In this document: positions 1 to 64,000 of the stretch, piece after piece
Position numbering within the stretch: position 1 is the first letter of the stretch
Layout: every line of letters begins with the position of its first letter
IMG/VR virus record: IMGVR_UViG_3300021492_000027
Length of the DNA: 64,000 nt
Direction: 5' to 3' (one strand)
DNA from: a virus
Program-made: the position numbers and the translations under genes
Notes under the pieces: generated by a model
The model's input: the letters and a program-made list of their open reading frames with translations, nothing else
What the model was told of the DNA's origin: nothing
Database searches by the model: none

Positions 1-310
1 AAAAAGAAAAGAAGAAAGTAGAGGAAGAAGGAGCAAGAGGAATAATAATAAGAGATGAATTTGCTTATGACTATTTCATGGTCTCAGTAGAAGTAGAAGC
101 GGAAGTAATGCCAGAATACGAATATAAAATAGGGAGCAGATCATCATAAAGCACATAGAGCCTAAAAACCATTCCTCATTTTTTTCTCACATCTATGTAA
201 AAATACATAGAACCATTTTTATTTATTTATTTTTTTTAACAAAAATGATGAGTATTTATATATAATGAATTTTAATTTTTTAAACAGAAGCACTTAGGAG
301 GTGAGAAAAA

Positions 311-676
311 TTGAGGAAGTTAGAAAGGCTGAAGAAAGCTCTCTTTACATTCAATAAAGACGAACGTGGTACAGCGACGGTATGGGCTCTGGTGTCTGCA
401 TCAGTTGCAGTTGCGGCATTGGTGATTATATTTGCGATCGTTCCGATGATAGGCTATCAGGTGGATTCGGCTGTTCCAATACCTGCGGGTTCGCAGTGGA
501 ACGCAACGGAGAACACTCAGATAGTCAGTGGTGTAGGTCTGTGGGGTGCAATCGGTCCGCTCATCAAGTTAGTGGCAATAGTGTCATTCCTCGGTCTGGT
601 GATAGCGTCCATTATAATGCTTGCGGGTAGTACAAGTGAGGAAGCCACAGGTGGTAAGGGCGGTGGAGGCGTATAA
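311..676 (+). CDS. Major capsid protein, spindle-shaped-virus type (two hydrophobic helices, basic leader ending DERG)
   Basis: Two long hydrophobic helices (WALVSASVAVAALVIIFAIVP; LWGAIGPLIKLVAIVSFLGLVIASII) joined by a loop with an NAT sequon. GGAGGTG RBS before the TTG start, TATA-like TTTATATA about 55 nt upstream, strong 3' hairpin. Confidence 0.75.
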   Translation: MRKLERLKKALFTFNKDERGTATVWALVSASVAVAALVIIFAIVPMIGYQVDSAVPIPAGSQWNATENTQIVSGVGLWGAIGPLIKLVAIVSFLGLVIASIIMLAGSTSEEATGGKGGGGV

Positions 677-690
677 ACGCCTATAATCAC

Positions 691-763
691 AAATGTGTTA
701 TGCTTCTGTGTTATAATATTTTCTGAGGCATAACACATTTTTTATATTTTTCTTCTTTTTTAT
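691..763 (+). terminator. Hairpin plus T-tract after the capsid gene
   Basis: AAATGTGTTATGCTTC (691-706) pairs with GAGGCATAACACATTT (725-740), followed by T-rich runs. Confidence 0.65.
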
Positions 764-777
764 AAAATAGAGAGAAA

Positions 778-1275
778 ATGGCAGAAGAAGGAGAGGGTAT
801 AGATATAGAAGCGCCGTTTTTAAATGAGACATTCAATTTCTTTACGAGGCTGGGCTACCCCATAGAGGTAAAAAACGCCATAATCGAGGCAATAAACTCT
901 TCACGATTTTCATTAGCATACAAAAAATGCCTGAAAAACACAGTAAATGTAATCTTCGATAAAGTAGTTCAGTACAGTCACCAGAAGGACATACTTATGC
1001 CAGCATTAAAAATACGCGTAATGTTACTAAAATGTCGTATAGCAGCGAACTCACGTGATATACGTCGTGTAGCTGGTGTAACCTGTATAGAAGATAGTAT
1101 CATTCTTGCTGCGGAAATGATACTTACACGGACAATAGGCGAAGACCGAGAACGGAAGTTACAGCGCTATCCGGGCTATGTAGAGCAGCGTGCGGTAAAT
1201 ACAGAAATCCCACCAATGGAGTTGCCAGAATTAGGTGAGAAACGTGAAAAAAGGAGGTTTTGGATATTTAGGTAA
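778..1275 (+). CDS. Hypothetical protein
   Basis: 165-aa ORF in the virion operon, AAAATG start. Confidence 0.7.
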   Translation: MAEEGEGIDIEAPFLNETFNFFTRLGYPIEVKNAIIEAINSSRFSLAYKKCLKNTVNVIFDKVVQYSHQKDILMPALKIRVMLLKCRIAANSRDIRRVAGVTCIEDSIILAAEMILTRTIGEDRERKLQRYPGYVEQRAVNTEIPPMELPELGEKREKRRFWIFR

Positions 1276-1283
1276 AAACTATC

Positions 1284-1658
1284 ATGAAAGCGTATAATAT
1301 TGCTTTAGCGTTATTTATTTTTAACGCAGTGATTTCGGGCATAAACGGCATGGGCATTTTCGATACCCATGTAGTGGAGATGGCACAGCCAGTGAATGAG
1401 ACGCGGATAGCTGAGGTTGTAAGTGATACCGAAACGATGCACACATACGATATGTTTGTTTTTACATCAAAGATATTAGTTAGAATGTTCTCAACTTTTT
1501 TTACTGCGCTGGTGGGTGCAATAACAGTCATTCCAATGCTCATGCAGTATGGTGTGCCTGCACATGTGATAGCAATGATACAGGGTCCGATATGGCTCGT
1601 ATATTCATGGGGTGCGGTTCAGTTCCTTACAGGTAGGAGCGGCAAAAATATAGAATAA
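1284..1658 (+). CDS. Small membrane protein (virion module)
   Basis: N-terminal hydrophobic helix plus 2-3 C-terminal TM segments. Confidence 0.7.
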   Translation: MKAYNIALALFIFNAVISGINGMGIFDTHVVEMAQPVNETRIAEVVSDTETMHTYDMFVFTSKILVRMFSTFFTALVGAITVIPMLMQYGVPAHVIAMIQGPIWLVYSWGAVQFLTGRSGKNIE

Positions 1659-1684
1659 CCAAATCCTTTATATATGATGATGAT

Positions 1685-1698
1685 AAAAGTTTATATAT
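1685..1698 (+). promoter_or_regulatory. Archaeal BRE-TATA promoter
   Basis: AAAAGTTTATATAT upstream of the 1752 ORF; the motif recurs at 2800, 10674, 48908 and about 58820. Confidence 0.6.
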
Positions 1699-1751
1699 AG
1701 AGATGAACAATATAAAAAATGTGATATGTGTAAACAATAAGGAGTAAGCCA

Positions 1752-2792
1752 ATGTCAAAAATTAAAACAACATTAGTATTAGCTTTGTTTGCAATTGCGT
1801 GCATGTTTTTTTCGTTCTCGGCAGTAATGGCAGCGGAATCACAGGATTCACTAAATGCGCAATTCACTTTGGAGCAGCAGCAACCTTCTGCTCCGTCAAT
1901 TTCAGGCTTAACGAATTCCACACCTGACTACGATTCAGTTACAATCACATGGACGACGAACCAGAGCAACTCAAATAACCGTGTAAAATACAGCAAAAAT
2001 TCGGATTTATCTGGTGCGGTCTGGAGCTCATGGGCAAATGGCACAAGCAATGTTGCAATAGAACTAACGGCCTTGGAACAGGGCACAACCTATTATTATC
2101 AAGCGTGGTCATATAATGCTTTGGATAGTAGCTATAACACATCAGAACCATCATCAGCGCCTTATAGGAGTTTCACTACACAGAGTATCCCACATGGGTT
2201 GGCTTTAGCAAATGCGATAAACGCAAACGATACAGTAGGTGTTCATGCATCATATTCAAACGATGTAGTGACAATAACAGCCGATAGTCCCGGAGAAGAT
2301 GGTAATAACATAACAACAAGCGAAACAATAGCAAATGCGTCATTTGCGTCTTCATCACTCACAGGTGGCGGTACGGCAACCAGTGTATGGGCGCAATATC
2401 AAGATTACGGGTTAGATTTATGGAGCTCAATAGGTGGCTTGATACTATTGGTTGCGATTGTTATTGTGCTGGGACTGGTGCTAACCGGAGTAATAAGCTT
2501 CGGTACTGGTAATGTGGAATCGCCCGTGTCTAATACTTTCATGCTCGTGAGTGTAACTGTAGCAATTGCAGCGCTAATAATCATAGCCGCAGTAGTGCCA
2601 CGTATGGGCTATTTAGTGCAGGAGTCAATACCAATGACAAAAGACACTTATGCATCGAATACTTTGACCTTTACGGGACCCGCAGTAGATGGTGAGACAG
2701 TGACAATCTCAGATGGTGTGCGGACAGATGTCTATGAGTTCGATACTGACAATAGCATAACAGCAGGACATATAAGAGTGGCAATATCATGA
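1752..2792 (+). CDS. Circularly permuted capsid-protein paralog with signal peptide, FN3 domain and split beta-domain
   Basis: Order: signal peptide, FN3 (TITWTTN...YYYQAWS), C-half of a beta domain, MCP helix-2 homolog, MCP helix-1 homolog, N-half of the beta domain. Confidence 0.7.
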   Translation: MSKIKTTLVLALFAIACMFFSFSAVMAAESQDSLNAQFTLEQQQPSAPSISGLTNSTPDYDSVTITWTTNQSNSNNRVKYSKNSDLSGAVWSSWANGTSNVAIELTALEQGTTYYYQAWSYNALDSSYNTSEPSSAPYRSFTTQSIPHGLALANAINANDTVGVHASYSNDVVTITADSPGEDGNNITTSETIANASFASSSLTGGGTATSVWAQYQDYGLDLWSSIGGLILLVAIVIVLGLVLTGVISFGTGNVESPVSNTFMLVSVTVAIAALIIIAAVVPRMGYLVQESIPMTKDTYASNTLTFTGPAVDGETVTISDGVRTDVYEFDTDNSITAGHIRVAIS

Positions 2793-2799
2793 CAGGCAT

Positions 2800-2815
2800 A
2801 AAAGTTTTATATATA
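2800..2815 (+). promoter_or_regulatory. Archaeal BRE-TATA promoter
   Basis: AAAAGTTTTATATATA upstream of the 2854 ORF. Confidence 0.6.
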
Positions 2816-2853
2816 ACAAATGCTAAAATTATTGTAGTGAGGTAAAGTAAGCT

Positions 2854-5592
2854 GTGAGTAGTGAAATGAGCAAGAGGATAGTGGTTGGTGGCTTGACTGG
2901 TATAGCATTGGTATTGTTAGTATTTGGGGCGATGCAACCTGTTAGTGCTGCATGGACGAAGATAGCGCCAATACATGTCAACAATACAGGAGGTAATGCA
3001 CAGGCATATTATCCAGTCAGGCTTCTTGTGCCTTATGACAGCGATATGAACAGTAATTTTTCAGATTTAAGAGTAGTAGTGAATGAGACTTATAATTTCA
3101 TACCGTATTGGATAGAAAATAAATCCGATGGCGAATGGTGTGCGTTGTGGTTCAATGCTACATATATACCAGCGAATAGTTGGTGTAATGATACTTACTA
3201 CCTTCTTTATGGTAATGCTTCAGCGAGTGATGCGAGTGATGGCTCCGCAGTTTTTGAGTTTTTTGATGATATGAGTGGTGTGCTTCAGGATATTGATTAT
3301 ATCTCAGATGGTAGCGATAGAGCTACCGCCTACGAGATGTCTAATAAAATAGTGCGATACGGAAATAAAACGCACATTGGGTATTTAAAATACGAAGGAG
3401 GGAGCCACAAAGCTTATGTGAGAACCTATCACCATGATACTGGTGAGTGGGACGATGAGGTTTTTTTGGGCAGTGTATATGATAATCACGGCGGACCCGC
3501 TCTTGCTGTTGATTCAAACGGCTATCTTTATGTTTTTTATGATGGTCACCATACAACCTTGAAATGGCGAAAAAGTACTAATCCTAATGACGCATCTTCT
3601 TGGACTGATGCGGAGGCTGTACCGAATCAAGCCATCGACCCGACTTATCCTTCAGTTGTAGTGGACTCTTCTAATAATATACATTTAATATATAGAGGCG
3701 ATCAGACTACTGATTGTAAACTTTATTATCAAAAATATAATGGTTCATCGTGGAGTGCTGCTACAACATTAGCAGAAGATAGTTCATCTCTCACACCTGA
3801 ATATTCCTGTTCAATAGCCATTGATAGCAATGACGTACTCCATGTTGGTGTGCATTTTTTTGATAATTCAGCGAATAAAGGCAAAAAAGCAGGGTACATG
3901 AAGTCAGATGATGGAGGTAGCACTTGGAAAAAGTCAGATGGAACAACTTATACTTTGCCTATCACCTATTCGACTTTAGAAACTGTGGAAACCGGTGATG
4001 ATTTGAGATTAGGTAATATAGCAGTTGATTCTGATGGGCATCCTTTTTTCGTTGTACATCGTCTTCACAATTCACCAAAGGATGGTCAATTCTGGCGTTA
4101 CAATGGTACTTCATGGGTTGGTACAACTTTGTCTATTTCGGGTAAGGATTTATATCCTTCTTCGACCACTTTTTTGAATGGTATAATTTATGTTTTCCTG
4201 CATGTGGGGAGTTCATGGAATGCCAATGATTGCGAAGTTTATATGTTTTATAGTTCTGATAACGGTTCAACTTTCACATCTAAACAGATTTCTACTACGG
4301 ATTCTTCAAATGCGAACTGGCTCTCAAATGCAGAACAGAAAAATGGTGCAAATACATTGTCGGAAATGCGAGTGATGTGGACACATGGTAGTTCTATTCC
4401 TACTGAGATATACTTTGCGAAAATAAATGAAGATTATGATGCGGAATTGTATTCGTTTGGTTTGGATTATGTTTCAAGGTACACGTGGGATACAACATAT
4501 TGGAGTGATTATACTGATGATTATATTAGTGCTCCAAAATCAAAACATGGACAGACAACTGACTCAGAGAATGAACCAGCAGAGGTAACTGGTGTGAATC
4601 TCTCCGAGAAGAAGAACATGCCTACATCTGGTGTGATTGAGGTTAATCTAAAAGATTTAGGTGGTTCTAATGAATGGATTTCTATTGATAGTTCAAACGG
4701 TAAAATAATTTGTGCTGGTAATCATTATACGGATCGAGGTTTTTATCGTGGCGACTGGGCGAATTGGGCAGGTTATGACGATATTTGTGTTCTTTTTGAT
4801 GGAAATTGGCATAAGTTCATTGTTAGATACACACCAACTTCGACACAAATTCAAGTAGATGATAGAGATCCGGTAGATTTGCCAACAACAACAGAAGTTG
4901 GATATCCAACTATGTTTGGTTTGACCGATACTTCAACGAGTGTCGCTAATAATTATATCGTGGATAATTTATTTGTTCGCAAATACACCGACCCAGAGCC
5001 AACAGCACAACTCGGTACAGAGCAAAATATAAGCTTTGAAGGATGTACTGCTCCTACTATTACAAATCTTACAAACTCCACACCAACCACAAATAGTGTA
5101 ACCATCACATGGACAACTAACCAAAGTGCAGATAATCGTGTGAAATATTCAAAAAATAGCGATTTATCCGATCCGTTATGGAGCTCATGGGCTAATGATA
5201 CTACTTCAATAAGCATAACTCTAACAGGTCTCGAAGCAAACACAACATATTACTATCAAGCATGGTCATACAATGGCACAAATAGTAGTTGCTTTACAGT
5301 AGAGCCATCTTCACAGCCATATAGGAGTTTCACAACACAAAGCAGTGGCGGGCAATACACAATCACTTTAGCCAAAGGTTACAACATGATAGGTTGGACG
5401 AGTACAACCCCAAAAACATCATCAGAACTATGTAATATAGTGCCAAATTGCAGCTATGTATACAAAAAGAACCCAGACAGCTCATGGACAATGAAGCAGT
5501 GTGGCTATCCTGGCGGTGACTTTAGTGTCTCACGCGGATTTGGCTTCTTAGCGTATATAACTCAAGAGTGTGACTGGACAAGAGATGAGTAA
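2854..5592 (+). CDS. Adhesin/fibre protein: DUF2341, BNR-repeat beta-propeller, FN3, Cys-containing C-terminal module
   Basis: Signal peptide; DUF2341-like FSDLRV...IPYWIE...YYLLYGN; BNR motifs (HGGPALAVDSNGYL, YMKSDDGGSTW, YSSDNGSTF); FN3; C-terminal YTITLAKGYNMIGW...WTRDE. Confidence 0.75.
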   Translation: MSSEMSKRIVVGGLTGIALVLLVFGAMQPVSAAWTKIAPIHVNNTGGNAQAYYPVRLLVPYDSDMNSNFSDLRVVVNETYNFIPYWIENKSDGEWCALWFNATYIPANSWCNDTYYLLYGNASASDASDGSAVFEFFDDMSGVLQDIDYISDGSDRATAYEMSNKIVRYGNKTHIGYLKYEGGSHKAYVRTYHHDTGEWDDEVFLGSVYDNHGGPALAVDSNGYLYVFYDGHHTTLKWRKSTNPNDASSWTDAEAVPNQAIDPTYPSVVVDSSNNIHLIYRGDQTTDCKLYYQKYNGSSWSAATTLAEDSSSLTPEYSCSIAIDSNDVLHVGVHFFDNSANKGKKAGYMKSDDGGSTWKKSDGTTYTLPITYSTLETVETGDDLRLGNIAVDSDGHPFFVVHRLHNSPKDGQFWRYNGTSWVGTTLSISGKDLYPSSTTFLNGIIYVFLHVGSSWNANDCEVYMFYSSDNGSTFTSKQISTTDSSNANWLSNAEQKNGANTLSEMRVMWTHGSSIPTEIYFAKINEDYDAELYSFGLDYVSRYTWDTTYWSDYTDDYISAPKSKHGQTTDSENEPAEVTGVNLSEKKNMPTSGVIEVNLKDLGGSNEWISIDSSNGKIICAGNHYTDRGFYRGDWANWAGYDDICVLFDGNWHKFIVRYTPTSTQIQVDDRDPVDLPTTTEVGYPTMFGLTDTSTSVANNYIVDNLFVRKYTDPEPTAQLGTEQNISFEGCTAPTITNLTNSTPTTNSVTITWTTNQSADNRVKYSKNSDLSDPLWSSWANDTTSISITLTGLEANTTYYYQAWSYNGTNSSCFTVEPSSQPYRSFTTQSSGGQYTITLAKGYNMIGWTSTTPKTSSELCNIVPNCSYVYKKNPDSSWTMKQCGYPGGDFSVSRGFGFLAYITQECDWTRDE

Positions 5593-5648
5593 AAGTATAA
5601 AAATAAAGAAAATATATATTATATCAAGGAGGTACTAAAAAAAGAAAA

Positions 5649-6437
5649 ATGAGAAATGAAAAATATGTTGCAGGATTGGTAATATTGGCAGTAGTGCTTA
5701 GTGTAGGATTAGTATCAGCCGATTATGGCTTAACGGGTTTTGTACTTTTTGAGAATGGTACGCAGTGTGCAGGTGCTAATGTCTCAATGACAAATCAGCG
5801 TACGGGAGATGTGCTATACAACAATACAGGTTGGGGCGGTGCAGGCTTTGAGGGCTGGTATCTCGAAGATGCAGGTAATTTTGAAAATGGATACCAAAAC
5901 GGCGATGTAATATTATATCATGCAGTGTTTGATGGTTACGAAGGTAATGCGTCAGAGGCAATAAATACATCAAATGGCGGTCAGATGGTGAACATAACCA
6001 TATACGAATCAGGTGGCGGCACAGCAGCAGTAACAGTGAGTGATGGTTCAATAAGTTTCGGTAACCTTCAGTTAAATGCAGTAGAGAACACCGAAGACAT
6101 AGGCGATACGCAGACAATAAGCACAGCAGGTGCAAGTGGCGCACAGTTAATAGAGATAAAACTCAATAGTAGTAGTGTAACGGGTATAAACAATGGTAGA
6201 GTGCTGACATTTGTCACAGGCAGTCCGGGCAATAACGAGCTCAAATGCGAATTCAAAGGTGGCGATGTGGGTTCGTACACAGCACTAACTACCACATATC
6301 AAACTTTTGATGACTCAATGCCTGCGGACTCAACTGCGAACCTTGATATCCAGCTAACAATGCCGAGCTCAGTGAGCAACGATGATTACTATGACGACTA
6401 TCAATTCGAGATAGTTGTAAAAGCAACACTTTTATAA
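5649..6437 (+). CDS. Secreted two-domain beta-sandwich protein
   Basis: Signal peptide, carboxypeptidase-regulatory-like N-domain, Ig/WxL-like C-domain (VTVSDGSISFGNL). Confidence 0.6.
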   Translation: MRNEKYVAGLVILAVVLSVGLVSADYGLTGFVLFENGTQCAGANVSMTNQRTGDVLYNNTGWGGAGFEGWYLEDAGNFENGYQNGDVILYHAVFDGYEGNASEAINTSNGGQMVNITIYESGGGTAAVTVSDGSISFGNLQLNAVENTEDIGDTQTISTAGASGAQLIEIKLNSSSVTGINNGRVLTFVTGSPGNNELKCEFKGGDVGSYTALTTTYQTFDDSMPADSTANLDIQLTMPSSVSNDDYYDDYQFEIVVKATLL

Positions 6438-6470
6438 TTCCTTTTTTCTTCTTTCCAATTTTTAGAGAAA

Positions 6471-6998
6471 ATGAAAAAAGTATTTTTTTGTCTTTTAGTA
6501 ATAGCTACTATGTCAATGATAGCAGTATTGGCAACAGCTCTACCGCACAACCATACATTAATATCTATTTTTAAGCTTGTGGATTCTAACAGTACATATT
6601 TCGATACAAAGCATGGTGAGTATCCAAGCATCGCAGGCGTTTTTAATGGCACAATCAAGCCACAACACGAAATACAGATAAGCGGGATATACACATATCC
6701 GTGTATTGGCACATGTGGTCATTCCGAGTACATTAGAATCTGGAACGAAACAGGTATTGTAGCAGAAGCAAACTGGAGCGGGTATCAAGGCAACTGGCAC
6801 AATATCACTTTTAGTAAGCCAGTTACATTATTAGCGAACAAGACCTATAACTGTACAATACGCGCGGGCTCATATCCACAGATTCGGCATACAAAAGCTT
6901 TGAGAACAACAGATGGGTGGTTAAATTGTAGTTCGTATATAGATATAAATGGAAATATATATCATGATTGGATACCATGTATAAAGCTATGGAACTAA
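6471..6998 (+). CDS. Secreted protein consisting of an ANME-1-type surface C-terminal domain
   Basis: YPSIAGVFNGTI...YTYPC.GT.GH.EY.RIWN...GSYPQI.H...WIP.I.LW matches a motif I recall from Methanophagales surface proteins; not verified by search. Confidence 0.55.
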   Translation: MKKVFFCLLVIATMSMIAVLATALPHNHTLISIFKLVDSNSTYFDTKHGEYPSIAGVFNGTIKPQHEIQISGIYTYPCIGTCGHSEYIRIWNETGIVAEANWSGYQGNWHNITFSKPVTLLANKTYNCTIRAGSYPQIRHTKALRTTDGWLNCSSYIDINGNIYHDWIPCIKLWN

Positions 6999-7579
6999 AT
7001 AAATTTTTAGTACCGGTTTTAGTGATAGCTATTTTTGTTTCAGTTATGCCGTTATGTAGTGCATTCACAGTCACGGGCAAACAGATAACGAGTATCCATC
7101 CGGGTAAGAACACAAAAACGATAACAGTGAAAAACACAGGTGATAGCACATTGGTTGTCAAGCTCATACCGACAGCCGACCAGTACTATACACCGGAAAA
7201 TATCTCTTTCAAGTTAAATGAGAATTGGCAAAAGAGATTTAATAACAGTAAGAGCTGGCGGCGTGTGTACTGGATAACAACGAAATATGGTGAAGCGATA
7301 ATAGCGCCACATACAAGTGAGGATATCAAGTTCACAATAGATGTGCCTGAGAATATAACAGCAGGCACATTCTATGCGAAGGTGGAGATAAAAGACATAA
7401 CGGAGAAGCAGGGGCTAATTGTTATCCGTCCGATATATGTGTCGCAGATAGCAGCGCAAATAAACTCTTCAGGTATGCAAAGCGGTATTCCAACCAAGCT
7501 ATCATATATTTTCTTTTTTATGATTGTGCTCTTATTATTATTGAAGCAAAAAATAAAGAAGATGCTGTATGAGCAATAG
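6989..7579 (+). CDS. Secreted Ig-like protein with C-terminal membrane anchor
   Basis: Signal peptide, TITVKNTGD Ig-like motif, C-terminal TM plus basic tail. Start moved to ATG 6989. Confidence 0.6.
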   Translation: MELNKFLVPVLVIAIFVSVMPLCSAFTVTGKQITSIHPGKNTKTITVKNTGDSTLVVKLIPTADQYYTPENISFKLNENWQKRFNNSKSWRRVYWITTKYGEAIIAPHTSEDIKFTIDVPENITAGTFYAKVEIKDITEKQGLIVIRPIYVSQIAAQINSSGMQSGIPTKLSYIFFFMIVLLLLLKQKIKKMLYEQ

Positions 7580-8594
7580 CAAAAGAAAGCTGATTCTTCT
7601 CATAGCAGTGATAGCTACACTATCGCTATTTGCGGTAAGTGCATTAGCGAGCAATGCGGATATTGTATCAGTAGGGTTTACACTTGTCAAAAGTGCAAGT
7701 TCTGCTGTTAGTGATAGCGTATCAATAGGTTTTAGTTTGGTCAAAAGCGCTTTAAGTTCAGTATCGAGTACTTTGTCGGTAGGCTTTACGCTTGTTAAAA
7801 GCATAGTGTCATCGGCAACAAGCATTATATCGGTAGGATTTACGCTTATCAAACAAGCAATAAGCATAGTATTTGCAACAATAAATACAACCTTTCATTT
7901 AAGTCCAGCGCCAACACCGACGCCAACGCCACCACCATCGAAATTCTATGTGCAAATCACATCGAATAATTGTCCGGTATATATCAATCAGACAGCGTAT
8001 TTCAGTGCAACAGCAGGTGGTTCAGACCTTGTCTATCCACTAACTTTCTATTGGGACTTTGGTGACGGCACAACAGAAGTATATCCAATGCCTATTTTTG
8101 TGAATACTTCCAATGTCACACATGTATTTCCGTCGTATTGGCGTTCATGGGATGTAAAGGTGACAGTATTAGACCAAGTTTTTCATGAAGCGGAAGCTAC
8201 TGTTACATGTTGTGTAGTACGGACAAAAACAGACGAGCATGTTGATACAATAGACGATTCAGCCTATTATGCTTTATTGAATGCGCTTGTGGGTCAGACC
8301 TTTGAGGGACCGATAAACGAAAGCGCCGAACCCAACTTCATCGAATTTGGTAAAAGCGTTACAATCCCATATACAAATATTCTTGGTAGCTTATTCTTTG
8401 TTATCTTCTTTGGTGCGTTCTTCATAATGATGTGGCTACGGCAGGGCAATATCGCTATCCCGTCAACGATAGGAATAATAGTAGGTGGTGTTTTATTGAA
8501 GTACGCACCTGCGGAGTTCAGATTACCCGCGATACTGTTCATTTCATTCAATATATTTGGCATAATCTATACGCTACTCAAAGAGCGCAGTTAA
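7569..8594 (+). CDS. Membrane-anchored PKD-domain protein with four 18-aa N-terminal repeats
   Basis: Signal peptide, 4x S(V/I)GF(T/S)L(V/I)K repeats, PT linker, PKD motif YWDFGDG, three C-terminal TMs. Confidence 0.7.
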   Translation: MSNSKRKLILLIAVIATLSLFAVSALASNADIVSVGFTLVKSASSAVSDSVSIGFSLVKSALSSVSSTLSVGFTLVKSIVSSATSIISVGFTLIKQAISIVFATINTTFHLSPAPTPTPTPPPSKFYVQITSNNCPVYINQTAYFSATAGGSDLVYPLTFYWDFGDGTTEVYPMPIFVNTSNVTHVFPSYWRSWDVKVTVLDQVFHEAEATVTCCVVRTKTDEHVDTIDDSAYYALLNALVGQTFEGPINESAEPNFIEFGKSVTIPYTNILGSLFFVIFFGAFFIMMWLRQGNIAIPSTIGIIVGGVLLKYAPAEFRLPAILFISFNIFGIIYTLLKERS

Positions 8595-8643
8595 AAAATT
8601 TAAATATTCAGCGATTATATTTTTATATAGGTGATGATAAGAG

Positions 8644-9012
8644 ATGGTAAAAATATCAGAAGACTCAATAAACATAGTAGAGAAGTCGGAACGCATCAAG
8701 CATGACATTGAAGACTGCTATCGTGCAGCGATAAAGTTTCTTGAGCTCTATACTAACAGTTCGTTGCGCCGTGCAGGCAATCAGAAGCTATTTTATATAG
8801 GTTTTGTTTCAAAGTTCCAGTCTTTGTATTATTTCACACGTGTGGATAGCAACATGAAGCACGAGAAGACAGAAGATGGCAAGTTCCTATTAAAAGAAGT
8901 AGATGAGTGGCTAAACAACGGTGTAACAAAAGACCCTAAAAAAGGCATCAAGTTATTTACAGAGTATTCACAAGCGTTATTCGATAAAGGCATATTGAGT
9001 TTCAAAAGGTAG
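8644..9012 (+). CDS. Hypothetical protein
   Basis: 122-aa ORF with GGTGAT RBS. Confidence 0.65.
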   Translation: MVKISEDSINIVEKSERIKHDIEDCYRAAIKFLELYTNSSLRRAGNQKLFYIGFVSKFQSLYYFTRVDSNMKHEKTEDGKFLLKEVDEWLNNGVTKDPKKGIKLFTEYSQALFDKGILSFKR

Positions 9013-9025
9013 GTGATAGAAAAAA

Positions 9026-9622
9026 ATGGTAGCATCAACATCACCAGCGGCATCGTCAATACCCACAAAATTTGATATAGCGCGGTTACGTAAATACGAA
9101 CTGAACTTACAGGAACGGATTGATACAGGCTTAGTTCCTTCGTTCTATTCTTTCATGAACATTTACGCGTCAGCAATAGAAGACCTCAGAGGCGATACTG
9201 ACCTCCGTCCAGAGCTATTGACACTTTTAGCGATGGGCTATGTGAGACACAAAAGAGACAAGCTCATGAACGAGTTAGAACAGAAGATACGCGATCGCAT
9301 AAAAGAAGTTAAAAAAATGAATGATGGTTCGATATCAAATTCAGAGATAGGACGGATAAGGATAGAAGAGTCAGTAAAGATGATGGCGAGTATAATTGCA
9401 CATTTTGAAGAAAAATACGAACGCCGCCAGACAATAGGATTATTAATCTCACCAAAAGACATGGAGGAGCTCGATGCGCCTCCTATCGTGTTAGATTTGA
9501 ATTCATGCGAGGACAAGCTACGAGAGATGGGTGTGGTGATAGAGAATGCAAAAGGCGTAATAGAAGAGAGTAGTGATTATGAAGAGAGCGAAGAATACAG
9601 CGAAGAGGATGAGGAAGAATGA
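9026..9622 (+). CDS. Hypothetical protein, acidic C-terminus
   Basis: 198-aa ORF overlapping the ATPase start. Confidence 0.65.
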   Translation: MVASTSPAASSIPTKFDIARLRKYELNLQERIDTGLVPSFYSFMNIYASAIEDLRGDTDLRPELLTLLAMGYVRHKRDKLMNELEQKIRDRIKEVKKMNDGSISNSEIGRIRIEESVKMMASIIAHFEEKYERRQTIGLLISPKDMEELDAPPIVLDLNSCEDKLREMGVVIENAKGVIEESSDYEESEEYSEEDEEE

Positions 9623-10551
9623 AATACAGCGAAGTACCGGTTTATGAGCCATTGGAAGGCGCTAATAGTTTGAGCCCGTTTTTCTATCAATCACCGAAAC
9701 AGCCGCTTGCAGTAGAAATAGCCCGAAGAGTCACCTCAAAGCATAACCAAGATGCGCGTATAATAACAGTAGGTATGCAAGGTAGAGGCAAGAGCTGGCT
9801 GAGCTTGACATTGGCTTATGGCATAGCGTGTGAGGTAGCACGTATCCAGAACCGCAGGAAAGGTGTCAACACGAAATGGACGGATTATTTCAAACTCGAT
9901 AATATAGTGATAATGGATGATACGAAAGTACGTGAGGTTCTGTCGGATGTTAAACAGTACAACATCTATCTTTTTGATGATATAGGTATAGCGTGGAACG
10001 CACGTGAAGCGATGTCAAAAGGAAACAAGCTACTCAACGATGTCTTCCAAGTCTTCAGAACAGAGAACACAGTAGTAATGATGTCAATAATATCAGACTT
10101 TTTGATAGACAAAGTCCCTCGTAATTTAGTAAACTACCAAATCGAGATGGACATGTCACTGTTCAGTCAGCATTGGACATTTCCGAAAGTGTTCAATGTT
10201 GTTAGCAAGCCACGTGAGCATGCGCCCCACTATCACTATCCAAGGACAGGGGATGGCGTTGCGGTAGTACGGTTTGCCTGTCCTGCACCACCTGAGAAAC
10301 TGAGAACCGAGTATGATGTTTTGCGTCGCGAAGCAGCAACAAAAATCAGAGTGGAACGTATGAAGAACGAAGCTGAAGAAGCGAAGCGACCAAAGAGTGG
10401 TGTTAAGGGTGTCTTTCCAAACGAAGAGAAATATAAGAAAGTGGAGCAACTGATAGCAGTAGGTTTAAGTCAACGGAAAGCGTGTAAGATCATGGAATGT
10501 GACAGTGCAGCGTATCGCAAATGGCGTGACACAAAAGCAAAGGAAAACTGA
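9619..10551 (+). CDS. P-loop ATPase (packaging/assembly type of spindle-shaped viruses) with C-terminal HTH
   Basis: Walker A GMQGRGKS, Walker B YLFDD, C-terminal LSQRKACKIM HTH. Confidence 0.75.
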   Translation: MKYSEVPVYEPLEGANSLSPFFYQSPKQPLAVEIARRVTSKHNQDARIITVGMQGRGKSWLSLTLAYGIACEVARIQNRRKGVNTKWTDYFKLDNIVIMDDTKVREVLSDVKQYNIYLFDDIGIAWNAREAMSKGNKLLNDVFQVFRTENTVVMMSIISDFLIDKVPRNLVNYQIEMDMSLFSQHWTFPKVFNVVSKPREHAPHYHYPRTGDGVAVVRFACPAPPEKLRTEYDVLRREAATKIRVERMKNEAEEAKRPKSGVKGVFPNEEKYKKVEQLIAVGLSQRKACKIMECDSAAYRKWRDTKAKEN

Positions 10552-10673
10552 GGCATGATTATGCGTGCGTGTGCGCGTGCGCGACGGCACTATATAGCTA
10601 AAACCCCTCATTATATTTTCATTATTATAGCACTTTTCAGTCCCGGCACGCACCACGCCAAACCCACAAAATT

Positions 10674-10689
10674 AAAAACTTTATAAATA
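10674..10689 (+). promoter_or_regulatory. Archaeal BRE-TATA promoter
   Basis: AAAAACTTTATAAATA about 35 nt before ATG 10725. Confidence 0.55.
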
Positions 10690-10724
10690 AGAAAATTCAA
10701 TATAGAAATTGAGGAAGAACCACA

Positions 10725-11021
10725 ATGACCCGAAGTCTATCATTATTATCGGACACATCGGGCGTGTCATACGCGTTCGCAGTAATGGTTATAGCGCTTT
10801 TGTTCTGCACAAGCGTTTACATTTTGTGTATCCCAATAGTGAATGCAATAATCGGGCAATTCAATTACATGATAGACCAAGATATGGTTTCAATAGGCAC
10901 GCAGAAAGCGTTTAATTTCAATATAACGATGTACAAAGCGATGCCAATATTCACTGTAATAGGGTTCTTCCTCATATATCCGATAGTAATAGCGTTATTA
11001 GAGAAGAGGGTGATAGAATGA
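10725..11021 (+). CDS. Two-TM hairpin protein, possible minor capsid protein
   Basis: Short leader ending DTSG followed by two hydrophobic helices. Confidence 0.5.
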   Translation: MTRSLSLLSDTSGVSYAFAVMVIALLFCTSVYILCIPIVNAIIGQFNYMIDQDMVSIGTQKAFNFNITMYKAMPIFTVIGFFLIYPIVIALLEKRVIE

Positions 11022-11395
11022 AAATATTGGAGGATTTGAAGGCTGCGAAACGTGTAGAGCAGGCGATAGCGCGCCAGAAGCATTATCAATCACAGAAGGA
11101 GTTAGCAGATAAGGCAAAGGAGCTATCGAAAAAGTATGGTGTGAGTACAAAAGAAGCTGAAGCGTATTTGAGGCTACAAGCTCGCCGTCAGAAAAATAAA
11201 CAAAAGCTTATAGCAGCACGTGGGAAGTTAAGTAGGGTATGGCGTGGAATGCAAAAACTTGCGAACACACAAGCTCCTAATGTGGCTGCAACAACTACAA
11301 AGAGAAAAACAACAAAAACAAAGAAAAAAGCGCAAGTTCCTAACAACAAATTAAACGAATACGCTAACAATATGATAAACTTTTGGAAACTATAA
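11018..11395 (+). CDS. Basic hypothetical protein
   Basis: Lys/Arg-rich 125-aa ORF. Confidence 0.65.
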   Translation: MKILEDLKAAKRVEQAIARQKHYQSQKELADKAKELSKKYGVSTKEAEAYLRLQARRQKNKQKLIAARGKLSRVWRGMQKLANTQAPNVAATTTKRKTTKTKKKAQVPNNKLNEYANNMINFWKL

Positions 11396-11398
11396 AAA

Positions 11399-11722
11399 AT
11401 GAGCACATATAGTAAACAGCTTATTGCAAGCTTCTTTATAATGTTATTTTGCAATCTCGTGGGTATGGTGTTAGCGATAAGCGTCGGTGTTGCAACCGAT
11501 CAGATACATGATACGTTAGTGTGCCAAGGAATTTACAATTTGGGCGGTAGATGGTCGTCCTATGAGATGCAGTCGTCCTACGATGCGCAATTCTTTATTA
11601 CAATGATACACGTAATAATCTACACCATACCGCTTATTGGCACAACAATATTCATACTCAGTGCGGCACGTAAGCTGAGATACGACAAATATTTGAGAGA
11701 TAGGGATTATATAATATATTAA
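11399..11722 (+). CDS. Two-TM membrane protein
   Basis: Two hydrophobic helices, basic C-terminus. Confidence 0.65.
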   Translation: MSTYSKQLIASFFIMLFCNLVGMVLAISVGVATDQIHDTLVCQGIYNLGGRWSSYEMQSSYDAQFFITMIHVIIYTIPLIGTTIFILSAARKLRYDKYLRDRDYIIY

Positions 11723-11729
11723 GGAAGAA

Positions 11730-12128
11730 ATGTTAGGAATTAGGAAGAAAATGGGAAGAAAGAGGATAATAAAAAAAGAAGAAGAGGAAGAAAAAGTAGT
11801 AGCGAACGAAGAAGATGACGAGACGCCAGTGAAAGTGGAAGTGCCAAAGTCACCAAGAACTAACAAAAAGGATATTGTTAAGCAACAGCGATTAGAAGCG
11901 ACCGCGTATGAGCTAACTGAGACTGCGGTACTTTTGCGTAATATTTTATCCAGACCAAACGGTGGATACACCGATATGGAATATGCTGCGTTGGGGAATG
12001 CATTAATAGCAATAGCAGTAGCGAGCGAGAATGTGGAACGGTTTGTTGAGCTCAGAGACCAGCAACTAATGGAGGCTAAAACCCTTACTGAAGAAAAAGG
12101 AGAAGTAGCTGAAACCGAAGAGCAATGA
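11730..12128 (+). CDS. Hypothetical protein
   Basis: 132-aa ORF overlapping the next gene. Confidence 0.6.
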   Translation: MLGIRKKMGRKRIIKKEEEEEKVVANEEDDETPVKVEVPKSPRTNKKDIVKQQRLEATAYELTETAVLLRNILSRPNGGYTDMEYAALGNALIAIAVASENVERFVELRDQQLMEAKTLTEEKGEVAETEEQ

Positions 12129-15100
12129 AACGACAACAGCCAGTGGTGAGCGAACGCGTATATCGTGAGGTTATATCACGAGCAGAACAGGGTAAAGTAC
12201 CGTTATATCCTTCAGTAGTACGGAAAAAAGCGATTGAGCGTTACAAAACTGAAAAGATAGCAGAACTCAAAAGAGCACAGGAAGAGGCAGAACGGAAAAT
12301 AAGAGAAGAGCAAATAAGAAGAGAAGAACGGCGCAGGCGAGCTGAGCAGCAACGTCAAGAACAGTATAGAAAAGCAGAAGAAGCGAGTAAGGGACGAGTA
12401 CATACAGGTCAGTGGGTAAAAATCGAAGAAGGTGGCAAGTCAGTAAGTGTTAGGGACATGGCAGCATTGTCACCATCACAGGCAAAGGCTTTAGGGTTTA
12501 AATGGGGCACATTCAAAGCAAATCCCCAAACAGGTACTTTTGAGTTTGTTCCACTACCTACTCCTACTGAGCCAACCGAGCCAGAATATTACGGTCTTTT
12601 GAAATGGAAATACGAAAGCGGGTACTATAAAAATGTCCCGCAGATGGAGAAAATAATAAAGAAAGAGATAGAAGTAGGTGGTAAGAAATATGGCATAAAA
12701 GCACCAGCATGGGCAAGTGGTTTTGCAAAAGAATACGAAGCAGTAGCGAGACAGATAAAGCAAGCATATACAAAAGCTTCAGAATATGCAGCTAAGCCGG
12801 CACCATCAGAGCTAAAAAAAACTAAAAAAAAATCAGTACCGAAATCCATTACTAAGCAAAATATATCGCAATACCAAAGACTTACTACATTAGCGCAGCA
12901 TCCCGAAGTACAGGCATATATCAATAAAATGCAGAGTCTGCAAAGCATAAGTACGGAATTACAAACCCAAGGTGTAGAGATCGAACGACAAACCGAAGCA
13001 CATAACAAGTTGGTTACTGAACTGAATCGAACATTTGAAGAGTATCAGAAAGGTGGCTGGACACCTGAAGAAATAGCAAAATATAATTTATTAGCAGGCG
13101 CTGTAACAGGGATAGAAAAAGAATTAGAGCCAAAAATCACGAAATATGAAAAAAGAGCGAAAAAACTCGAAAAAACACTGAAACAGCCAAAATCGAAAGT
13201 AGTAAAAGAATTTGAAACACTGAGTAAATCATTTATGGAACAGTATTCACCAAAACAAATATCGCAGATAGAAAAAGCAATGATTGTTAGTTTCCCTGCG
13301 AAGAAACAGCCCATGCAAGAAGTAACTTTTACAGGGTTAGGAGAATACATAAAATCTACGGGTCGTGTACCTGTCTTTACTATACCTGAACAAGCGTATC
13401 CTCGTCCTCCAACGGCTATTGAGTCATTAATCGAGCCAATAAAGCGCCTAACAGGTCATTATCCTGAAAAAGAAAAAGCATTGAGTTCAACACTATCAAC
13501 ATATAGGAAACAGCAATTAGGGTTAGCGGAATCGTTGGGTATAATCCATAAAGAAAGGGGCAAACGATACATTATTGTGAACAACACGAAATATTACGAG
13601 GGCACAAAAGGGTTTGATGAGCATTTAGGAGAAGCGATACAGAGCAAACTATCTATAAAACCGCCACCTGAAGTCAAGAGAAGGCAGGAAGCGATACATG
13701 AAGCTGAACGCATAAAATCAGAGTTCATGAAGACTTATGGTGCTAAGCCCGGTGAGCCTATAATATTAGCAACGCCAGAATCACAGAAAGCGTTTGAACG
13801 AGTAAGGTCAGCATTTGAAGCCATACCAGAAGAATCAGCCACAACAAAAGCGTACTGGGAAGAAGCCAGAAAGATACGCCAAGCGCAACCACAAATAGAA
13901 GAGATTAATGTGTTAGCGAAACAGGTAACGAAGCAGGCAAAGGAGATGGAGCGGATACAAAAAGAAAGGTTGTTTGGTATTCCGTACAAGATAGAAACAT
14001 TAGAAGAGAAATATTCTCCTACAAAGAAGTTCATTCCACCAGTAACTCCTTATGCAGAAGTAAAAACACCAGAAGATTTAGTTAAAGCAATAAAAGAGAC
14101 ATATAAATGGGGAGGAACAAAGTTAACTAAGCAACAAGAAGAGGCGATAAGAGAGTCATTTAAGAAAGGAGAACGAATAAGTAAATCATACAGAAGGGTA
14201 TGGGGTTTACCATCTGAACCTTTTGAGTGGGAAAAGAAAGCAGCTCAGCTTACTGCTGGCATAAAAACCGGTCAGGTTGAAGAGATAAGAGAACATCCAG
14301 TGAAAGGAGCGATAACAGTTGCTTCGTTTGCTGCCTTACCACCTATGTTCAAAGGTGCGAAATATTTATGGGGTATACGAGCAGGTGAAACTGTGGGTAT
14401 GGCAGCAAAGCTACCGGTTTTGACAAAATATGCACCTAAGTTTGTTATGGGTGGTATGGGTGCAGGCTATGCGGGCGCAGTTGGATACGAAGCGTACAAA
14501 GCGCCAACATTACAATCAAAAGGAAAAGTATTTGGTAGAGCATCAGTAGAGCTCGCTGAGATGTCTGCTGGTGCATATATCGGTGCAAAAGCAATGCCTT
14601 CCTACCTTAAAAAAATAGAAGTATCGCAATTTGGTGCTAAAAAAATATACAGAGGATTGGGTATTGGAGAAGTTCCTCGTCCGGTCTTCGGTTATTATAA
14701 AGAAGAACTAAAAACACCTGATATTAATTTAGTGCGAAGAGATTTAGTTTTAGGTAAGAAGTTTCATGTCTTGGAGCAGAGCAAAAAGTTTGCCGAACGA
14801 ATAGCAGGTGGTAGAGTTTCCAAAAAACCAGCAAGACAATGGACACACGAAGACATAAAATCAGTTGAAGAATATTTGGCAATGCATCGTGCACGAGGTG
14901 GTGAAGCGCGTGCACAAAAATTTGAAGAACTTGAAAAGAAGAAAATGGCACTCAAAAAAGAGCCTTATGAAACAGTATTTACTTCAGGGATAGCGCCATC
15001 GGAAATATATGGTGGTGTTGTTCCATCACCGAGGATTAAAATGCCTAAGCTCCCACGTCCATCGCATTTACCACCAGAGATGATGACTTCTGGCATTATC

Positions 15101-16963
15101 AAAGGCGAAGAATTGAAAATATTCGGGCATAAATATCCTGAGCATGAAGTTCGTATGATAAACGGACTTATAGGCAAGCCACCGGGTGCAAGATTAGGAC
15201 TAACAGAAGGTCAGTGGGTATCAGGATTGACAGAATCAGAAGCGGCTCGAATAAAATCCATGAGCAAACCGCCAAAAGATATATTAACACAAGAATTAAT
15301 ATCTCGCATAATAAAACCTCATGCTTATAGTTCTGAGCAAACAGAGCGATTACTAAAATCATTAGAAGAGCCAAAAACAGGTGGTTATTATCATTTTTAT
15401 AAGAAGTCAGTTCTGACAATACCAGAAGATTTGCCGTTACAAATACGGTCTAAGCGTATAGGTTCTAAGATGGTAGGTGAGCCACCAAAAGACATGTTAA
15501 TGCAGGAACTTATCAAGCGGATAGTTAAGCCACAAGCTTATCCTGAACACACAACAAAGCACATTTTGAAGATGATGGAAGAGCCAAAGACAGGCGAATC
15601 TTATTATGAACTATATAAAAAGTCAATACTAACAGTACCAGAGGACTTACCATTACAAATACGGTTTAAGCGTTTAAAGCAATCAAAACAAGAAGTTTTA
15701 GGCTCAGCTACTGATTTTTTGAGGTCGTTGAAGTTCCCGCAGATATATGGTGAAGCGCCAGTGATAATCAAGTCAGAGCAGGTGCCACCTATACAGATAG
15801 GCAAAATATCTTCAATGAAAGATATGCGTATAAGATATGCAGGTGATGCGCGTGTAATAATAGGTGAATCAGAATCTTTGGCGCGTCAGGTAAAACGTCA
15901 GCAATCTTTATTTTTACAAAGGGTTTCCAAACAACAGTCACCAGAAGCAGCGAAGCTCATGAGCATAACAGGTAAAATATCAAAAGATAAAGTATTGGAG
16001 AATCTTAAAAGAAATTATGAGATAAAAAAGAGCTGGAAGAAAGAAGAGGAGAAGCTTTTAAAGGGTGGTGAATATGCTCGTAAGATGGTTGGCGATCAAG
16101 TTCTAATCCAGAAGACTACTACCAAAGAAGCAAAATCTGAAGCAAAAATACAAAAACCACAAGAGCCAAAACAAGAGCAAAAATTAGCTAAATCCATAGA
16201 AAAATCGTTTGAAACTGAGCGAGAAAAAGTAGTTAGCGGGCAAAAGGATATTATGAAGAGCTTGGTAGGTAGGGCTGTGTTTATAAAACAGCCTAAGCAA
16301 AAAAAGATGCAAAAACAATATCCAATTTTATTTCACGGAAAGGAAGATTATGAAAGAAGAATAGCTAAAAATTTTGAAGAGCTCATAAAAAAAAGCCAGC
16401 CTAAGTCGTTAGGCATACAGAAAGAGTTGCAAAAAACTCCACCAAGGTATGAGCCATTTGAGAGCTACAAATTCTTTTATGTTCCTGTGGAACTACCCAA
16501 AGAGAGACAATCATTTATCACTTCCTTTGCATCAGTTAAGCCCGGTGTAACACCTATACCTGCTACTGTTTCGGTCTCAAAGCCTAAATCTCCTGAAATG
16601 CCGCGTGAAAAGCTATATACTGAGAAGCCATATATACCGGAGATTGAGTTTCAGTATTTTCCTGTCCCACCACCCATATTTCCATCGAGAGTGAAACGAC
16701 CCCGCCGTCCCGGACGTTCACCCTATGAATGGTTTGAACGTCATCCTATGCCGACATTGAGAACGCTATTTGGTAGCGGTATAACACAAAAAACCGGCAT
16801 GGCGATAATGACCCAGCTAATAGGCGTAACACCAAAGAAAAGATCATCAGCAAAGAAAAAACCATCAGTATCGAAACGAAAGCACAAAGCAAAACCATCA
16901 TCAATACCTGTTAGTGGTGTGGGCATGATGACGCAACTAATAGGCGAAATGCCGAAAAGATAA
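12125..16963 (+). CDS. Very large basic, largely helical virion-module protein (1612 aa) with central hydrophobic segments and internal repeats
   Basis: Coiled-coil-like N-part, Gly/Ala-rich hydrophobic core, about 70-aa tandem repeat, basic C-terminal repeat. Confidence 0.75.
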   Translation: MKRQQPVVSERVYREVISRAEQGKVPLYPSVVRKKAIERYKTEKIAELKRAQEEAERKIREEQIRREERRRRAEQQRQEQYRKAEEASKGRVHTGQWVKIEEGGKSVSVRDMAALSPSQAKALGFKWGTFKANPQTGTFEFVPLPTPTEPTEPEYYGLLKWKYESGYYKNVPQMEKIIKKEIEVGGKKYGIKAPAWASGFAKEYEAVARQIKQAYTKASEYAAKPAPSELKKTKKKSVPKSITKQNISQYQRLTTLAQHPEVQAYINKMQSLQSISTELQTQGVEIERQTEAHNKLVTELNRTFEEYQKGGWTPEEIAKYNLLAGAVTGIEKELEPKITKYEKRAKKLEKTLKQPKSKVVKEFETLSKSFMEQYSPKQISQIEKAMIVSFPAKKQPMQEVTFTGLGEYIKSTGRVPVFTIPEQAYPRPPTAIESLIEPIKRLTGHYPEKEKALSSTLSTYRKQQLGLAESLGIIHKERGKRYIIVNNTKYYEGTKGFDEHLGEAIQSKLSIKPPPEVKRRQEAIHEAERIKSEFMKTYGAKPGEPIILATPESQKAFERVRSAFEAIPEESATTKAYWEEARKIRQAQPQIEEINVLAKQVTKQAKEMERIQKERLFGIPYKIETLEEKYSPTKKFIPPVTPYAEVKTPEDLVKAIKETYKWGGTKLTKQQEEAIRESFKKGERISKSYRRVWGLPSEPFEWEKKAAQLTAGIKTGQVEEIREHPVKGAITVASFAALPPMFKGAKYLWGIRAGETVGMAAKLPVLTKYAPKFVMGGMGAGYAGAVGYEAYKAPTLQSKGKVFGRASVELAEMSAGAYIGAKAMPSYLKKIEVSQFGAKKIYRGLGIGEVPRPVFGYYKEELKTPDINLVRRDLVLGKKFHVLEQSKKFAERIAGGRVSKKPARQWTHEDIKSVEEYLAMHRARGGEARAQKFEELEKKKMALKKEPYETVFTSGIAPSEIYGGVVPSPRIKMPKLPRPSHLPPEMMTSGIIKGEELKIFGHKYPEHEVRMINGLIGKPPGARLGLTEGQWVSGLTESEAARIKSMSKPPKDILTQELISRIIKPHAYSSEQTERLLKSLEEPKTGGYYHFYKKSVLTIPEDLPLQIRSKRIGSKMVGEPPKDMLMQELIKRIVKPQAYPEHTTKHILKMMEEPKTGESYYELYKKSILTVPEDLPLQIRFKRLKQSKQEVLGSATDFLRSLKFPQIYGEAPVIIKSEQVPPIQIGKISSMKDMRIRYAGDARVIIGESESLARQVKRQQSLFLQRVSKQQSPEAAKLMSITGKISKDKVLENLKRNYEIKKSWKKEEEKLLKGGEYARKMVGDQVLIQKTTTKEAKSEAKIQKPQEPKQEQKLAKSIEKSFETEREKVVSGQKDIMKSLVGRAVFIKQPKQKKMQKQYPILFHGKEDYERRIAKNFEELIKKSQPKSLGIQKELQKTPPRYEPFESYKFFYVPVELPKERQSFITSFASVKPGVTPIPATVSVSKPKSPEMPREKLYTEKPYIPEIEFQYFPVPPPIFPSRVKRPRRPGRSPYEWFERHPMPTLRTLFGSGITQKTGMAIMTQLIGVTPKKRSSAKKKPSVSKRKHKAKPSSIPVSGVGMMTQLIGEMPKR

Positions 16964-16996
16964 AATAATATATTTTTATGCTAATTAAAATTAAAT

Positions 16997-19900
16997 ATGC
17001 AGAAAAAAGAAGTGCTGAACCGACTAAGTATTTGCTTAGCGATATTGAGTATAGCTTTTATTATCCTATCAAGCTCATGTAGTGCCGCACCTGCTTCAGC
17101 ACATGCGCCCGTAATGAAGCAGTTTAATGCATATAATAGGCAGTTGATGCTAACAAATGCCGATACTGGTCAGCAACTCATAGTCAAATCAGTTTCAAAA
17201 AAGGAGGGTGTATGCAGGTTTGAGGAGATTTTTGAAGTAACAGCGATAGGTAATGACTATGTACCGATACGAGGCAAGGATTTCGGGCTGAAGTTCATGA
17301 ACAAGACATATAGCGATATAGCACATGAGATAAGAAGCGTGAAGTGGTATGTCTGGGAAGATAATAATTGGCAACCACTGAAATGGGATGTTTATAACCG
17401 AGCATCAGCGATAAAGAAAGATGAAACGAAGCTATATAAGGTAGTGGTAACAAAGAAGCGTGCAGAAATTGGTGATAAGCGGATATTGACCATACCAAAG
17501 TTTATGGGTGTTGAGGATGAGAGATTAACGTGGTGGAACAATTCATGGCAATACAAGATTAATTCAACCTTAAATAATGTACCAAGTGGCGGATACACCT
17601 ATCAATTAATGGTGCACTCAGGGAGTGGTACAAACACAAAAACGGATGTATATTTAAACGGACATGGTGCATCGAATTTCAAAGATATAAGGTTTGTTTT
17701 AGATGATACAATAGAATTAGATTATTGGATAGAAACTAATTCAACTGATCCTATAAGAGTATATGTAGATGTTCCATCAAATGGGACAGTATATATGTAT
17801 TATGGCAACCCTAATGTAGAGACAACGTCGGATTTAAGAAGTGTAGGTATATTTGGTGATGATTTTAGAGATGGAAGTAAATGGACAACGACATCATCAG
17901 AGAGGTTCAGAATAGCTGACGGTGTATTAAATATGAGTCTGTGTGATACAGCGGGCACGGCATATATTTATACAAATTCATTTAGTGCACTAACAAATTA
18001 TTATGTTCAATATCAGTTAATATTAACAAATTGTTATGTAGGCTCAGAGAATTTCTTTTGTATGCAAACTTCACCAGGTATTCCTATAACTCACAATCTT
18101 AACTTTAGTGGAATATATATGTATGAAGATGGTGGATGCGGTAATTCAAAATTTGAAATAGGTTATCAATCTCATATAGAAAATATGTCTTCCTCCAATA
18201 TTGCGTGTTGTGGCGGTATAAAAATAAAATATTATAATGGTAAAGGTGTAATAGAAAGGTGGAGTCATAGCTTTACAACTAAACATGAAGAAACCAGTCC
18301 TGTTTATGGCAGTTCACCATCAATGACAAGATTTGTAGTGTCTCAATATAGTAGCTATGGAATAGAAGGTGAATTAGATAATATTTTAATACGGAAATAT
18401 CAAGAGCCGGAGCCCGAATGGTCAACATGGTCAACCGAAGAAACAGAAACTACTTATACAGGTGAAAGCATAACTCAATACAATTCACAGCGCAAAATAG
18501 CACGCACATCTGATAATTATCTACATCGTGTATATACCAAATTCGATGGCTCACATTACCGTATCTACTATGCAAAGAGCACAGATGGTGGTTCGACATG
18601 GACAGAGACCGACCTAAGCGAAGATGATAGTCATGACTTTCTCGATCCAGCAATAGCTGTTGATTCTAACGACAATATATGGGTTGTGTATTATGTAAAT
18701 GGCGCTGGTGTAAAGTACAGAATGTATAACGGAACTTCATGGAGTAACAGTCAATCGTTGTCATCGGGTATATCTCATATAAATGGCTTATCGATAGCGA
18801 TAGATGAACAAGATAATGTACATGTAGTATGGAGTGCCGATTTAATATCGCAATATGAAATACAATACAGGATGTTTGATGGTTCGTCTTGGAGTACATT
18901 AGAAGGGTTAGAAAATAGCAATTTTCCTGAATATCCATCAATCGCAATTGATAGCAATAACTATGTGCATGTGGTATGGCAAGAGAAGGTTAGCGATGTA
19001 TGGAATATCAAGCACAGGAAGAAGACAGATTCGGGCTGGCAGGCTATTTATAGTGTCACAAGTGTCAATGACTACGATCAGACCTATCCGTGCATAGTAG
19101 CTGATCCATCAGGCAATGTGCACGTTGTGTGGCAAACCAGCGACCATCAAATCAAATACAGACGTTGTAGCCCAGACGGCACATGGAACGCAATAGAAAC
19201 CGTCTATGATGGTGGTATATATGAGCAACTCCGTCCGAGTATAAGCGTTTATGATAATAATTATTTGCATGTGGTATGGTTCGGATATGATTCATCACAT
19301 GAGACTAACTATGTAATAAAAGAGAGCCATAAAACAACAAGCTCATGGAGCAGTCCAAACAATATAGTTTCGGTACCGGGAAAGGATGTTGTCTATCCAA
19401 ATTTAATTGGTGCACTCTATCCAAAGATTTGTTCTGATTGCTATACTAACTTGCCTGACACAGGCTATGCCTTCATATACGACGAGAATGGCGCAATAAA
19501 ATACTATGATTCAGACGATTTAGCGTGGCGTTGTCCAACAAAATACACATTGACATTGAAAGCGATAAACGCAAAAACGGGCATATCAGTAACGAGCTTC
19601 AGTGCGGACTTGGGCACGGGTGAGACAAAGACAACAACTAATGGCGTAGTGAAGTTCAGATGCTTAGAAACCGGCTATTATAGTCTTCGTATTACTGCTA
19701 ACGGCTATTATGTCTATACAGAAACGATAGTGGTAGATACGACAAAAGAGATAACAGTGACACTAACACCAATAAGCGAATTTGACTATTACGTGCTTCC
19801 AAATGCGCGTACAGTAACGTTTATTGTAGAGGATATATACGGTAAGAGACTTGAGAACATATATGTTGAGGCAGTGGGCTATAATATTAGCCATCCTTAT

Positions 19901-20704
19901 GGGTGGTTAGGCTCAGTGTTTGGATTCACAAATGAAACAGAGATATATAGTACCCGTCAGAACGGAACAACTGATAGCAATGGTGAGATAGCGTTCCTTA
20001 TGGCGGATACTATTAAATACAAAGTGAGGTTCACAAACGAGAGCTTAGGAATTAATAAGACATGGTTTAAGTTTCCGACAAGGGACGAATACACGATAGT
20101 CGTTATGCCTTGGGAGTATAAGTCAGAAGAAGAGCGTAAGAAGCAGCTAATGGCAACAACAGTGAACATAACAACCGCGAAAATAAATAGCACACATGCG
20201 ATAATATATGTGAATTACACCGACCCTAACGACATGACAGAAAGTGTCAACATAAACATAACACGGTTAGAAGTGTTTGGCGAGGAAGAAGTGGTTTATA
20301 ATATTACAATAACTGATAATAGTTTCATTAACGAATCGTTTATTGTCACGCCATACAAAGGACGTTCGTTTAATGTAAGAATAAGAGCGTTACATGAAGG
20401 TTATGGCGAGCGTATATGGGAATATGGCGTGAAATTCAAGGGTTTGCTAAAAGATTTGGAGCTACCTGAAGAGATATATCCAATAATAGCGATTGCCATA
20501 ATTTTCTTCATAGGTGGTTTATTTGGTGCAACGACGGCGTTACAGGGTTCGTTATTGATATGCATAGTGAGTTGGATTTTCTATGGCATAGGGTGGCTCA
20601 ATATAGTGCCGGACAGTGTGATGGTGAGTGCGCTATCGTTAGCAACAGTCATGTCAGTTCTGGGCTTACTCATGGATCGTGCCCGTAGGTCAGGCGTGCA
20701 GTAA
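16997..20704 (+). CDS. Large surface/tail protein: DUF2341, Asp-box beta-propeller, Ig-like domains, C-terminal TMs
   Basis: Signal peptide, WWNNSWQY...FKDIRF...LDYWIE (DUF2341-like), YAKSTDGGSTW, repeated AIDxxDNVHVVW blades, three C-terminal TMs. Confidence 0.75.
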   Translation: MQKKEVLNRLSICLAILSIAFIILSSSCSAAPASAHAPVMKQFNAYNRQLMLTNADTGQQLIVKSVSKKEGVCRFEEIFEVTAIGNDYVPIRGKDFGLKFMNKTYSDIAHEIRSVKWYVWEDNNWQPLKWDVYNRASAIKKDETKLYKVVVTKKRAEIGDKRILTIPKFMGVEDERLTWWNNSWQYKINSTLNNVPSGGYTYQLMVHSGSGTNTKTDVYLNGHGASNFKDIRFVLDDTIELDYWIETNSTDPIRVYVDVPSNGTVYMYYGNPNVETTSDLRSVGIFGDDFRDGSKWTTTSSERFRIADGVLNMSLCDTAGTAYIYTNSFSALTNYYVQYQLILTNCYVGSENFFCMQTSPGIPITHNLNFSGIYMYEDGGCGNSKFEIGYQSHIENMSSSNIACCGGIKIKYYNGKGVIERWSHSFTTKHEETSPVYGSSPSMTRFVVSQYSSYGIEGELDNILIRKYQEPEPEWSTWSTEETETTYTGESITQYNSQRKIARTSDNYLHRVYTKFDGSHYRIYYAKSTDGGSTWTETDLSEDDSHDFLDPAIAVDSNDNIWVVYYVNGAGVKYRMYNGTSWSNSQSLSSGISHINGLSIAIDEQDNVHVVWSADLISQYEIQYRMFDGSSWSTLEGLENSNFPEYPSIAIDSNNYVHVVWQEKVSDVWNIKHRKKTDSGWQAIYSVTSVNDYDQTYPCIVADPSGNVHVVWQTSDHQIKYRRCSPDGTWNAIETVYDGGIYEQLRPSISVYDNNYLHVVWFGYDSSHETNYVIKESHKTTSSWSSPNNIVSVPGKDVVYPNLIGALYPKICSDCYTNLPDTGYAFIYDENGAIKYYDSDDLAWRCPTKYTLTLKAINAKTGISVTSFSADLGTGETKTTTNGVVKFRCLETGYYSLRITANGYYVYTETIVVDTTKEITVTLTPISEFDYYVLPNARTVTFIVEDIYGKRLENIYVEAVGYNISHPYGWLGSVFGFTNETEIYSTRQNGTTDSNGEIAFLMADTIKYKVRFTNESLGINKTWFKFPTRDEYTIVVMPWEYKSEEERKKQLMATTVNITTAKINSTHAIIYVNYTDPNDMTESVNINITRLEVFGEEEVVYNITITDNSFINESFIVTPYKGRSFNVRIRALHEGYGERIWEYGVKFKGLLKDLELPEEIYPIIAIAIIFFIGGLFGATTALQGSLLICIVSWIFYGIGWLNIVPDSVMVSALSLATVMSVLGLLMDRARRSGVQ

Positions 20705-20773
20705 TCACGAAATAGGCTTTTTAAGTACTATGAGGTTAGTTAAATAAATCTAAGGAGGTGATATAAAAAGAAA

Positions 20774-22075
20774 ATGGATGTATTAACTCTGTTGTATATG
20801 GTGATAGCGCTTTTCATAGCGCTATGGGTTGTTATAGTGCTATATTTGAAATACTGGCTGGATATCAAGAGATTTGCGCCAGAAGCAAAAGTCTTCAAAG
20901 AAGCACGTAAGAAGAAGCTGGCGATACTGGAGATAACCGATTCGGCAGGCAGGACAGCGTTTAAGCTCGGTACCAAACGCAAACGAAGCGATGTCCATTT
21001 CTCTGGTAGTGAGTACGGTATACAAATAGACCCGAAGTTGCAAGGCAATGCGCCAGAGAATAGGACGGTGGATGGAGTGCCAATCCATCACTTCTCTACA
21101 CAGTATCCGTTCCCGCTTAGTGACAAAAACGCACGAGCACTTGAGACAATAGTTGAACATGCAAGAGAGAACTATCCTGATCTTGGATTCCTGTCAGATG
21201 CGGACATAATAATACTCGCAGGTACGCCACGTGAGAATTTGGATCACGATGTGAACAACTACATCATGGAATACGAGCCAGAGGTCGAGCGTGAAGTCTT
21301 AACTAAGCAGTTCGCACTGAACACAAAAGTCAGTTCGCCATTTACACTTAGCTACGATATGGTAATGGAATTGAACCAGCATGGCATAGAGATAGGTTAT
21401 AAATCAGTCTCAAAAGGCGAGTTGGTTAAGTATCTCAATAGTTTATTCGACGAACTCAACCTGAAACTGAAGAGAGTCACATTTTCGTTCTCCAAAGATG
21501 ACAGGACCACACTCAACATCATAGACAAAAAAACAAAAGAGGTGAAAGCATCTCTCAAACGTGGTGATAATAATGTTTGTAGTCTTTCAATACCGGGTGT
21601 TTTGAATCCGGGCGTAGAGATAGGCATAATAGATAGTGATGGTGCGGTCAGTATACCTGATGCGGAACTCATCAGGAGCGACGATAACGAATACACATTA
21701 AAGACAAAAGATAACGATAAATACGCGATAATGAAAGAAGAGGACAGCAATGAATGGGCGGTTTATAAGCTCTCAAAAACGAAAGTGAAGCTCACCAAGG
21801 ACGATGTTGTAGAACAGATATCGCAACTCCAGAAAGAGATACAGACATTGCCGGTAAAGCACGGGTTCTTCTCATATACGTATGCGTTTAACAACTCGCC
21901 TATGGGCATGTTGGCACAGGACATGCAACAACTCACGCTATTGATACAGCGGATGGCACGTGAAGAGATGAAAAACGAATGGGAACGCTATGTGCCGTTG
22001 GCGTTCGGTGTGCTGATAATCATCGTGGGTATAATAGCGTTAGTGATTGTCTTAGGTGGTAGAGGAGGTGCATAA
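20774..22075 (+). CDS. Membrane protein with N- and C-terminal TM helices
   Basis: Hydrophobic termini, 433 aa. Confidence 0.7.
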   Translation: MDVLTLLYMVIALFIALWVVIVLYLKYWLDIKRFAPEAKVFKEARKKKLAILEITDSAGRTAFKLGTKRKRSDVHFSGSEYGIQIDPKLQGNAPENRTVDGVPIHHFSTQYPFPLSDKNARALETIVEHARENYPDLGFLSDADIIILAGTPRENLDHDVNNYIMEYEPEVEREVLTKQFALNTKVSSPFTLSYDMVMELNQHGIEIGYKSVSKGELVKYLNSLFDELNLKLKRVTFSFSKDDRTTLNIIDKKTKEVKASLKRGDNNVCSLSIPGVLNPGVEIGIIDSDGAVSIPDAELIRSDDNEYTLKTKDNDKYAIMKEEDSNEWAVYKLSKTKVKLTKDDVVEQISQLQKEIQTLPVKHGFFSYTYAFNNSPMGMLAQDMQQLTLLIQRMAREEMKNEWERYVPLAFGVLIIIVGIIALVIVLGGRGGA

Positions 22076-22094
22076 AGCAAAAGAGTAAAGAGTA

Positions 22095-22310
22095 ATGGCT
22101 GTAAGAAACAAGCGTAAGAAACGGAAACGGAGGAAGAAGGTTGTTGTCAGTACGCAAATAGCGAAGCTTAAGCAAATAGTCTATGAAAGTGGCATACCAG
22201 CGTGGCTAATCAATGTCGAGGAGCTGTTTGATAGCTCTTTGCCCTTTGAAGAGAACGAGCGAATAGTTAGGGACGAAATAGAGGAACTAAAGAGAACACT
22301 AAAAAACTAA
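22095..22310 (+). CDS. Small protein with poly-basic N-terminus
   Basis: RNKRKKRKRRKK. Confidence 0.65.
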   Translation: MAVRNKRKKRKRRKKVVVSTQIAKLKQIVYESGIPAWLINVEELFDSSLPFEENERIVRDEIEELKRTLKN

Positions 22311-22363
22311 TTTTCTTTATTTATTTTTATATATAAAAATATATTAATATTATTGATGTAGAA

Positions 22364-22609
22364 ATGCAATACGTAACGGTATATACGGCAGAAGGTGGTG
22401 TGAGCTTAGGCAAGATAGACGAAAGGGGCAGGTTAGTATGGCGTAGTGGTATGCGAGTTCCTGTTTCTCAGCCAGAAGTAAGGGACAGGATACTGAGGAA
22501 AGGTGTTGTGCGAATAGTGAAAGATGATGGAAAGAAATATAAGCAAATTGTTAATGAGCTGTGCTTGCCATCATCTTATATACCACCAGAGAAAAAATGC
22601 AGTACGTAA
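22364..22609 (+). CDS. Small basic protein, paralog family A (copy 1)
   Basis: MQYVTVYT...GKIDERGRLVWRSG...LRKGVVRIVKDDGKKYKQ, homologous to 22597 and 59121. Confidence 0.7.
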   Translation: MQYVTVYTAEGGVSLGKIDERGRLVWRSGMRVPVSQPEVRDRILRKGVVRIVKDDGKKYKQIVNELCLPSSYIPPEKKCST

Positions 22610-22833
22610 CCATTTATACGGACGACCATGCCGTAGGATTAGGCAAGATAGACAATAAGGGCAGATTGATATGGCGTTCGGGGGTATGGATACCAGTGCC
22701 TTATAGTCAGCCAGAGCTACGAGACAAGTTGCTACGAAAGGGTGTGAAACGAATAGTCAAGGATGGCGGTAAGAAATATAAACAATTCCTCAAAGGTTTG
22801 GGACTGCCACCAACATACATACCACCGGATTAG
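22597..22833 (+). CDS. Small basic protein, paralog family A (copy 2)
   Basis: Tandem paralog; start moved to ATG 22597 by alignment. Confidence 0.7.
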   Translation: MQYVTIYTDDHAVGLGKIDNKGRLIWRSGVWIPVPYSQPELRDKLLRKGVKRIVKDGGKKYKQFLKGLGLPPTYIPPD

Positions 22834-22843
22834 TAATCCATAA

Positions 22844-23200
22844 ATGACCACACTACCGAAGAAGCTCAAAGCGAACAAAATGCCGAAAATAAAACAAACC
22901 TCAAACCGAATAGTAATACATGTAGGCAACTTTTGGCAGCGTTACCATAGCGCGTCACGGAACACCAAGCCCTTGTGGCAGTTCCGTATCAAGGATGTCG
23001 GACGTGCGAGCCATTCGGAACTGATACTGTGCAAGCCGCCACGTTCGGCGAGTTGGCACACTTATGCGTGGTCGTTCTCGAACCAGCAAGTGAAACGAGT
23101 TAACCGCAAACTTGTTGTTTATGACAGGAAAGCGTTTGAGATATTGAAACGATTGAAGGATAAGGGCGAGTTAAAAGGGTATAGTGTGGTATTCAAATAA
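22844..23200 (+). CDS. Basic hypothetical protein
   Basis: 118-aa Lys/Arg-rich ORF. Confidence 0.65.
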   Translation: MTTLPKKLKANKMPKIKQTSNRIVIHVGNFWQRYHSASRNTKPLWQFRIKDVGRASHSELILCKPPRSASWHTYAWSFSNQQVKRVNRKLVVYDRKAFEILKRLKDKGELKGYSVVFK

Positions 23201-23264
23201 AACATTTTTTATTGTGTAATATTAAGTTAGATATAATGATAGTAATTTAGGAGGTGATAAAAAG

Positions 23265-23441
23265 ATGGGATATGCGTATAGGTTATATAAAAAGCATCAG
23301 GCGGCAAAGAAATGGGAAGTAGTGGGTTTATACAAGTTTAAGAGTTCAGCAGAGCGACATGCAAGAGAAATAAAAGCAGAAAATAAGTATATGAGAACAA
23401 TGATAAAGAAGGTAAAAACATCTTTAAAGAGTTTGGTATAG
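23265..23441 (+). CDS. Small basic protein (58 aa, not in ORF track)
   Basis: AGGAGGTGAT RBS, then MGYAYRLYKKH...SLV. Confidence 0.55.
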   Translation: MGYAYRLYKKHQAAKKWEVVGLYKFKSSAERHAREIKAENKYMRTMIKKVKTSLKSLV

Positions 23442-23490
23442 TAGTATTTAAGCTAATAGCTAATATATCGAATTTTTTTAATGATGTGAT

Positions 23491-24309
23491 ATGACCCAAT
23501 TAGTACATAAAATCATTTGTGGTGATTGTATTAAGGTTATGAAAGAGATGGAAAGTAATAGTGTGGATTTGGTTGTTACTTCTCCTCCTTATGATAATTT
23601 AAGAGATTATAAGGGTTATTCCTTTGATTTTGAGAATACTGCTAAGGAACTGTTTAGAGTTATCAAAGAAGGTGGTGTTATTGTTTGGGTAGTTGGAGAT
23701 GCTACAATAGATGGAAGCGAAACAGGCACGAGTTTTAAACAAGCGTTGTATTTTAAAGAGATTGGGCTTAATTTGCACGATACTATGATTTATCATAGAT
23801 ATGCTCGTTATCCTGATAGCCTCAGATACTTTCAAGAATTTGAATATATGTTTGTATTTGTCAAAGGAAAAATCAAAACAGTAAATTTTTTAGAGGATAT
23901 ATGTCGTTCAAAACGCTATAATATTAAAGAAGTAGGTACAAAAAGAAAAAAAGATGGAAGTTTAGTTCCTTGGTCAAGCACGCTTCCTAAAACACCGTAT
24001 AGAAGACGTGGAAATGTTTGGAGCTATGGTGTTGCTACGAATGGAACATTTCATAGCCATCCTGCATCATTTCCCGAACAACTTGCATCTGACCATATTT
24101 ATTCTTGGTCTAATAAGAACGAAATAGTCTTAGACCCTTTTCTTGGTTCTGGAACAACCTTAGTAGCAGCAGAACGATTAGGCAGGAACAGTATAGGAAT
24201 TGAAATATCCAAAGAATATTGCGAAATTGCATATAAAAGATTACTAAATGAGGTTAAACAGGCTAAATTAGATAGAGAACCTTCCGTGATAGAGAGAGGG
24301 GGGTTTTAA
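23491..24309 (+). CDS. DNA methyltransferase, N4-C/N6-A beta class
   Basis: VVTSPPY catalytic motif, HPASFP, VLDPFLGSGTT SAM-binding motif. Confidence 0.9.
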   Translation: MTQLVHKIICGDCIKVMKEMESNSVDLVVTSPPYDNLRDYKGYSFDFENTAKELFRVIKEGGVIVWVVGDATIDGSETGTSFKQALYFKEIGLNLHDTMIYHRYARYPDSLRYFQEFEYMFVFVKGKIKTVNFLEDICRSKRYNIKEVGTKRKKDGSLVPWSSTLPKTPYRRRGNVWSYGVATNGTFHSHPASFPEQLASDHIYSWSNKNEIVLDPFLGSGTTLVAAERLGRNSIGIEISKEYCEIAYKRLLNEVKQAKLDREPSVIERGGF

Positions 24310-24667
24310 GCGCTGGTTCTATTGCAAGATTTGTAAACAAGTCTATCCCATGAAAGAGCGAGATAACCATATCCATAACGCACCAGATAATACCAGATAC
24401 CAGTACTTAGAGTTCCATCCAACCCAAAAACCGTTACAACTTATACAATATTTAGTTAGGCTCGTAACACCGCCACATGGAACACTAATAGACCCGTTTA
24501 TGGGTACGGGTACAGCGATAGTATCAGCCGAAAGAGAGGGTTTTAATTCGATAGGTATAGATAACAAGCTTGAATATTGTGAGATAGCAATTAAGAGGAT
24601 AAGTAGCGAGCTGAAACAGTTAAGAATAGATAGAGAGTTATCCCAACTCAAGCGAATAGGGTTTTAG
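24293..24667 (+). pseudogene. 5'-truncated DNA methyltransferase remnant
   Basis: Open frame RWFYCKICKQVYPMK...HPTQKP...LIDPFMGTGT without an SPPY/DPPY half; begins inside the end of the preceding MTase. Confidence 0.7.
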
Positions 24668-24672
24668 TGTCT

Positions 24673-26496
24673 TTATTCATCTCGTGTCCATTCGCACGCT
24701 TCAGTTACATAAGCTAAAAACCCGAACCCGCGCGAAACTGTGAAATCTCCACCGGGATAACCGCATTGCTTTGCTGTCCACGAACCGTCAGGGTTCTTCT
24801 TATACACATATGTGCAATTAGGGACTTCGTTGCATAGATTAGATGAATTAGTTGGTGTGGTGCTTGTCCAAGCTAACATGTTATAGCCTTGTGATAGGGT
24901 TATGGTATAGCCGTTACTACTTTTACTTTCCTCTATTGTAAATGCTCGTGTAGACCATTCAGAATTATTGAATTGTATATAACCAGAAGAATTTGCTTTT
25001 TTAGTTGCAAAATCAATCCCGTCTCTTTTGATAAGATAGTAATGATATGGCTTTAATCCCCAAACACTAAACACTACATTATTTCCATCTGTTGTATTCG
25101 CTGTGAAGTTTACTAAATTTTCACCCTGCGGAAGTGATGTGTCAAATTTATTTACTGTTATATCTGCTGAGTCAGAGGCTGGAACTGCAGTCATATTATA
25201 CATTGTGAGTGTAACAGTTCCTGTCCCAGTAATAGAAAGATTGCTCTTCTCAGGATACCAATGTGGTGTATCAGGACTATCTTCGCCAAATACTTTACCA
25301 TCAGTGAACTCGATTTGCAAATTAGAGATAACATCGTTGATAGTAAATCTTCTTGTAGTATCTGGAATATCCCTCACTGTAATGTTGGAAATGTTCTGTC
25401 CATTGAAACTAAAAACATTCTCAATTGAGTTATTCTCAAAAAGTATATCTGATACTTCTACCCCCGCTTCGTATGTCGCAACGTATACGCCATACATTGA
25501 AGAATTTCTAACTATGTTGTTCCTTATTGTGACATTCCTTATCCAGCTGCGAGGCTCGCTATAGGTGTAGAGAAAAATTCCATAATGAGCATAACTGTCC
25601 GAGATCATATTGTCTTCGACTAGGCAATTTTCCACGCCAACAAGCCATATCCCTCGTGTACATTGTTCCAGTGTGTTATTTCTTATAATAACATTTTTAT
25701 TGCCATAGTTATGAACCATTATTCCTGCACCACCTGTAGTGTTATAAATTAAATTATTCGCTATTAAGACCTCATCACAGTTACCAAAGACATTAATAGC
25801 ATCGTGATTGTTATCGTCCAATAGATTATTTGTAATTGTTATATGATGAAAATTATATTCATCGTGTCCAGCTAAATGCGTAACAATAGCTCCTGAGGGT
25901 CCTGTATGTGTGATTGTATTATTGTCTATTGTTATATAGCTACAGCCATACCTCATATAAACGCCCCAACCATCAAGAGAAGTTATTGTTAGGTTAGTGA
26001 TATTTATATGCGATGATTTATCACCTATGTATATCCCTTCAGCATAATTTTTAATAACTATATTTCCTTTTATATCTATAAATGAATGATCACTCGGTAT
26101 TTCGATACCATTTCCTGTTTTATCAACTCCATCCAAGGTTGGAGTCCCGTTGTAAGCAGTTATGATAATCGGACGGGTCGCATTACCAGAATTTGCGAAG
26201 ATAGCATGCTCATCATACCATGTTCCATCTAACAGATATATTGTATCTCCTGCCTGTGCTTGCTGCGCGGCATAAGAAGGATGCTGCCATGCTGTTTCAA
26301 CTGAAGTACCATTCAAGCTATCGTTTCCGTCTACTTTTACATAATAGTCAGTTGCGCTTACCACACCCACTCCGGCAAACAACAGCATAAAACAGATAAT
26401 AGCTAAACTCACTCCAGAAAATAAGTGACCATCTTGGCTGTGTTCTTTTTCTCTGCCTTCCTCAATATTTTTCGTTTTCATGATTTTATTGTTCAT
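24673..26496 (-). CDS. Secreted right-handed beta-helix (pectate-lyase/NosD-like) adhesin with the same C-terminal module as ORF 2854
   Basis: Signal, YYVKVDGNDS...AQAGDTIYL, repeated N/I-rich beta-helix coils, C-terminal YTITLSQGYNML...WTRDE. The only well-supported minus-strand gene. Confidence 0.8.
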   Translation of the reverse strand: MNNKIMKTKNIEEGREKEHSQDGHLFSGVSLAIICFMLLFAGVGVVSATDYYVKVDGNDSLNGTSVETAWQHPSYAAQQAQAGDTIYLLDGTWYDEHAIFANSGNATRPIIITAYNGTPTLDGVDKTGNGIEIPSDHSFIDIKGNIVIKNYAEGIYIGDKSSHINITNLTITSLDGWGVYMRYGCSYITIDNNTITHTGPSGAIVTHLAGHDEYNFHHITITNNLLDDNNHDAINVFGNCDEVLIANNLIYNTTGGAGIMVHNYGNKNVIIRNNTLEQCTRGIWLVGVENCLVEDNMISDSYAHYGIFLYTYSEPRSWIRNVTIRNNIVRNSSMYGVYVATYEAGVEVSDILFENNSIENVFSFNGQNISNITVRDIPDTTRRFTINDVISNLQIEFTDGKVFGEDSPDTPHWYPEKSNLSITGTGTVTLTMYNMTAVPASDSADITVNKFDTSLPQGENLVNFTANTTDGNNVVFSVWGLKPYHYYLIKRDGIDFATKKANSSGYIQFNNSEWSTRAFTIEESKSSNGYTITLSQGYNMLAWTSTTPTNSSNLCNEVPNCTYVYKKNPDGSWTAKQCGYPGGDFTVSRGFGFLAYVTEACEWTRDE

Positions 26497-26714
26497 GGTT
26501 TTTGTTTTTCATACATTCACTTCCTATCCGTAATAGTGCAGTTTTCATAGTAGGTTCCACTCCGCACATAATTATAATACTGCTATAAAACTAATAAATG
26601 CTTTTTTTAGTGTACTTTGTTTTTTAATTCTTTGCATGATTTGTTACCTATCATGATTTTACATTATTTAATTATAATAATAATATATAAAGTTAAAAAA
26701 TAATCACCAAAAAA

Positions 26715-26993
26715 ATGCCCAAGAAAATAAAACTCAAAAACAACGGCATATACCAGTTCTTAGGATATCTAAAACAGCAACGTGCCGATGACAGAGTACT
26801 AAGAGCATTAAAAACCTTCAATAAACCAACCGATTTACAAACACTATCCCAAACCCTTAACATCCACAAAGACACAGTGAGAAAGCATCTGTATAGGCTG
26901 AAAAAACAGGGTAGGGTCAGAATCATCAGGAATCCAGCGAATAAAAACTTTGTGTTGGTTTACTATATAGGAGGTGATGAGAAATGGAAATAG
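26715..26993 (+). CDS. Winged-HTH transcription regulator
   Basis: LQTLSQTLNIHKDTVRKHLYRLKKQGRV. Confidence 0.7.
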   Translation: MPKKIKLKNNGIYQFLGYLKQQRADDRVLRALKTFNKPTDLQTLSQTLNIHKDTVRKHLYRLKKQGRVRIIRNPANKNFVLVYYIGGDEKWK

Positions 26994-27247
26994 AAACAAA
27001 AACATCTAAAATATTGAGAGTTATGTGCGATGCAGCAAAAACGATGCATATAATAGATTTTATCACTCTTGGTGTTTGGATCGCAGGAGCTTTTCTAATC
27101 AAAGCGGTTACAAAGATAGGAGATAGTGTTCCTGCTGAAATGCGATTGATGTATGTGATGTTTATTACAGTATATATGCTGTTCATGCTGGTCTTCTTGT
27201 GTTTGGCAGAGATAGTACATACGATAAAGAGAATAGAACAGCGATAA
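26984..27247 (+). CDS. Small two-TM protein, paralog family B (copy 1)
   Basis: MEIETKTSKI...WIAG...HTIKRIEQR. Confidence 0.65.
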   Translation: MEIETKTSKILRVMCDAAKTMHIIDFITLGVWIAGAFLIKAVTKIGDSVPAEMRLMYVMFITVYMLFMLVFLCLAEIVHTIKRIEQR

Positions 27248-27282
27248 CCGTCAAAATTTAAGAAATTAGGAGGTGATGAAAA

Positions 27283-27564
27283 ATGGAAGTAAAGACAAAA
27301 AACTCTAAAATAGCGAAATTTATAAAGGAGTTAGTGAAGGAAAGCCATCCAGCGGATTTTGTTGCGCTTGCTTTGTGGATAGCAGGCTTTTGTGTTTGGA
27401 TATCGTGCATTAGTATAGCAAATAATACTAATTTCTCATTAGAGATACGAGGGATGTATTTGCTATTTGTTTTGGTATACATAGCGCAATTAGCAGTTTT
27501 TTCGTACCAAACAATGATGATACATACACTTAAAAGAATAGAACAAAAGATAGAACAGCGATAA
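27283..27564 (+). CDS. Small two-TM protein, paralog family B (copy 2)
   Basis: MEVKTKNSKI...WIAG...HTLKRIEQKIEQR. Confidence 0.65.
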   Translation: MEVKTKNSKIAKFIKELVKESHPADFVALALWIAGFCVWISCISIANNTNFSLEIRGMYLLFVLVYIAQLAVFSYQTMMIHTLKRIEQKIEQR

Positions 27565-27622
27565 ACTCCCTCAAAACTTCTTTTTTATTTTTTAAATTTT
27601 TAAAAATAAAACGGAGAGATAA

Positions 27623-27808
27623 ATGAAGGAAGAAATGAAAGGAATAAAGGAAATAGTAGAGCAAATATGGGAAGAAGCAACAGGAGTAAGTGGAGAGAAA
27701 GTCGCTGAAATTGCTGATGAAATTGATAATATCTTCCATAAAAACGGCTATGTTGTCTCTCATGACAAAATTGCACATTTTGTAGTGGATTGTATCAAGG
27801 AAAAATGA
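27623..27808 (+). CDS. Hypothetical protein
   Basis: 61-aa ORF with GGAG RBS. Confidence 0.55.
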   Translation: MKEEMKGIKEIVEQIWEEATGVSGEKVAEIADEIDNIFHKNGYVVSHDKIAHFVVDCIKEK

Positions 27809-27859
27809 AATTCAAAAACAAAAGGATATACAAACTCATATAGGAGGTGAGAGCTAAAA

Positions 27860-28156
27860 ATGTGGAAATTAGAAATAGGATTGTATATAAGAATAGTAAA
27901 GTACTTATACAGTATGACCTTAGAAGCATTAGAAGCATTATTTATCCATAAAACACACTCAAAAGCTTTAAAAGTAGCTTTAAAGCCTTTTTGTGTGGTA
28001 GGAGCACTGACTTTGAGTGCTTTCTATGGTTATTGCGTTTGCTGTTTTTTAGCGAAATCCATAAGCACATTAGAAAAAGAAAAGGAATGGGTAGATATTG
28101 AAATACGAGAAATGGCACAAGAAAGGATATTGAAAAGAGATAGGATGCAATTATGA
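27860..28156 (+). CDS. Small membrane protein
   Basis: AGGAGGTG RBS, one hydrophobic segment. Confidence 0.55.
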   Translation: MWKLEIGLYIRIVKYLYSMTLEALEALFIHKTHSKALKVALKPFCVVGALTLSAFYGYCVCCFLAKSISTLEKEKEWVDIEIREMAQERILKRDRMQL

Positions 28157-28191
28157 GAGGTTGTCTTTAGCAACCCCTCAGTGGTTATATG

Positions 28192-28221
28192 CCTGCTATT
28201 GAATACAAAATCAATAGCAGG
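28192..28221. repeat. Perfect 11-8-11 inverted repeat (candidate recombinase site or hairpin)
   Basis: CCTGCTATTGA-ATACAAAA-TCAATAGCAGG. Confidence 0.6.
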
Positions 28222-28259
28222 GTGGTTATTAGTAATATATTGGGAGTAGGGATATAAAA

Positions 28260-28508
28260 ATGAAAGGATTTAAAATATTGGAAGCGATAGTAATTTCTCT
28301 CTACTTCTTAAGTATAATCTACTTTGGACATCTCATCGCAGAACACCAAAAAATCACTATCTGTAAATCCTGCCAGGAACAAAACTGGACTGGTGAGATT
28401 GTAGGTCCAGATATGAAGGTGAATTGCTCTGAAGTTAGGGATTGGTGTGAGGAGGATGTGATGGTTGAGAAAGATGATAATATTTTCAATTTGATACGGA
28501 GGCAATGA
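28260..28508 (+). CDS. Small membrane-anchored Cys-containing protein
   Basis: N-terminal TM, CxxC and two further Cys. Confidence 0.55.
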   Translation: MKGFKILEAIVISLYFLSIIYFGHLIAEHQKITICKSCQEQNWTGEIVGPDMKVNCSEVRDWCEEDVMVEKDDNIFNLIRRQ

Positions 28509-28664
28509 GCCTAATATCCTTTTAATATCCTATGCTTAAATATTAAGGTTTTTTAGAAAAACTTCATCCATTCCCTTATTTTAAGCTTTCTAAAGGGGCT
28601 TTTTCAACAACTTTTAGCACAACATCTAAAACCTTAATATATAAGGAAATTATATAAATAAAAT

Positions 28665-29231
28665 ATGTATCAGAAGAATGGGATAGTTATACTAACGCCA
28701 AGCGAATATGAAAAATTGAGAAGTGCAATGAAGGTTAGGCATAGAGTATTAAGTGATGCTTTGCTTTATACAGGTATGAGGTATACAGAGATGCAGAAAT
28801 TTGCCTTGAATCCTCACTGGTATGAAAGCGAAAAGAAAATTATTCACTTACCACGGATAGCAGACAGAAAGAGAAAGAGAGTAACACCTGATAGGTATAT
28901 CTATCTCACAAGGCTTGGTAAGGTTGCAATTGATAGGCTATTTGAAGACGGACACAAATATCCTTCATATGTAGCATTTGATGGGATGCTAAAGACGGCA
29001 ATAAAAAGGAGTGGACTGAAAGTGCCAGAAGATGCAACAATATCAGTAAAAACATTCAGGAAGACCTACGAGTCATGGTTAGTAGTAACTTATCCTGAGA
29101 GTATCCCTCTAATTGCTATGTGCCAAGGTCATAGTGAGCCAACAGCTATGAAGTACTATTTGAATATCCCATTTGATAGAGACGAGAAGAAGGAAATAAG
29201 AGAACATCTTGTGGGGTGGATAGTGGAATGA
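28665..29231 (+). CDS. Tyrosine recombinase, catalytic domain only
   Basis: LLYTGMRYTE (R), KTFRK (K-x-x-R), QGHS (H), AMKYYL (Y); no N-terminal core-binding domain. Confidence 0.8.
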   Translation: MYQKNGIVILTPSEYEKLRSAMKVRHRVLSDALLYTGMRYTEMQKFALNPHWYESEKKIIHLPRIADRKRKRVTPDRYIYLTRLGKVAIDRLFEDGHKYPSYVAFDGMLKTAIKRSGLKVPEDATISVKTFRKTYESWLVVTYPESIPLIAMCQGHSEPTAMKYYLNIPFDRDEKKEIREHLVGWIVE

Positions 29232-29524
29232 GTTTCAATTATGAACGTTTAATGTTTTTAACAAAATATGTGCCACACGGACTAATGGCTTCTAACAAAA
29301 AGAAAGAAGAAGTTAATAACGAGACACGAGTGCAAATACTGAAAAAATGGGATTATAGATGTTATCTATGTAATCGTGAGAAGCATTGCATAATTCATCA
29401 TCGTATACCTAACGGTGATGCAAGCGATGAGAACCTCTATCCTTTATGTGAGCAGTGTCATAAGCTCGTGCATACAATTTTATGGTTGGATGGTAAATGG
29501 ATGTTTCAAGGTTATAGGAGATGA
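29228..29524 (+). CDS. HNH endonuclease
   Basis: CYLC...HHRIP...NLYPLCEQCHKLVH. Confidence 0.85.
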   Translation: MSFNYERLMFLTKYVPHGLMASNKKKEEVNNETRVQILKKWDYRCYLCNREKHCIIHHRIPNGDASDENLYPLCEQCHKLVHTILWLDGKWMFQGYRR

Positions 29525-30144
29525 CAAAAATGGAAGTTGAGATAAAAGAATTTATTAAACATCACTACAAAAAATTACAATTTGGAAATGAACAGATAGA
29601 TTATATAGAAGAAGAGCATGATTTTAAAAATAACAACAAACATAGAGGAGCAACTATTGATTTTTTATGTAGAACTACCAATGAAAAATATATATTAATT
29701 GAGTGCAAAGGCGAAGTTGATGAAAAAAGTATTGGTCAGTTACTTAAATATAGAGTGTATGCTAAGAACGAATTAAAAGTAAAAGATAATGACATACTAC
29801 TGATACTATTAGGTTATAGCTTCCATAGTGATTTCTTTACTGCATATTCGTTAATAGAAAATTTGAATTTATTTAAGCCCTTTCAGTATATCTGTTATTG
29901 GTCATTTAGAGGAGATAAAAAGTTTTATCATGTTTTTTCTCTTCCTGATAAGAGAGAATATCAAATAATAACAGAAGTTGTAAAATCTCATCAACAAGTC
30001 AAGCGAGAATTAATTGAAGCAATTATGAGGAAGAGATGGGAACTAATAACATCAGGTGATTTGTTTATAACTCCAACAAAAGACGAAATTCAAAGACTTA
30101 TGGATATGACATTTAGTAATACAAAGAATGTCTACTATAAGTGA
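29521..30144 (+). CDS. PD-(D/E)xK nuclease (NucS/Mrr-like)
   Basis: IDFL...LIECK...SIGQLLKY. Confidence 0.7.
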   Translation: MTKMEVEIKEFIKHHYKKLQFGNEQIDYIEEEHDFKNNNKHRGATIDFLCRTTNEKYILIECKGEVDEKSIGQLLKYRVYAKNELKVKDNDILLILLGYSFHSDFFTAYSLIENLNLFKPFQYICYWSFRGDKKFYHVFSLPDKREYQIITEVVKSHQQVKRELIEAIMRKRWELITSGDLFITPTKDEIQRLMDMTFSNTKNVYYK

Positions 30145-30197
30145 ACTAAGGATATACTAATCTTTTTAGCTCATTATTATAAGAGCAAAAATGAAAA

Positions 30198-31106
30198 ATG
30201 AAACAAAAAGCGAGGCGACATAGTAGAGCATTTTTTGAGAAGTTAGTGCGTAACGAGTTGCACGATCTACCGGAATCGGTACAGCAAGAGACAATAGACA
30301 AACTCGTGCAGTACGATTGTCCTGTACTAACCGCACAAAAAACCCGGGATGTGCTCAATAAGATAAAATCACAATTCAATGAAGCGAATATCACCCCAAG
30401 CGAAAGCATCGGTATCGTAGCAGCGCAATCACTTGGCGAGAGCAGTACCCAGCTCGTTTTGAGAACATTCCATTACGCGGGTGTGGCATCTGAGTATATG
30501 CGTGGCGGGCTCGCGCGTGTGCAGGAGATAATAAACGCAGTAAGGCATATCAAAAACCCGTCAATGCGTATAGTGATAAAACATAAGCGTGCAGAAAAAA
30601 GAATAATCGAGCAAATAAAGAGTTTGAGGGGTGTTTCGTCACTAACAATAACACAAGAAGATGGTAAGACTGTCATATACACACGCGGTAGTAATTTGAG
30701 AGATGCGATGGAGATAGAAGGTATAAGTGTAATAACAAACAACATAAGAGAAATAGAGGATGTGTTGGGTATAGAGGCGGCACGTGCGGCGATAATAAAC
30801 GAGCTCTATGGCGTTTATAACTCATCAGGGTTGGATGTTGATATTAGGCATATTATCTTGATAGCGGATATGATGACCGTGAACGGCTATGTGGAGCCTC
30901 TGAATCGTGTGGGTGCGATGCGTCATAAGAAGTCAATCATAGCGAAGATGGCGTTTGAAGCGCCCATATCTAATCTATATACTGCGGCGGCGACTGGTGC
31001 TATTGACAGTTTGGAAGGCATAACCGAAAATATCATTGTCGGTAAACCCATTAATCGCGGTACTGGCAGTTCCTTGATAGTTTTAGAGTACAAAGACAAT
31101 AAATAA
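30198..31106 (+). CDS. rpo1C: Archaeal RNA polymerase subunit Rpo1C (A''), jaw-deleted
   Basis: GIVAAQSLGE..TQL.LRTFHYAGV (trigger loop), TNNIREIEDVLGIEAAR, DIRHI.LIAD.MT, AFE, GITENIIVGKPI..GTG. Confidence 0.92.
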   Translation: MKQKARRHSRAFFEKLVRNELHDLPESVQQETIDKLVQYDCPVLTAQKTRDVLNKIKSQFNEANITPSESIGIVAAQSLGESSTQLVLRTFHYAGVASEYMRGGLARVQEIINAVRHIKNPSMRIVIKHKRAEKRIIEQIKSLRGVSSLTITQEDGKTVIYTRGSNLRDAMEIEGISVITNNIREIEDVLGIEAARAAIINELYGVYNSSGLDVDIRHIILIADMMTVNGYVEPLNRVGAMRHKKSIIAKMAFEAPISNLYTAAATGAIDSLEGITENIIVGKPINRGTGSSLIVLEYKDNK

Positions 31107-31145
31107 TGTTTTTATATATGCGTTCTAAATATTAATAGAAGAGAA

Positions 31146-31430
31146 ATGATAGAAAAGATATTTGGCACAAAGACACATATTAAGGTTGTTTTATTTCTAC
31201 ATAAGATTTCAGCAACGCGTAACCGCACAACAATAAAGGAGCTACATGAGCGGTTGCATATCTCCCGTCCTTCAATAATAAAGGTGATTAATGATTTGAA
31301 GCGTGCGCATATAGTTGTTGTGATGGGCACGACGAAGGCGCGCTATATCTTGATAGCGAACACGCCACAGCGCAGGGCGTTATGGCGTTTCATTAACGAT
31401 TTTGAGAAAAGTTTTTATCAATTACGGTAA
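31146..31430 (+). CDS. Winged-HTH regulator
   Basis: TIKELHERLHISRPSIIKVINDLKRAHIV. Confidence 0.7.
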   Translation: MIEKIFGTKTHIKVVLFLHKISATRNRTTIKELHERLHISRPSIIKVINDLKRAHIVVVMGTTKARYILIANTPQRRALWRFINDFEKSFYQLR

Positions 31431-31779
31431 TTATGTGTTTTGTTTTGTGTTTTAAAGTATTTTTAAGTTAGTTTTATCATCATTCATAAACTTTTCTTTA
31501 CGAATCATGGGGTTTTAAATAGCGACTTTTGCAATGTAGGTTTGGTGAGGGCAGATGGGGTAAACATCTGCCTGACCGCGCATAAGCGCGGGGCATGTTT
31601 ATGCTTATGGTTTTAGGGGAGAGGCTTCCTGCGCCCCTGCTCGAACCCGGAGCGAAAAATAAAGGAGGGAGACAGAGTTGCGAATGAGAGTAGTGTTCGG
31701 TGTATATTGTGGGAAATAAAAAAACAAAAACAGGATAGTGATCCCCATTTAGGGTGAAGTCCTATTTTCTTAATTTTTT

Positions 31780-31935
31780 GGAGGAGCTGGTGGCGGGCAC
31801 CCCTGAACCCGGACTGGGGCGCAAGTCCGGGGTTTGTAGGCTTATCTGGTGTGTTGCGCCAGCACACCAGAGGCTGAAAGGTAGGGGCTGGCTACCCCTG
31901 CTGAGGGTGCAAGGGTTCGACTCCCTTCTCCTTCG
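31780..31935 (+). ncRNA. tRNA-like RNA 1 with a three-hairpin insert
   Basis: 7-bp acceptor GGAGGAG/CTCCTTC, T-arm AAGGG-TTCGACT-CCCTT, 64% GC by hand count, three internal hairpins. Confidence 0.7.
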
Positions 31936-31974
31936 TGCTTTTGTGTGGAAGCACAAGAGCGAGGAGGTATAAAA

Positions 31975-32124
31975 ATGGAAGAAAGCAAAGAAGTGGCGGA
32001 AGTCACAAATTTAAGAAGAGTCTTGGAATATATCCAAGAACGCGAGGGGAGTGCGGTTATGAAGACAGAGATTATAACATTGTTCAAAGACATGCGGAGG
32101 CTGAGCATGGGAAAGGCAGTGTAA
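31975..32124 (+). CDS. Small hypothetical protein (49 aa, not in ORF track)
   Basis: GAGGAGGT RBS immediately downstream of tRNA-like RNA 1. Confidence 0.5.
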   Translation: MEESKEVAEVTNLRRVLEYIQEREGSAVMKTEIITLFKDMRRLSMGKAV

Positions 32125-32182
32125 TAGAGAAGGTTGTGGGAAATTGGAGTTATCCATACACTGTGTAGGAGTGAGGAAGGAA

Positions 32183-33025
32183 ATGGAAGTAACCAATATA
32201 GAAGACCTTTACAGTACGGTACGACCTCCGACTGAGTACGAAAAGGGATATATCGCCGGTAGGCATTACGAGAAAGTTCAAGGAAATTTTGTCGATGCTG
32301 AGCCGCTGCTTGGCGAGCTGCGAGGGAGAGTGCGATTCTCTCTTGAGGAGGAAGTGGCAGATATGGTGACGCCAACGAAGATAAAGATCGGGTTCAGAGG
32401 AGCATACCGAAATGCACAGAGGATACTCGCATCCACAGTGCTTGAAGCAAAGCTCAGAAATGAGTTTGAAAGCATAAAGGGGAGTAAGATATCAAAGGTG
32501 AATCTTATTGGAGATCAGCTAATTGCAGATTTTACGGTTGAATTTAAGCGGAGAACAATCATTCCATTCTTTCCACGAGCACAAGAGCAAGCAGACATTG
32601 CTTATCAACGCACTGATAAACTGTCATACGAAGAAGCGGTTTTCTACCTTCTCACTGTAGACAGTCACCTTATAGGGCATCAAGCGAATGGATATTTCGG
32701 GCGATTTCATGAATTTTTCTTTAAATTCCTTGAGTATAAACAAGTAGAGATATTTGAGCGGCCCCAGATAGTCGTGGAATTCATTAACGACGAAAGGATC
32801 GAAGATATAACGATAATTAGGAAAGTTGGAAAAGGACAGTTCAGAGAAGTGCGGCATCATTATGAGCGTGTCGATCCTGCAGTTCGGAAAAGAATTTACG
32901 ACGAGGAAGTTGACGAGGTGCAAGACAAGTTGTACTATCTCACACACGTAAAGGATCACATATATCGGCTAACGAGCATGGGAAGTTTTAATTCTCTGCT
33001 CGTTTGGGTGACTGATGGAGATTAG
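32183..33025 (+). CDS. Hypothetical protein
   Basis: Start moved to ATG 32183 behind GAGGAAGG. Confidence 0.7.
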   Translation: MEVTNIEDLYSTVRPPTEYEKGYIAGRHYEKVQGNFVDAEPLLGELRGRVRFSLEEEVADMVTPTKIKIGFRGAYRNAQRILASTVLEAKLRNEFESIKGSKISKVNLIGDQLIADFTVEFKRRTIIPFFPRAQEQADIAYQRTDKLSYEEAVFYLLTVDSHLIGHQANGYFGRFHEFFFKFLEYKQVEIFERPQIVVEFINDERIEDITIIRKVGKGQFREVRHHYERVDPAVRKRIYDEEVDEVQDKLYYLTHVKDHIYRLTSMGSFNSLLVWVTDGD

Positions 33026-33104
33026 AAGAATCGAAGGTTGAGAAGAAAAATGAAAGGAAAATAGTGCCTAAGCGTCTCATTTTATGAGACTCTTCTTTAT
33101 TTTT

Positions 33105-33213
33105 GAAGGAGCTGTGGTCAGGCACATCTCCATGTATCCCATGGCTTTCTTTCCTCCCCTTAGATTTTTATGCTATATGGAGATGTGCAAGGGTTCGACT
33201 CCCTTCTCCTTCA
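33105..33213 (+). ncRNA. tRNA-like RNA 2 with a pyrimidine-rich insert
   Basis: Acceptor GAAGGAG/CTCCTTC, T-arm identical to RNA 1, 12-bp helix GCACATCTCCAT/ATGGAGATGTGC. Confidence 0.7.
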
Positions 33214-33233
33214 TCCTCTTAGGAGGGATAGAA

Positions 33234-33680
33234 ATGGTGGACATGAGTCGTGTATTTGAACAGGCTTGGGCGGAAGAGCCTGAGCCTGTGTGTCGTGTCG
33301 TAAGCGAAGAACTGCGAGAGCAAGAAGAGAAGCGTGAGAAGAAGCTTCTCTTCTTAGGGAAGAAAGAGGTTGTTTCGAATCGTAGTGTAGTGTATCGTAA
33401 TGGAGAGTTTTTTATAGAGGCTAATGGGTCTTCGTTTGTGATAAGACCCAGATGGGAAAAGGAATATCTAAGAATCAGGGGAAAGAGAAATAAGAAATAT
33501 ACGAAGTTTACGAGAGCACCATGCTCGATAGTGATACCAATGCCAGTTGTAAGAGAAAATCCGATGCTATGGTTTGAGCAGAATTACTTAAGTAATGTAA
33601 AGAGAAATCAGCAAGGGGCTTTCATAAAGAAAATCTGGGAGCATAGGTATGAATTCATGCCTGTAATGATGATGGGGTGA
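33234..33680 (+). CDS. Hypothetical protein
   Basis: Start moved to ATG 33234 behind the AGGAGG RBS; the longer predicted start runs through the ncRNA. Confidence 0.65.
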   Translation: MVDMSRVFEQAWAEEPEPVCRVVSEELREQEEKREKKLLFLGKKEVVSNRSVVYRNGEFFIEANGSSFVIRPRWEKEYLRIRGKRNKKYTKFTRAPCSIVIPMPVVRENPMLWFEQNYLSNVKRNQQGAFIKKIWEHRYEFMPVMMMG

Positions 33681-33967
33681 TAAAAATGAACAAGAGAAAG
33701 GAGCTTCGGGTTTTTGTTAACTCTGAACAAGTCAGCCGCTGGATTTTTTTAGAGCGGCTGGGACTTTGTTTCAGAATCACACCAAACAATGGTGGCTGGC
33801 AAAATGTAGAGTATAGCAGAGCCCTTGAAATATGTAAGCGTATAGTCTCAAGGGCTGATGGTGAAAAGGTTAGAGTAAGCGGTTCAATTGTTGATGAATT
33901 ACAGCGAGAAGAAATGGTTAGTAAATTGTTCAGTGAAGGAAAGCTTGTTTTGGGAGGTGTTCAGTAA
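33677..33967 (+). CDS. Hypothetical protein
   Basis: Coupled ORF in the early operon. Confidence 0.55.
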   Translation: MIKMNKRKELRVFVNSEQVSRWIFLERLGLCFRITPNNGGWQNVEYSRALEICKRIVSRADGEKVRVSGSIVDELQREEMVSKLFSEGKLVLGGVQ

Positions 33968-34201
33968 ATGAATATAGAAAAAGTAATAGAAGCAATAAAA
34001 GAGTATATTCTTGCAGAGCCAAAGTACAATAATATCGAGCTACAGACAAAGATATTACAACAGAAAGGATACAAAGGAGTTTCGTATGTTACTAAGGCAA
34101 ACAAGATAGTATCAGTTCTTGAAGATGGAACGGTAAAAGTTTTTAGTCCGCAGGGTCAGCTAATGGAAAATTATCCGCAGTTGTTGGGTGAAGGGCAATG
34201 A
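33968..34201 (+). CDS. Hypothetical protein
   Basis: GGAGGTG RBS. Confidence 0.6.
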   Translation: MNIEKVIEAIKEYILAEPKYNNIELQTKILQQKGYKGVSYVTKANKIVSVLEDGTVKVFSPQGQLMENYPQLLGEGQ

Positions 34202-34518
34202 ACGCAGGAACAGCAGAAATCCTCGTAAAGTGCGATTTTAATGGTGAAAAAGTGATAGAGAATCTCCGTAGGGAATGTAAGAGAGTGCTAAGATTTTTAG
34301 AAGATGAAAAGGCTTATCAGAATATTAGGAGTGGGTGGTTTGGCGCTTATGGTGCAGCGTCCCTTCATGATTTGAGATATGCAATTGAAGCAGTAATTGC
34401 CGTTCACACAAAAGATAGAAAAGACTTGGATGAAGCGTGCAAAGCAATAGAATTCAAAGAAAATGCAATGGCTTTATATACAGCTATTAAAGCAGCGTCA
34501 TTAGTTGAGGAGCAGTAA
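34198..34518 (+). CDS. Hypothetical protein
   Basis: ATGA overlap with the previous gene. Confidence 0.6.
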   Translation: MNAGTAEILVKCDFNGEKVIENLRRECKRVLRFLEDEKAYQNIRSGWFGAYGAASLHDLRYAIEAVIAVHTKDRKDLDEACKAIEFKENAMALYTAIKAASLVEEQ

Positions 34519-34842
34519 TATGAACCTAAAAGATTTTTCAGTAATTCAGCAAGTGATAATCAATGAAGAACTAAATCGGTTATGGAATGATAACCGGTTT
34601 ACGAGAGAAATGTTAGAGTTTTTAGCGAGCGAAATTCTTAAAAAAATACGAGGATAGTATGCGAATAGACGGGCTATTAGGCTTACTTCTCCCACCAGTT
34701 ACAGGAATTGCAATATATGTTTTAACAATACCGCGAACATTGGATACGCTACTGGTGGCAATATTTTGGACACTTTTTTGGTGGTTTGTGTTAGCAATAG
34801 GTTTTGCTTTAGAGGATTTACCATAAAAAAGGAGGTAAAAAA

Positions 34843-35205
34843 ATGGAAAAAGTCGTAAGGTTAAGTAACGGAGTGCGAGTGATCAACTGCACTCCACACG
34901 AGTTGAAATTTGAGGACGGCACAATAGCGATGCCGTCTGGCTATCTCCTCCAAGCGCAAATGGAGGAAAAGCGAGTATCAGATTTCGTTTACGAGGTTAG
35001 AGTGCTACCAACGCCCGAAGGCGAACAGGAACTGCAAGAGATTGAACAAAAATACGGTAAGGATGTTTTTATCATTGGAAGTGCAATAAGTGCACAAGCG
35101 TATCCAAGAAGGGTTAAGATGGTCGTTCTAACGAAGAACAGAGCGAAAGTTTCAGAAAAGATTTGTAGGATAGACAAATTTTCTGTCTATCCTAACAAGA
35201 TGTGA
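34843..35205 (+). CDS. Conserved viral hypothetical protein (NxTPH...PSG family)
   Basis: VINCTPHEL...MPSG motif; AGGAGGT RBS. Confidence 0.6.
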   Translation: MEKVVRLSNGVRVINCTPHELKFEDGTIAMPSGYLLQAQMEEKRVSDFVYEVRVLPTPEGEQELQEIEQKYGKDVFIIGSAISAQAYPRRVKMVVLTKNRAKVSEKICRIDKFSVYPNKM

Positions 35206-35414
35206 CGGAGAAAATGAAAAGAAAAATAGAAGAAAAAAGGATACAGGGAATAACAGCAACAACAGAAAAGATAATCGTGCGGGTACACGAAAAGGGCGTG
35301 GAGATAGACGATAAAGTAGATGACGACAGCGTGGGTTTTTTGTACTTATATTGGAAGGAATGGGAAGAAGTGGAGAAATTCGTAAAGGAGGTGAAGAATA
35401 AAAATGAAAAATAA
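35202..35414 (+). CDS. Small protein, paralog family C (copy 1)
   Basis: FLYLYWKEWEEVEKFVKEV. Confidence 0.55.
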   Translation: MTEKMKRKIEEKRIQGITATTEKIIVRVHEKGVEIDDKVDDDSVGFLYLYWKEWEEVEKFVKEVKNKNEK

Positions 35415-35622
35415 TGGGTGGCATGGTGAATGGCGTTTAAAAGACGAAATTCTTGAAGTTTCAGTATTTCATTGTGATGTAAAAGCAAAATTAATTCCTC
35501 CTGATCCTGATGATGAGGAACAGGAAGGAATATTTGTTTGTCCAGTTTGTGGTGCAACAATTTCAGCCGATTTTCTTTGTAATACTGGTAAAGCATCATT
35601 TATAGGTTGTGAAATAAAATGA
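35404..35622 (+). CDS. Small Zn-ribbon-like protein
   Basis: HC...CPVCG. Confidence 0.55.
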   Translation: MKNNGWHGEWRLKDEILEVSVFHCDVKAKLIPPDPDDEEQEGIFVCPVCGATISADFLCNTGKASFIGCEIK

Positions 35623-35722
35623 GTGTGAGAATAGACTTACATAAGTTTTTAGGTATAGAAGGCAATGAGCCAAAGTTAATGCGTGATTTGTTATGTGAGA
35701 TGGAACAAAAAGGTGATGTTAA

Positions 35723-35884
35723 ATGAGCAAAGAAAAAGTAATGAAAGGTAGATGGGGAGAAGAGATAAAAGTAACAGTATATGACGAAGGTGTGGTCATA
35801 AACAACAATGGCATGTGGATTTATCTATATTGGGAAGACTGGAGAAAAGTAAAAGATTTTATAGAAGATATGAGAAAAAAGTAA
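35723..35884 (+). CDS. Small protein, paralog family C (copy 2; 53 aa, not in ORF track)
   Basis: MSKEKV...WIYLYWEDWRKVKDFIEDMRKK, homologous to 35202. Confidence 0.55.
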   Translation: MSKEKVMKGRWGEEIKVTVYDEGVVINNNGMWIYLYWEDWRKVKDFIEDMRKK

Positions 35885-35886
35885 AA

Positions 35887-36087
35887 ATGAAAAGAGGAGA
35901 ATTTCTTTGTCTTTTCATGTGGATTATGGGCTTAATAGTTGTTTTTTCAGCAATTCTGAGTATCTCTGTTCTGGAAACGAGCACTGATATAAAATTATTA
36001 GTTTTACTAAATATAGCAACCATCCTCTTTGTATTGATGCATTCAGTGCAAGTATTAGTGCAGGTATCGGAAAGTAAAGAAGATTAA
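35887..36087 (+). CDS. Small two-TM protein, family D (copy 1)
   Basis: Start moved to ATG 35887; similar to 36498. Confidence 0.55.
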   Translation: MKRGEFLCLFMWIMGLIVVFSAILSISVLETSTDIKLLVLLNIATILFVLMHSVQVLVQVSESKED

Positions 36088-36277
36088 AAATTCATTTTTT
36101 ATTTTTTAGCAAAATTAGGAGGAAAAACGAAATGAATGAAAAAGAGCAAAAAGAGTGGTTAGCAAAAATTTTATGTATCGTAGAGGAACTAAAAACTATA
36201 GTAGTAAGGGCGCAGGAAGATGCTCTTGATGAGCTTAATGAAATAGAAGAGGAATGCAACAAGCTACTTAAAAGATT

Positions 36278-36481
36278 ATGAGATTTTCATTTAAGGATGT
36301 ACTAAAAATGCAATTAAATAAATTAAAAAAGCTTATGGGAACTTTCAGAAACAACGATGATAATATAATAATTTTATTTATATTATGTGCATCAGCAGTG
36401 GCAGCAATAGGTATTTTCCCTCCTTTTTTAATTATAGTTATTTTCTTATATGAAGTACTAAATTACATAGAGGAATTATGA
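36278..36481 (+). CDS. Small membrane protein
   Basis: Hydrophobic C-half; true start may be downstream. Confidence 0.4.
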   Translation: MRFSFKDVLKMQLNKLKKLMGTFRNNDDNIIILFILCASAVAAIGIFPPFLIIVIFLYEVLNYIEEL

Positions 36482-36497
36482 GCTAAAATAATAGGAG

Positions 36498-36803
36498 GTG
36501 ATAAAGATGCGTTATAACAAAACAATGGAGAGATGGAAAGCATTTGGTGAGTTATGCGTGGAGATTGCGCAAAGAATGAGAAGACCACTTATATTTTATG
36601 CTTTATTTTTATATGTCTTAATGATGGCATATGGTTTTGTAATACTACATTGTTCATCTCTAATTCTCTCTAAATTAGAGCGCGATATAGAAATATTGGC
36701 ATTGATGAGCATGACAAATATCATTTTTGTAATGATGCTCTCAATGCAAGTGATGATAGTTATATTTTTACTAATAACGAAAAGTGAAAAAGAGAAGAGA
36801 TAG
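36498..36803 (+). CDS. Small two-TM protein, family D (copy 2)
   Basis: AGGAGGTGAT RBS; two TMs. Confidence 0.6.
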   Translation: MIKMRYNKTMERWKAFGELCVEIAQRMRRPLIFYALFLYVLMMAYGFVILHCSSLILSKLERDIEILALMSMTNIIFVMMLSMQVMIVIFLLITKSEKEKR

Positions 36804-36835
36804 TTTGATTGGTGGGATAGGTTAGTAGCTTAGAT

Positions 36836-37195
36836 TTGAAAATGGAAGAAAATTTAAAATTAGTAATAGTATTAGTATTTGCGGCGGTGGTTGTTTATTG
36901 TGGTGCTTTTATCTATGATATCTATTACAAACCCAAACCTATTATTGAGGAAAGAACAATTATCGTTGCTGATAAAACAGCGGAGCTCGTTCCAGTAGGT
37001 GTTAGTTGGACATTAGATTTCCGTATTATTGGTGATGATGGTGTTGTCTATCATACGGAAGTGGAAATATTCAGTTATATGAAAGTTGGTAAGAAGTATA
37101 ATATCCTAGCGGAAAAGATTCCCAGTAGCTATGGAGAATATTGGAGAATTAAAGCAGTGAGAGAAGACAAATCACAAACTAAAGGAGGTACATAA
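36836..37195 (+). CDS. Membrane-anchored protein, family E (copy 1)
   Basis: TM then ERTIIVADKT...IIGDDGVVY. Confidence 0.6.
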   Translation: MKMEENLKLVIVLVFAAVVVYCGAFIYDIYYKPKPIIEERTIIVADKTAELVPVGVSWTLDFRIIGDDGVVYHTEVEIFSYMKVGKKYNILAEKIPSSYGEYWRIKAVREDKSQTKGGT

Positions 37196-37196
37196 A

Positions 37197-37439
37197 ATGA
37201 AAAACAAAAATGGTACGGCTATATTTTTAGGTATTATAGTGTTTTTCTTGATATTTGCTTATAAACTCGTGCTTCATTTTATTTCAGATATACAGCATGA
37301 AATAGATTCAGGTATGTATACAGGGCAAGCAGTAAAAGCTTTGTTTTTAGCGCAAGGCTCAGCAGTTTGTATTTTTGTATCTGTGGCTTTAATGTTAGCC
37401 GGTGTCATTTACTTATACTTTTTATTAACTGAAATTTAA
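37197..37439 (+). CDS. Two-TM protein, family F (copy 1)
   Basis: FISDIQHEIDSGM. Confidence 0.6.
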   Translation: MKNKNGTAIFLGIIVFFLIFAYKLVLHFISDIQHEIDSGMYTGQAVKALFLAQGSAVCIFVSVALMLAGVIYLYFLLTEI

Positions 37440-37476
37440 AGGATACAAGACAAGGATGTATATGAGGTGATATAAA

Positions 37477-37758
37477 ATGGATAAAAAAGTAAGCAAGTCC
37501 TATAATAGAAGAGATACAATATGCGCATTTACTGCATCAGTGCTCTTATCGGTTATTTTTGGTATTATACTGATTGACCCAACACTTCAAAAAACTCATG
37601 AGTTTTTGCGTTATGCTAACACAGAAACAGTGATTACTTCTATCTTCAATTTTATTTCAAATACACCACCATTATTTTTAGTGATTTTAGCAATTGTGTT
37701 GATACTCGATATATGTATTATTTATATTACATATCAGATAGACAAATATGGCTTCTAA
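37477..37758 (+). CDS. Two-TM protein
   Basis: GAGGTGAT RBS; two TMs. Confidence 0.6.
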   Translation: MDKKVSKSYNRRDTICAFTASVLLSVIFGIILIDPTLQKTHEFLRYANTETVITSIFNFISNTPPLFLVILAIVLILDICIIYITYQIDKYGF

Positions 37759-37796
37759 AAAGCTAATCTTTAAAGCAAAAAATAATGTGATACAAA

Positions 37797-38096
37797 ATGA
37801 ATAACGAATTTATATTATTAGTAGTGGTTGTATCTTTTGGAGTACTTGGCTTATTTTATATAGACACTCATGTCATGGCTCCAGAGAAAAGAAGCATCGT
37901 TGTTATTAATAAAACCACAGAAATTACTCCGTATGGAACAGAGTATCTTATCCTTGGAGATGATGGTATTGTCTATCGCACAAGAGATTGGAAAATATAT
38001 CACAGCATGGAAATTGATAAAAAGTATATTATTAGTGTAAAACCCAGTCTTTCTCATGAAAAATATTGGATTGAAAAGGTTAGGGGGGTGCTATGA
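37797..38096 (+). CDS. Membrane-anchored protein, family E (copy 2)
   Basis: TM then KRSIVVINKT...ILGDDGIVY. Confidence 0.6.
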   Translation: MNNEFILLVVVVSFGVLGLFYIDTHVMAPEKRSIVVINKTTEITPYGTEYLILGDDGIVYRTRDWKIYHSMEIDKKYIISVKPSLSHEKYWIEKVRGVL

Positions 38097-38330
38097 ATGG
38101 ATTCAGATAATATAACTATTATATTTGCAGTGTATTTTATAGTTTTCTTCGCTTTGATGTATGGTGTAGTGTCAGGTTTTGTTTCAGATATACAACATGA
38201 AATAGATTCGGGTATGCATACTGAAGATGAAATAAGAGGATTAGTTTTTGCGCAAGGTGCAGCAATTTGGGTCTATGCTTTTGCTATTATAGTGACATTC
38301 TTTGTTTTTCTCTATATGTTTACCCATTGA
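38097..38330 (+). CDS. Two-TM protein, family F (copy 2)
   Basis: FVSDIQHEIDSGM. Confidence 0.6.
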   Translation: MDSDNITIIFAVYFIVFFALMYGVVSGFVSDIQHEIDSGMHTEDEIRGLVFAQGAAIWVYAFAIIVTFFVFLYMFTH

Positions 38331-38350
38331 TATGTTTTTTTTATGCTAAA

Positions 38351-38626
38351 ATGAATCAAAAACCAATTTGTATCTTCATAGGGCGGAAAGCGAAGCCAGC
38401 ATATATAATGGCGATAAACTACGAGCTACGGATAAAAAAGAACAATTCAGTCCGAATCTGTGCAGCTGGTAAAAAGCGTTTAACGCTTTTGAACATTCTC
38501 TACGATATGCGCAATGTCGTTGATGTGTTATCGTGGTCGCAGCAGATGACCGAAGTTGGTGGATTGGAGCTCTGTGTTCATGTAGCTTTGAAGGATAAAA
38601 ATGCAACAAATAAAACAGCCACATGA
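38351..38626 (+). CDS. Alba-like nucleic-acid-binding protein (divergent)
   Basis: IFIGRKAKPAYIMAI...NSVRICAAGK resembles the Alba consensus IGKKPVMNYVLA...EVVIKARGK; size fits. Start moved to ATG 38351. Confidence 0.5.
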   Translation: MNQKPICIFIGRKAKPAYIMAINYELRIKKNNSVRICAAGKKRLTLLNILYDMRNVVDVLSWSQQMTEVGGLELCVHVALKDKNATNKTAT

Positions 38627-40145
38627 GTTGGGTTTGAGTTACGAGTCGTATAGACCCGGTCAGAAAGAAATAATCCAGCGTATAATTGATAGTGAAAAGC
38701 ATTACATAATATTAGAAGCGCCAACAGGTGCTGGCAAGAGCTTGATAGCGTTCTCAGTAATAAAAAACATGGATGCTACGGGCATAATACTGATAAAAAC
38801 CAAACAATTGCAAGACCAGTATAGCAAGAGCTTTGGTAATAATGTATTAGTCCTAAAAGGCAAAAACAACTATCCATGTGCTTTGAATCCACGAGTAACA
38901 CGAGAAGATTGCGTTTTTGAATTCCTAAAAGATAAGAAAATAACCGAATGTCCGAAATTCAATAGCTGTAAATATGAGCAAATCAAACGCGAAGCTTTGC
39001 GTTTACAAAAGATAGTGGTGACAAACTATGCCTATTTTTTGTCACAAAGGTTTCTAAAAATCCCTGATGTGCTCGTTTTGGATGAGTGTCATTCAGCCGA
39101 GCAGGAGATAATCAAACATGCGAAGATTTCGATACCATACAGGTTCATAACCAGCGAAGCACGCGCATTATTTGAAAATGAAGACTATGAAGCGTTTTTC
39201 ACTAAAGTAAATAACAAAGTCGAAGAAGAAACAAAAGAATATTATAATCAACTCAAATACTATGAACAATTTGATAATACAAACGAGTATATATTGAAAC
39301 TCCAACGCAAAATCCGAACACTTATGACATTATACGAAAATATCAAGTTTCTAAAAACAACTTTCAGCCAAGATAAATGGTATGTGTCATCTGATACCAA
39401 ATATCTCAGGTTTGAGCCATATTTCGGTACATGGTTTTTTAATGTATTCTATCAAGCGAAACAAAAGGTAATATTGATGTCAGCAACGCCACCAAGTGTT
39501 GAAGTAGCAGAAAGCTTGTTTGGCATCCCTAAAGATGAAATAGAGTATTTGAAGATGCCGAGCACATTTTCACCGGCTATAAGACCGATAAAGCTCGTTC
39601 TAACAACCAATCTCGGTCATAAACATCTCGCTAAAGCGCTACCCAAAGTCATAGCAGTGATAGACCGTATAATAGCTGAACGTCATAGCACAGAAAAAGG
39701 ATTATTACATTGCAAAAACTATAATGTAGCACGCTATATTCTATCACATTCAGCGTTAAGCGAGTACATGATGCTACATGACAGTACGAACCGAGCAGAA
39801 ACGCTTGATAAGTTCAAAAACGCAGAACCACCAGCGATTCTGCTTTCGCCATCGTTCCAGGAAGGTGTGGACTTGCCGTATGATGAGTGCAGGTTTCAGA
39901 TGCTCGTGGGGCTGCAATTTCCGAGTCTTGCTGATAAAATAGTGCAACACCGTAAAACTGTCAATCCAATCGCATATAACTGGGAAGTCGCACGTAGCAT
40001 CGTTCAGGCATACGGTCGTGGCGTGCGTGCACAAGACGATTACTGTGTTTTTTATATTTTAGATACTAACTTTGTCTGGTTCTTTAATCAGAACAAAGCT
40101 TTTTTTACTGACTATTTTAAGGAGGGGTTGAGTGGTAAGAAATGA
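38601..40145 (+). CDS. XPD/DinG (Rad3-like) SF2 helicase
   Basis: EAPTGAGKS, four-Cys Fe-S region, LDECH, EGVDLP, QAYGRGVR. Confidence 0.88.
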   Translation: MQQIKQPHELGLSYESYRPGQKEIIQRIIDSEKHYIILEAPTGAGKSLIAFSVIKNMDATGIILIKTKQLQDQYSKSFGNNVLVLKGKNNYPCALNPRVTREDCVFEFLKDKKITECPKFNSCKYEQIKREALRLQKIVVTNYAYFLSQRFLKIPDVLVLDECHSAEQEIIKHAKISIPYRFITSEARALFENEDYEAFFTKVNNKVEEETKEYYNQLKYYEQFDNTNEYILKLQRKIRTLMTLYENIKFLKTTFSQDKWYVSSDTKYLRFEPYFGTWFFNVFYQAKQKVILMSATPPSVEVAESLFGIPKDEIEYLKMPSTFSPAIRPIKLVLTTNLGHKHLAKALPKVIAVIDRIIAERHSTEKGLLHCKNYNVARYILSHSALSEYMMLHDSTNRAETLDKFKNAEPPAILLSPSFQEGVDLPYDECRFQMLVGLQFPSLADKIVQHRKTVNPIAYNWEVARSIVQAYGRGVRAQDDYCVFYILDTNFVWFFNQNKAFFTDYFKEGLSGKK

Positions 40146-40609
40146 ATGAGATAGAAGATAAGGAAATAGATAAGCTTTATGTTGAGATAGAACAGCGAAT
40201 AAACGAAATAAATCACGAGCGTGAAACTGATAAAGAGCTACAAAAACTGAAGCATTTAGCAGAAATAATAGACAAAAAAATATCAGCTAAAGAATCAGCC
40301 TATGAAGCAAAACTAAAGCCATTAGAAGAACAGCGTGAGGCGATAATATCACAGCTAAAAACAATGTATAGAGGTCGTGGTACGGAACATTATGGCGTTT
40401 TGGTTCTCCATTTCAGAAAATCTCGTAGCTTGAGGATAGCAGATAAAGAAGTGCTTATAAGGGATTTGCATAGGATAAACAAGCTCAGTCAGTGTGTGAA
40501 GTCGTTTGATAACAGAGAGTTACGGAAATTAGCAGATGCTAATGTAATATCTGGGATAGAATTTGAAGAAAGAATAAATCTTAATGTGGATGTGAATAGA
40601 AATGAGTAG
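40142..40609 (+). CDS. Coiled-coil protein, Gam/Gp157-like
   Basis: N-terminal coiled coil then short beta-rich tail, typical of phage recombination modules. Confidence 0.4.
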   Translation: MNEIEDKEIDKLYVEIEQRINEINHERETDKELQKLKHLAEIIDKKISAKESAYEAKLKPLEEQREAIISQLKTMYRGRGTEHYGVLVLHFRKSRSLRIADKEVLIRDLHRINKLSQCVKSFDNRELRKLADANVISGIEFEERINLNVDVNRNE

Positions 40610-40826
40610 AGTATATTTGAAAGCTTCAGTACTAGCTGGTACTTCTCTTGAAGAAGCGATAAGAGATGCAAAAAAGATAGCAGAAAAGACAGGTACAGGA
40701 ATTGAATTTGGGTTCAATGGTGTTTTAATGCTTATAGATTCGTCATCAGATATACAAAAGGAAATAGAAGATTACAAATTTGAGATTAAAAGAATGCGAA
40801 ATATAGAGGTGACAAAAAATGAATAA
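40602..40826 (+). CDS. Hypothetical protein
   Basis: 74-aa coupled ORF. Confidence 0.55.
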   Translation: MSRVYLKASVLAGTSLEEAIRDAKKIAEKTGTGIEFGFNGVLMLIDSSSDIQKEIEDYKFEIKRMRNIEVTKNE

Positions 40827-41676
40827 TAGTGATGAAGAGAAATGGATAGAGGAACGTCTCAAAAAGTTAAGTGAACGCACAAAAACCTCAGTTGAGGAGC
40901 TCCGTAACGCTTTTGATAGTATTGTTGAGATATACAAAAACGATCCGCAACTACAAAAACCATCCGATCTATATAAATACGCATTAGAGGTCTTAATCAG
41001 CCGTACAGTCTTTAAGCCGTCACTAACAACCTATAAGCTGGTTCTATTCGGCGATACAGGTAAGCTGATAACGCGTTCAAACCGTGCCATGCGTATGGTC
41101 TTTGGCTATGGCAACATAGATGGTAAGAACATGGTTGTTAAACTCATATTCCGTGAGGACATGGTAGATACAGAGCTTGATATGATGCGTATATACGAAT
41201 GTAGCCTCTCACAGAGCACCAAAGATAGCCGTATAATGTTTGTTACCAAAGATTCGACGTTTGCTTTGAAACAGCCATTAATGCCAGAACAGCAGCGGTC
41301 TTTGCTCGCAAAAATGGGATTCGATATAATAACGAGTGCAACAGCGAGAACGAACATAAGCGCAGTAGATGGCAACGGGCGCACAGATGCGTTCGATATG
41401 AAAATCTTTGAAGGGACAATCAACCAAGTGAGGAGCGGGATGCGTTCAAACGGCACTCAGTGGACGGTATACGACATAGTTGATAGCGAAATAAGCGAAG
41501 CAACAATCATAGAACCGCTAACGGTCTGGGTGCCACAGCCGTTTGCAGAGTATAGTGAAGGCGATAGGGTTTGCTGTGTAGGCACAACAAAACTCATGAA
41601 ACGTCAGGATCAAGGCGAATATGTTGTTATGAACGCTGTTTCTGTAATACCAATAGTTGTAATGCATGAGGAGTAA
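40819..41676 (+). CDS. RPA/SSB-like OB-fold protein
   Basis: Helical N-domain then two beta-rich OB-like repeats (YSEGDRVCCVGTTK...MNAVSVIP); sits next to PCNA. Confidence 0.6.
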   Translation: MNNSDEEKWIEERLKKLSERTKTSVEELRNAFDSIVEIYKNDPQLQKPSDLYKYALEVLISRTVFKPSLTTYKLVLFGDTGKLITRSNRAMRMVFGYGNIDGKNMVVKLIFREDMVDTELDMMRIYECSLSQSTKDSRIMFVTKDSTFALKQPLMPEQQRSLLAKMGFDIITSATARTNISAVDGNGRTDAFDMKIFEGTINQVRSGMRSNGTQWTVYDIVDSEISEATIIEPLTVWVPQPFAEYSEGDRVCCVGTTKLMKRQDQGEYVVMNAVSVIPIVVMHEE

Positions 41677-41679
41677 AAA

Positions 41680-42474
41680 ATGTCAGATATTCATTTTGAG
41701 TTAAAAAATAGCGATTTGCTTCATTGGTTAGGCACAGTAGCGTCATTAGGTGAACTCCAAAAATCAAAATTGCAAATAAGCTCACGAGGTGTTATTATAG
41801 AGGCAATAAACATAGCGAACACCATATACTTCAATGCCGAACTATCACGTGATATTTTTGTCCAGTATGACGAGCAAATAACAGAAAATATACAGCTAAA
41901 TCTGAGTTCAGAGAATATCTCAAACATATTCACCTTCATTAGAGGTACACCACACACAAATAACGTGAAGCTTTCACTAAATACAGAGACAAAAAAGCTA
42001 CATATAGATACAAACAACATATCGTACAATACTACGCTCCCGTCAATGTCTGTATCAAACTATCCAGAGCTGAAATTAGAGCCGGAATGTACAGTGATTG
42101 TTCCATTAAAGGACATACTTCGTATAGCGAAGGTAGCACACACGTTTTTTAATAGCGAGTTTCTCGATTTCTATACTAACAAAGAAGCGATGGTGATAGA
42201 GACAAAACATAGCTATTCAGACGAGAAAGCGGTTTTGAGGCTCGAACGCGCAGATACAGGCTATTTCGATATAGACAATGAAAAACATGAGACTATACGT
42301 GGTAGGTATACAGGTGATTACGTGTTTGATATCCTTCGTGGGTGTGCTTTGGCAGGCGCTGAAAATATAACAATTCAGTATAGCTATGATAATCTGATAA
42401 AGTTCAGTGCAGAGCTTGAAGATGGGTTATTCAAGTTTTACTATGTTTTAGCACCGTGTGCATTTGATGACTGA
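41680..42474 (+). CDS. pcn: PCNA sliding clamp
   Basis: 264 aa, SRGVIIEAINIANT...ELSRDIF.QY, GRYTGDYV, C-terminal FYYVLAP. Confidence 0.75.
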   Translation: MSDIHFELKNSDLLHWLGTVASLGELQKSKLQISSRGVIIEAINIANTIYFNAELSRDIFVQYDEQITENIQLNLSSENISNIFTFIRGTPHTNNVKLSLNTETKKLHIDTNNISYNTTLPSMSVSNYPELKLEPECTVIVPLKDILRIAKVAHTFFNSEFLDFYTNKEAMVIETKHSYSDEKAVLRLERADTGYFDIDNEKHETIRGRYTGDYVFDILRGCALAGAENITIQYSYDNLIKFSAELEDGLFKFYYVLAPCAFDD

Positions 42475-42506
42475 GCATCAATTTTTTATTTTTTTATTTT
42501 TTGTAT

Positions 42507-42580
42507 GGGCTCATAGCTCAGCAAGGTAGAGCGGCGGGCTTTTAACACGTTGGTCATGGGTTCAAATCTCGTCGAGCCCA
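42507..42580 (+). tRNA. trnK: tRNA-Lys (UUU)
   Basis: Cloverleaf GGGCTCA-TA-GCTC/GAGC-G-GCGGG-CT-TTT-AA-CACGT-TGGTC-ATGGG-TTCAAAT-CTCGT-CGAGCCC-A; mismatches at A7-C66 and G30-A40. Confidence 0.85.
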
Positions 42581-42597
42581 TAAAAAAGGAGGTAAAA

Positions 42598-42870
42598 ATG
42601 AGAAAAATTTCTAAAAAACTGTTTTGTATTGGATTTGTTTTAGGTCTTATAGCTGGCACAGTATATTTTACAACAAGTGCTTCTTTCATGACAAAGGACA
42701 TAGAGCCATTACCAGAAATAAATCCCACCCCAGTCATCATCAATACATCAACTATTGGAAAAGAGTTTATATTGATGTGGTCTATTACTATTGGTGCCAT
42801 AATCCTTGTAATGGGTATTTTAGGTTTTTTAGTATTTTATGCATTAATAAAAGTGAAGAAAAATGAATGA
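42598..42870 (+). CDS. Two-TM membrane protein
   Basis: Start moved to ATG 42598 behind AGGAGGT, just after the tRNA. Confidence 0.65.
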   Translation: MRKISKKLFCIGFVLGLIAGTVYFTTSASFMTKDIEPLPEINPTPVIINTSTIGKEFILMWSITIGAIILVMGILGFLVFYALIKVKKNE

Positions 42871-43960
42871 AGTAGAGGATTTATTAAAAACAGAAAATAG
42901 TGATGATGCGGACATAGAGGCGATTTTAGATAGCGAATTTGAAGTAGAGGGAGAACCAGCAAAAGAGCGACCAGCTGAGACCGAAGCGCAGGATATAGTA
43001 GAGGAGGAGATAGATGAGGACGAAATAGCTGAGATATTAGGTGGTGATACTGGTGAAGAACCTTCTAAAAAAGAGCAGCCTCAGCCTAAACAACCAAAGA
43101 AAGAACCAGTAAAAAAGAAGCAACCCCCTAAGCAACCACAGCAACAAAAAAAGAAATATCAAGAACCAGACAAAATCTTGATATATTCAGAACCAAAAGT
43201 AGGGAAGACACATGCAATAGCATCATTAATGGAAAAAGCGCTTAATGAGAATCCTGATACACGGTTTTTTGTAATAGTAACAGATGCGGGTTTCTGGAAG
43301 ACAGTGTTGCGATATTGGCGAATACGAAAACTCGACGAAGAGAAGCTATATAACCAAGTTTCATATTATTCAGTTGTTGACATAAACGAAGTCTTTGATA
43401 TATTACGTCAAATCCGTGCAGAGGCTCGTCCAAACGATTGGCTTATCATAGATGTTCTCAGTGATTTCTGGGATAGGGCACAGGATAAGTTCATTGAGTC
43501 GTGTACTCAAGATGGCAATGTTGTAGATTTAATAGTTGAAGCAGCTAACGACCCATCGCGGTTCGGTACTTTAACGGGTTTACAATGGGGCTACTGTAAA
43601 CGAGTAGATAATACAATATCTTATTATGCAGTGATAAATCCACCATGCAATATTATAGCAACTGCATCAGCAAAGGAACTTGGCGGTATAGAAGAAGCAT
43701 TGGGAGGCGAAGAGAAGGTAGAGAAGTCAATAGGTTCGATGTACAGCTCATTTAAAGTGGTGGGCTACAGACCAGAGGGTCAGAAAAGACTATCATACAA
43801 ATTCGATGAGATAGTTTTTCTTGGTAAAGACAAGTCAGGCAAACACTATTTTATGATTGTGGGCTCACGCGATATAGACACGGATTATAAGCGCATCCCA
43901 TACGGCTTTTCATTCTGGGAAACATACATAGGCTATAAACGTCAGAAGATGCAGTTGTGA
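42863..43960 (+). CDS. AAA/RecA-like ATPase (AAA_24/Sak4-like) with acidic and QPK-rich N-terminus
   Basis: LIYSEPKVGKT, WLIID. Confidence 0.65.
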   Translation: MNEVEDLLKTENSDDADIEAILDSEFEVEGEPAKERPAETEAQDIVEEEIDEDEIAEILGGDTGEEPSKKEQPQPKQPKKEPVKKKQPPKQPQQQKKKYQEPDKILIYSEPKVGKTHAIASLMEKALNENPDTRFFVIVTDAGFWKTVLRYWRIRKLDEEKLYNQVSYYSVVDINEVFDILRQIRAEARPNDWLIIDVLSDFWDRAQDKFIESCTQDGNVVDLIVEAANDPSRFGTLTGLQWGYCKRVDNTISYYAVINPPCNIIATASAKELGGIEEALGGEEKVEKSIGSMYSSFKVVGYRPEGQKRLSYKFDEIVFLGKDKSGKHYFMIVGSRDIDTDYKRIPYGFSFWETYIGYKRQKMQL

Positions 43961-44994
43961 TGGATGTTATAGATGTTTTGTTTCGGCATTTCCCGCGTGT
44001 TGTTGGATTCCGTCCAGCAACACGCGAATTTTTCAAACGAAAAGAAGTAGCAACGAAATCAGAGTTCTTAAAGCTCATAAATCGTTATAGTGGGACATAC
44101 GAGATTTTTACTTCAATTTACGATAACGATAAGACAATAGACAAAATCTTTATTGACATAGACAGCTATGATACACTTAATAGAGCATTAAGTATCGCAA
44201 AACGTCTCTATGAAAAACTAACAGTTAGCATGAATTTGCCAGTAATTCCAGTTTTTTCGGGCATGAAAGGCTTTCATTTACATGTTTTATTGAAGCCTTG
44301 TCAATACGAACATGCAAGTGACTTGTTGACGAATGCAACATTACAATTAGTAACGGAAAAGACAGACGAAGAAGGCATAGGGCAAGTCATAGAGTGTGTT
44401 GATCAGCGTTTCATAGGTGCTATCAATTCTTTATGCCGTGTGCCCAATACCGAACGTGTAGGTCTTAATGCTTACTGTGTGCCATTACCGCAGAACTTCC
44501 TTGATTTGAGTTTGAAAGAAATAATCAAGTTAAGCAAATCAAAGCAGACATTTGAATATGATTTCAGTGGCTATAAATTTTGCTACCTAACAGAACTAAT
44601 CAACGATCAAGATATTGTTTCTGACATAGACAGAGCCTATGATGCGATAGAGTTTAATAAAATTGGTTTTGATAGAATCAATTTCTTTCCTAAAAGTGGT
44701 GATGTGAAGCGTTATCTCAAGCCGATATTACCACCATGTTTGTTTAATGAAATAATCAAGCCAGAGCCGTCACATGCGATCCGAGTAGCAACAACAGCAT
44801 TTTTGTTGATATTCTTAGAGCCCAAGCAAGTCGAGAATATCTTTTCACGACTGGGCTGGATAGATTATAACCAACGAATGACGCATTATCAGGTACAGAA
44901 CATAAGCCAGCGTGCTATCCGTCCGTTCTCATGCAAGAAACTAAGTTTTTTAACAGCTTCTAAGTATTGTAATAAATGTAATTTTAAGAGGTGA
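43957..44994 (+). CDS. priS: Archaeo-eukaryotic primase, PriS fused to a PriL C-terminal-like domain
   Basis: IFIDID, FSGMKGFH, LCRVPNT; C-terminal PPC...H..R...SC..L...C..C. Confidence 0.8.
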   Translation: MMDVIDVLFRHFPRVVGFRPATREFFKRKEVATKSEFLKLINRYSGTYEIFTSIYDNDKTIDKIFIDIDSYDTLNRALSIAKRLYEKLTVSMNLPVIPVFSGMKGFHLHVLLKPCQYEHASDLLTNATLQLVTEKTDEEGIGQVIECVDQRFIGAINSLCRVPNTERVGLNAYCVPLPQNFLDLSLKEIIKLSKSKQTFEYDFSGYKFCYLTELINDQDIVSDIDRAYDAIEFNKIGFDRINFFPKSGDVKRYLKPILPPCLFNEIIKPEPSHAIRVATTAFLLIFLEPKQVENIFSRLGWIDYNQRMTHYQVQNISQRAIRPFSCKKLSFLTASKYCNKCNFKR

Positions 44995-45000
44995 TAAAAA

Positions 45001-45678
45001 ATGAAGTTAAGGAATATTTTAATCTGTTGTTGTATATGTCAGTTATTTTTTATTTCAGTAACATCTGGAGCTTATATAGAGACAACAAATTTTGCAGATG
45101 GATTTGGTTTTGATGATGTAATTCAAACTTGTAATAACTCAGAAAAAGTAGTATTATTGAATATTACTAATCCACAAAGACCCATCAATGCTTTTATTTG
45201 TAATATCCTATATAACACCAGCATTATAGAAATAGTAAATATATCACATAGCGAGTTAACCCAAAATTAGTCTTTTTGTTATTTGAACTATTATTGGGGC
45301 ACGCGTGTTGCGGCGGTTTATGATGTTACCAATCGAATTGAAAGTAATGGTTCAATTGCTCAGATTACTTTTCAAATAAAGGATATAGGTCAGACCAGTC
45401 TTAATATTTCTGATATTCAGTTATCAGATCAGTACTATAATGTTGGAACAGCACAAGCATATAATACCACATTAATAATTTGGCAAAGAGGTGATCTCAA
45501 CGATAATGGCGATATAGCTGACATCGGTGATGTGGGACTTATGTGGTTAGCATTCTTGGGTTTGAGACCAACAGATTGTCGCTATGATTTAAATAATGAT
45601 GGCAAAGAGGCAAGTATAAGTGATGTGCGATTGATATGGCAAATGTGGCAAAATAAAAATGGTAATAATAGTAGATGA
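45001..45678 (+). pseudogene. Secreted cohesin-dockerin protein interrupted by an in-frame TAG (45268-45270)
   Basis: ORFs 45001 and 45283 share one frame; cohesin-like GSIAQITFQIK..G.TSLNISD..LSD; dockerin-like GDLNDNGDIADIGD...YDLNNDG..SISD. Confidence 0.65.
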
Positions 45679-46348
45679 TCGCGAGCCGTCCGATATTTTA
45701 GATTCAATAAAAAACTCAGTGACTTACGAACGTAAACGACTCGCAATAGGCGATTACATTGTAAATAATACTTTAATAATCGAACGCAAAACAGCGCCAG
45801 ATTTTATCAGTTCCATGTTATCAGGTCATCTGAGATCACAGGTGTATAGACTAACAAAAGTATCATCGAGTCCGATACTGGCAATAATAGGCAATATCTA
45901 TATAGAAGCGCAAGGTCGTATCAATCGCAAAGCATTGATAGCGTTTTGGGCATCGTTGTCGTGTAGGCATAATCCTGAAGGTGCACATGGGCGTGTTTCG
46001 TTTATGTTTTTTGAAACTAACTACGATTTCGCATTATATCTCAAATACCTTGACGAAAAAACTGCTGAAAGTACCATTTTTATCAATCCTGTGATTTATG
46101 AGGTCAGTGATTCAGACCTTAGAGCATTGAGAACAGCGATATTGGCGTCAATACCGGGCATAGGTGAGGAGTTAGCGAAGCGGTTATTAGCCCGGTTCGG
46201 TAACCTTAAAGCTATTGCGAGCGCTGCTGATGAGCAACTTCTGAATGTAAGAGGCATAAGTAAGAAGAAAGCAGAGATTATTCATAAGGTGCTAAGTGAA
46301 GGAAAGCGCGATAGCAGTAGTAAATCGCTTTTTGCATACATACACTGA
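45659..46348 (+). CDS. ERCC4/XPF-type nuclease with HhH
   Basis: VDDREP, LAIGDY, IERK, SIPGIG, NVRGISKKKA. Confidence 0.88.
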   Translation: MVIIVDDREPSDILDSIKNSVTYERKRLAIGDYIVNNTLIIERKTAPDFISSMLSGHLRSQVYRLTKVSSSPILAIIGNIYIEAQGRINRKALIAFWASLSCRHNPEGAHGRVSFMFFETNYDFALYLKYLDEKTAESTIFINPVIYEVSDSDLRALRTAILASIPGIGEELAKRLLARFGNLKAIASAADEQLLNVRGISKKKAEIIHKVLSEGKRDSSSKSLFAYIH

Positions 46349-46574
46349 ATATATACCGCGGACGATGGAATGATTGATAGAGGCAGAGAAAGGAGGTGAA
46401 GGAAGATGAATAAATTGTGTGTAGATGATGTAGTTGAACTTAAGGACGGAAGGGTAGTTAGGATTATGGAAGTGAGAGACAGAAGTTATATGTTTCCTGT
46501 GTGGTTTGTAGATACTGAAACAGGAGTAGCGGATGGATGTAAATTCGAGGATATAAAGAGAAAGGTGAGAGAAG

Positions 46575-46937
46575 ATGAATAGATATAGAGAATATAGCGA
46601 CAAAGCACTGGTGGTAATTTATATCTTCAATTATCCCGCCGAGCATCATGAAGAAACTAAAGAGTTGTGGGAAGAATTAGAATGGAGAGGTTTGATAGAA
46701 TGGGCAGAGCAAACATACGGTGAACTTCTCAAGCTTTTTAATGAAAAGTGGGAGAAATGGGAGAAAGAGATTGAAGGAGGATGTGAAGAAATACGAAAAA
46801 AGGTAATAATAAGGAGAACATGTAATTTTGGAGACCCTGATTATCCATACAAAGTAGACGAAGGTATCAGTCATGACGGAAAGAAAGAGGTAATCTCCCA
46901 GCTTTTTACTGGCGAGTGTGAAGTGCTGGATCAGTAG
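46575..46937 (+). CDS. Hypothetical protein
   Basis: 120-aa ORF. Confidence 0.6.
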   Translation: MNRYREYSDKALVVIYIFNYPAEHHEETKELWEELEWRGLIEWAEQTYGELLKLFNEKWEKWEKEIEGGCEEIRKKVIIRRTCNFGDPDYPYKVDEGISHDGKKEVISQLFTGECEVLDQ

Positions 46938-47142
46938 ATTGTGCAAAGCATTATGACTTTGATTTTTATTTTTTATATATTTTTTAGATATTTGTTCAGC
47001 AAGATAACAATTATATGAAGAAAAATAATTTAAAAGCAATAAATTACGAATTACAGTTTATATTACCAGTAGCAATAAACGACAAGTTGCTTTATGTTTA
47101 TATATTTTTAGAAAATAATCCCTCAAAAAGGAGTAAATAAAC

Positions 47143-48126
47143 ATGAGCTTGGTAGAGAAATATCGTCCCAAGAGCCTTGATGAAATAATAGGTCAAGACC
47201 AGCTAAAGACAAAAATCCGTAATATTTTAGTTAAGGATTATTTGCCCCATCTCATGTTCGTGGGCGACCCTGGTGTGGGCAAAACGAGCCTTGCGCACAT
47301 AATAGCGCAAGAAAAGCATTACTATTTGATAGAGATGAACGCATCTGACGAGCGTGGTATAGATGTTGTTCGTCATGAGATAAAGCAATATGCACGTACA
47401 AAGACCATAGGCGATTATAAGGGCAAGATAATCTTGCTGGACGAGGCAGATAACTTAACAGCAGATGCTATGGACGCTTTGAGACGTACAATGGAACGCT
47501 ATGAGCATATCACAACTTTTATTTTTACTGTTAATCGTCCCGAACGTGTAATAGACCCCATAAAGAGCCGTTGCGCGATTTTTTATTTCAAACGACTAAC
47601 TGATGCTGACGTTTTGAAACGCATCTTGTTCATTTTGAAAAACGAACATATTAGTATAGATTTGAAAAACCCTAAGATAAAGGCAGGCTTACGTGAGCTC
47701 ATACGGTATGCCAATGGTGATCTACGCACCGCTATAAACATGCTGGAGTCAGTAATAACAAAAGAAAAGACAATAACTGAGGAGAGCATACTGATAGAAG
47801 AGAAGCCTCAGAATGTCCAGCAAATACTGCAAATAGTTTTAGATGGCGATTTTGAAACTGCCCGCAATGAGCTACAAAAGTTGTATATCCAGAATCGTTA
47901 TGGTACAAACGCCATAATAGAACAGCTTTATGATGCGTTATCAAAGGCTGATGGGCTATCAGACGCTGTCCGTATAAAAATCTATGAAAAACTTGGTGAG
48001 CTCGAACGCAACTTGAAGCTGGGCACGAACCCCATAATCCAGCTAACTTCGTTTCTCGCGTTTCTGTGGATAGTTCAATACGTGAAAGTGCCATCCGAAT
48101 GTCCATTAGTAGCTAAGAGCTCATGA
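47143..48126 (+). CDS. rfcS: Replication factor C small subunit
   Basis: VEKYRP, PHLMFVGDPGVGKT, EMNASDERGID, LLDEAD, MDALRRTME, IKSRC. Confidence 0.92.
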   Translation: MSLVEKYRPKSLDEIIGQDQLKTKIRNILVKDYLPHLMFVGDPGVGKTSLAHIIAQEKHYYLIEMNASDERGIDVVRHEIKQYARTKTIGDYKGKIILLDEADNLTADAMDALRRTMERYEHITTFIFTVNRPERVIDPIKSRCAIFYFKRLTDADVLKRILFILKNEHISIDLKNPKIKAGLRELIRYANGDLRTAINMLESVITKEKTITEESILIEEKPQNVQQILQIVLDGDFETARNELQKLYIQNRYGTNAIIEQLYDALSKADGLSDAVRIKIYEKLGELERNLKLGTNPIIQLTSFLAFLWIVQYVKVPSECPLVAKSS

Positions 48127-48130
48127 AAAA

Positions 48131-48832
48131 ATGCAACTCAATTTCAGATTATCCTATTATTCAATAACGACATTTTTGAAGTGCCCAAAGAAATTCGAGT
48201 ATATCTACTCAATAAAGCCAGATAAAGTTTTGAAACAGGCACGGGCGAAAGAAGCTGACTGGGGTGTCCGTGTCCATGAAGCGATAGCACAATATTATTC
48301 ATGGTTACTTCATGCTGGTAATGATATAGATGATTCGTTACGTGAAGCCAAAATAATTGACTTTTTTGAACAGAAACGTGACCCTGCGCGTGGTAGCGAA
48401 TATGACGAGTTCATAACAACATGCTGTAACAATTTCATCAAATACGAGCTAAATAAGCGTCCGAAGACAGCTAAAATCGAAGCGATAGAGGTCGAGTGTC
48501 GTAACGAGTATCTGACTGGTAGGTTGGACTTGGTTCTAAGTGACCGTGTTATTGATTGGAAGACGGGCAAGCCTATGTCGTTTTTTGATGAATCGTTGAT
48601 AGTACAGGGCAGTGTCTATCTTCTATTAACAGAAGCGCAAAAGGTTGATTTCGTGTTCTTACGTACGGGTAAGGTATTGACCCTAACGAGCCCAAATACA
48701 AAGCTCATACAGCATGTGGTTGATGAGATAGAGTCAAAAACGGAGTTTGAGAAGCGGGTATCGCCATTATGTAGGTTCTGTGAGTATCAGCTATGGTGTC
48801 AGTTCAGTGATAAGGTATTGTGGCAGTTGTGA
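48131..48832 (+). CDS. Cas4/RecB-like PD-(D/E)xK exonuclease with Fe-S cysteines
   Basis: CPKK, GRLD...IDWKTG, Q..VY, LCRFCEYQLWC. Confidence 0.8.
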   Translation: MQLNFRLSYYSITTFLKCPKKFEYIYSIKPDKVLKQARAKEADWGVRVHEAIAQYYSWLLHAGNDIDDSLREAKIIDFFEQKRDPARGSEYDEFITTCCNNFIKYELNKRPKTAKIEAIEVECRNEYLTGRLDLVLSDRVIDWKTGKPMSFFDESLIVQGSVYLLLTEAQKVDFVFLRTGKVLTLTSPNTKLIQHVVDEIESKTEFEKRVSPLCRFCEYQLWCQFSDKVLWQL

Positions 48833-49166
48833 GATATTTAAAAAATAGCTTTGGAGGTATTAATGAAATAATAATTATTTATTATTGATAAATTAATTTT
48901 CAAAAGCAAAAGTTTTATATGTTTACACTTTCTATATTTTATTGTGACTCATGAGGGGGCATGTCCCTCTCTCTTTTCCCTCCCTCCTCTTTTTTCATCA
49001 ATGGTGTTTCTCAAGCGCTTGGTTATTACTCTTCATCGGAAGTTTTTATAAAAAATAAGAAACATTTAGAAGTTTCATCCCTTGGAATTTCCTAATAATT
49101 ATCTATTATTTCTCTGACCTTATATTAATATCAATATTTATATTGATGAAATAATAATTATTTATT

Positions 49167-49811
49167 ATGGATATAGCTGAGGTCAAAGAAGGTAGGAGGA
49201 AGAGATTTAGAGATAATTTATTAGGAGTTGAGTACGAGTATGACTATGATACCGATACGCTTACGAATGTAACTTTTACACCAGAGCAGGTCGTAAAGAT
49301 AAGAAGTTTTGAAGTAAAACATACTTATGTTTATAAGTTTAAAGGAGAAATAAAGGACATGAGAGGAAATAAAATAACCATATTTGAAGTAGTAGATACT
49401 AATACAAAGCATAAAAGACTTACTTTGAAAGATGAGGAAACAGGTAAAACATATCCTTTATCAGGAAGTAACATAGCAGTTCTTTTGGAGGAGATACTTT
49501 CACTTTCAGGAGGAAATGGAATAATTGACTTATCAGAAAAAGAAAAGTGGATGCTTCAAATCCTGAATGAAAGATATGCATTTGGGTTGGTGAAGATGCT
49601 TTTAAAAAGCGAAAATTACACTATCACGGTAAAGGAGGTTGCAAATGAGTTCAAATTTAATGATATTCAGAAGGCAAGGAATGTATTAGCTAAGTTTAAG
49701 AGGCTTGGGTTTCTCATAAGCAAAAAGAAGTCGTCAAAGGAAATGATTTATACAACTACTGTGAAGAGAGAAGAATTAACAAACTTCATTAAGAAAATTC
49801 TTGAGGCATAA
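49167..49811 (+). CDS. Protein with C-terminal winged-HTH
   Basis: TVKEVANEF...ARNVLAKFKRLGFL. Confidence 0.6.
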   Translation: MDIAEVKEGRRKRFRDNLLGVEYEYDYDTDTLTNVTFTPEQVVKIRSFEVKHTYVYKFKGEIKDMRGNKITIFEVVDTNTKHKRLTLKDEETGKTYPLSGSNIAVLLEEILSLSGGNGIIDLSEKEKWMLQILNERYAFGLVKMLLKSENYTITVKEVANEFKFNDIQKARNVLAKFKRLGFLISKKKSSKEMIYTTTVKREELTNFIKKILEA

Positions 49812-49827
49812 GGTGCTATGAAGAGAA

Positions 49828-51066
49828 ATGAAACACAAAATAATCTGCGGACATGTGCTGGATGTTCTGAAGACATTGCAAGATGAGAGTGTTGATACGA
49901 TTATTACCTCACCGCCATATTGGAAATTACGTTCTTACTTACCGGATAATCATCCTGACAAAGATAAAGAGATAGGACAAGAGTCAACACTTGATGAATA
50001 TATCTTACACCTATTAGAAGTAACACGGGAATTGAAGAGGGTTCTCAAAAAGACGGGTGTCATGTTTTGGAACCACGATACTAATAAGCAGAACTTATGT
50101 GATAGTATGCAGAATTACAGGTTAGTTATCAAGATGATAGATGAGCAGGGTTGGTTAATGCCTAAAAAAGGACCCATAATTTGGTTCAAACCTAACCACA
50201 TGCCTGATAGTTTCAAACGAGGTTTTACACATAGTTACGAACCGGTTTTTATGTTAGTGAAAGACAGAAACTATTGGTTTGATTTAGATGCAGTAAGAGT
50301 TCCTCATAAAGAATCGAGTAAGAAGAGGGTTCTAAGAGCAGTAAGCAATAAGCATAAGTATCTTAGTCATCCTGAATATAGTGGTGGCGGCGGCATAAAT
50401 AAACCAAGACCAAATAGACGGAAGCTGTCTATAAATTTTTCTGACTTGTTTGGTGAATCAAATAAAGAGTATCATAGAGAACAAAATATGGCAATTTCTC
50501 AATATCAATATGCAGAGGGGGACTATTTGGTAGTGAATCTTCATCCATCAGGAGCTAATCCGGGTGATGTGTGGAGTATTTCTAACCAGTCATTTTCAGG
50601 TGCGCATTTTGCTGTTTTTGGTGAGAGATTTGTGGAACCTCTAATTAAGGCAGCATGTCCACAATGGATATGTAAAAAATGTAAAAAACCAAGAGAAAGA
50701 ATAGTACGGGTTCATAGACCATCTGATTATGATCCTTCTTGTGTAGCTGATTATGCTGATAAAGTTAATACTAATTGGCATAATCGTCCAGTCTCAAAAA
50801 TATTCAAAGATTCATTAAGGAGTAGGAGAGAGATTGTTGGCTGGACAGACTGCGGTTGTAGTGCAGGCTGGGAAGCAGGTGTGGTGCTCGACCCATTTGC
50901 AGGTAGGGGCACAGTTGGTATAGTAGCAGAGAAGTTAGGGCGGAATAGCATCCTGATAGACCTGAATAAAGATTATTGTGAGATGGCATATCGAGGATTG
51001 AAACCCTTAGTAGCACAGAAGAAGCTAACAGGTGAAGAATCCATAATAGAGAAGATAGGATTTTAA
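49828..51066 (+). CDS. DNA methyltransferase, N4-C/N6-A beta class, with Zn-finger insertion
   Basis: ITSPPY, HFAVF, C..W.CKKC...CGC, VLDPFAGRGT. Confidence 0.9.
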   Translation: MKHKIICGHVLDVLKTLQDESVDTIITSPPYWKLRSYLPDNHPDKDKEIGQESTLDEYILHLLEVTRELKRVLKKTGVMFWNHDTNKQNLCDSMQNYRLVIKMIDEQGWLMPKKGPIIWFKPNHMPDSFKRGFTHSYEPVFMLVKDRNYWFDLDAVRVPHKESSKKRVLRAVSNKHKYLSHPEYSGGGGINKPRPNRRKLSINFSDLFGESNKEYHREQNMAISQYQYAEGDYLVVNLHPSGANPGDVWSISNQSFSGAHFAVFGERFVEPLIKAACPQWICKKCKKPRERIVRVHRPSDYDPSCVADYADKVNTNWHNRPVSKIFKDSLRSRREIVGWTDCGCSAGWEAGVVLDPFAGRGTVGIVAEKLGRNSILIDLNKDYCEMAYRGLKPLVAQKKLTGEESIIEKIGF

Positions 51067-51078
51067 AAATTATAAAAA

Positions 51079-51222
51079 ATGAAATTAAACCTATGTCCTA
51101 AATGTAGTGTTCCTTTAATCAAAACAGAGAGCCAAAAAAAGCTCTCGCTATGGTGTCCCATATGTGGCTTTTATACAGAACATTATAAAAATGAAAGCAA
51201 TAATGAACAAAACGCATTATAG
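51079..51222 (+). CDS. Small Zn-ribbon protein (47 aa, not in ORF track)
   Basis: CPKC...WCPICG. Confidence 0.5.
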   Translation: MKLNLCPKCSVPLIKTESQKKLSLWCPICGFYTEHYKNESNNEQNAL

Positions 51223-51391
51223 CTATGAAGAGACCCCTATCCATTGTAGCATTTGCAGTACCCGCCTTTTCGCATTAGCGAAATGCAGCAAACCAATCGG
51301 CAATATCAAGATTGTACAATTCCTCTGTCCTGTGTGTGATAAGGAACTACACTATGCGCTTCTTACACTTACAGGGCAAATCCATGAATAG
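51164..51391 (+). CDS. Small Zn-finger protein
   Basis: CSIC...CPVC; true start probably ATG 51191 or 51203. Confidence 0.5.
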   Translation: MAFIQNIIKMKAIMNKTHYSYEETPIHCSICSTRLFALAKCSKPIGNIKIVQFLCPVCDKELHYALLTLTGQIHE

Positions 51392-51396
51392 CAAAA

Positions 51397-52188
51397 ATGA
51401 GCCTGAAGACATTAGATGACCTGCTCATAGATACAGCTACTATTGAGTCAATAAAACATGCAATCTCAGGCACTAATTTCAAACTGCTCTTTTATGGCAC
51501 ATCAGGTGTTGGCAAGACCACACTTGCGTATATCATAGCGAACCTCAAGTCTTTGAATGTGATAGAGACCAATATGAGCGACGAGCGCACAATAGACGAT
51601 TTAAAGAAATTAGAACAGCGTATCAATAACAAACCACTATTTGGTAACGGTAACTTGTTTCTATTCGATGAAATAGACGGCATTAGAGATAGTAAGTTCT
51701 TTAACAAACTAAAAGATATAATCGAGAGTTCAATCCATCCGGTTATCCTAACATGCAACCGTATCTGGGTAATCCCGTCATCATTAAAAAAAGTAGTGAC
51801 ATCAATAGAGATAAAACCATCACGAAGCAAGCTAAGGCATGAATTTGGGTTTAATGCCGATAACACAGATATTAGAGCAATCAAACTAATGAAAGATGCG
51901 GGCAGCGAAGGCTATGAACAACAAAACAATTTCCGTGATATAGAGTTGTTTTTTGATAGACGTGTTCCTGCATCTGAGAAAGCCAAAATCCTTAATATGA
52001 GAAACATAGATATATGGCTGTTGGAGAACATCCCTGAGTTCAGTTGGGGCAGGCAGCTATACGAAAATTATCGTGTTTTGGCTATAAGTGACTTGACCAA
52101 ATGCAGAGATGTTTTGTCTTTGGTTAAAGCTAACAAACATGGCACACCTAAGTTTCCGAGTTTGTTAATGAAACGTAAGGTAACATGA
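51397..52188 (+). CDS. Replication factor C large-subunit-like AAA+ protein (short)
   Basis: FYGTSGVGKTT, IETNMSDER, LFDEID, VILTCN. Confidence 0.7.
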   Translation: MSLKTLDDLLIDTATIESIKHAISGTNFKLLFYGTSGVGKTTLAYIIANLKSLNVIETNMSDERTIDDLKKLEQRINNKPLFGNGNLFLFDEIDGIRDSKFFNKLKDIIESSIHPVILTCNRIWVIPSSLKKVVTSIEIKPSRSKLRHEFGFNADNTDIRAIKLMKDAGSEGYEQQNNFRDIELFFDRRVPASEKAKILNMRNIDIWLLENIPEFSWGRQLYENYRVLAISDLTKCRDVLSLVKANKHGTPKFPSLLMKRKVT

Positions 52189-52194
52189 AAAGAA

Positions 52195-53448
52195 ATGGGG
52201 TTCATAGACATGTATGTGGACGAAATAACGCTCCGTACGGGTGCAGCAAAGAAGATAATCAAAGCAAACGCCATATTCTTAGTTTCATCAGTCATTTGCG
52301 ACAAGAATATACGAATAGCAACAGCAATAGGTGACCAGAAACCGAACCTATGGTTTTTTGTGGTTTCGCCTTCAGGCACAAGAAAAACAACAGTAGTCAA
52401 ACGCTGGGGCTCAACACTTTTGTATCGTATCAACAAGAATATCGTTTTACCAGACGAGTTCACACCAGAAGCTTTATTTTCTGTCTTAACAACGAATGGT
52501 ACTGATACTGAATATGATGGTAGTGCAACAGGCGCATACATAAAAGACGAAGCTTCTGGTTTTTTTGCGTCATCACAACGTGACTATATGCTCGGAATAA
52601 TGGAGAAGCTCAGTCAGGTCTATGACGGCGAGGACGTGAGCCGCGTAACAAAAGGTGGCGGACTTGAGGAAATAATCAATCCATATCTAACAGTGATGAT
52701 GTGCTCAACACCGTATATATACAAACTTTTTAGCGAATCTATGTTCAGACAAGGGTTTTTGAATCGTTTCCTTTACATAGTTGTTAACGACCGCCCGAAT
52801 TTTGCAAACTTGCACATGCTCGATGGCTATAAATCTTATAAAAGTGTTAGGGACAAGCTAATAAATGAGCTTTTTCTTATCCGCAACCTGCCTGATAACA
52901 TTGTATGTATGGTATCGCCCTCTATTGAGGACTTGATGAACCAATATAGACGCAAAATATACGATGAAGTAGCCAAATTAGAAAGTGATAGCTTTGTGCC
53001 GGACTATTTTTTTCGGTTATGCGATTCTCAAGTTCTCAAATTAGCAACGATATTTGAGATAGATGCGTCCTATCAAAAACTATCAGAAGAGCAGTCATTA
53101 CCTGTGATAGGCGAAGATATGATTTTGCCTATGCGGTTCGAGTCTATGCGTAAAGCGATTAGCTATGCCGAAGCACGCAAAAACGATTATTTACGGTTAG
53201 TATACGAATTCATGCAACAAACCCAGGAACGTGAGATATATACTCACAAAAAAGAAATAGAACGATGCTATACAAAAATCAAGGATGCAGGTAGCGCTGG
53301 TATAACAAGAAAAGACCTGATAAGGGGTTTGCAATGGCACGCTGATTTTCTCGACAAGGTAATCAATACACTCCTTCAATCAGAGCGTATAAAACTCCGT
53401 ATAAAAAAGACCAAAACCAAGCGTACAGTGATTTACTATGCCGAATAG
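52195..53448 (+). CDS. Putative replicative helicase/initiator (DUF3987-like AAA+ with C-terminal wHTH)
   Basis: VSPSGTRKTT, KDEA, LSQVYDG, GFLNRF; C-terminal ITRKDLIR...LLQSERI. Confidence 0.6.
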   Translation: MGFIDMYVDEITLRTGAAKKIIKANAIFLVSSVICDKNIRIATAIGDQKPNLWFFVVSPSGTRKTTVVKRWGSTLLYRINKNIVLPDEFTPEALFSVLTTNGTDTEYDGSATGAYIKDEASGFFASSQRDYMLGIMEKLSQVYDGEDVSRVTKGGGLEEIINPYLTVMMCSTPYIYKLFSESMFRQGFLNRFLYIVVNDRPNFANLHMLDGYKSYKSVRDKLINELFLIRNLPDNIVCMVSPSIEDLMNQYRRKIYDEVAKLESDSFVPDYFFRLCDSQVLKLATIFEIDASYQKLSEEQSLPVIGEDMILPMRFESMRKAISYAEARKNDYLRLVYEFMQQTQEREIYTHKKEIERCYTKIKDAGSAGITRKDLIRGLQWHADFLDKVINTLLQSERIKLRIKKTKTKRTVIYYAE

Positions 53449-53449
53449 C

Positions 53450-54190
53450 AAATTCGTCTTATTTTTAGCTTCAAAACAAAAATTCCGAGATGAATTGAGC
53501 AAAAAACCGCTATTTCTCTTTTCATATTGCTCTATTTTTGACTTTACGTTTTCCGCTCTGAGGGCTTCTTTTCAGAACTCAATTTTCAAAACTCTATTTA
53601 CTGAAATAACCTAAAATAGCGGTTTTTGAAATTTTCAGTAATACTGAGGCATTAGGTTACCCAAACATTTTTAAAGCTCGCTCCTATCTTTATTTCCCTT
53701 GTTTTGAATGCTCTTAATTCCAAACAAAAATTCCGAGATGGATAGCGATTAATAAGCCTTATACTCCTCTCTGATAGCCCCATTTTCGACTTTACGTTTT
53801 TTTGTTTTAGCGCTTCTTTTCCAATTTCGACATATACCAATGCTTATTTAGCGAATTAAACCTCTCTAATATCTTCTTCAAAAAATTTTTTCAATCCAGC
53901 CACTCTCAGAGCTCCAATTACCCAAAAGGGCTATCCACACAAGTTAGTTCACAACTGAAATAGTTCAAATAGTTCAATAGTTCATTATTATTATATTATA
54001 TAATATTATATATAATAAGTTATTTTATTACAACGAAGCCTTCTCAGGGGTTTTTCATTTAGTGAAGGTATTGAACTTTTTGAACTATTTTCCACCATCT
54101 CTCCGAGCTTCTTTGGTATATTTCGAGCTCGGAGAATGCCCCAATCGGCACTTTTTGAAGGAAGAAAGTTCAATTGAACTATTTCAACCC
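53450..54190. other. Putative replication origin
   Basis: About 790-bp gene-free gap with a degenerate 248-bp duplication, four TAGTTCA direct repeats, an A/T-only core and inverted TGAACTA copies. Confidence 0.6.
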
Positions 54191-54240
54191 TTGAATTAGC
54201 ATGATTTTTAATACACAATAACAACTATCATAAGATTATT

Positions 54241-54525
54241 ATGACAAAAAGAATTGAGCCTACAAAGCGTCAGAAGCGTCAATTTGCTAAGGGGTTCTGG
54301 TGGAGCAGACGCGAGCACAACTTTGAACGCTACACTACATGGTTCTTAGTGATAGGGTTCATGTTCTTAGTTGCGGGATTGTTAGGCAGACGGATATGGC
54401 AGTTAGTTTCAATACCGATTTTGGGATTAGCGATATTCTTTAAATTGCTTGCGGGTTTTGCACATAGGATGGAAAAGCATTACAACGATAAGCTGAGATA
54501 CGGGAGATGGAAGAAAAGGAGGTGA
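54241..54525 (+). CDS. Basic two-TM protein
   Basis: Two hydrophobic helices. Confidence 0.6.
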   Translation: MTKRIEPTKRQKRQFAKGFWWSRREHNFERYTTWFLVIGFMFLVAGLLGRRIWQLVSIPILGLAIFFKLLAGFAHRMEKHYNDKLRYGRWKKRR

Positions 54526-54542
54526 AAAGTAAGTAACATAAA

Positions 54543-54755
54543 ATGATAGAAGAAAGAAAATTAAAGGAAATAGAGAAAATGTTAGAGAAACATGGAATAA
54601 GGGATTACAATATCACTATTAAAGATGGAGAAGTATTCATAGATTTCTTTAAGAGAGTCACATTTCAACCTAATTGTGAATTAGAAGAGGATATATATGA
54701 AGAGCTTGTAAAGCGATTTGCGAGAGAAAAAAATGAAAGAAAGAGGATAAAATGA
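54543..54755 (+). CDS. Hypothetical protein
   Basis: 70-aa ORF. Confidence 0.55.
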   Translation: MIEERKLKEIEKMLEKHGIRDYNITIKDGEVFIDFFKRVTFQPNCELEEDIYEELVKRFAREKNERKRIK

Positions 54756-55069
54756 CACCACGACAAAAAGCATATCTAAAAAACTGGATGCGAGAGCAAG
54801 TTCGGTATGAACCTAATATGCATCATAGAATCCCCGATCTCCTTTTTAAAACTATTTTAATCTATGGTGTTTCTCTTAATATGGCAAAACAAGTTTTTCT
54901 TGAAATATCGAAAGAGGAAAATGTTCATTTAATACCAATCAGCACGATGTGGTTAGAAGGGGCAAGTAACTTAGAGGGTAAGCGAGGGCTAAAAAGGAAA
55001 TTAAAATGGTATCCGCTTGTAAATGGTGCATATAGATCACATTATTACTATGAAAAAGAAAGGAGGTGA
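54752..55069 (+). CDS. Hypothetical protein
   Basis: 105-aa coupled ORF. Confidence 0.55.
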   Translation: MTPRQKAYLKNWMREQVRYEPNMHHRIPDLLFKTILIYGVSLNMAKQVFLEISKEENVHLIPISTMWLEGASNLEGKRGLKRKLKWYPLVNGAYRSHYYYEKERR

Positions 55070-55073
55070 AAGA

Positions 55074-55529
55074 ATGAAATTTTTGTATATCACGATACAG
55101 CGTGAAAGTGGCTTGAATAATGTTCTGTACCTCTATGGACGTAACAAAAGAGGCAAATATAAGTTTGTAATAGACGATTTCTATCCCTATTTCTTTATTC
55201 TGGCTAATAAATTGCAAAAAATTGAATCATTAAAGCGTTATGAGTTAAATCATCCATCGGAGCACGATTATTTGAAATTCGTAAATAGTATTCGTAACAT
55301 AAGAAACGGATTTAAGTCGCTATATGATGAGCCACTTGTTCGTATAGAGATGCAGGCACCGTGGCAGGTTGCCAAATTCAGGAGCTTTTTTAGTAGGACA
55401 TACGAAGCGGATATAATTTTTGAACGCAGGTTTCTAATAGATACGGGCATAAAGAAAGGCTTTGAGATTAAGAGCTCTAACATAACAGATAATATGCGAG
55501 TTTCATATAGGAATATTAGAGGATATTAG
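55074..55529 (+). CDS. polB: Family B DNA polymerase N-terminal (uracil-sensing) domain, stand-alone
   Basis: LYLYGR, FYPYFF, PWQVAKFR, TYEADIIFERRFLID; start moved to ATG 55074 behind AGGAGGTG. Confidence 0.8.
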   Translation: MKFLYITIQRESGLNNVLYLYGRNKRGKYKFVIDDFYPYFFILANKLQKIESLKRYELNHPSEHDYLKFVNSIRNIRNGFKSLYDEPLVRIEMQAPWQVAKFRSFFSRTYEADIIFERRFLIDTGIKKGFEIKSSNITDNMRVSYRNIRGY

Positions 55530-55538
55530 CGCACAAAA

Positions 55539-55868
55539 ATGATAAATAGCAAAATAATTGTATGTGTGGGTATAGTGGTTGTTTTAGTAGTGCTTTTTGT
55601 TGTAATTTACTTAGTGCCAGATAAATGGATTTACCCTACCGAGGTAATAAATACTTTTGAGGCATGTAACTGGTGTAAAAACAACTGTTCGCATTATTAT
55701 GAGCACTGTTCTATTTGTGTTGATGGTGGAACTTGTTGTGCATGTGTTGATTATTACCGAAGTCATTTCAATTTAACACAAGAAGCTTTCCCGTGTTATT
55801 GTTGGCATTCTAATGAATCTCCACCAACGAAGTTGGAATGGTTATTTAAGAACATAAAAGTGTTTTAA
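55539..55868 (+). CDS. Membrane-anchored Cys-rich protein
   Basis: N-terminal TM, multiple Cys, no CxxCH. Confidence 0.6.
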   Translation: MINSKIIVCVGIVVVLVVLFVVIYLVPDKWIYPTEVINTFEACNWCKNNCSHYYEHCSICVDGGTCCACVDYYRSHFNLTQEAFPCYCWHSNESPPTKLEWLFKNIKVF

Positions 55869-55870
55869 AA

Positions 55871-56188
55871 ATGAAGCGTTCAACAAAAAAGCCTACTCTA
55901 TACTTTATTTTTAGTTATGATAAGCTATCAAAAGAAATAGATTTAACAATCTCAGTTAACGAAAAATTAGAAGACATAGAGCGGTTTATATCATATATTG
56001 ACTTCATTATGGATAATAAATCTGATATTGTAGACCTTACGGATATTATTGAGACATATTACACTATGTTAGAGGATTATCGTGCGCTAAAAGAAATTAT
56101 TGTTAGTGAGTTAGGTTTGAATGTCTTAGTGATTATAGAAAAAAGCAGGTATTTCAAAAAGCAAAAGAGGGCACATGGGCATATCTAA
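55871..56188 (+). CDS. Hypothetical protein
   Basis: 105-aa ORF. Confidence 0.55.
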   Translation: MKRSTKKPTLYFIFSYDKLSKEIDLTISVNEKLEDIERFISYIDFIMDNKSDIVDLTDIIETYYTMLEDYRALKEIIVSELGLNVLVIIEKSRYFKKQKRAHGHI

Positions 56189-56357
56189 TCTAATAAAAAT
56201 GACCAATATATGCAAAGTTTGTAATGGTAAAGGAGAAGTAGTAGTGTCATGTTTAATTACAAAAGACAGTAAATATATACCAATAAAGGTTTTTAGGTGC
56301 GTGGCATGCGGAGGTAGTGGAGTAAAGAATGACAGCACTGAAGAAGCTTTATCTTGA
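56175..56357 (+). CDS. DnaJ-type Zn-finger mini-protein
   Basis: CKVCNGKG...CVACGGSG. Confidence 0.55.
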   Translation: MGISNLIKMTNICKVCNGKGEVVVSCLITKDSKYIPIKVFRCVACGGSGVKNDSTEEALS

Positions 56358-58344
56358 TATAGAAGTTTGTAACCCTCCTAACAAGTTTCCGTTCGCAGAC
56401 AAAGCCGCATATCCTGTAATAGCGATAACAATCTTTGATGCATTAGAAAATCGTTTCTATTCGTTTTTAGTTGCTGATGCTGATATAGCACCAAAATCAA
56501 ATAACTGGCGTGTAAGTGTTTTAAGTAGTGAACGAGCGATGCTAACATATTTCAAACGCAAATTTGAGCAAATAGACCCTGATGTGATATTAGCATGGAA
56601 CATAGCATTTGACTATTTGTATATCCAGAACCGATTGAAACGGCTCGGTATAGAACCAATAGAAGAGCGGTTCCAGATACTCGATCTACTTGGTGCTTAT
56701 AAACAAGTGAAAAAAGGCGGCGTGTCCAGCTACAATCTCAAAGATGTTGAGCGTCAAGAGGGCATAAAACGCAAATTACCTGAAAGTATAGCGAAAGACA
56801 TACGAGAGTTTTATGAAGCGGGAGAATTTCGTCATATTCTTCTATACAACAAAGAGGATGTTGATGGCATAGTGAAACTTGATAATAAGCTTCAGCTCAG
56901 TCGGTTCTTCTTACACTTACGTGAGGTAATAGGCTTAGAACGGTTTGTACGTGGAATTAATGAGGGTAAGAGTCAAACATGGCAGATTTTCCATAATAGT
57001 GTGTTAGTTGATACTTTTATGTTTTTTTTATTGAAGCACAAAAACATCATTTTGCCAACAAAAGGACGCTATCAAAGCCAAAGTAAGGGTTCACAATACA
57101 AAGGTGCGATAGTTTTTGCGTCAGATCCTGGCATATATACCAATGTAGCCAACCTTGACATGTCGAAATTCTATCCTTCGATTTTGTTGAGTTTGAACCT
57201 CAGTCCTGAGATAACCAAAGAGAATGCCAATCGTCAAGGTATTATCCCATTTCTGTTAAGTCATTTGATTGAAGAGCGTACCAAGATAGAAACCGAACGT
57301 GCTAAATACGATCCGCAAAGTGCACAGTACCGTACCCTAACCGATAAACGTCAAGTGATAAAAGAGCTAATAAATAGCGTATATGGGTTTGTAGCGTTCA
57401 AGGGTTCGAGGTTATACTCAGATATAGGAGCGAAAGTGACAGAAATAGGACGCAAAGGTTTGAATTTTGTTAGGCAAGAAGCGGAGTGTCACGGTATGAA
57501 GGTCATTTATGGCGATACAGACGGTATTTTTTGTGTAGTGCAAGACGGCACAACCCATGAGCAGATAGCTGAAATAGCAAATGAGATAACACACAAGTTT
57601 GATGCCTTTTTTGAGAGCTTAGAGCCATTCACACAAACTCATTATTTCAAACTCGATTACGATTTGTTTTTCTCTAAATTGTTGCTATTAACAAAGAAAC
57701 GCTATGCAGGGTTAGTGACTTATGAAGATGGCAAGTCCGTCAATTACATAAAAACAAGAGGCATAGAGACAAGACGTGGCAATGCGCCATTATTAACCAA
57801 ACGTCTCCAAGAGAGAGTGCTTGAGTATATCTTCAATGGTAACATAGATGCTATATCGCCCTTAATTAAGAAACTCAGAGATGTGATATACGGGTTTGAA
57901 TTCAATGGCAAAAACTATCATGTAGTGGACGCAATGGCGATACCCATGGGCTTACAACAGCCACTGAACTACTATGGTGGGGTTGATAAGAACGGCAACA
58001 AAAAGGGTATCCCGCCACATGTCAGAGCTGCTGTAATAGCGAACAGGTTCTTAGGCAAGAATTTCGATTATGGTAGCAAGATCAAGACATTATATGTCCG
58101 TTCAATGCGATTACTTGAGCCAGTGGTATTGCCAAGTGGCGAGAAGATAACCATGACAGATGTGATAGGCTATGAAGATGTATCAGAGCTTGTCCGTTAT
58201 AAGAAGTTAGCGGAACGAGCTGGCGCGGAGCTATTACTCGATAAGGATAGAATGTTCAATGTTGTTGTGAGTGATAAAATCCAGCCAATTTTGGATGCAA
58301 TAGACGATAACTCTATAAAGCAAAAAAGTATTTTAGAGTGGTAA
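56329..58344 (+). CDS. polB: Family B DNA polymerase, exonuclease + polymerase part with C-terminal PIP box
   Basis: LDIE, WNIAFD, YNKED, DMSKFYPS, KELINSVYG, YGDTDG, KKRY, QKSILEW. Confidence 0.92.
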   Translation: MTALKKLYLDIEVCNPPNKFPFADKAAYPVIAITIFDALENRFYSFLVADADIAPKSNNWRVSVLSSERAMLTYFKRKFEQIDPDVILAWNIAFDYLYIQNRLKRLGIEPIEERFQILDLLGAYKQVKKGGVSSYNLKDVERQEGIKRKLPESIAKDIREFYEAGEFRHILLYNKEDVDGIVKLDNKLQLSRFFLHLREVIGLERFVRGINEGKSQTWQIFHNSVLVDTFMFFLLKHKNIILPTKGRYQSQSKGSQYKGAIVFASDPGIYTNVANLDMSKFYPSILLSLNLSPEITKENANRQGIIPFLLSHLIEERTKIETERAKYDPQSAQYRTLTDKRQVIKELINSVYGFVAFKGSRLYSDIGAKVTEIGRKGLNFVRQEAECHGMKVIYGDTDGIFCVVQDGTTHEQIAEIANEITHKFDAFFESLEPFTQTHYFKLDYDLFFSKLLLLTKKRYAGLVTYEDGKSVNYIKTRGIETRRGNAPLLTKRLQERVLEYIFNGNIDAISPLIKKLRDVIYGFEFNGKNYHVVDAMAIPMGLQQPLNYYGGVDKNGNKKGIPPHVRAAVIANRFLGKNFDYGSKIKTLYVRSMRLLEPVVLPSGEKITMTDVIGYEDVSELVRYKKLAERAGAELLLDKDRMFNVVVSDKIQPILDAIDDNSIKQKSILEW

Positions 58345-58350
58345 GATGAT

Positions 58351-58659
58351 ATGAGTACTCAACAAAAAGGATGGAAGCATGAGCATGAAGTAGTGAAGCT
58401 TTTAGAGCAAGAGAATTATGAAGTGTACAGACCACAAAAAGTCAGATTTTATGGCAGTCAGGACATCTTCGGTCTTTTTGATATAATAGCTATAAAAGCC
58501 GATAGATTGAAATTCATACAGGTAAAAACAGGCAGTACTCAGGGCTTTCTCAAAAAGTTATATGCATGGCGTGAAGCCCATCCTGTTACGGTAGTGGAAT
58601 GGCAGCTATGGGTGAGAATGGATGCCCGTAAATACAAACAAAAATGGCGTGTGTTTTAA
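58351..58659 (+). CDS. hjc: Holliday junction resolvase Hjc-like
   Basis: G..HE.EV...L, FDIIAI, FIQVK. Confidence 0.75.
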   Translation: MSTQQKGWKHEHEVVKLLEQENYEVYRPQKVRFYGSQDIFGLFDIIAIKADRLKFIQVKTGSTQGFLKKLYAWREAHPVTVVEWQLWVRMDARKYKQKWRVF

Positions 58660-58865
58660 ATAAAAAATCATAAAATGAACATATTTTATGATTTCTATCT
58701 AAAGCGACGCGAAGAGTTGATAAAAAGAGGTCTATCAGTTTATGAAGCTACGAGAATCGCTTATAACGAAGCTACGGGTTTTTATACCAAAAGTTTATTG
58801 AATTTGTCCAGTCCAAAGCAAAGTTTTATATTAAAAGAAATTTAATGTATAAGTAAGTGATAAAT

Positions 58866-59111
58866 ATGGGTGAGAGGGTAAAAGACAAAAACAATTTTGT
58901 AAAAATAACTCGCGAACCGGGTTATTTGTATTTTGTTAAGGGCGATCCGTTGTGTATATACCGAACGAAGATGCAGCACAAGGGCAGAACACGATCAGAA
59001 CAGCCGAGCAAATTAGTCAAGCGAACAAGCGTATCAAGAAAGCAGGGCTATATGTATTACATAGACTCTTCGGGGTATTTAGCACGTGCGAAACGAGCAC
59101 GAAAGAGGTGA
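58866..59111 (+). CDS. Basic protein with a two-fold internal repeat
   Basis: REPGYLYFV / RKQGYMYYI. Confidence 0.6.
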   Translation: MGERVKDKNNFVKITREPGYLYFVKGDPLCIYRTKMQHKGRTRSEQPSKLVKRTSVSRKQGYMYYIDSSGYLARAKRARKR

Positions 59112-59120
59112 TGCATACGG

Positions 59121-59345
59121 ATGCGGTATGTAAGCCTATACACAGAAAATGGCGGTGTGGATATAGGCAAGATAGATGATAGAGGTATGCTTATATGGCG
59201 CAGAGGCATAAACATCCTCCATAGAAATCCAGAGATAAGAGATAAGGTTTTGAGACGCGATGTGCTAAGGATAGTGAAGGACGATGGCAAATCCTATAAG
59301 CAGCGATTTAGGGGTTTAATAACTTCATTAAAGGAGGTGATGTAA
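59121..59345 (+). CDS. Small basic protein, paralog family A (copy 3)
   Basis: YVSLYTENGG..IGKIDDRG.LIWR.G...VLRIVKDDGKSYKQ. Confidence 0.7.
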   Translation: MRYVSLYTENGGVDIGKIDDRGMLIWRRGINILHRNPEIRDKVLRRDVLRIVKDDGKSYKQRFRGLITSLKEVM

Positions 59346-59348
59346 AAT

Positions 59349-59654
59349 ATGCAAAGGATATATAGTGCCATAAGTGGGGTATCGGACATAAGGAAAATCA
59401 ATCAGATGATCCGTAACGAGGTTAAGCGTGCCAAGAGCCGCAAAGAGCTAACGGAGCTACATAAACGCAGTTCGTATCTGGTGACTTTGACTTTCAGTCC
59501 AGCATGGAAAGAAGGTTTCAGGGGTAAGATAGCACAGATGCGGTCAGCCGCAAAAGAGGAGTTCGCAAAAACTGCAAGAGCAATAAACAGCCGATGCAGG
59601 CAGTTGGGTATAGAACCAAACTACGATACTAAATGGGGTTCAGGACGACGCTAA
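59349..59654 (+). CDS. Basic hypothetical protein
   Basis: AGGAGGTGAT RBS. Confidence 0.65.
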   Translation: MQRIYSAISGVSDIRKINQMIRNEVKRAKSRKELTELHKRSSYLVTLTFSPAWKEGFRGKIAQMRSAAKEEFAKTARAINSRCRQLGIEPNYDTKWGSGRR

Positions 59655-59802
59655 AAAATGGCACGAGTGTAAGGAGGTGATGATATGCGTAAAGAAGGTG
59701 GAGGTTTGGGTGGCAAACTCACAGAACTAAGAAAGCAAGTAAAAAAGGAAAGAGTAGACACGATATAAAATGGAAATAAAAAATGTTAGGAGGTGATATA
59801 AA

Positions 59803-60126
59803 ATGAAAATTCCAACAGCTACCTTGTTTGGAACTTCAGAAATAGATAGAAGATATTTCTTCTTAGCATCAGAGAAAATAGGAGTGAAAAAAGACAAGAG
59901 TAATCTACGAAAGTTTGAAGCTACAAAAAATCGTGGAAATTTAGAGATTGCAAGAAAAATTCTCAAGAAATACAAAATATGGAATAGAAAGATAGATGAG
60001 TGGTACAGATATTGCAAAAATGTAAATCCGTCAGCTATATTTGTTTCTATATACCAGTTAGAGCAACCAGATAAAAGATTTAAATGGATAATCGCACGCA
60101 AGCTAAATTCAATGTTTAAGAAATAA
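59803..60126 (+). CDS. Basic hypothetical protein
   Basis: AGGAGGTGAT RBS. Confidence 0.6.
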   Translation: MKIPTATLFGTSEIDRRYFFLASEKIGVKKDKSNLRKFEATKNRGNLEIARKILKKYKIWNRKIDEWYRYCKNVNPSAIFVSIYQLEQPDKRFKWIIARKLNSMFKK

Positions 60127-60128
60127 AA

Positions 60129-60245
60129 ATGCCACGACATAGATATGGTAAAAAGGACGGTAGCAGACGCGGGTTCAAAGAGGGTGGTAGAGGCAGAAAC
60201 CGAACAAATAAGTGTAGGCATCCATATAAAAAACTTAGGAGGTGA
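60129..60245 (+). CDS. Protamine-like peptide (38 aa, not in ORF track)
   Basis: MPRHRYGKKDGSRRGFKEGGRGRNRTNKCRHPYKKLRR; AAAAATG start, stop inside the next RBS. Confidence 0.45.
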   Translation: MPRHRYGKKDGSRRGFKEGGRGRNRTNKCRHPYKKLRR

Positions 60246-60250
60246 TAATT

Positions 60251-60658
60251 ATGGAGATAAAAGTATTAAAAAATCTACCAGCAGGATGGAAAGGAAAGAA
60301 AATAAGCTCAAAGTATTTACCAACAGTTGTGTATAGGGCGTATTTTGTACCAAAAAAAGCAGAGAAAATAGCGAAAGAGAAAGCAAAGGAAAGAGGATTA
60401 TCAAATACAGAAACAAAGAAACTAATAAAAAACTATAAAGACTATTATACAGAGTTGTGGATAGTGAAACTTCACCAAGACAAAATAAATAATGTAATAG
60501 ATATAGAAATTGAAGATCCTCATTTTCACACAAAGCACTTACGAGCTAAGACACCATCAGAAGCAAACAAAATAGCTCTTGATTTCATGCGTAAACTTTC
60601 AAAACGAAAGACGCATCTACCATTGAATGTTAGAACATGGTGGAAAGAAAAAAGGTAA
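60251..60658 (+). CDS. Basic hypothetical protein
   Basis: AGGAGGTGAT RBS. Confidence 0.6.
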   Translation: MEIKVLKNLPAGWKGKKISSKYLPTVVYRAYFVPKKAEKIAKEKAKERGLSNTETKKLIKNYKDYYTELWIVKLHQDKINNVIDIEIEDPHFHTKHLRAKTPSEANKIALDFMRKLSKRKTHLPLNVRTWWKEKR

Positions 60659-60895
60659 GTGATAAAAATGGGCTGGGTAGTGAAATTAGGCGTGAGTAAC
60701 ATGTTTGGTAGCGATGTATTTCCGAGCGAAGCGAGTGCACGATATGCGCTTGTGCACGCGATAAAGGCTACAAAGAACACACGTGATGATATACGAGCCG
60801 CTATGAGATACACAAAAGCAAAGATAGTAAGAACCGATCAGCAACCCAATGTTACAACTTCCTTGCTTGTTAAAAAACTATTGAAAATCAATTAA
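60659..60895 (+). CDS. Basic hypothetical protein
   Basis: Coupled ORF. Confidence 0.55.
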   Translation: MIKMGWVVKLGVSNMFGSDVFPSEASARYALVHAIKATKNTRDDIRAAMRYTKAKIVRTDQQPNVTTSLLVKKLLKIN

Positions 60896-60905
60896 AAGTT
60901 AGGAG

Positions 60906-61166
60906 GTGGAAAATAATATGGGAAGAATAAAAGGTTGGAAGAAAATCAAAAGCATAAAAAACGAAATATTATACCTCAATAATGACGAAGACACTTTAGT
61001 TCAAATAGTGAGCAATCCCAGATTTTTGGGTTGGCATGTACTTATCTACAAGTCTAAAAGTGGTTCATTTAGTCATAACAACATAATCTTAACTAATGAT
61101 TTCAAGACCAAATCTCAAGCAATTGAGTTTGCTAATAACTGGATGCGTAAGCATATAAGAGGCTGA
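60906..61166 (+). CDS. Basic hypothetical protein
   Basis: AGGAGGTG RBS. Confidence 0.55.
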   Translation: MENNMGRIKGWKKIKSIKNEILYLNNDEDTLVQIVSNPRFLGWHVLIYKSKSGSFSHNNIILTNDFKTKSQAIEFANNWMRKHIRG

Positions 61167-61189
61167 CAGAAATACAGAAGGTAACAAAA

Positions 61190-61450
61190 ATGAGGAAAGT
61201 AAAAAAACAAGAAAGGAAAAAATATAAGCAGTGGACAGAAAAACAACGAAAAATTTTCTATAAAGCACTTGAAGAGATGCCAAGCAAGGAAAAGAAAGTA
61301 AAGAGAATATCTCATGAATCGGGTACGAGTTTGAGTTATACTTACAAATGTCTTGAGAAACTCAAAAGATATGGTTATGCTCTCCAAACAACGAAAAGAC
61401 CTAAAGCGTTTATTCGTATTGGAAGATTACCAGAGGAAAATAGGAGGTGA
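61190..61450 (+). CDS. Basic HTH protein
   Basis: VKRISHESGTSLSYTYKCLEKLKRYG. Confidence 0.55.
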   Translation: MRKVKKQERKKYKQWTEKQRKIFYKALEEMPSKEKKVKRISHESGTSLSYTYKCLEKLKRYGYALQTTKRPKAFIRIGRLPEENRR

Positions 61451-62067
61451 TAAATAAAATGCCAGCAAAAACAAGAGTACCGAGAAAAATTCGCAAGATA
61501 CAGGAAGGGCGAAGTAAGCGTGCAAAATCACTTGATGCTTTACGTACCTCAAAAAAGGTATTACCATTAAGTGACTATGAAATATGGGCAAAGAATCCGG
61601 GTAGATGTGATTTAAGAGGTGTGGATACAGCAAAAACAGCAAAAACTCGGTCACATAAGAAAAAGCCTTTATGGCAGGTAGTACTGGTAAAAAGGACAGT
61701 AATGGAGTTCCCAGAGGAGTGTATTGGTGTACCAGAAATGAAACGGCTTCGTGGTCGTGGTGAATTTCCCTTAGATGTTGTAAGAAGTAAATGTACAGCG
61801 CAAGAAAAAGAATGTATGAAGATTTTTAGTTATAAGAAGCTGGGACAAAAAGAAAGCAAATCAAAAACTCCGAAAATAAAAAAAGTGACATTGGCAAAAG
61901 GGAGAATAAGGAGATATAAGGTATGGGGCGAGTTTCCGGCAACCAAAGAGCCACGGTACTATTTTGCAAAAAGTAAAGAGGATTTGTTGCGTAGTTTTTC
62001 ACCTTATGCACGACAAAAAATAAAAGAAGGTAAAATTAAAGTAGTATATGACGGTATAGCATGGTAA
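61447..62067 (+). CDS. Basic hypothetical protein
   Basis: 206-aa Lys/Arg-rich ORF. Confidence 0.6.
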   Translation: MINKMPAKTRVPRKIRKIQEGRSKRAKSLDALRTSKKVLPLSDYEIWAKNPGRCDLRGVDTAKTAKTRSHKKKPLWQVVLVKRTVMEFPEECIGVPEMKRLRGRGEFPLDVVRSKCTAQEKECMKIFSYKKLGQKESKSKTPKIKKVTLAKGRIRRYKVWGEFPATKEPRYYFAKSKEDLLRSFSPYARQKIKEGKIKVVYDGIAW

Positions 62068-62087
62068 AAAACAGGAGGTGATAAAAC

Positions 62088-62465
62088 ATGGCATATAAAC
62101 CATCCGAATACCCGCAAGTAGGACCCGGCAAATACTACTACATCATGTACGAGAACTTGGAACGCACGCGAGCAGGCAACAAGGTTTGGAAACCGCGCGT
62201 CAAGCGTGTATACATAAGTGGCAAGCTATTGAGATGGCAAAAAGGACGTGTGCGTAAACGAACCGGCGAAACAGTAAACGGTATAAAGTTAATATATGAG
62301 AACACACGTAAGGGGTTCAAAGCACAACGAGGCAATACGCGTTATAGTGTGAGCCGAGCGGAGATGGAAGTGGCGAAAGTGGTGGAGCTGCCAAAGGGTG
62401 CAAGGAATATAAGATTGACAACGAGTAAACGCGAGGCGCAACCTACTCTTATGGAAGTGAGATAA
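62088..62465 (+). CDS. Basic hypothetical protein
   Basis: AGGAGGTGAT RBS. Confidence 0.65.
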   Translation: MAYKPSEYPQVGPGKYYYIMYENLERTRAGNKVWKPRVKRVYISGKLLRWQKGRVRKRTGETVNGIKLIYENTRKGFKAQRGNTRYSVSRAEMEVAKVVELPKGARNIRLTTSKREAQPTLMEVR

Positions 62466-62467
62466 AA

Positions 62468-62713
62468 ATGGTGAGCATCCGTAAAAAGAAAAAAAATCCA
62501 CAAAAACGTAAAGCCACCAAATACACAGCATACTTTTTATTTGGCGCAGGTAGTAAATATGGTGCAGGCAATATCAAAAAGATAGCTGAAGCTTCGACAC
62601 TTGAAGAAATAAGAAAGAAAGCACGTGCCAAACGAAGAGAATTCTCCAGAAGAACAGGTGAGTGGGCACAAATAATGATTTATCGTGGCGATAAGTTTTA
62701 TGAAATGTTGTAG
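62468..62713 (+). CDS. Basic hypothetical protein
   Basis: Poly-Lys N-terminus. Confidence 0.6.
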   Translation: MVSIRKKKKNPQKRKATKYTAYFLFGAGSKYGAGNIKKIAEASTLEEIRKKARAKRREFSRRTGEWAQIMIYRGDKFYEML

Positions 62714-62737
62714 GTCTATCTAAAAACAAATTAAAAA

Positions 62738-62983
62738 ATGAGAAGATGGTATATAGATAATTCACCGCTTTTTTATAATCAAGGTGGATATAGGAAGTAT
62801 ATAAAGAAGATGAAGAAAGTTATAAGAGAGGAAGGAGGCAAAGTTCCAAGAATGAGCAACAAGTTTAAATGGAGTCCGCGTGTGTTATGTTTTTTAGCTA
62901 CTGATAGTCAAGTGGAAAATATAAAAATAAGACTTATGAATGAGTTAGGCTTTCCTGTGATAATAAATGAAAAAACTTGGTAA
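62738..62983 (+). CDS. Hypothetical protein
   Basis: 81-aa ORF. Confidence 0.55.
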   Translation: MRRWYIDNSPLFYNQGGYRKYIKKMKKVIREEGGKVPRMSNKFKWSPRVLCFLATDSQVENIKIRLMNELGFPVIINEKTW

Positions 62984-63019
62984 AAAACAAGCGTCTTACT
63001 ACTTCTAATTCTCATTATT

Positions 63020-63307
63020 TTGTATTGCCTTAGTACTCTATTTCTCAATCAAAAAATGAAACAAACTCAATCCATTATCGTATTACTATGCGGTATATGG
63101 TCACTTGGCTTAGGTGCGCGCTACACATTAGAGCTCTATCTCGCTAACGACTACATTTGCATACCCCGAAACGCATTATATGGCATAAACCTATGGTTTG
63201 ATTTCGTTCCGTTATTTGTGTTTGGTTTATTCACAACGGTTTCTGTGCTTAGAGTGATGATAAAAAACTTAGGAGGTGATAATTATGTGGAAGAGAAAAG
63301 AATTTGA
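63020..63307 (+). CDS. Small two-TM protein
   Basis: Hydrophobic; true start probably ATG 63056. Confidence 0.5.
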   Translation: MYCLSTLFLNQKMKQTQSIIVLLCGIWSLGLGARYTLELYLANDYICIPRNALYGINLWFDFVPLFVFGLFTTVSVLRVMIKNLGGDNYVEEKRI

Positions 63308-63445
63308 AATAAATGAAAGTCCTAATGATGGTGAAGAAGTAAAATTTGCAGTTTTGCATGTTCTTCAGTTACATAGATTAGGTATTCCCATAGAAGAAGT
63401 AAAATTTTTCATGCGTGAGATTGAAGAATAAAAAGGTGATAAGAA

Positions 63446-63856
63446 ATGAACATAAATCCAAAAGATGTTAAAGATTTGGGATTAGTGAAATTTTCAAAAA
63501 ACACGCAAATCCAGCAGGTGGGTATAGACCTCACAATAGCGGAGACTGTCAGACTCAAACATGGCGAATACAAAGCTGTTAAGCTTAATGAAATAGTTTC
63601 AGTACCGCCAGATGCGTTCGCGCTGATGTTCAGTCGTAGCACGTTCAATCGCCAAGGTATCTTGATAACATCCACGGTATTTGAACCCGGTTGGCGTGGT
63701 ATACCAACAGTTTCAATCTATAACCTTTCAGGTGCTCAGTGCTATATAACAAAAGATACGAGGATAATACAGATAATCTTTTTTAGAGCAGATGCAGCGA
63801 GTGTTTATAACGGTCAGTATCAGAACCAGTTTTTAGAAGAGGTGAAAAGAAAATGA
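63446..63856 (+). CDS. dUTPase / dCTP deaminase family protein
   Basis: QQVGIDL, SRSTFNRQG, FEPGWRG, RIIQIIF, YNGQYQ. Confidence 0.8.
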   Translation: MNINPKDVKDLGLVKFSKNTQIQQVGIDLTIAETVRLKHGEYKAVKLNEIVSVPPDAFALMFSRSTFNRQGILITSTVFEPGWRGIPTVSIYNLSGAQCYITKDTRIIQIIFFRADAASVYNGQYQNQFLEEVKRK

Positions 63857-64000
63857 GAAATGAAGAGAAATTGGAATAGAGAAAAAGGAGGTGATTAACA
63901 TGCCAAAATGTCCAAAATGTGGCAAAGAGATAGATTATCTAACGAATTTCGTCATAGAAGAATACAAATTGACAATTGACGAGAATGGCAATGGTTATCA

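Follow-up and report, generated by a model that had tools for sequence, protein, structure and literature searches.

Genes and features at the locus

The window is the whole stretch of viral DNA that was analysed, 64,000 nucleotides in length (IMG/VR record IMGVR_UViG_3300021492_000027). Its gene content is that of a large replicating virus-like genome: it encodes PolB, RFC, a primase, a helicase, and a subunit of RNA polymerase, and ATPases of the secretion or conjugation type were not seen in it. In the GenBank phage and archaeal-virus collection, the only matches of the window PolB were halovirus polymerases (24% identity), and tblastn of the 121-amino-acid (aa) hairpin protein and of ORF1752 against the same collection gave no match.

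The features are listed in Table 1. ORF1752 sits in a structural gene block beside other secreted fibre-like proteins. The ATPase at 9619-10551 matched phrog_5484 (E 1e-6), which His1 ORF16 matches at E 2.8e-62. Neither of two candidate ATPases gave a significant pairwise BLASTP match to His1 ORF16, and the PHROG match alone makes this link. By eye, the 124-aa protein encoded upstream of ORF1752 resembles a 116-aa protein in contig L005.

Table 1. Features of the hairpin-protein gene, ORF1752, and neighbouring genes in the window.
Feature	Position (strand)	Residues	Basis or remark
121-aa two-helix hairpin protein, putative major capsid protein (MCP)	311..676 (+)		15 homologues; two hydrophobic helices
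Helix A of the 121-aa protein	362-481 (+)	18-57	
Outer loop of the 121-aa protein	482-529 (+)		Conserved W-N-A-T sequon
Helix B of the 121-aa protein	530-616 (+)	74-102	
Conserved gene pair (165 aa, 124 aa) lying between hairpin-protein gene and ORF1752	778..1658 (+)		Order kept in a relative
ORF1752, permuted protein, 346 aa	1752..2792 (+)		Single open frame of 346 codons
Sec-type signal peptide of ORF1752	1752..1832 (+)	1-27	Read from sequence; predicted cut after V-M-A
FN3-like beta-sandwich of ORF1752	1887..2186 (+)	46-145	Pfam, likeness to ORF2854, predicted strands
C-part of the split surface domain	2190..2375 (+)	147-208	Domain HMM positions about 47/55-111
Helix B of ORF1752	2388..2501 (+)	213-250	Homologue of helix B in the hairpin protein
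Short inner linker from helix B to helix A	2502..2525 (+)		Alignments
Helix A of ORF1752	2526..2639 (+)	259-296	Homologue of helix A in the hairpin protein
N-part of the split surface domain	2643..2789 (+)	298-346	Domain HMM positions 1-45; strands beta1-beta4
Secreted adhesin-like protein, 912 aa (DUF2341, BNR_4, LamG-like)	2854..5592 (+)		Adjoins ORF1752
His1 ORF16-type ATPase, 310 aa	9619..10551 (+)		phrog_5484; within the structural block

From the N- to the C-terminus, ORF1752 consists of a signal peptide, an FN3-like domain, the C-part of a surface domain, helix B, a linker, helix A, and the N-part of the surface domain. The coordinates and the element order agree with those of the initial annotation. 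In the alignment of homologues, a hydrophobic N-terminus is retained and is followed by an A-x-A-like site. Residues 54-133 matched Pfam Pur_ac_phosph_N (E 2.9e-5; 25.0 bits, below the gathering score of 30), and several homologues have a precomputed PF16656 or PF00041 match. Seven beta strands were predicted in the FN3-like region by AlphaFold2 (pLDDT about 70-80), and the domain is 71% identical to residues 733-831 of ORF 2854 (nt 5050-5346). Beyond the weak FN3-like match, ORF1752 gave nothing informative against Pfam and PHROGs.

The two helices occur in reverse order in ORF1752

The helices of the 311-676 protein had been read as swapped in ORF1752, and the profile comparisons bear this out. 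In BLASTP, helix B of the 121-aa protein (residues 74-102) was 59% identical to ORF1752 residues 220-248 (E 1e-6), and helix A (residues 18-57) was 45% identical to residues 256-295 (E 0.045). Family profiles compared with hhalign paired A with A (probability 98.2%, E 4e-14) and B with B (97.7%, E 2.4e-12). Because the cross-matches failed (A against B, 5.9%; B against A, 1.1%), generic transmembrane composition is ruled out as the source of the likeness. When the ORF1752 helices were reset in silico to the A-B order, 76 columns aligned to the MCP profile with a score of 113, whereas in the native order one helix alone aligned, with a score of 60.

The surface domain is split into complementary pieces

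A 113-position HMM of a beta/alpha domain was built from proteins carrying the whole domain. Positions 1-45 matched ORF1752 residues 298-346 (E 5e-16) and positions 55-111 matched residues 150-206 (E 6e-20); the two pieces are complementary and stand in swapped order. The C-part comprises helix alpha1 and strands beta5-beta8, and its secondary structure agrees with a confident model of the whole domain. The initial annotation had described a beta-domain split in the same way as the helices. The complementary, swapped halves were recovered, but the 121-aa protein of the window has no beta domain. The usual domain order was seen in other proteins and is absent from the window. ORF1752 is a natural circular permutant: its helices and domain pieces are all homologous to segments of a hairpin protein of the form helix A, domain, helix B, and they are cyclically shifted.

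In total, 18 permuted proteins were found. The domain is broken at 45/47 in class 1 and at position 73 in class 2 (P0070 and P0129), and in both classes the pieces add up to exactly one domain, without loss or overlap. Nested domain copies always open at HMM positions 45-51, and the class 1 break falls in this loop, where whole-domain insertions occur. Class 1 formed a clade with a support of 100/99. A single clade for both classes, and with it a single origin of all permutants, was rejected by the AU test (p 0.0136) for a group that was named after the tree had been seen. The permuted module appears to have arisen at least twice.

The whole domain was modelled as a confident fold (P0045; pLDDT 96-98 in the domain). 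In Foldseek searches of BFVD, domains exposed on phage structural proteins matched it (E 4e-10; 30-36% identity and an rmsd of 2.2-2.7 A over ~120 columns), as did tail-sheath outer domains in the PDB (8fop: E 1.2e-3, probability 1.00). Sequence searches of Pfam, PHROGs, and the PDB with the split domain gave no match, and a scan of IMG/VR with the domain retrieved soluble, often nested phage forms only; a permuted or hairpin-flanked form was not found there.

The AlphaFold2 model of ORF1752 itself (14 sequences), whose secondary-structure elements agree with those of the confident whole-domain model, had a mean pLDDT of 55.9, with values of 31-38 around residues 180-220. This low confidence, together with an apparent two-gene version that places the pieces on different chains, would fit remnants that act separately and pair with the complementary part of a neighbouring subunit or with nothing, so that the "permutation" would be a fragment fusion only. 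We hold this to be very unlikely. The pieces are exactly complementary at two different breakpoints, and the class 1 break coincides with the nested-insertion loop. They are also the most conserved parts of the permuted protein, with 40-odd invariant positions across sequences that are 33-70% identical. The pieces of ORF1752 probably refold into one domain.

Unpermuted relatives and possible intermediates

An exhaustive HMMER search yielded 174 matches. The domain occurs in the usual order in more than 100 clusters. Unpermuted relatives, a search for which had been proposed with the initial annotation, were found: about 30 representative clusters hold proteins of roughly 200 aa in which a whole domain lies between helices A and B, and their G-rich C-tail resembles that of the 121-aa protein.

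Full-length relatives of ORF1752 (n = 11; 59-99% identity) were obtained from independent assemblies in ENA, JGI, and Logan. All keep the layout, which is identical in the more distant members. The gene order on the P0004 contig (116-160-125-346-845 aa) preserves the synteny of the window. An assembly or gene-calling artefact is refuted because the layout is conserved, and the chance that the 346-codon open frame is one is negligible; the mis-assembly that had been raised as a concern did not materialize in any of the three archives.

A permutant and an unpermuted hairpin protein occur on one contig in three distinct cases (the window, L007, and L006). The partner is a short form in the window and in L007 (76 bits). 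On the L006 contig it is an A-domain-B protein beside the permutant, and BLASTP aligned this pair in swapped order, at 44.7% identity over 123 aa (E 1e-28) and 30.8% over 120 aa (E 2e-18). Two further arrangements were observed: P0165 is a tandem A-B-A-B fusion, and in L040, a two-gene version, adjacent genes apparently place the pieces on different chains. Both are possible intermediates of the permutation. The two-gene version hints that the halves could also come together from different chains, so that domains might be swapped between adjacent subunits.

The module forms the C-terminal end of proteins with very different outer parts, up to 949 aa in length. The N-terminal ectodomains are of the FN3, carboxypeptidase-regulatory-like, DUF2341, and beta-helix types; examples are a 750-aa part (P0041), LamG plus beta-helix (P0070), and DUF2341 (P0129). 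Judged from these sequences, the module serves as a portable C-terminal anchor for unrelated ectodomains.

The 121-aa hairpin protein as a putative capsid protein

The 121-aa protein (15 homologues, 60-97% identity) has the shape of a spindle-virus MCP, with a 16-residue loop that connects two hydrophobic helices and bears an N-x-T sequon. Its C-terminal tail is G-rich. A narrow hairpin profile matched His1 VP21 with a probability of 4%; a diversified profile reached 67% (E 5e-5) over 64 collinear columns that span both helices and the S-W-N loop. VP21 had too few relatives in the collection for a profile of its own. PDB sequence searches with the 121-aa protein and with P0025 returned nothing. 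The nearest named language-model clusters were His1_capsid and VP1_VP3, both at 0.82, which is below the 0.9 level and a lead only.

The family could instead be non-capsid: a pilin-like hairpin, for example a conjugative pilin of the VirB2/CedA1 type, or an envelope hairpin of another kind of element, for instance in the membrane of a pleomorphic virus or vesicle, with the permutant as a tip or surface adhesin. Such a reading accords with the lack of capsid matches: the PF25665 (His1_capsid) and PF06281 (VP1_VP3) models did not match any of 16 short and 51 domain-bearing members, even at E 10, and the 121-aa protein matched no Pfam or PHROG capsid model. A K-D-x-R-G/A motif conserved directly before helix A in the hairpin family also resembles the class III cleavage site of archaeal prepilins, and single members gave weak noise matches in Pfam to Flp/Fap pilin and TrbK. 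We nevertheless consider a non-capsid family decidedly unlikely. The window carries the replication genes of a large virus-like genome, ATPases for secretion or conjugation were not seen in it, and its structural block encodes an ATPase of the His1 ORF16 type; the two nearest named clusters are spindle-virus MCP families, and the VP21 alignment is collinear. The 121-aa protein is probably a capsid protein. The ATPase and the VP21 profile match suggest a spindle-type context, and the shell would be a spindle-type capsid.

The hairpin of ORF1752 co-varies with the resident hairpin protein

Hairpin identity was counted over 65 aligned positions. ORF1752 shares 34/65 residues (about 52%) with the 121-aa protein of the same genome and 17/65 (26%) with the hairpin of an orthologous permutant, P0020. 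The latter shares 33/65 with the hairpin protein that its own genome encodes and 22/65 with that of the window. Between ORF1752 and P0020, identity in the domain pieces nevertheless reaches 60-62%. At the nucleotide level, the hairpin-protein gene and ORF1752 are 53-55% identical, with a longest identical run of 6 nt. Recent gene conversion between the two genes is ruled out, as synonymous sites are saturated. Hairpin likeness within a genome appears to be maintained at the protein level.

This co-variation demands an interaction, not packaging, and would also fit contact in the host membrane, for which particle entry is not required. ORF1752 would then stay unpackaged in the host membrane, the only place where its MCP-like hairpin would bind the hairpin protein. 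It could nucleate assembly or egress, act as a chaperone of the hairpin protein, exclude superinfection, or mask a receptor. Such a protein would have this signal peptide and two-helix anchor as well. The B-to-A linker of ORF1752 relatives is G-rich, resembling the C-terminal tail of the hairpin protein, and in class 1a it has zero basic residues, in contrast to the basic N-tail of the hairpin protein; a basic tail of this kind is thought to contact DNA (PMC9351363). The large adhesin-type ectodomains of the family (DUF2341, LamG, beta-helix, and PKD), however, are typical of receptor-binding virion proteins, and the gene lies in the structural block, beside those for other secreted fibre-like proteins. 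We regard an unpackaged role as unlikely.

Proposed model for ORF1752

We propose that ORF1752 is probably a shell-anchored display or adhesin subunit, permuted from a capsid-type hairpin protein and co-assembling with the MCP. The unpermuted form, known from related elements, consists of helix A, a surface domain in the outer loop, and helix B. In ORF1752, the short B-to-A linker connects the inner ends, and the break falls within the domain, at the loop that accepts whole inserted domains in other proteins. The new N-terminus has gained a Sec signal peptide and an FN3-like domain.

The signal peptide is predicted to export the FN3-like domain and the C-part of the surface domain. Helix B would then cross inward and helix A outward, and outside, the C-terminal N-part would dock on the C-part of its own or of an adjacent chain. 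The topology argument of the initial annotation holds on the SSV19 MCP, whose loop is on the outside and whose termini point inward (PMC9351363). On that template, the linker would join the inner ends, and both domain pieces and the FN3-like domain would lie outside. This export topology is likely by analogy. ORF1752 probably enters the virion and co-assembles with the 121-aa protein; its hairpin may pack among copies of that protein in the shell or at the tail end as a strand starter. ORF1752 would thus be a minor shell-anchored subunit for display or adhesion.

A broader proposal is, on balance, slightly favoured. Archaeal viruses with hairpin shells would possess a portable capsid-anchoring module that evolved at least twice by circular permutation from their own MCP; the hairpin is reversed in sequence, and the halves of the split surface domain on either side of it would snap together outside. 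Any exported ectodomain placed before the module would become a lattice-embedded fibre or adhesin, and the hairpin would co-evolve with the resident capsid protein.

How receptor-binding proteins are anchored in fluid, purely hydrophobic spindle-type shells is known from one structure only, that of SSV19. The present family points to a general, sequence-recognizable solution in which the capsid hairpin itself is reused as the anchor. In practice, it could help to pick out virion adhesins in the genomes of uncultivated archaeal viruses. The hairpin protein and the permutant form a co-varying marker pair that could predict lattice contacts, and a natural split domain with a permuted membrane hairpin may be of use in protein-topology and display engineering. 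Rarely can an unpermuted form, breaks at two independent points, and possible intermediates (here the tandem fusion and the two-gene version) all be observed in nature, as they can for this family.

Comparison with known systems

Like the 121-aa protein, the MCPs of spindle-shaped archaeal viruses (His1 VP21, PF25665; SSV1 VP1/VP3, PF06281) have two long hydrophobic helices, a short glycosylatable outer loop, and termini inside. VP21 also shares the S-W-N loop motif and the L-W start of helix B, and His1 shares the ORF16-type ATPase, which in the window lies within the same genome block. The spindle-virus MCPs and the 121-aa protein differ in that no HMM-level match exists between them, and the genome here, with contigs of about 85 kb, is far larger than those of spindle-shaped viruses. 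Spindle-shaped viruses commonly carry a second, paralogous capsid protein (bioRxiv 10.1101/2021.07.29.453957; PMC9894754). The paralogues known there, unlike ORF1752, are collinear, with no known member that has the B-A order, a loop domain, or a split domain. A permuted spindle-virus capsid protein was not found reported in the literature.

The tail proteins of SSV19 offer a parallel to the proposed function. Hydrophobic helix bundles of these proteins are embedded, and MCP strands start on them (PMC9351363). In VP4 and B210, as proposed for ORF1752, external domains (glycosylated in SSV19) are anchored through hydrophobic helices in the shell lattice, and MCP hairpins stack on the bundles to start strands (PMC9351363). 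Unlike the ORF1752 anchor, which is a permuted MCP hairpin, these are three-helix bundles that are not reported as MCP homologues.

The exposed domains of tailed phages (phage Milano sheath, 8fop; RcTitan and PhiJL001 in BFVD) match the whole form of the split domain in fold and are likewise inserted or added at the surface. They are soluble, contiguous, and often self-nested, whereas the domain here lies in a hairpin loop or is split around the hairpin.

Other protein families are known to have undergone circular permutation by duplication, fusion, and truncation, and phage BPP-1 has a topological variant of a capsid fold (PMC3863775). As in known circular permutations, the elements of ORF1752 are cyclically shifted and unpermuted relatives exist. 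Unlike them, the permuted unit spans a membrane hairpin and an outer domain, the permutation changes the exported end, and permutation, which recurs with two breakpoints, is linked to displaying additional domains.

Swapped helix order in ORF1752

The 346-aa product of ORF1752 had been described in the initial annotation as carrying the two helices of the short, putative major capsid protein (MCP) in reverse order, B before A, and both residue-level matches and per-helix profiles agree with that description (table below). Residues 220-248 are 59% identical to helix B of the 121-aa protein, and residues 256-295 are 45% identical to its helix A. Family profiles were built from 16 homologues of the 121-aa protein (60-97% identity) and 14 homologues of ORF1752. 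Helix A matched helix A with a probability of 98.2% (E 4e-14) and helix B matched helix B with 97.7% (E 2.4e-12); cross-comparisons gave 5.9% (A vs B) and 1.1% (B vs A). When the two helices of ORF1752 were returned to A-B order in silico, 76 profile columns aligned to the short protein (score 113), whereas in native order a single helix aligned (score 60). Since like helices match, cross-matches fail and re-ordering extends the alignment, the likeness is specific and the permuted order is genuine.

Assemblies in ENA, JGI, and Logan contain 11 full-length homologues (59-99% identity), all with the layout intact, and the P0004 contig has the same gene order as the window: 116 aa (hairpin protein), 160, 125, 346, and 845 aa (DUF2341). 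Recurrence across three archives with conserved gene order rules out an artefact, including the mis-assembly that the annotation had considered. The distant members P0016, P0020, P0043, and P0021 (33-37% identity) share the C-terminal module and differ in their N-terminal domains.

Features of the window and of related contigs
Feature	Location	Strand	Remark
121-aa hairpin protein	311-676	+	Hydrophobic helices A (residues 18-57) and B (74-102)
K-D-x-R-G/A motif	350-370		Residues 14-20 of the 121-aa protein
124-aa membrane protein	1284-1658
Permuted protein (ORF1752), 346 aa	1752-2792	+	Helix B match before helix A match
FN3-like domain of ORF1752	1887-2186
FN3-like domain of 912-aa protein	5050-5346
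341-aa PKD protein	7569-8594
310-aa protein in structural block	9619-10551	+	phrog_5484, family of His1 ORF16 ATPase
Counterparts of 124-aa protein and of the membrane region of the 341-aa PKD protein, adjoining P0070	L005:15429-15779, 15746-16474
86-aa two-helix protein	L007:12068-12328
Nested tailed-phage domain	L036:5485-7752
688-aa secreted PKD protein	L040:1477-3812 (span includes the 88-aa gene)		Same in L041
Helix A plus domain positions 1-73	L042:544-900

The split domain and its unpermuted form

An exhaustive HMMER search with ORF1752 residues 146-346 gave 174 hits, and a census with sub-HMMs identified the two non-helical pieces of ORF1752 as halves of one domain. More than 100 representative clusters have the domain in one piece, with the N-part first. 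About 30 clusters encode proteins of roughly 200 aa in the order helix A, whole domain, helix B, and G-rich tail (P0045, P0048, P0051, P0058, and P0088, for example); these are the unpermuted A-domain-B relatives that the annotation had predicted. Its claim that the C-half precedes helix B and the N-half is terminal also stands: on the 113-position whole-domain HMM, the piece before helix B covers positions 55-111 and the C-terminal piece positions 1-45. Many phage proteins contain copies of the domain inserted one within another, to a depth of as many as five, and the insertion point is always at positions 45-51.

In tailed-phage examples (L036; also L019, L022, and L027, and P0044, P0046, and P0049), up to four N-parts, one whole copy, and then four C-parts follow one another, with the opening at 45-51. 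P0158 and P0172 (118 aa each) and an L042 protein consist of helix A and domain positions 1-73, stopping exactly where the second class of permutants described below ends; they may be free-standing pieces or fragments. The gene upstream of the L042 protein is unrelated.

Pfam, PHROG, and PDB sequence searches with the split domain returned no match. An AlphaFold2 model of P0045 (51-sequence alignment) had a mean pLDDT of 88.8, rising to 96-98 within the domain, and showed a long helix, four strands, a helix, four strands, and a long helix; the chain break of ORF1752 falls between strand 4 and the domain helix. In BFVD, the model matched exposed domains from structural proteins of tailed phages (E 4e-10, 30-36% identity, rmsd 2.2-2.7 Å); in the PDB, it matched the outer domains of tail sheaths and domains of flagellin type.

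Ectodomains and origins of the module

The module appears to be a portable anchor with differing parts ahead of it: an FN3-like domain in ORF1752, a carboxypeptidase-regulatory-like domain in P0016, P0020, and P0043, a domain without recognised family in P0021, and about 750 residues, FN3 included, in P0041. Over 100 residues, ORF1752 and the neighbouring 912-aa protein share 71% identity in their FN3-like domains, well above the identity of the remaining sequence, which points to recent exchange of outer domains among the surface-protein genes of this genome.

P0070 (946 aa; LamG and beta-helix) and P0129 (811 aa; DUF2341) also have a C-terminal module of this type. Their domain is divided at position 73, with 2-73 in the C-terminal piece and 72-113 in the one ahead of helix B. 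In this class 2, as in class 1 (ORF1752 and its kin), the pieces sum to exactly one domain. In a tree of A-domain-B proteins and permutant modules restored to canonical order, class 1 formed a clade (support 100/99), outside which class 2 fell. A single clade of all permutants, a group chosen after tree inspection, was rejected by the AU test (p 0.0136, log-likelihood difference 36.7). These sequence comparisons suggest more than one origin of the permuted module. L006, the contig of P0129, also carries an unpermuted 207-aa A-domain-B protein, which plain BLASTP matched to P0129 with the segments swapped (44.7% over 123 aa, E 1e-28; 30.8% over 120 aa, E 2e-18).

Co-variation of paired hairpins

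A permutant and a hairpin protein occur together on three distinct contigs (the window, L006, and L007); on L007, a short-form hairpin protein (76 bits) lies 1.4 kb downstream of P0020. Over 65 aligned positions, ORF1752 shares 34 identical residues with its own-genome hairpin protein and 17 with the hairpin of its orthologue P0020, which shares 33 with its own hairpin protein and 22 with that of the window. The best match of P0129 is its own A-domain-B protein (24/65). Between ORF1752 and P0020, the domain pieces nonetheless agree at 37/62 and 28/45 positions. Recent gene conversion between the hairpin genes is ruled out: the helix DNA of ORF1752 and the window's hairpin protein is 53-55% identical with a longest identical run of 6 nt, and identical residues mostly use different codons. 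The likeness is thus kept by selection on the protein; this pattern, with paralogues closer within a genome than orthologues between genomes, would be expected if each hairpin has to fit the other.

Genome setting and capsid identity

The window is nearly all coding, on the + strand, and encodes a family B DNA polymerase, RFC-like clamp loaders, primase, helicases, a DNA methylase, an RNA polymerase Rpb1-domain-5 protein, and one tRNA. Its first 22 kb contain genes for secreted and for membrane proteins, which include regions of DUF2341, BNR, PKD, LamG-like, and beta-helix type. Contigs of up to about 85 kb carry copies of the 121-aa protein that are identical or nearly so; one NCBI fragment with a copy is assigned to a Bathyarchaeota bin. 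We take the window to belong to a large archaeal virus-like element. Visual comparison gives the 124-aa membrane protein a counterpart adjoining P0070 on the distant contig L005, and likewise the membrane region at the C-terminus of the 341-aa PKD protein, which suggests a morphogenetic gene set common to these elements.

The 121-aa family did not match the Pfam His1 and SSV capsid models. A diversified hairpin profile (47 sequences) matched His1 VP21 (probability 67%, E 5e-5) over 64 collinear columns, including a Pro late in helix A, the S-W-N motif of the loop, and the L-W that opens helix B. Among named language-model clusters, His1_capsid and VP1_VP3 came closest (both 0.82), which serve as a lead only. 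The 310-aa protein of ORF 9619-10551, within the structural block, falls into the same PHROG as His1 ORF16. Large viruses of spindle type that carry PolB and two genes for capsid proteins have been described for ANME-1 archaea (PMC9894754). This indirect evidence makes the short protein a putative capsid protein.

Directly before helix A, the 121-aa protein and A-domain-B proteins carry a conserved K-D-x-R-G/A motif with (near-)invariant D17, R19, and G20, similar to the archaeal prepilin-type (class III) cleavage site; permuted proteins lack it there. The 86-aa L007 protein, directly upstream of the short hairpin protein, has two hydrophobic helices (weak profile match, 10 bits) and may be a second capsid-protein paralogue.

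Proposed topology and intermediates

In SSV19, the MCP has its termini on the inside and its loop on the outside, and the tail proteins insert hydrophobic helix bundles, on which the MCP strands start (PMC9351363). Mapped on this topology, the B-to-A linker of ORF1752 would connect two inner ends; alignments show it to be G-rich in relatives, resembling the C-tail of the hairpin protein. The FN3 domain, the cleaved N-terminus, and both domain pieces would lie outside. The layout would amount to A-domain-B with an ectodomain in the insertion loop of the domain and a chain that is open to one side of this insert. Export is a plausible benefit: threading of a long ectodomain could be left to a Sec signal, with only about 50 residues to cross after helix A.

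Two arrangements are possible intermediates. P0165 (247 aa, on a JGI contig of 4047 bases) is an A-B-A-B tandem of two short hairpin proteins in one open frame and may be a real fusion or reflect a lost stop between tandem capsid-protein genes. On L040 and L041, a 688-aa secreted PKD protein with a signal peptide has, just ahead of its stop, a segment weakly resembling the C-part, then an S-E-W motif and a single hydrophobic helix; its tail is weakly but collinearly similar to the C-part and helix B of several family members (best P0188, E 1.5e-5). Two bases past the stop, behind GGAGG, starts an 88-aa gene with helix A and the N-part (46 bits). Five contigs have a record of the protein. If this apparent two-gene form is real, the domain pieces can come together without sharing a chain.

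The permutation is real, conserved, recurrent, and tied to the display of varied ectodomains. Literature searches found no earlier description of a permuted spindle-virus capsid protein. On the best-supported reading, ORF1752 is probably a minor subunit embedded in the shell.

What the first reader, a model, noticed from the sequence alone, without database searches (positions are those of the whole stretch)
30198..31106. Virus-encoded catalytic-core RNA polymerase subunit Rpo1C (A'') with the jaw deleted
Seen: unmistakable A'' motifs (trigger loop, GIEAAR, RHI.LIAD, ENIIVG.PI..GTG), and no other RNAP subunit in 64 kb. The protein is 302 aa against roughly 380-400 aa for cellular A''; only about 40 aa separate NPSM from IYTRGSNL, where cellular proteins carry the jaw. 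Known: A'' supplies the trigger loop, and TFS-family factors, including the infection-induced inhibitor TFS4 of Sulfolobus, dock at the jaw/lobe. Inference: the virus swaps its own A'' into host RNAP to make a hybrid enzyme insensitive to jaw-binding regulators, or poisons host transcription. I do not recall a described archaeal virus with a lone core RNAP subunit.
Basis: partly seen in the sequence, partly recalled or inferred. Interest (0 to 1): 0.85.

Follow-up and report, generated by a model that had tools for sequence, protein, structure and literature searches.

The report
Virus-borne jaw-less RNA polymerase A'' subunit
A large archaeal virus-like element carries its own shortened copy of one catalytic-core piece (Rpo1C/A'') of the host-type RNA polymerase and no other polymerase subunit in the 64 kb read, although archaeal viruses have been said to encode no recognisable RNAP subunit genes.

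Summary
ORF 30198-31106 (+) encodes an intact 302-aa Rpo1C/A'' homologue (Pfam PF04998, E 6e-41; best solved relative Pyrococcus furiosus Rpo1C). The trigger loop has its normal length and its key residues. About 85-90 residues of the jaw are missing, and a ~40-residue remnant is left.

It is not a chimera or a decaying copy:
- It belongs to a monophyletic family (bootstrap 100) of 37 further protein clusters of 292-327 aa, all with the same deletion.
- The five relatives with usable flanks lie in dense, one-strand, virus-like contigs of 57-165 kb. None is in an rpoH-B-A'-A'' operon.
- dN/dS against the closest relative is 0.056.
- All 102 cellular A'' examined, including Methanophagales, keep the jaw.
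- No fused or intermediate forms were found.

No other RNAP domain was found in 98 ORFs of the window, nor within 10 kb of five relatives. About 21 kb of this genome and most of the relatives' contigs could not be read.

A model places the protein on a Methanophagales A' (score 0.81, best control 0.00). That pass may reflect memory of solved complexes.

Most likely it replaces host A'' to give a virus-modified polymerase. This is inferred, not shown. The host is unidentified.

An overlapping window of the same genome had already noted this stretch. No other DNA in the scan had.

The parts
30198..31106 (+). Gene for a 302-aa short Rpo1C/A'' homologue (stop codon included)
   Evidence: ORF list; PF04998 E 6e-41; TIGR02389 260.6 bits against a cut-off of 420.65, in two stretches; archaeal Rpo1C chains are the top hits by sequence and by fold.
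30399..30536 (+). Residues 68-113: trigger loop with its flanking helices
   Evidence: Q85, L88, R89, F91 and H92 are invariant in all 38 family members. There are no gaps against Pfu Rpo1C across this stretch. R89 is the usual archaeal residue (87 of 102 cellular). The second hinge proline (GLPR in 97% of cellular A'') is Q/D/A/S in the four commonest states of the family.
30558..30686 (+). Residues 121-163: jaw remnant containing the deletion junction
   Evidence: 35-41 residues in the short family against 123-175 in 102 cellular A''. AF2 strands 122-127, 148-154 and 157-163 and helix 130-141, block pLDDT 82-86.
30738..31073 (+). Residues 181-292: conserved cleft and clamp-core blocks (GIEAAR, RHI.L.AD.MT, ENI..G....GTG)
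   Evidence: Invariant columns in A1. Aligned to Pfu Rpo1C 214-382. Residues 213-289 lie in the predicted interface with A'.
30160..30182 (+). A/T-rich TATA-like stretch 16-38 nt upstream of the ATG; possible own promoter with a short or absent leader
   Evidence: Read directly from the sequence. Inference only; no transcript data.
31146..31430 (+). 94-aa winged-helix (HTH_11/TrmB-like) gene immediately downstream, conserved next to the short A'' in relatives
   Evidence: Pfam HTH_11 E 1.3e-5. Homologues sit downstream of A'' in L001 and L002 (34-49% identity) and in L003 and L167.
33234..33967 (+). Two syntenic genes of unknown function (148 aa and 96 aa) shared by the A''-bearing elements
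   Evidence: blastp homologues in L001, L002, L164 and L165 at a similar offset from A''. Alignment A4. AF2 model pLDDT 74 with no PDB fold match at E 0.001 or better.

Best explanation
The gene encodes a functional, virus-lineage-specific version of RNAP subunit Rpo1C (A''). It is made during infection and assembles with host-encoded Rpo1N (A'), Rpo2 and the small subunits in place of host A''. This would give a hybrid polymerase with a working trigger loop, a minimal upper jaw and an altered trigger-loop hinge. The likely consequence is a polymerase with changed elongation or pausing behaviour, with loss of the docking surface used by TFS-type factors and other jaw-binding regulators, or both. 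That would favour transcription of the viral genome. Shown here: homology, intactness, the family-wide deletion, purifying selection, viral context and absence of partner subunits nearby. Inferred: assembly into host RNAP and every functional consequence.
For: 1. It is a real A'' with the catalytic trigger-loop residues invariant across 38 members and the loop length unchanged. 2. 66 of the 114 positions that are at least 85% conserved in cellular A'' are kept strictly, and many others change conservatively. 3. Purifying selection: 55 synonymous against 13 non-synonymous differences to the 97%-identical relative, dN/dS 0.056; 0.16 for L001/L002. 4. The family is monophyletic (UFBoot 100 / SH-aLRT 99) and diversified down to 41% identity. 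It sits in a conserved gene neighbourhood, so it is an old, maintained part of these elements. 5. A'' is not an autonomous fold. The monomer model is poor in the trigger loop and the C-terminal threads (pLDDT below 50), which is expected if the conserved blocks exist to contact partners. 6. No other RNAP domain in 98 window ORFs or within 10 kb of five relatives, so the partners are most simply the host's. 7. The complex model with Methanophagales A' 210-897 gives ipSAE 0.81, best of 3 controls 0.00. That mark was reached by 58 of 80 solved complexes and 2 of 110 mismatched pairs. Runs agree in at least 90% of contacts and partner pLDDT is at least 78. A'/A'' complexes are solved, so the pass may come from memory and shows likeness only. 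8. The upper jaw is where TFS4 docks and adds strands.
Against: There is no direct evidence of expression or of assembly. A'' is deeply threaded into RNAP, so exchange into pre-existing enzyme is unlikely, and the virus would depend on new synthesis of host A' and B. The host is unknown, so compatibility was modelled with an assumed partner. About 21 kb of this genome and most of the 57-165 kb relatives could not be read, so further subunits elsewhere are not excluded. Several residues that are nearly invariant in cells are changed family-wide (E202Q, H238I/V, G242K, hinge Pro). These could mean altered catalysis, but equally a different partner or role.
Confidence: 0.5

Rival explanations
1. 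Dominant-negative decoy. The short A'' binds host A' (or B/H) and yields dead or mis-assembled polymerase, which shuts down host transcription.
For: It keeps the A'-contacting blocks. It lacks a structural domain and has family-wide changes at some positions that are nearly invariant in cells. Archaeal viruses are known to inhibit RNAP, for example ATV RIP.
Against: Q85, L88, R89, F91 and H92 of the trigger loop are invariant in 38 diverged sequences and the loop length is kept. A decoy has no need of these. With no RNAP of its own in view, the element needs host RNAP for its own genes, so a stoichiometric poison of assembly would hurt it as well.
Confidence: 0.15
2. It is one subunit of a complete virus-encoded multisubunit RNAP. 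The other subunits would lie outside the window or be too diverged to recognise.
For: About 21 kb of this genome lies beyond the window. Only 10 kb on each side of relatives on 57-165 kb contigs could be read. Several large window ORFs have no Pfam family, for example 12125-16963 and 20774-22075. Jumbo phages have highly diverged split RNAP subunits (own knowledge).
Against: This A'' is 45-50% identical to cellular A'' in the conserved blocks. Co-evolving partners should be about as recognisable, yet no Rpb1 domain 1-4 or Rpb2 domain was found in 98 ORFs. The first-stage notes on the overlapping window report no other subunit (unchecked). No fused A'-A'' form of the short family exists in the protein collection.
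Confidence: 0.12
3. Target replacement against host defence. A host abortive-infection or stress factor inactivates or blocks host A'' at the jaw or trigger loop, and the virus supplies a resistant copy. This is a special case of the best explanation with a defined selective driver.
For: The jaw is the docking site of the infection-induced inhibitor TFS4. The deletion is precise and fixed family-wide. The same genome carries a tRNA-Lys(UUU), which could be read as the same kind of spare-part strategy; that is inference.
Against: No such host factor is known for the unidentified host. TFS4 is described only in Sulfolobales.
Confidence: 0.15
4. Assembly artefact, host-contig chimera or decaying pseudogene.
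For: None found.
Against: The exact protein is on a second, independent Logan contig and a 97% relative is on a third. 37 relatives share the deletion. dN/dS is 0.056. There are no ribosomal or rpo neighbours, unlike the host locus L168.
Confidence: 0.01

Closest known systems
Cellular archaeal Rpo1C / RNAP subunit A'' (TIGR02389; e.g. P. furiosus 8cro chain C, S. acidocaldarius 7ok0 chain C)
   Same: Same fold and motifs. The trigger loop has the same length and the same catalytic residues, and the cleft and clamp-core blocks are kept. A confident model sits on a cellular A'.
   Different: It is about 85-90 residues shorter because most of the jaw is missing. It scores below the equivalog cut-off (260.6 against 420.65 bits). 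It is not in the rpoH-B-A'-A'' operon and forms its own clade on a long stem, found only on virus-like contigs.
Virus-encoded multisubunit RNAPs (nucleocytoviricota RPB1/RPB2 sets; jumbo-phage split beta/beta')
   Same: A virus carrying a homologue of the catalytic large subunit of a cellular-type RNAP. IMG/VR matches to the family profile were giant-virus RPB1 at 28-44% identity.
   Different: Those viruses encode at least both double-psi-barrel subunits and make an autonomous enzyme. Here only the C-terminal third of the largest subunit is present in the DNA that could be read.
Viral and host regulators that act on the archaeal or bacterial RNAP jaw (TFS4, T7 Gp2) and the viral inhibitor ATV RIP
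   Same: The same battleground: control of host RNAP during infection, with the jaw as a regulatory surface.
   Different: Those are small factors that bind RNAP from outside. This is a homologue of a core subunit itself.
Virus-encoded copies of host basal transcription parts (rudivirus TFB homologues, phage sigma factors)
   Same: A virus-borne substitute for a host transcription component that would redirect the host enzyme. The vTFB of Italian rudiviruses is mentioned.
   Different: Those replace dissociable initiation factors. A'' is an integral catalytic-core subunit.

Membership tests
Archaeal Rpo1C/A'' (TIGR02389 equivalog, Pfam PF04998) | Rpb1 domain 5 homology | tested here: met
   PF04998 141 bits, E 6e-41, cut-off 28.5.
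Archaeal Rpo1C/A'' (TIGR02389 equivalog, Pfam PF04998) | Trigger loop with the conserved Q, L/M, R/N, F and H residues and normal length | tested here: met
   Invariant Q85, L88, R89, F91 and H92. No gaps against Pfu across this stretch. R is the majority archaeal state.
Archaeal Rpo1C/A'' (TIGR02389 equivalog, Pfam PF04998) | Full-length score at or above the curated equivalog cut-off | tested here: not met
   260.6 bits against a cut-off of 420.65, matched in two stretches.
Archaeal Rpo1C/A'' (TIGR02389 equivalog, Pfam PF04998) | Complete jaw domain between the trigger loop and the cleft blocks | tested here: not met
   38 residues against 123-175 in 102 cellular sequences. In 1.84 billion representatives every listed cellular hit except one 208-aa, probably partial, protein matches the profile in two or more stretches; only two short-family representatives match end to end.
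Archaeal Rpo1C/A'' (TIGR02389 equivalog, Pfam PF04998) | Encoded in the rpoH-rpoB-rpoA'-rpoA'' operon next to ribosomal protein and NusA genes | tested here: not met
   The canonical operon is seen in Methanophagales L168. It is absent around the window gene and six relatives.
Archaeal Rpo1C/A'' (TIGR02389 equivalog, Pfam PF04998) | Assembles with A' and B into an active RNAP | tested here: inconclusive
   The complex model passes (0.81 against 0.00), but like complexes are solved. There is no biochemical test.
Autonomous virus-encoded multisubunit RNAP | Both catalytic double-psi-barrel subunits (A'/beta' N-terminal part and B/beta) encoded by the virus | tested here: not met
   No Rpb1 domain 1-4 or Rpb2 family in 98 window ORFs or in the flanks of five relatives. 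About 21 kb of the genome was not visible.
Spindle-shaped archaeal viruses (context of the gene) | Small, highly hydrophobic two-helix major capsid protein | tested here: inconclusive
   ORF 311-676 has two long hydrophobic helices. The nearest Atlas clusters are viral. His1 capsid and VP1-like clusters score only 0.82, which is a lead only. No Pfam or PHROG hit.

The most novel reading that the evidence does not exclude
A lineage of large archaeal viruses rebuilds the host's RNA polymerase from within. It supplies its own jaw-less, hinge-altered Rpo1C, which replaces host A'' in newly assembled enzyme. The resulting hybrid polymerase would escape jaw-docking host regulators (TFS-type inhibitors or cleavage factors) or be tuned for the viral template. 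This would be the first case of a virus swapping an integral catalytic-core subunit of a cellular multisubunit RNAP rather than binding it from outside or bringing a whole enzyme.
Probability: 0.45. Interest if true: 0.9.

Novelty: new variant of a known kind. Interest (0 to 1): 0.75.

Why it matters
[quoted passage not shown] This family is a clear counter-example. I found no description of it in the ANME-1 virome paper, including its supplements, in a 2026 survey of 3,708 archaeal viral genomes, or in four full-text searches.

It also provides a natural jaw deletion that evolution has kept working. That makes it a ready probe for what the archaeal and Pol II upper jaw does in elongation, pausing and TFS/TFIIS docking. 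The recombinant archaeal RNAP systems that already exist could test this directly.

If subunit swapping is confirmed, it adds a new strategy to the known ways viruses take over transcription.

Tried and rejected
- **Public virus and genome collections.** The short family was not found in IMG/VR: the single-protein scan found nothing and the profile scan found only giant-virus RPB1. It was not in the INPHARED phage set, nor among the best 80 loci of one genome per GTDB species, which gave only full-length cellular A'' and bacterial beta'.
- **Whole genome and whole contigs.** No whole genome is held for the window. The relatives' full contigs could not be searched.
- **Host or virus naming through PolB.** Relatives at about 60% identity lie on contigs up to 180 kb, all unnamed. 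The closest named viruses are haloviruses at about 24%.
- **Bacterial-like Arg in the trigger loop.** I considered the R in 'LRTFH' as a bacterial-like oddity and rejected it. R is the majority state in archaeal A'' (87 of 102).
- **Recent capture from Methanophagales.** The tree puts that clade inside Syntropharchaeia/Methanomicrobia with 100/100 support, away from the viral clade. The AU test of viral family plus Methanophagales as one clade gives p 0.039, a marginal rejection only. The apparent neighbour in the unrooted tree is a long-branched pair (a Iainarchaeum MAG and an unclassified archaeal MAG), which may be long-branch attraction.
- **Conserved syntenic 148-aa ORF as a possible jaw substitute or RNAP factor.** AF2 model pLDDT 74, with no PDB fold match at E 0.001 or better.
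- **Structural genes.** PHROGs gave nothing for the presumed structural genes.

Full report
**What is there**

The ORF at 30198-31106 (+) is intact and encodes 302 aa.
- It matches Pfam RNA_pol_Rpb1_5 (PF04998) at E 6e-41.
- It matches the NCBIfam A'' equivalog TIGR02389 at E 2e-77. The score is 260.6 bits against a curated cut-off of 420.65, and the match is split in two stretches.
- Archaeal Rpo1C chains are the best solved relatives, led by P. furiosus 8cro_C at E 3e-61. Query 14-139 aligns to chain residues 8-135 and query 129-294 to 214-382, so about 78 residues of the cellular chain have no counterpart.
- A fold search with the AF2 model again returns archaeal Rpo1C chains first.

**The deletion**

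I aligned 38 short proteins with 102 cellular A''. The cellular set included DPANN lineages, Asgard, Thermoproteota, methanogens and three named Methanophagales proteins.

The segment between the NPSM proline and IYT is 35-41 residues in every short protein and 123-175 in every cellular one. What remains (residues ~121-163) models as a compact strand-helix-strand-strand unit with block pLDDT 82-86. The jaw is therefore reduced to a stub rather than cleanly excised.

The trigger loop is not shortened, and Q85, L88, R89, F91 and H92 are invariant. The Arg in 'LRTFH' is the normal archaeal state.

I tested this:
- The second one (GLPR, 97% in cells) is replaced by Q/D/A/S in the four commonest states across the family.
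- The first (GEP) is kept in most members and lost only in the window protein and a few others.

Of the 114 positions that are at least 85% conserved in cellular A'', 66 are kept strictly.

**A family, not a one-off**

The protein collection holds 37 clusters of 292-327 aa that align end to end at 41-97% identity. Cellular A'' follow only after a drop from 238 to 226 bits, and there the best local alignment covers 58% of the query.

In a library of 1.84 billion representatives, only two short-family representatives match the family profile as one continuous stretch (440 and 432 bits). All other listed hits score 297 bits or less. Every one of those matches in two or more stretches, apart from a 208-aa protein that is probably a fragment. 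There are no intermediates. No longer or fused forms of the short family exist.

A maximum-likelihood tree (LG+C20 PMSF, 64 rows) recovers the short family as one group with UFBoot 100 / SH-aLRT 99 on a stem of 0.67 changes per site. It lies outside every sampled cellular clade. Methanophagales A'' sit with Syntropharchaeia and Methanomicrobia at 100/100. Forcing the viral family and Methanophagales together costs 23 log-likelihood units, AU p 0.039. That is a marginal rejection, so a very old origin near that lineage is not firmly excluded.

**Selection**

- Against the 97%-identical relative on L003 there are 55 synonymous and 13 non-synonymous differences, dN/dS 0.056.
- L001 against L002 gives 0.16.

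The gene is maintained as a protein.

**Context**

The window is 91% coding on the + strand. It carries:
- a replication module with PolB, RFC, a PCNA-like protein, primase and helicases, alongside nucleases, dUTPase and several DNA methyltransferases;
- large BNR/PKD/DUF2341/beta-helix proteins;
- an integrase-like gene and one tRNA-Lys.

ORF 311-676 is a small protein with two hydrophobic helices. Its nearest Atlas clusters are viral, and His1-capsid and VP1-like clusters appear only as weak leads. A spindle-shaped virus is plausible but not shown.

Of 98 ORFs scanned, PF04998 is the only RNAP domain.

Six other contigs carrying family members show the same dense, one-strand, mostly unannotated gene arrays. 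Five of them are 57-165 kb long, and none of the five has another RNAP subunit within 10 kb. The sixth is a short 8 kb contig. A further Logan contig of 18.8 kb carries the exact window protein.

They share synteny with the window: A'', then a 94-aa winged-helix gene, then two unknown ORFs. By contrast, a Methanophagales genome has A'' in the canonical rpoH-B-A'-A''-L7Ae-NusA-S12-S7 operon. A host-contig chimera is excluded.

**Limits**

- No whole genome is held.
- Earlier notes indicate that the genome runs at least about 21 kb beyond the window.
- Only 10 kb on each side of the relatives could be read.
- Read mapping was not available.
- The host is unidentified. Neither the A'' family nor the PolB relatives carry organism names, apart from one apparently mis-binned 'Cloacimonas sp. 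4484_209' entry.

**Mechanism**

A'' is an extended subunit that makes sense only inside RNAP. The monomer model is disordered exactly in the trigger loop and the C-terminal threads.

The blocks kept under selection are those that line the active-site cleft and contact A'. A complex model with residues 210-897 of a Methanophagales A' gave:
- ipSAE 0.81 in three runs, against 0.00 for the best of three controls;
- a mark reached by 58 of 80 solved complexes and 2 of 110 mismatched pairs;
- agreement between runs in at least 90% of contacts, and partner pLDDT of at least 78.

A'/A'' complexes are solved, so this pass shows likeness to them. It does not show that this copy binds.

Taken together with the absence of partner subunits in the DNA that could be read, the simplest reading is that the viral protein replaces host A'' in newly assembled polymerase (confidence 0.5).

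The upper jaw is where TFS4 docks its N-terminal zinc ribbon and adds strands. The bacterial jaw is the target of T7 Gp2. Loss of that surface, or altered elongation through the changed hinge, is the most likely selective benefit. This step is inference.

- **Decoy.** A pure decoy is less likely because the catalytic trigger-loop residues are invariant.
- **Full viral RNAP.** This cannot be excluded until complete genomes are read.

**Comparison with what is known**

The protein works like an A'' and descends from one. As a member of the cellular equivalog it fails three defining tests: the score cut-off, the jaw and the operon context. It is not part of a recognisable autonomous viral RNAP.

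Pilotto et al. [quoted passage not shown] The ANME-1 virome paper and its held supplements do not mention RNA polymerase. A 2026 survey of 3,708 archaeal viral genomes does not mention RNAP subunits either. Full-text searches found no description.

I therefore rate it a new variant of a known kind, with high interest for archaeal transcription and virology.

The same stretch was noted independently in an overlapping window of this genome (e1-5813543), not on other DNA.

Noticed in passing
window 31146-31430 (+): A 94-aa winged-helix protein (HTH_11/TrmB-like) sits directly after the short A'' here and in relatives L001, L002, L003 and L167. It is a candidate transcription factor that may act together with the viral A''.
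   Followed up: partly
window 28665-30144 (+); L003 5111-5674; L164 5750-6589: The genes just upstream of the short A'' are nuclease or recombinase genes that differ between relatives. Here they are integrase-like, HNH and PD-(D/E)XK; in L003 a faint GIY-YIG hit; in L164 a resolvase plus a faint NUMOD3 hit. This looks like free-standing homing endonucleases nesting next to a conserved gene.
   Followed up: no
window 31884-31935 and 33105-33216 (+): Two intergenic stretches give weak matches to the Rfam tmRNA model (14.2 and 18.6 bits against a gathering score of 47, E 0.01 and 1e-4). The long ORF call 33084-33680 probably starts at 33234, as called on L167.
   Followed up: partly
window 56329-58344 (+): The PolB has relatives at about 60% identity on unnamed metagenome contigs of up to 180 kb. 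It is only about 24% identical to the closest named viruses (haloviruses HF1/HF2/HRTV). The whole lineage seems to be undescribed.
   Followed up: partly
window 311-676 (+): A 121-aa protein with two long hydrophobic helices. The nearest Atlas clusters are all viral, and His1-capsid and VP1-like clusters appear as weak leads (0.82). It is a possible major capsid protein of a spindle-shaped virus.
   Followed up: partly
window 33234-33967 (+): Two ORFs (148 and 96 aa) are conserved in synteny with the short A'' in four relatives. The 148-aa protein models as a beta-sheet plus helices (pLDDT 74) and has no PDB match.
   Followed up: yes
window 42506-42581 (+): A single tRNA-Lys(UUU) gene inside the replication module.
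   Followed up: no
P0122-P0130, P0137, P0139 (cellular A'' of Methanocaldococcus and Methanotorris): Many cellular A'' of Methanococcales carry inteins (PF14890/PF14528) and reach 710-873 aa. This is unrelated to the viral family, but it shows that A'' is a frequent target of mobile endonuclease elements.
   Followed up: no

Follow-up and report, generated by a model that had tools for sequence, protein, structure and literature searches.

The DNA analysed here, a 64,000-nt virus stretch (IMGVR_UViG_3300021492_000027, hereafter the window), comes from an archaeal-type virus of hydrothermal-vent sediment and carries two non-coding elements, at 31780-31935 and 33105-33213, built on one minimised tRNA frame in which unrelated inserts replace the anticodon arm. 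About 45 copies of such elements make up the family. They may well act as t-element-like signals to RNase P and tRNase Z, and are also predicted to release scaffolded small RNAs.

Structure of the Two Elements

A preliminary description of this DNA proposed that the two elements share an identical 28-nt 3' end, consisting of a canonical T arm and a 7-nt acceptor strand, and that each supplies its own complementary 5' strand. Both proposals were borne out. The window contains just two exact copies of the 28-nt sequence, at 31907-31934 and 33185-33212, and none of 100 shuffles contained a match with three or fewer mismatches (chance expectation 0). The acceptor 5' strands at 31780-31786 and 33105-33111 each pair with the common 3' strand at 7 of 7 positions, including one G-U pair in element 1. 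The 5' strand is purine-rich and resembles a Shine-Dalgarno (SD) sequence, the 3' strand is pyrimidine-rich and resembles an anti-SD, and a real SD follows shortly downstream. Directly upstream of element 1 lie a non-coding RNA, conserved and about 350 nt long, and a U-run. The features are as follows.

31774-31779, + strand: T-run abutting the 5' end of element 1, in contact with its first G
31780-31786, + strand: element 1, acceptor stem 5' strand (7 of 7 pairs with 31928-31934)
31787-31796, + strand: element 1, D-like hairpin of 3 bp with a 4-nt loop containing GG (RNAalifold and pair counts)
31797-31802, + strand: element 1, closing helix 5' strand at the anticodon-stem position, paired with 31905-31910
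31803-31904, + strand: insert A, an internal four-way junction (covarying hairpins and loop-loop helix)
31905-31910, + strand: element 1, closing helix 3' strand, paired with 31797-31802
31911-31927, + strand: element 1, T arm with a 5-bp stem, invariant in the family, and a canonical 7-nt T-loop
31928-31935, + strand: element 1, acceptor 3' strand and discriminator G; CCA is not encoded
31936-31977, + strand: short leader with a hairpin and an SD, then the ATG (31975) of a 49-aa ORF
33100-33104, + strand: T-run abutting element 2
33105-33121, + strand: element 2, acceptor 5' strand (33105-33111) and D-like hairpin (33112-33121)
33122-33188, + strand: element 2, 15-bp closing helix (33122-33136/33174-33188) around insert B (33137-33173)
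33189-33213, + strand: element 2, T arm (33189-33205), acceptor 3' strand (33206-33212) and discriminator A
33214-33236, + strand: leader with an SD, then the ATG (33234) of a conserved 148-aa gene, c0
42506-42581, + strand: true tRNA-Lys(UUU), with a T-rich tract before it and an SD about 8 nt after it

The tRNA-like fold of element 2 has an energy of -43.7 kcal/mol (z -5.6) and accounts for 47% of the ensemble. The inserts of the two elements are not related to each other, as had been noted, and neither ARAGORN nor Rfam finds an anticodon arm with a 7-nt loop in them. The sole tRNA that default ARAGORN and Rfam at gathering score report in the window is the tRNA-Lys at 42506-42581. The search named beforehand as decisive, for an Rfam match to an ordinary or intron-containing tRNA, returned none at the elements, and neither did default ARAGORN.

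A Family with a Common Frame

The copies come from 25 metagenome contigs and 7 contigs fetched via a neighbouring gene, and the elements are present two to three times per genome. Every copy has an acceptor stem of 7 bp, a D-like hairpin of 3 bp capped by a 4-nt loop, and a canonical T arm; together with the fourth arm, these meet in a four-way junction free of linker bases. The frame is devoid of positions 8-9 and 26 and of the variable loop, and its D hairpin is very small. For this predicted junction, a plausible arrangement would be an L-shape with a D/T elbow. The fourth arm holds at least five unrelated inserts, namely A, B and three further types (C, D and E) found in relatives, and related viruses carry different inserts in one genomic slot. 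The earlier suggestion of a tRNA frame serving as a modular chassis with varying cargo is therefore strongly supported by sequence comparison, and is extended by the roughly 45 copies and their inserts.

The frame is maintained by base pairing. Of the cells given by 21 frame pairs in 26 distinct copies, 99.6% are paired, and 6 pairs have compensatory change; the covariation score was reached by no shuffle, and slid controls were only 47-58% paired. The covarying helix described as closing the insert is present in both window elements, is 99.4% paired in 26 family members and shows compensatory change at 4 of 6 pairs. The D hairpin, formed by element positions 8-10 with 15-17, is about 97-98.7% paired, with compensatory change at 2 of 3 pairs. 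The preliminary description had noted a different, competing D arm. Its pairings are real in the two window copies, yet family-wide pairing reaches only 54-64%, and three registers fail. With the competing arm, the proposed bistable fold also loses its support, and the non-competing hairpin is retained in its place.

The acceptor and T stems (7 + 5 bp) are 100% paired in the 26 copies. Variation in the T-loop is confined to positions 57 (G/A) and 59 (C/U), both of which vary in tRNAs generally, and the discriminator is A or G. In the standard frame, neither of these stems has compensatory changes, even though Rpo1C and wHTH share just 49-55% identity between viruses. This invariance of sequence despite protein divergence is not explained by enzymes that read structure alone. 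The covariance model scores 99 bits on the + strand vs. 32 bits on the - strand and, together with the G-U pairs, this asymmetry points to an RNA from the + strand.

Relatives also carry a 48-nt mini element without insert or fourth arm (for example L007:5103-5150, which is intergenic). It occupies the same slot, with a T-run on its 5' side and a ribosome-binding site and c0 after it. It has the stacked acceptor and T stems, the T-loop and the discriminator of the standard frame, but its stem sequences are wholly unlike those of that frame. Since slot and fold are kept and sequence is not, the top half of the tRNA is the conserved part.

The Inserts

Insert A contains three hairpins (31808-31814/31825-31831, 31839-31853/31863-31875 and 31880-31887/31895-31902) and a 6-bp loop-loop helix between 31818-31823 and 31855-31860. 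Among six distinct copies, compensatory changes occur in all three hairpins and in the loop-loop helix. This conservation of structure suggests that the released RNA is probably functional itself. The two kissing hairpins are separated by a UGUAG linker, a layout like that of the SRP Alu fold, in which two hairpins are joined by a UGUNR turn and by loop-loop base pairs (PMC8185352). Rfam lists no SRP family for insert A at E up to 10, even when the insert is searched alone.

Insert B exposes an anti-SD-like pyrimidine tract. Element 2 lies partly within an ORF (33084-33680), but the copies of insert B differ by 1-nt indels, which rules out a coding reading. An antisense search with the five inserts, in the window and at 25 loci, returned matches at chance level only.

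Genomic Setting

At every copy, a T-rich tract abuts the first G with 0-nt spacing, in at least 11 distinct upstream contexts, and an SD follows 8-40 nt downstream; for the two window elements the distance is 8-30 nt. The order of T-tract, tRNA and SD is shared by the true tRNA-Lys, so that the layout originally noted for the two elements and the tRNA gene at 42506-42581 holds for all three. The elements thereby head protein-coding cassettes, each copy standing between a T-tract and the SD of the next gene. Among the contigs fetched through homologues of c0 (61-78% protein identity), 7 of 7 have the standard frame upstream of c0. Pfam, PHROGs and the Atlas gave no match for c0, c2 or the cassette proteins.

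The window and two relatives whose Rpo1C is 96-97% identical (L004 and L011) differ by whole cassettes that have frames as their borders. Joints in the DNA runs lie beside or inside the frames (31760 to 31911, 31934 to 33258, 31936 to 33100, and 31760 to 33093), and there is independent reassortment among D-hairpin alleles, inserts and 3' flanks. A boundary of the integron attC or att-site type was considered and rejected. The scanned ORFs of the window include no integrase, and none lies beside the elements; moreover, the whole frame is duplicated, with both its 5' and 3' halves, not the 3' end alone, present at every copy.

A metatranscriptome contig from a relative, with 25 mismatched letters and 15 gaps in about 490 nt, spans 31556-32050, although the library may contain DNA. 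It runs from the upstream non-coding region through the T-run and element 1 into the next ORF, as a precursor transcript would. RNA run X24 consists of assembled contigs, three of which fall on this stretch, all from a relative, so that transcript ends, strand and level cannot be read from them; the run leaves 32057-33100 uncovered. An RNA contig end at 33108 is no evidence of a transcript start because DNA contigs also break at 33100.

Proposed Function and Alternatives

In the proposed mechanism, the elements would be transcribed from the + strand as part of early transcripts, each standing at the front of a gene cassette. Host RNase P would cut at the first G, unless transcription itself starts there, and host tRNase Z would cut after the discriminator. 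The downstream mRNA would thus be freed with a short SD leader and the upstream RNA would gain a U-rich 3' end. The third product would be a compact, tRNA-shaped small RNA, probably CCA-tailed, on which the insert is displayed. A 12-bp stack of acceptor and T stems is the feature recognised by RNase P, tRNase Z and the CCA-adding enzyme. A role in processing or transcript punctuation would fit this stack, the T-loop, the layout shared with tRNA-Lys and the presence of an insert-less form in the same slot. A terminator function of the T-run is conceivable and would speak against co-transcription with the upstream RNA.

An alternative is that transcription starts at the first G and that the element stays on the mRNA as an uncleaved 5' leader, guarding against 5'-3' decay or helping to recruit the translation machinery. 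The T-tract at 0 nt in so many contexts resembles an AT-rich, initially melted region followed by a T/G start site. The SD always lies within 40 nt, and the RNA-library contigs continue from the elements into the downstream ORFs. However, a protective hairpin needs neither a canonical T-loop nor a discriminator, one of those contigs crosses the T-run upstream of element 1, and the tRNA-Lys, which must be excised to function, has the identical layout. Such a leader is therefore considered unlikely.

It is also improbable that the near-identical frames act mainly as homology or recombinase sites for the exchange of cassettes between co-infecting viruses, with a fold that is secondary or ancestral. 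The frame-bounded cassette differences, the position of the joints and the reassortment of alleles, inserts and flanks are all consistent with such anchors, and homogenisation would account for an invariant frame at about 50% protein divergence. On the other hand, the D hairpin, the closing helix and insert A have all undergone compensatory change, which shows selection on a folded single strand; the G-U pairs and the strand asymmetry suggest that this strand is RNA. In addition, the mini element resembles the standard frame in fold while differing in sequence, and no integrase was found beside the window elements. Recombination at the frames is likely a true side effect and not their primary function.

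A more ambitious version of the scaffold idea holds that an invariant chassis mounts SRP-Alu-like, anti-SD-like and other modules, that host tRNA enzymes mature and stabilise the products, that these act in trans on host translation or defence, and that modules and cassettes are exchanged by recombination at the chassis. Taken as a whole, this is a doubtful proposition.

Two further readings concern the ribosome. The SD-like and anti-SD-like acceptor strands could pair alternatively with the real SD just downstream and so gate translation of the next gene in cis. Such a switch could account for the conservation of these strands at the level of sequence, and the SD of the c0 leader is able to pair locally, as read from the sequence. 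Against this, the mini element in front of c0 has an acceptor stem unlike an SD, tRNA-Lys stands in an equivalent layout, the tRNA-like fold is stable, as the energy of element 2 illustrates, and the T-loop is left unexplained. The switch has little probability.

A slightly poorer candidate still is a tRNA mimic that is CCA-added, aminoacylated or bound by EF1A, and enters ribosomes like the tRNA-like domain of tmRNA, with inserts that act on translation. Recognition by aaRS or EF1A would impose sequence-specific conservation on the acceptor and T stems, and both the Alu-like arrangement of insert A and the anti-SD-like tract of insert B could be fitted to it. No Rfam model other than tmRNA (RF00023) aligns end to end; it does so through its tRNA-like domain, but scores 18.6 bits vs. 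a gathering score of 47. Identity with tmRNA was rejected on this score, for want of a tag reading frame and pseudoknots, and because the window copies have A3-U70 instead of G3-U70. Moreover, the discriminator switches between A and G, insert A matches no SRP family, and plant mitochondrial t-elements, which define mRNA ends, are CCA-tailed yet not aminoacylated (PMC1920247; 10.1101/2024.09.09.612099).

Finally, it is scarcely credible that the elements are true tRNA genes split by large non-canonical introns: ARAGORN, with introns of up to 3000 nt permitted, imposes a tRNA-Phe(GAA) with a 67-nt intron on element 1 and an 80% score threshold gives a poor tRNA-Ser(GCU) on element 2, but these forced models have a wrong acceptor or mismatched stems, the would-be U33 is C in the copy from L011, the elements match no tRNA model (RF00005) and have no 5-bp/7-nt anticodon arm, a conserved anticodon-type loop is absent from all inserts (C, D and E included), the mini form likewise offers no anticodon loop, the frame is without several tRNA positions, and BHB-like motifs, already discounted in the preliminary description, occur near the shuffle rate (5 vs. 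3.5 and 2 vs. 0.5 by chance), are not conserved and conflict with the covarying helices.

Comparison with Known Systems

The family was not recovered from reference collections. In IMG/VR, exact and degenerate scans with the standard 3' frame and the mini element gave 0 matches, protein-anchored searches with the 280-aa gene and Rpo1C found no relatives, and the Rpo1C alignment retrieved giant-virus RNA polymerases only. Among genome contigs, the exact 22-nt 3' frame had 0 matches and the Rpo1C alignment yielded no confirmed relative; positions 29500-34500 had no match in the 'phages' collection. Rfam searches at E up to 10 with the elements, insert A and the upstream non-coding region gave only sub-threshold noise besides the tRNA-like parts of tmRNA and mascRNA. 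For archaeal viruses, the literature search found no account either of this family or of any natural scaffold that bears its insert in an arm. The original assertion that no such RNA class had been described is too strong as to kind, t-elements being known. A conserved viral chassis whose fourth arm is swapped among structured modules is absent from Rfam and was not found in the searchable literature.

Haloarchaea, organelles and mammalian nuclei are all known to have tRNA-like processing signals. The viral elements resemble t-elements in their 12-bp acceptor/T stack, tRNA-consensus T-loop and unpaired discriminator, and in their placement at the boundary of another transcript unit. In Haloferax volcanii, 5S rRNA is preceded by a tRNA-like structure at which RNase P and tRNase Z cleave, generating the ends of the neighbouring RNA (Hölzle et al., 2008, 2012, cited in PMC4326828). 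Like the viral elements, it is archaeal, non-decoding, tRNA-like and adjacent to another RNA; the Haloferax t-elements are, however, cellular and single-purpose, with no conserved scaffold for swappable inserts. The viral elements, whose cleavage is predicted, occur two to three times per genome and head protein-coding cassettes. The plant mitochondrial t-elements are likewise tRNA-like structures at the 5' or 3' ends of mRNAs, serve as RNase P and RNase Z signals and do not encode CCA (Forner et al., 2007, PMC1920247). In contrast to the linker-less four-way junction of the viral frame, with its fourth arm replaced, they derive from recognisable tRNA genes and keep the anticodon arm.

The mascRNA/MALAT1 and MEN-beta modules (RF01684) have a reduced D arm and lie directly 3' of a long structured non-coding RNA, much as element 1 follows its conserved non-coding RNA and U-run. 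In those systems, RNase P cleavage forms the 3' end of the upstream RNA. They are eukaryotic, however, keep an anticodon-like arm and bear no insert; membership in this family was rejected because the matches, at 17.2 and 13.4 bits, fall far under the gathering score of 42.5. The tRNA-like domain of tmRNA has the acceptor stem, an analogue of the GG D-loop, a long helix replacing the anticodon arm and the T arm. tmRNA and SmpB form a bacterial system, and the features that set the viral elements apart from it are given above.

If the elements are cut as predicted, large archaeal viruses would punctuate their early transcripts via host tRNA enzymes and would encode a set of small RNAs, one of them a covarying kissing-loop junction. 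Because the frames border a fast-changing cassette region, they may also serve as landmarks for accessory, possibly anti-defence, genes in uncultured viruses. The nearest parallel in design is the engineered tRNA scaffold of Ponchon and Dardel (2007), in which an insert placed in the anticodon stem is reportedly processed and stabilised by cellular tRNA enzymes. That scaffold is made in the laboratory, whereas the viral frame, once cut as proposed, would be its natural counterpart, equal in design and minimised in its frame.

Structure and distribution of the tRNA-like frame

The two elements under study share a tRNA-like frame, consisting of an acceptor stem, a D-like hairpin, a closing helix in the position of the anticodon stem and a T arm, and each carries its own insert as the content of the fourth arm.

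Features of the window
30198-31106, Rpo1C (Rpb1 domain 5) fragment, a virus-encoded RNA polymerase part
31431-31779, conserved and structured non-coding region between the winged-helix gene and element 1
31780-31935 (+), element 1, with insert A
33105-33213 (+), element 2, with insert B
42506-42581, true tRNA-Lys(UUU)

The preliminary description claimed a shared 28-nt 3' end and a separate complementary 5' strand for each element, and both claims hold. The 3' end occurs exactly twice in the window (31907-31934 and 33185-33212), with no matches at up to three mismatches in 100 shuffles, and the 7-nt 5' strand of each copy pairs with the common 3' strand. The MFE folds of element 1 (-78.4 kcal/mol, z -2.5) and element 2 (-43.7 kcal/mol, z -5.6, 47% of the ensemble) have one architecture in common. 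The strands of the 12-bp acceptor/T stack (31780-31786 plus 31911-31915 versus 31923-31934) are all purine and all pyrimidine. When 26 sequences were aligned, the frame formed a four-way junction whose helices meet directly, with no linker bases between them.

Helices of the frame in the 26-sequence alignment
Acceptor stem: 7 bp, 100% paired, variation by G-U only
D-like hairpin: 3 bp with a 4-nt loop, GG always present, 98.7% paired
Closing helix: 99.4% paired, compensatory change in 4 of 6 pairs
T arm: stem invariant

Base pairs of the D-like hairpin are exchanged in several lineages (U-A to C-G, G-C to A-U). The covariation score of the frame was reached by no shuffle, and only 47-58% of cells pair in a control with partners slid by 1-3 columns. 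The bistable fold proposed earlier is not supported, since the competing D arm is paired in only 54-64% of cells, whatever the register. Within the T-loop, change is confined to positions 57 (G/A) and 59 (C/U), both of them variable in real tRNAs as well. R1, a covariance model of the frame, scores ~99 bits on the plus strand versus ~32 bits on the minus strand, and G-U pairs are frequent; these properties favour an RNA made in the gene direction.

Insert A is a four-way junction in itself. Its three hairpins keep their pairing through compensatory changes, as does a 6-bp loop-loop (kissing) helix between the first two (31818-31823 with 31855-31860), in which one A-U pair has become G-C in the lineage of the related contig L007. 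These first two hairpins, joined by a UGUAG-containing linker (31832-31838), are reminiscent of the SRP Alu fold; SRP models gave no match to insert A. Insert B is non-coding because its copies vary by 1-nt indels. These indels also mark a 198-aa ORF (33084-33680), which reads through element 2 into the conserved 148-aa gene c0, as an artefact, and the strong Shine-Dalgarno in front of the c0 start at 33234 likewise argues against it.

No relatives came from IMG/VR or from the genome and phage collections, and the exact 22-nt 3' end is present in 25 contigs of the metagenome collection. With R1 and a looser structural scan, the window and these contigs yielded 31 complete copies plus 3 truncated ones; T-loop variants occur in some. 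A further 10 copies in 7 contigs were reached via c0 homologues. In sequences extracted from the metagenome contigs, the same frame encloses at least five unrelated inserts, bearing out the idea of a modular frame with differing cargo.

Insert types
Type A: three hairpins, ~155 nt, element 1
Type B: pyrimidine tract, element 2
Types C, D and E: in relatives

All sample labels for the stretch are hydrothermal-vent, sediment or marine metagenomes. Based on gene content, the archaeal-type replisome (PolB, RFC, primase, XPF, helicase) and the Rpo1C-like fragment indicate that the window is an archaeal-type virus. The Rpo1C fragment is kept in all related contigs (51-97% identity), always two genes upstream of the first element. 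ANME-1, the host implied by the preliminary description, is a candidate only; the published account of ANME-1 viruses mentions neither tRNAs nor non-coding RNAs. In the relatives L097 and L098, a T4 Rnl1-type RNA ligase adjoins a true tRNA-Lys(CUU) (7887-8930 and 9118-9190); no such ligase was found among the scanned window ORFs.

Genomic context and expression

The gene order is conserved: the Rpo1C-like gene and the winged-helix gene come first, followed by a ~350-nt structured non-coding region and an element (type A, C, D or E). Between none and four variable genes come next, in most cases with a type B element after them, and finally c0 and c2. The preliminary description placed both elements of the window between a T-run and a ribosome-binding site. 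A T-run touches the 5' end of every element, and a Shine-Dalgarno lies within ~8-30 nt past the discriminator. The true tRNA-Lys has the same layout. For region 31431-31779, an alignment of 10 diverged viruses predicts 47 pairs, with compensatory change in 12, and shows several invariant blocks and no conserved ORF; the region has no Rfam match. A stretch inside it that looks like a ribosome-binding site pairs with a pyrimidine block lying upstream. The succession of this region, a U-run and a tRNA-like element recalls MALAT1-mascRNA. A T6-A-T6-type tract recurs intergenically (27581-27593, 36095-36107, 42482-42502 and 46969-46985), directly ahead of leaders and ribosome-binding sites, also where there is no tRNA-like element, and could be a promoter-proximal or terminator signal of the virus.

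Rpo1C is 96-97% identical among the window, L004 and L011; comparison of 31780-33213 with L004:9459-9833 and L011:5354-7967 revealed that whole cassettes between frames differ in number and kind. DNA runs contain joints that adjoin or lie within frames, and inserts, 3' flanks and D-hairpin alleles have been shuffled independently of one another. These patterns indicate that the frames are recombination points in a fast-changing accessory cassette region. That anchoring recombination would be their main role is unlikely.

Part of the stretch is represented in one metatranscriptome run by assembled contigs of a relative, which show no ends or strand. One RNA-library contig spans 31556-32050 (25 differing letters and 15 gaps over ~490 nt), taking in element 1 and the ORF that follows it, together with the T-run and the non-coding region before it, and a second contains element 2 and c0. 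At most, this is compatible with a precursor spanning the T-run, in a library that may contain DNA. An uncleaved leader with a protective or recruiting function is just as unlikely as the anchoring role.

Constancy of the acceptor and T stems

Between the window and most other viruses, identity is only 49-55% for Rpo1C and the winged-helix protein; for c0 it is 60-96%. In the standard frame the D hairpin and closing helix covary, and the acceptor and T stems are unchanged across viruses. Because they are unchanged despite this protein divergence, readers of structure alone do not explain their constancy. Possible causes are a sequence-specific partner, a second role of the SD-like/anti-SD-like strands, or recombination that homogenises the frames.

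In the L007/L013/L021 and L022 viruses, a mini element fills the slot just before c0.

Mini elements
L007:5103-5150, 48 nt
L013:5805-5852, 48 nt
L021:10236-10283 (-), 48 nt
L022:1232-1279 (-), 48 nt

The mini element is built from an acceptor stem of 7 bp, a D-like hairpin of 4 bp and a T arm, lacks a fourth arm and insert, and stands directly after a T-run and ahead of a ribosome-binding site, as other elements do. Its acceptor and T-stem sequences are wholly unlike those of the standard frame. Because an element of different sequence occupies the same slot, it is the best evidence that the selected feature is the tRNA top half and that the insert is optional for the requirement of the slot. 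Both the mini element and the tRNA-Lys layout weaken the proposal of an SD/anti-SD switch, which is left with a small probability.

Relation to tRNAs and known tRNA-like elements

An ordinary tRNA, named beforehand as the refuting identity, was found in neither element; the sole match in the window by ARAGORN and by Rfam at gathering thresholds was the true tRNA-Lys. At permissive Rfam thresholds, element 2 aligned end to end to tmRNA only, via the tRNA-like domain (18.6 bits versus a gathering score of 47), and the 3' parts of the elements showed a weak likeness to mascRNA. A ribosome-directed mimic is slightly less probable even than the switch. The ARAGORN intron option forces element 1 into a tRNA-Phe whose intron is 67 nt and whose variable arm is long, and at the 80% threshold element 2 is read as a tRNA-Ser with a wrong acceptor stem; both models fail on relatives, and the would-be U33 is C in L011. 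The claimed absence of a BHB intron is likewise sustained, as bulge-helix-bulge motifs occur at about the shuffle rate and at positions that clash with supported helices. Intron-bearing tRNAs are very unlikely.

In anatomy the elements meet the recognition requirements of RNase P, tRNase Z and the CCA-adding enzyme. Because they fit these tRNA enzymes and known tRNA-like processing signals, the likeliest function, at roughly even chances, is punctuation of the transcript in the manner of t-elements, which would also set free a scaffolded small RNA. Haloferax t-elements are described as cleaved by RNase P and tRNase Z (PMC4326828), and plant mitochondrial t-elements set mRNA ends and are CCA-tailed and uncharged (PMC1920247; 10.1101/2024.09.09.612099). 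The elements resemble both in anatomy. The earlier claim of an undescribed archaeal-virus RNA class stands only in part. As a kind, tRNA-like processing elements are already known; a viral chassis that is conserved, has swappable structured arms and recurs at the heads of cassettes in archaeal viruses is absent from Rfam 15 and was not found by literature searches.
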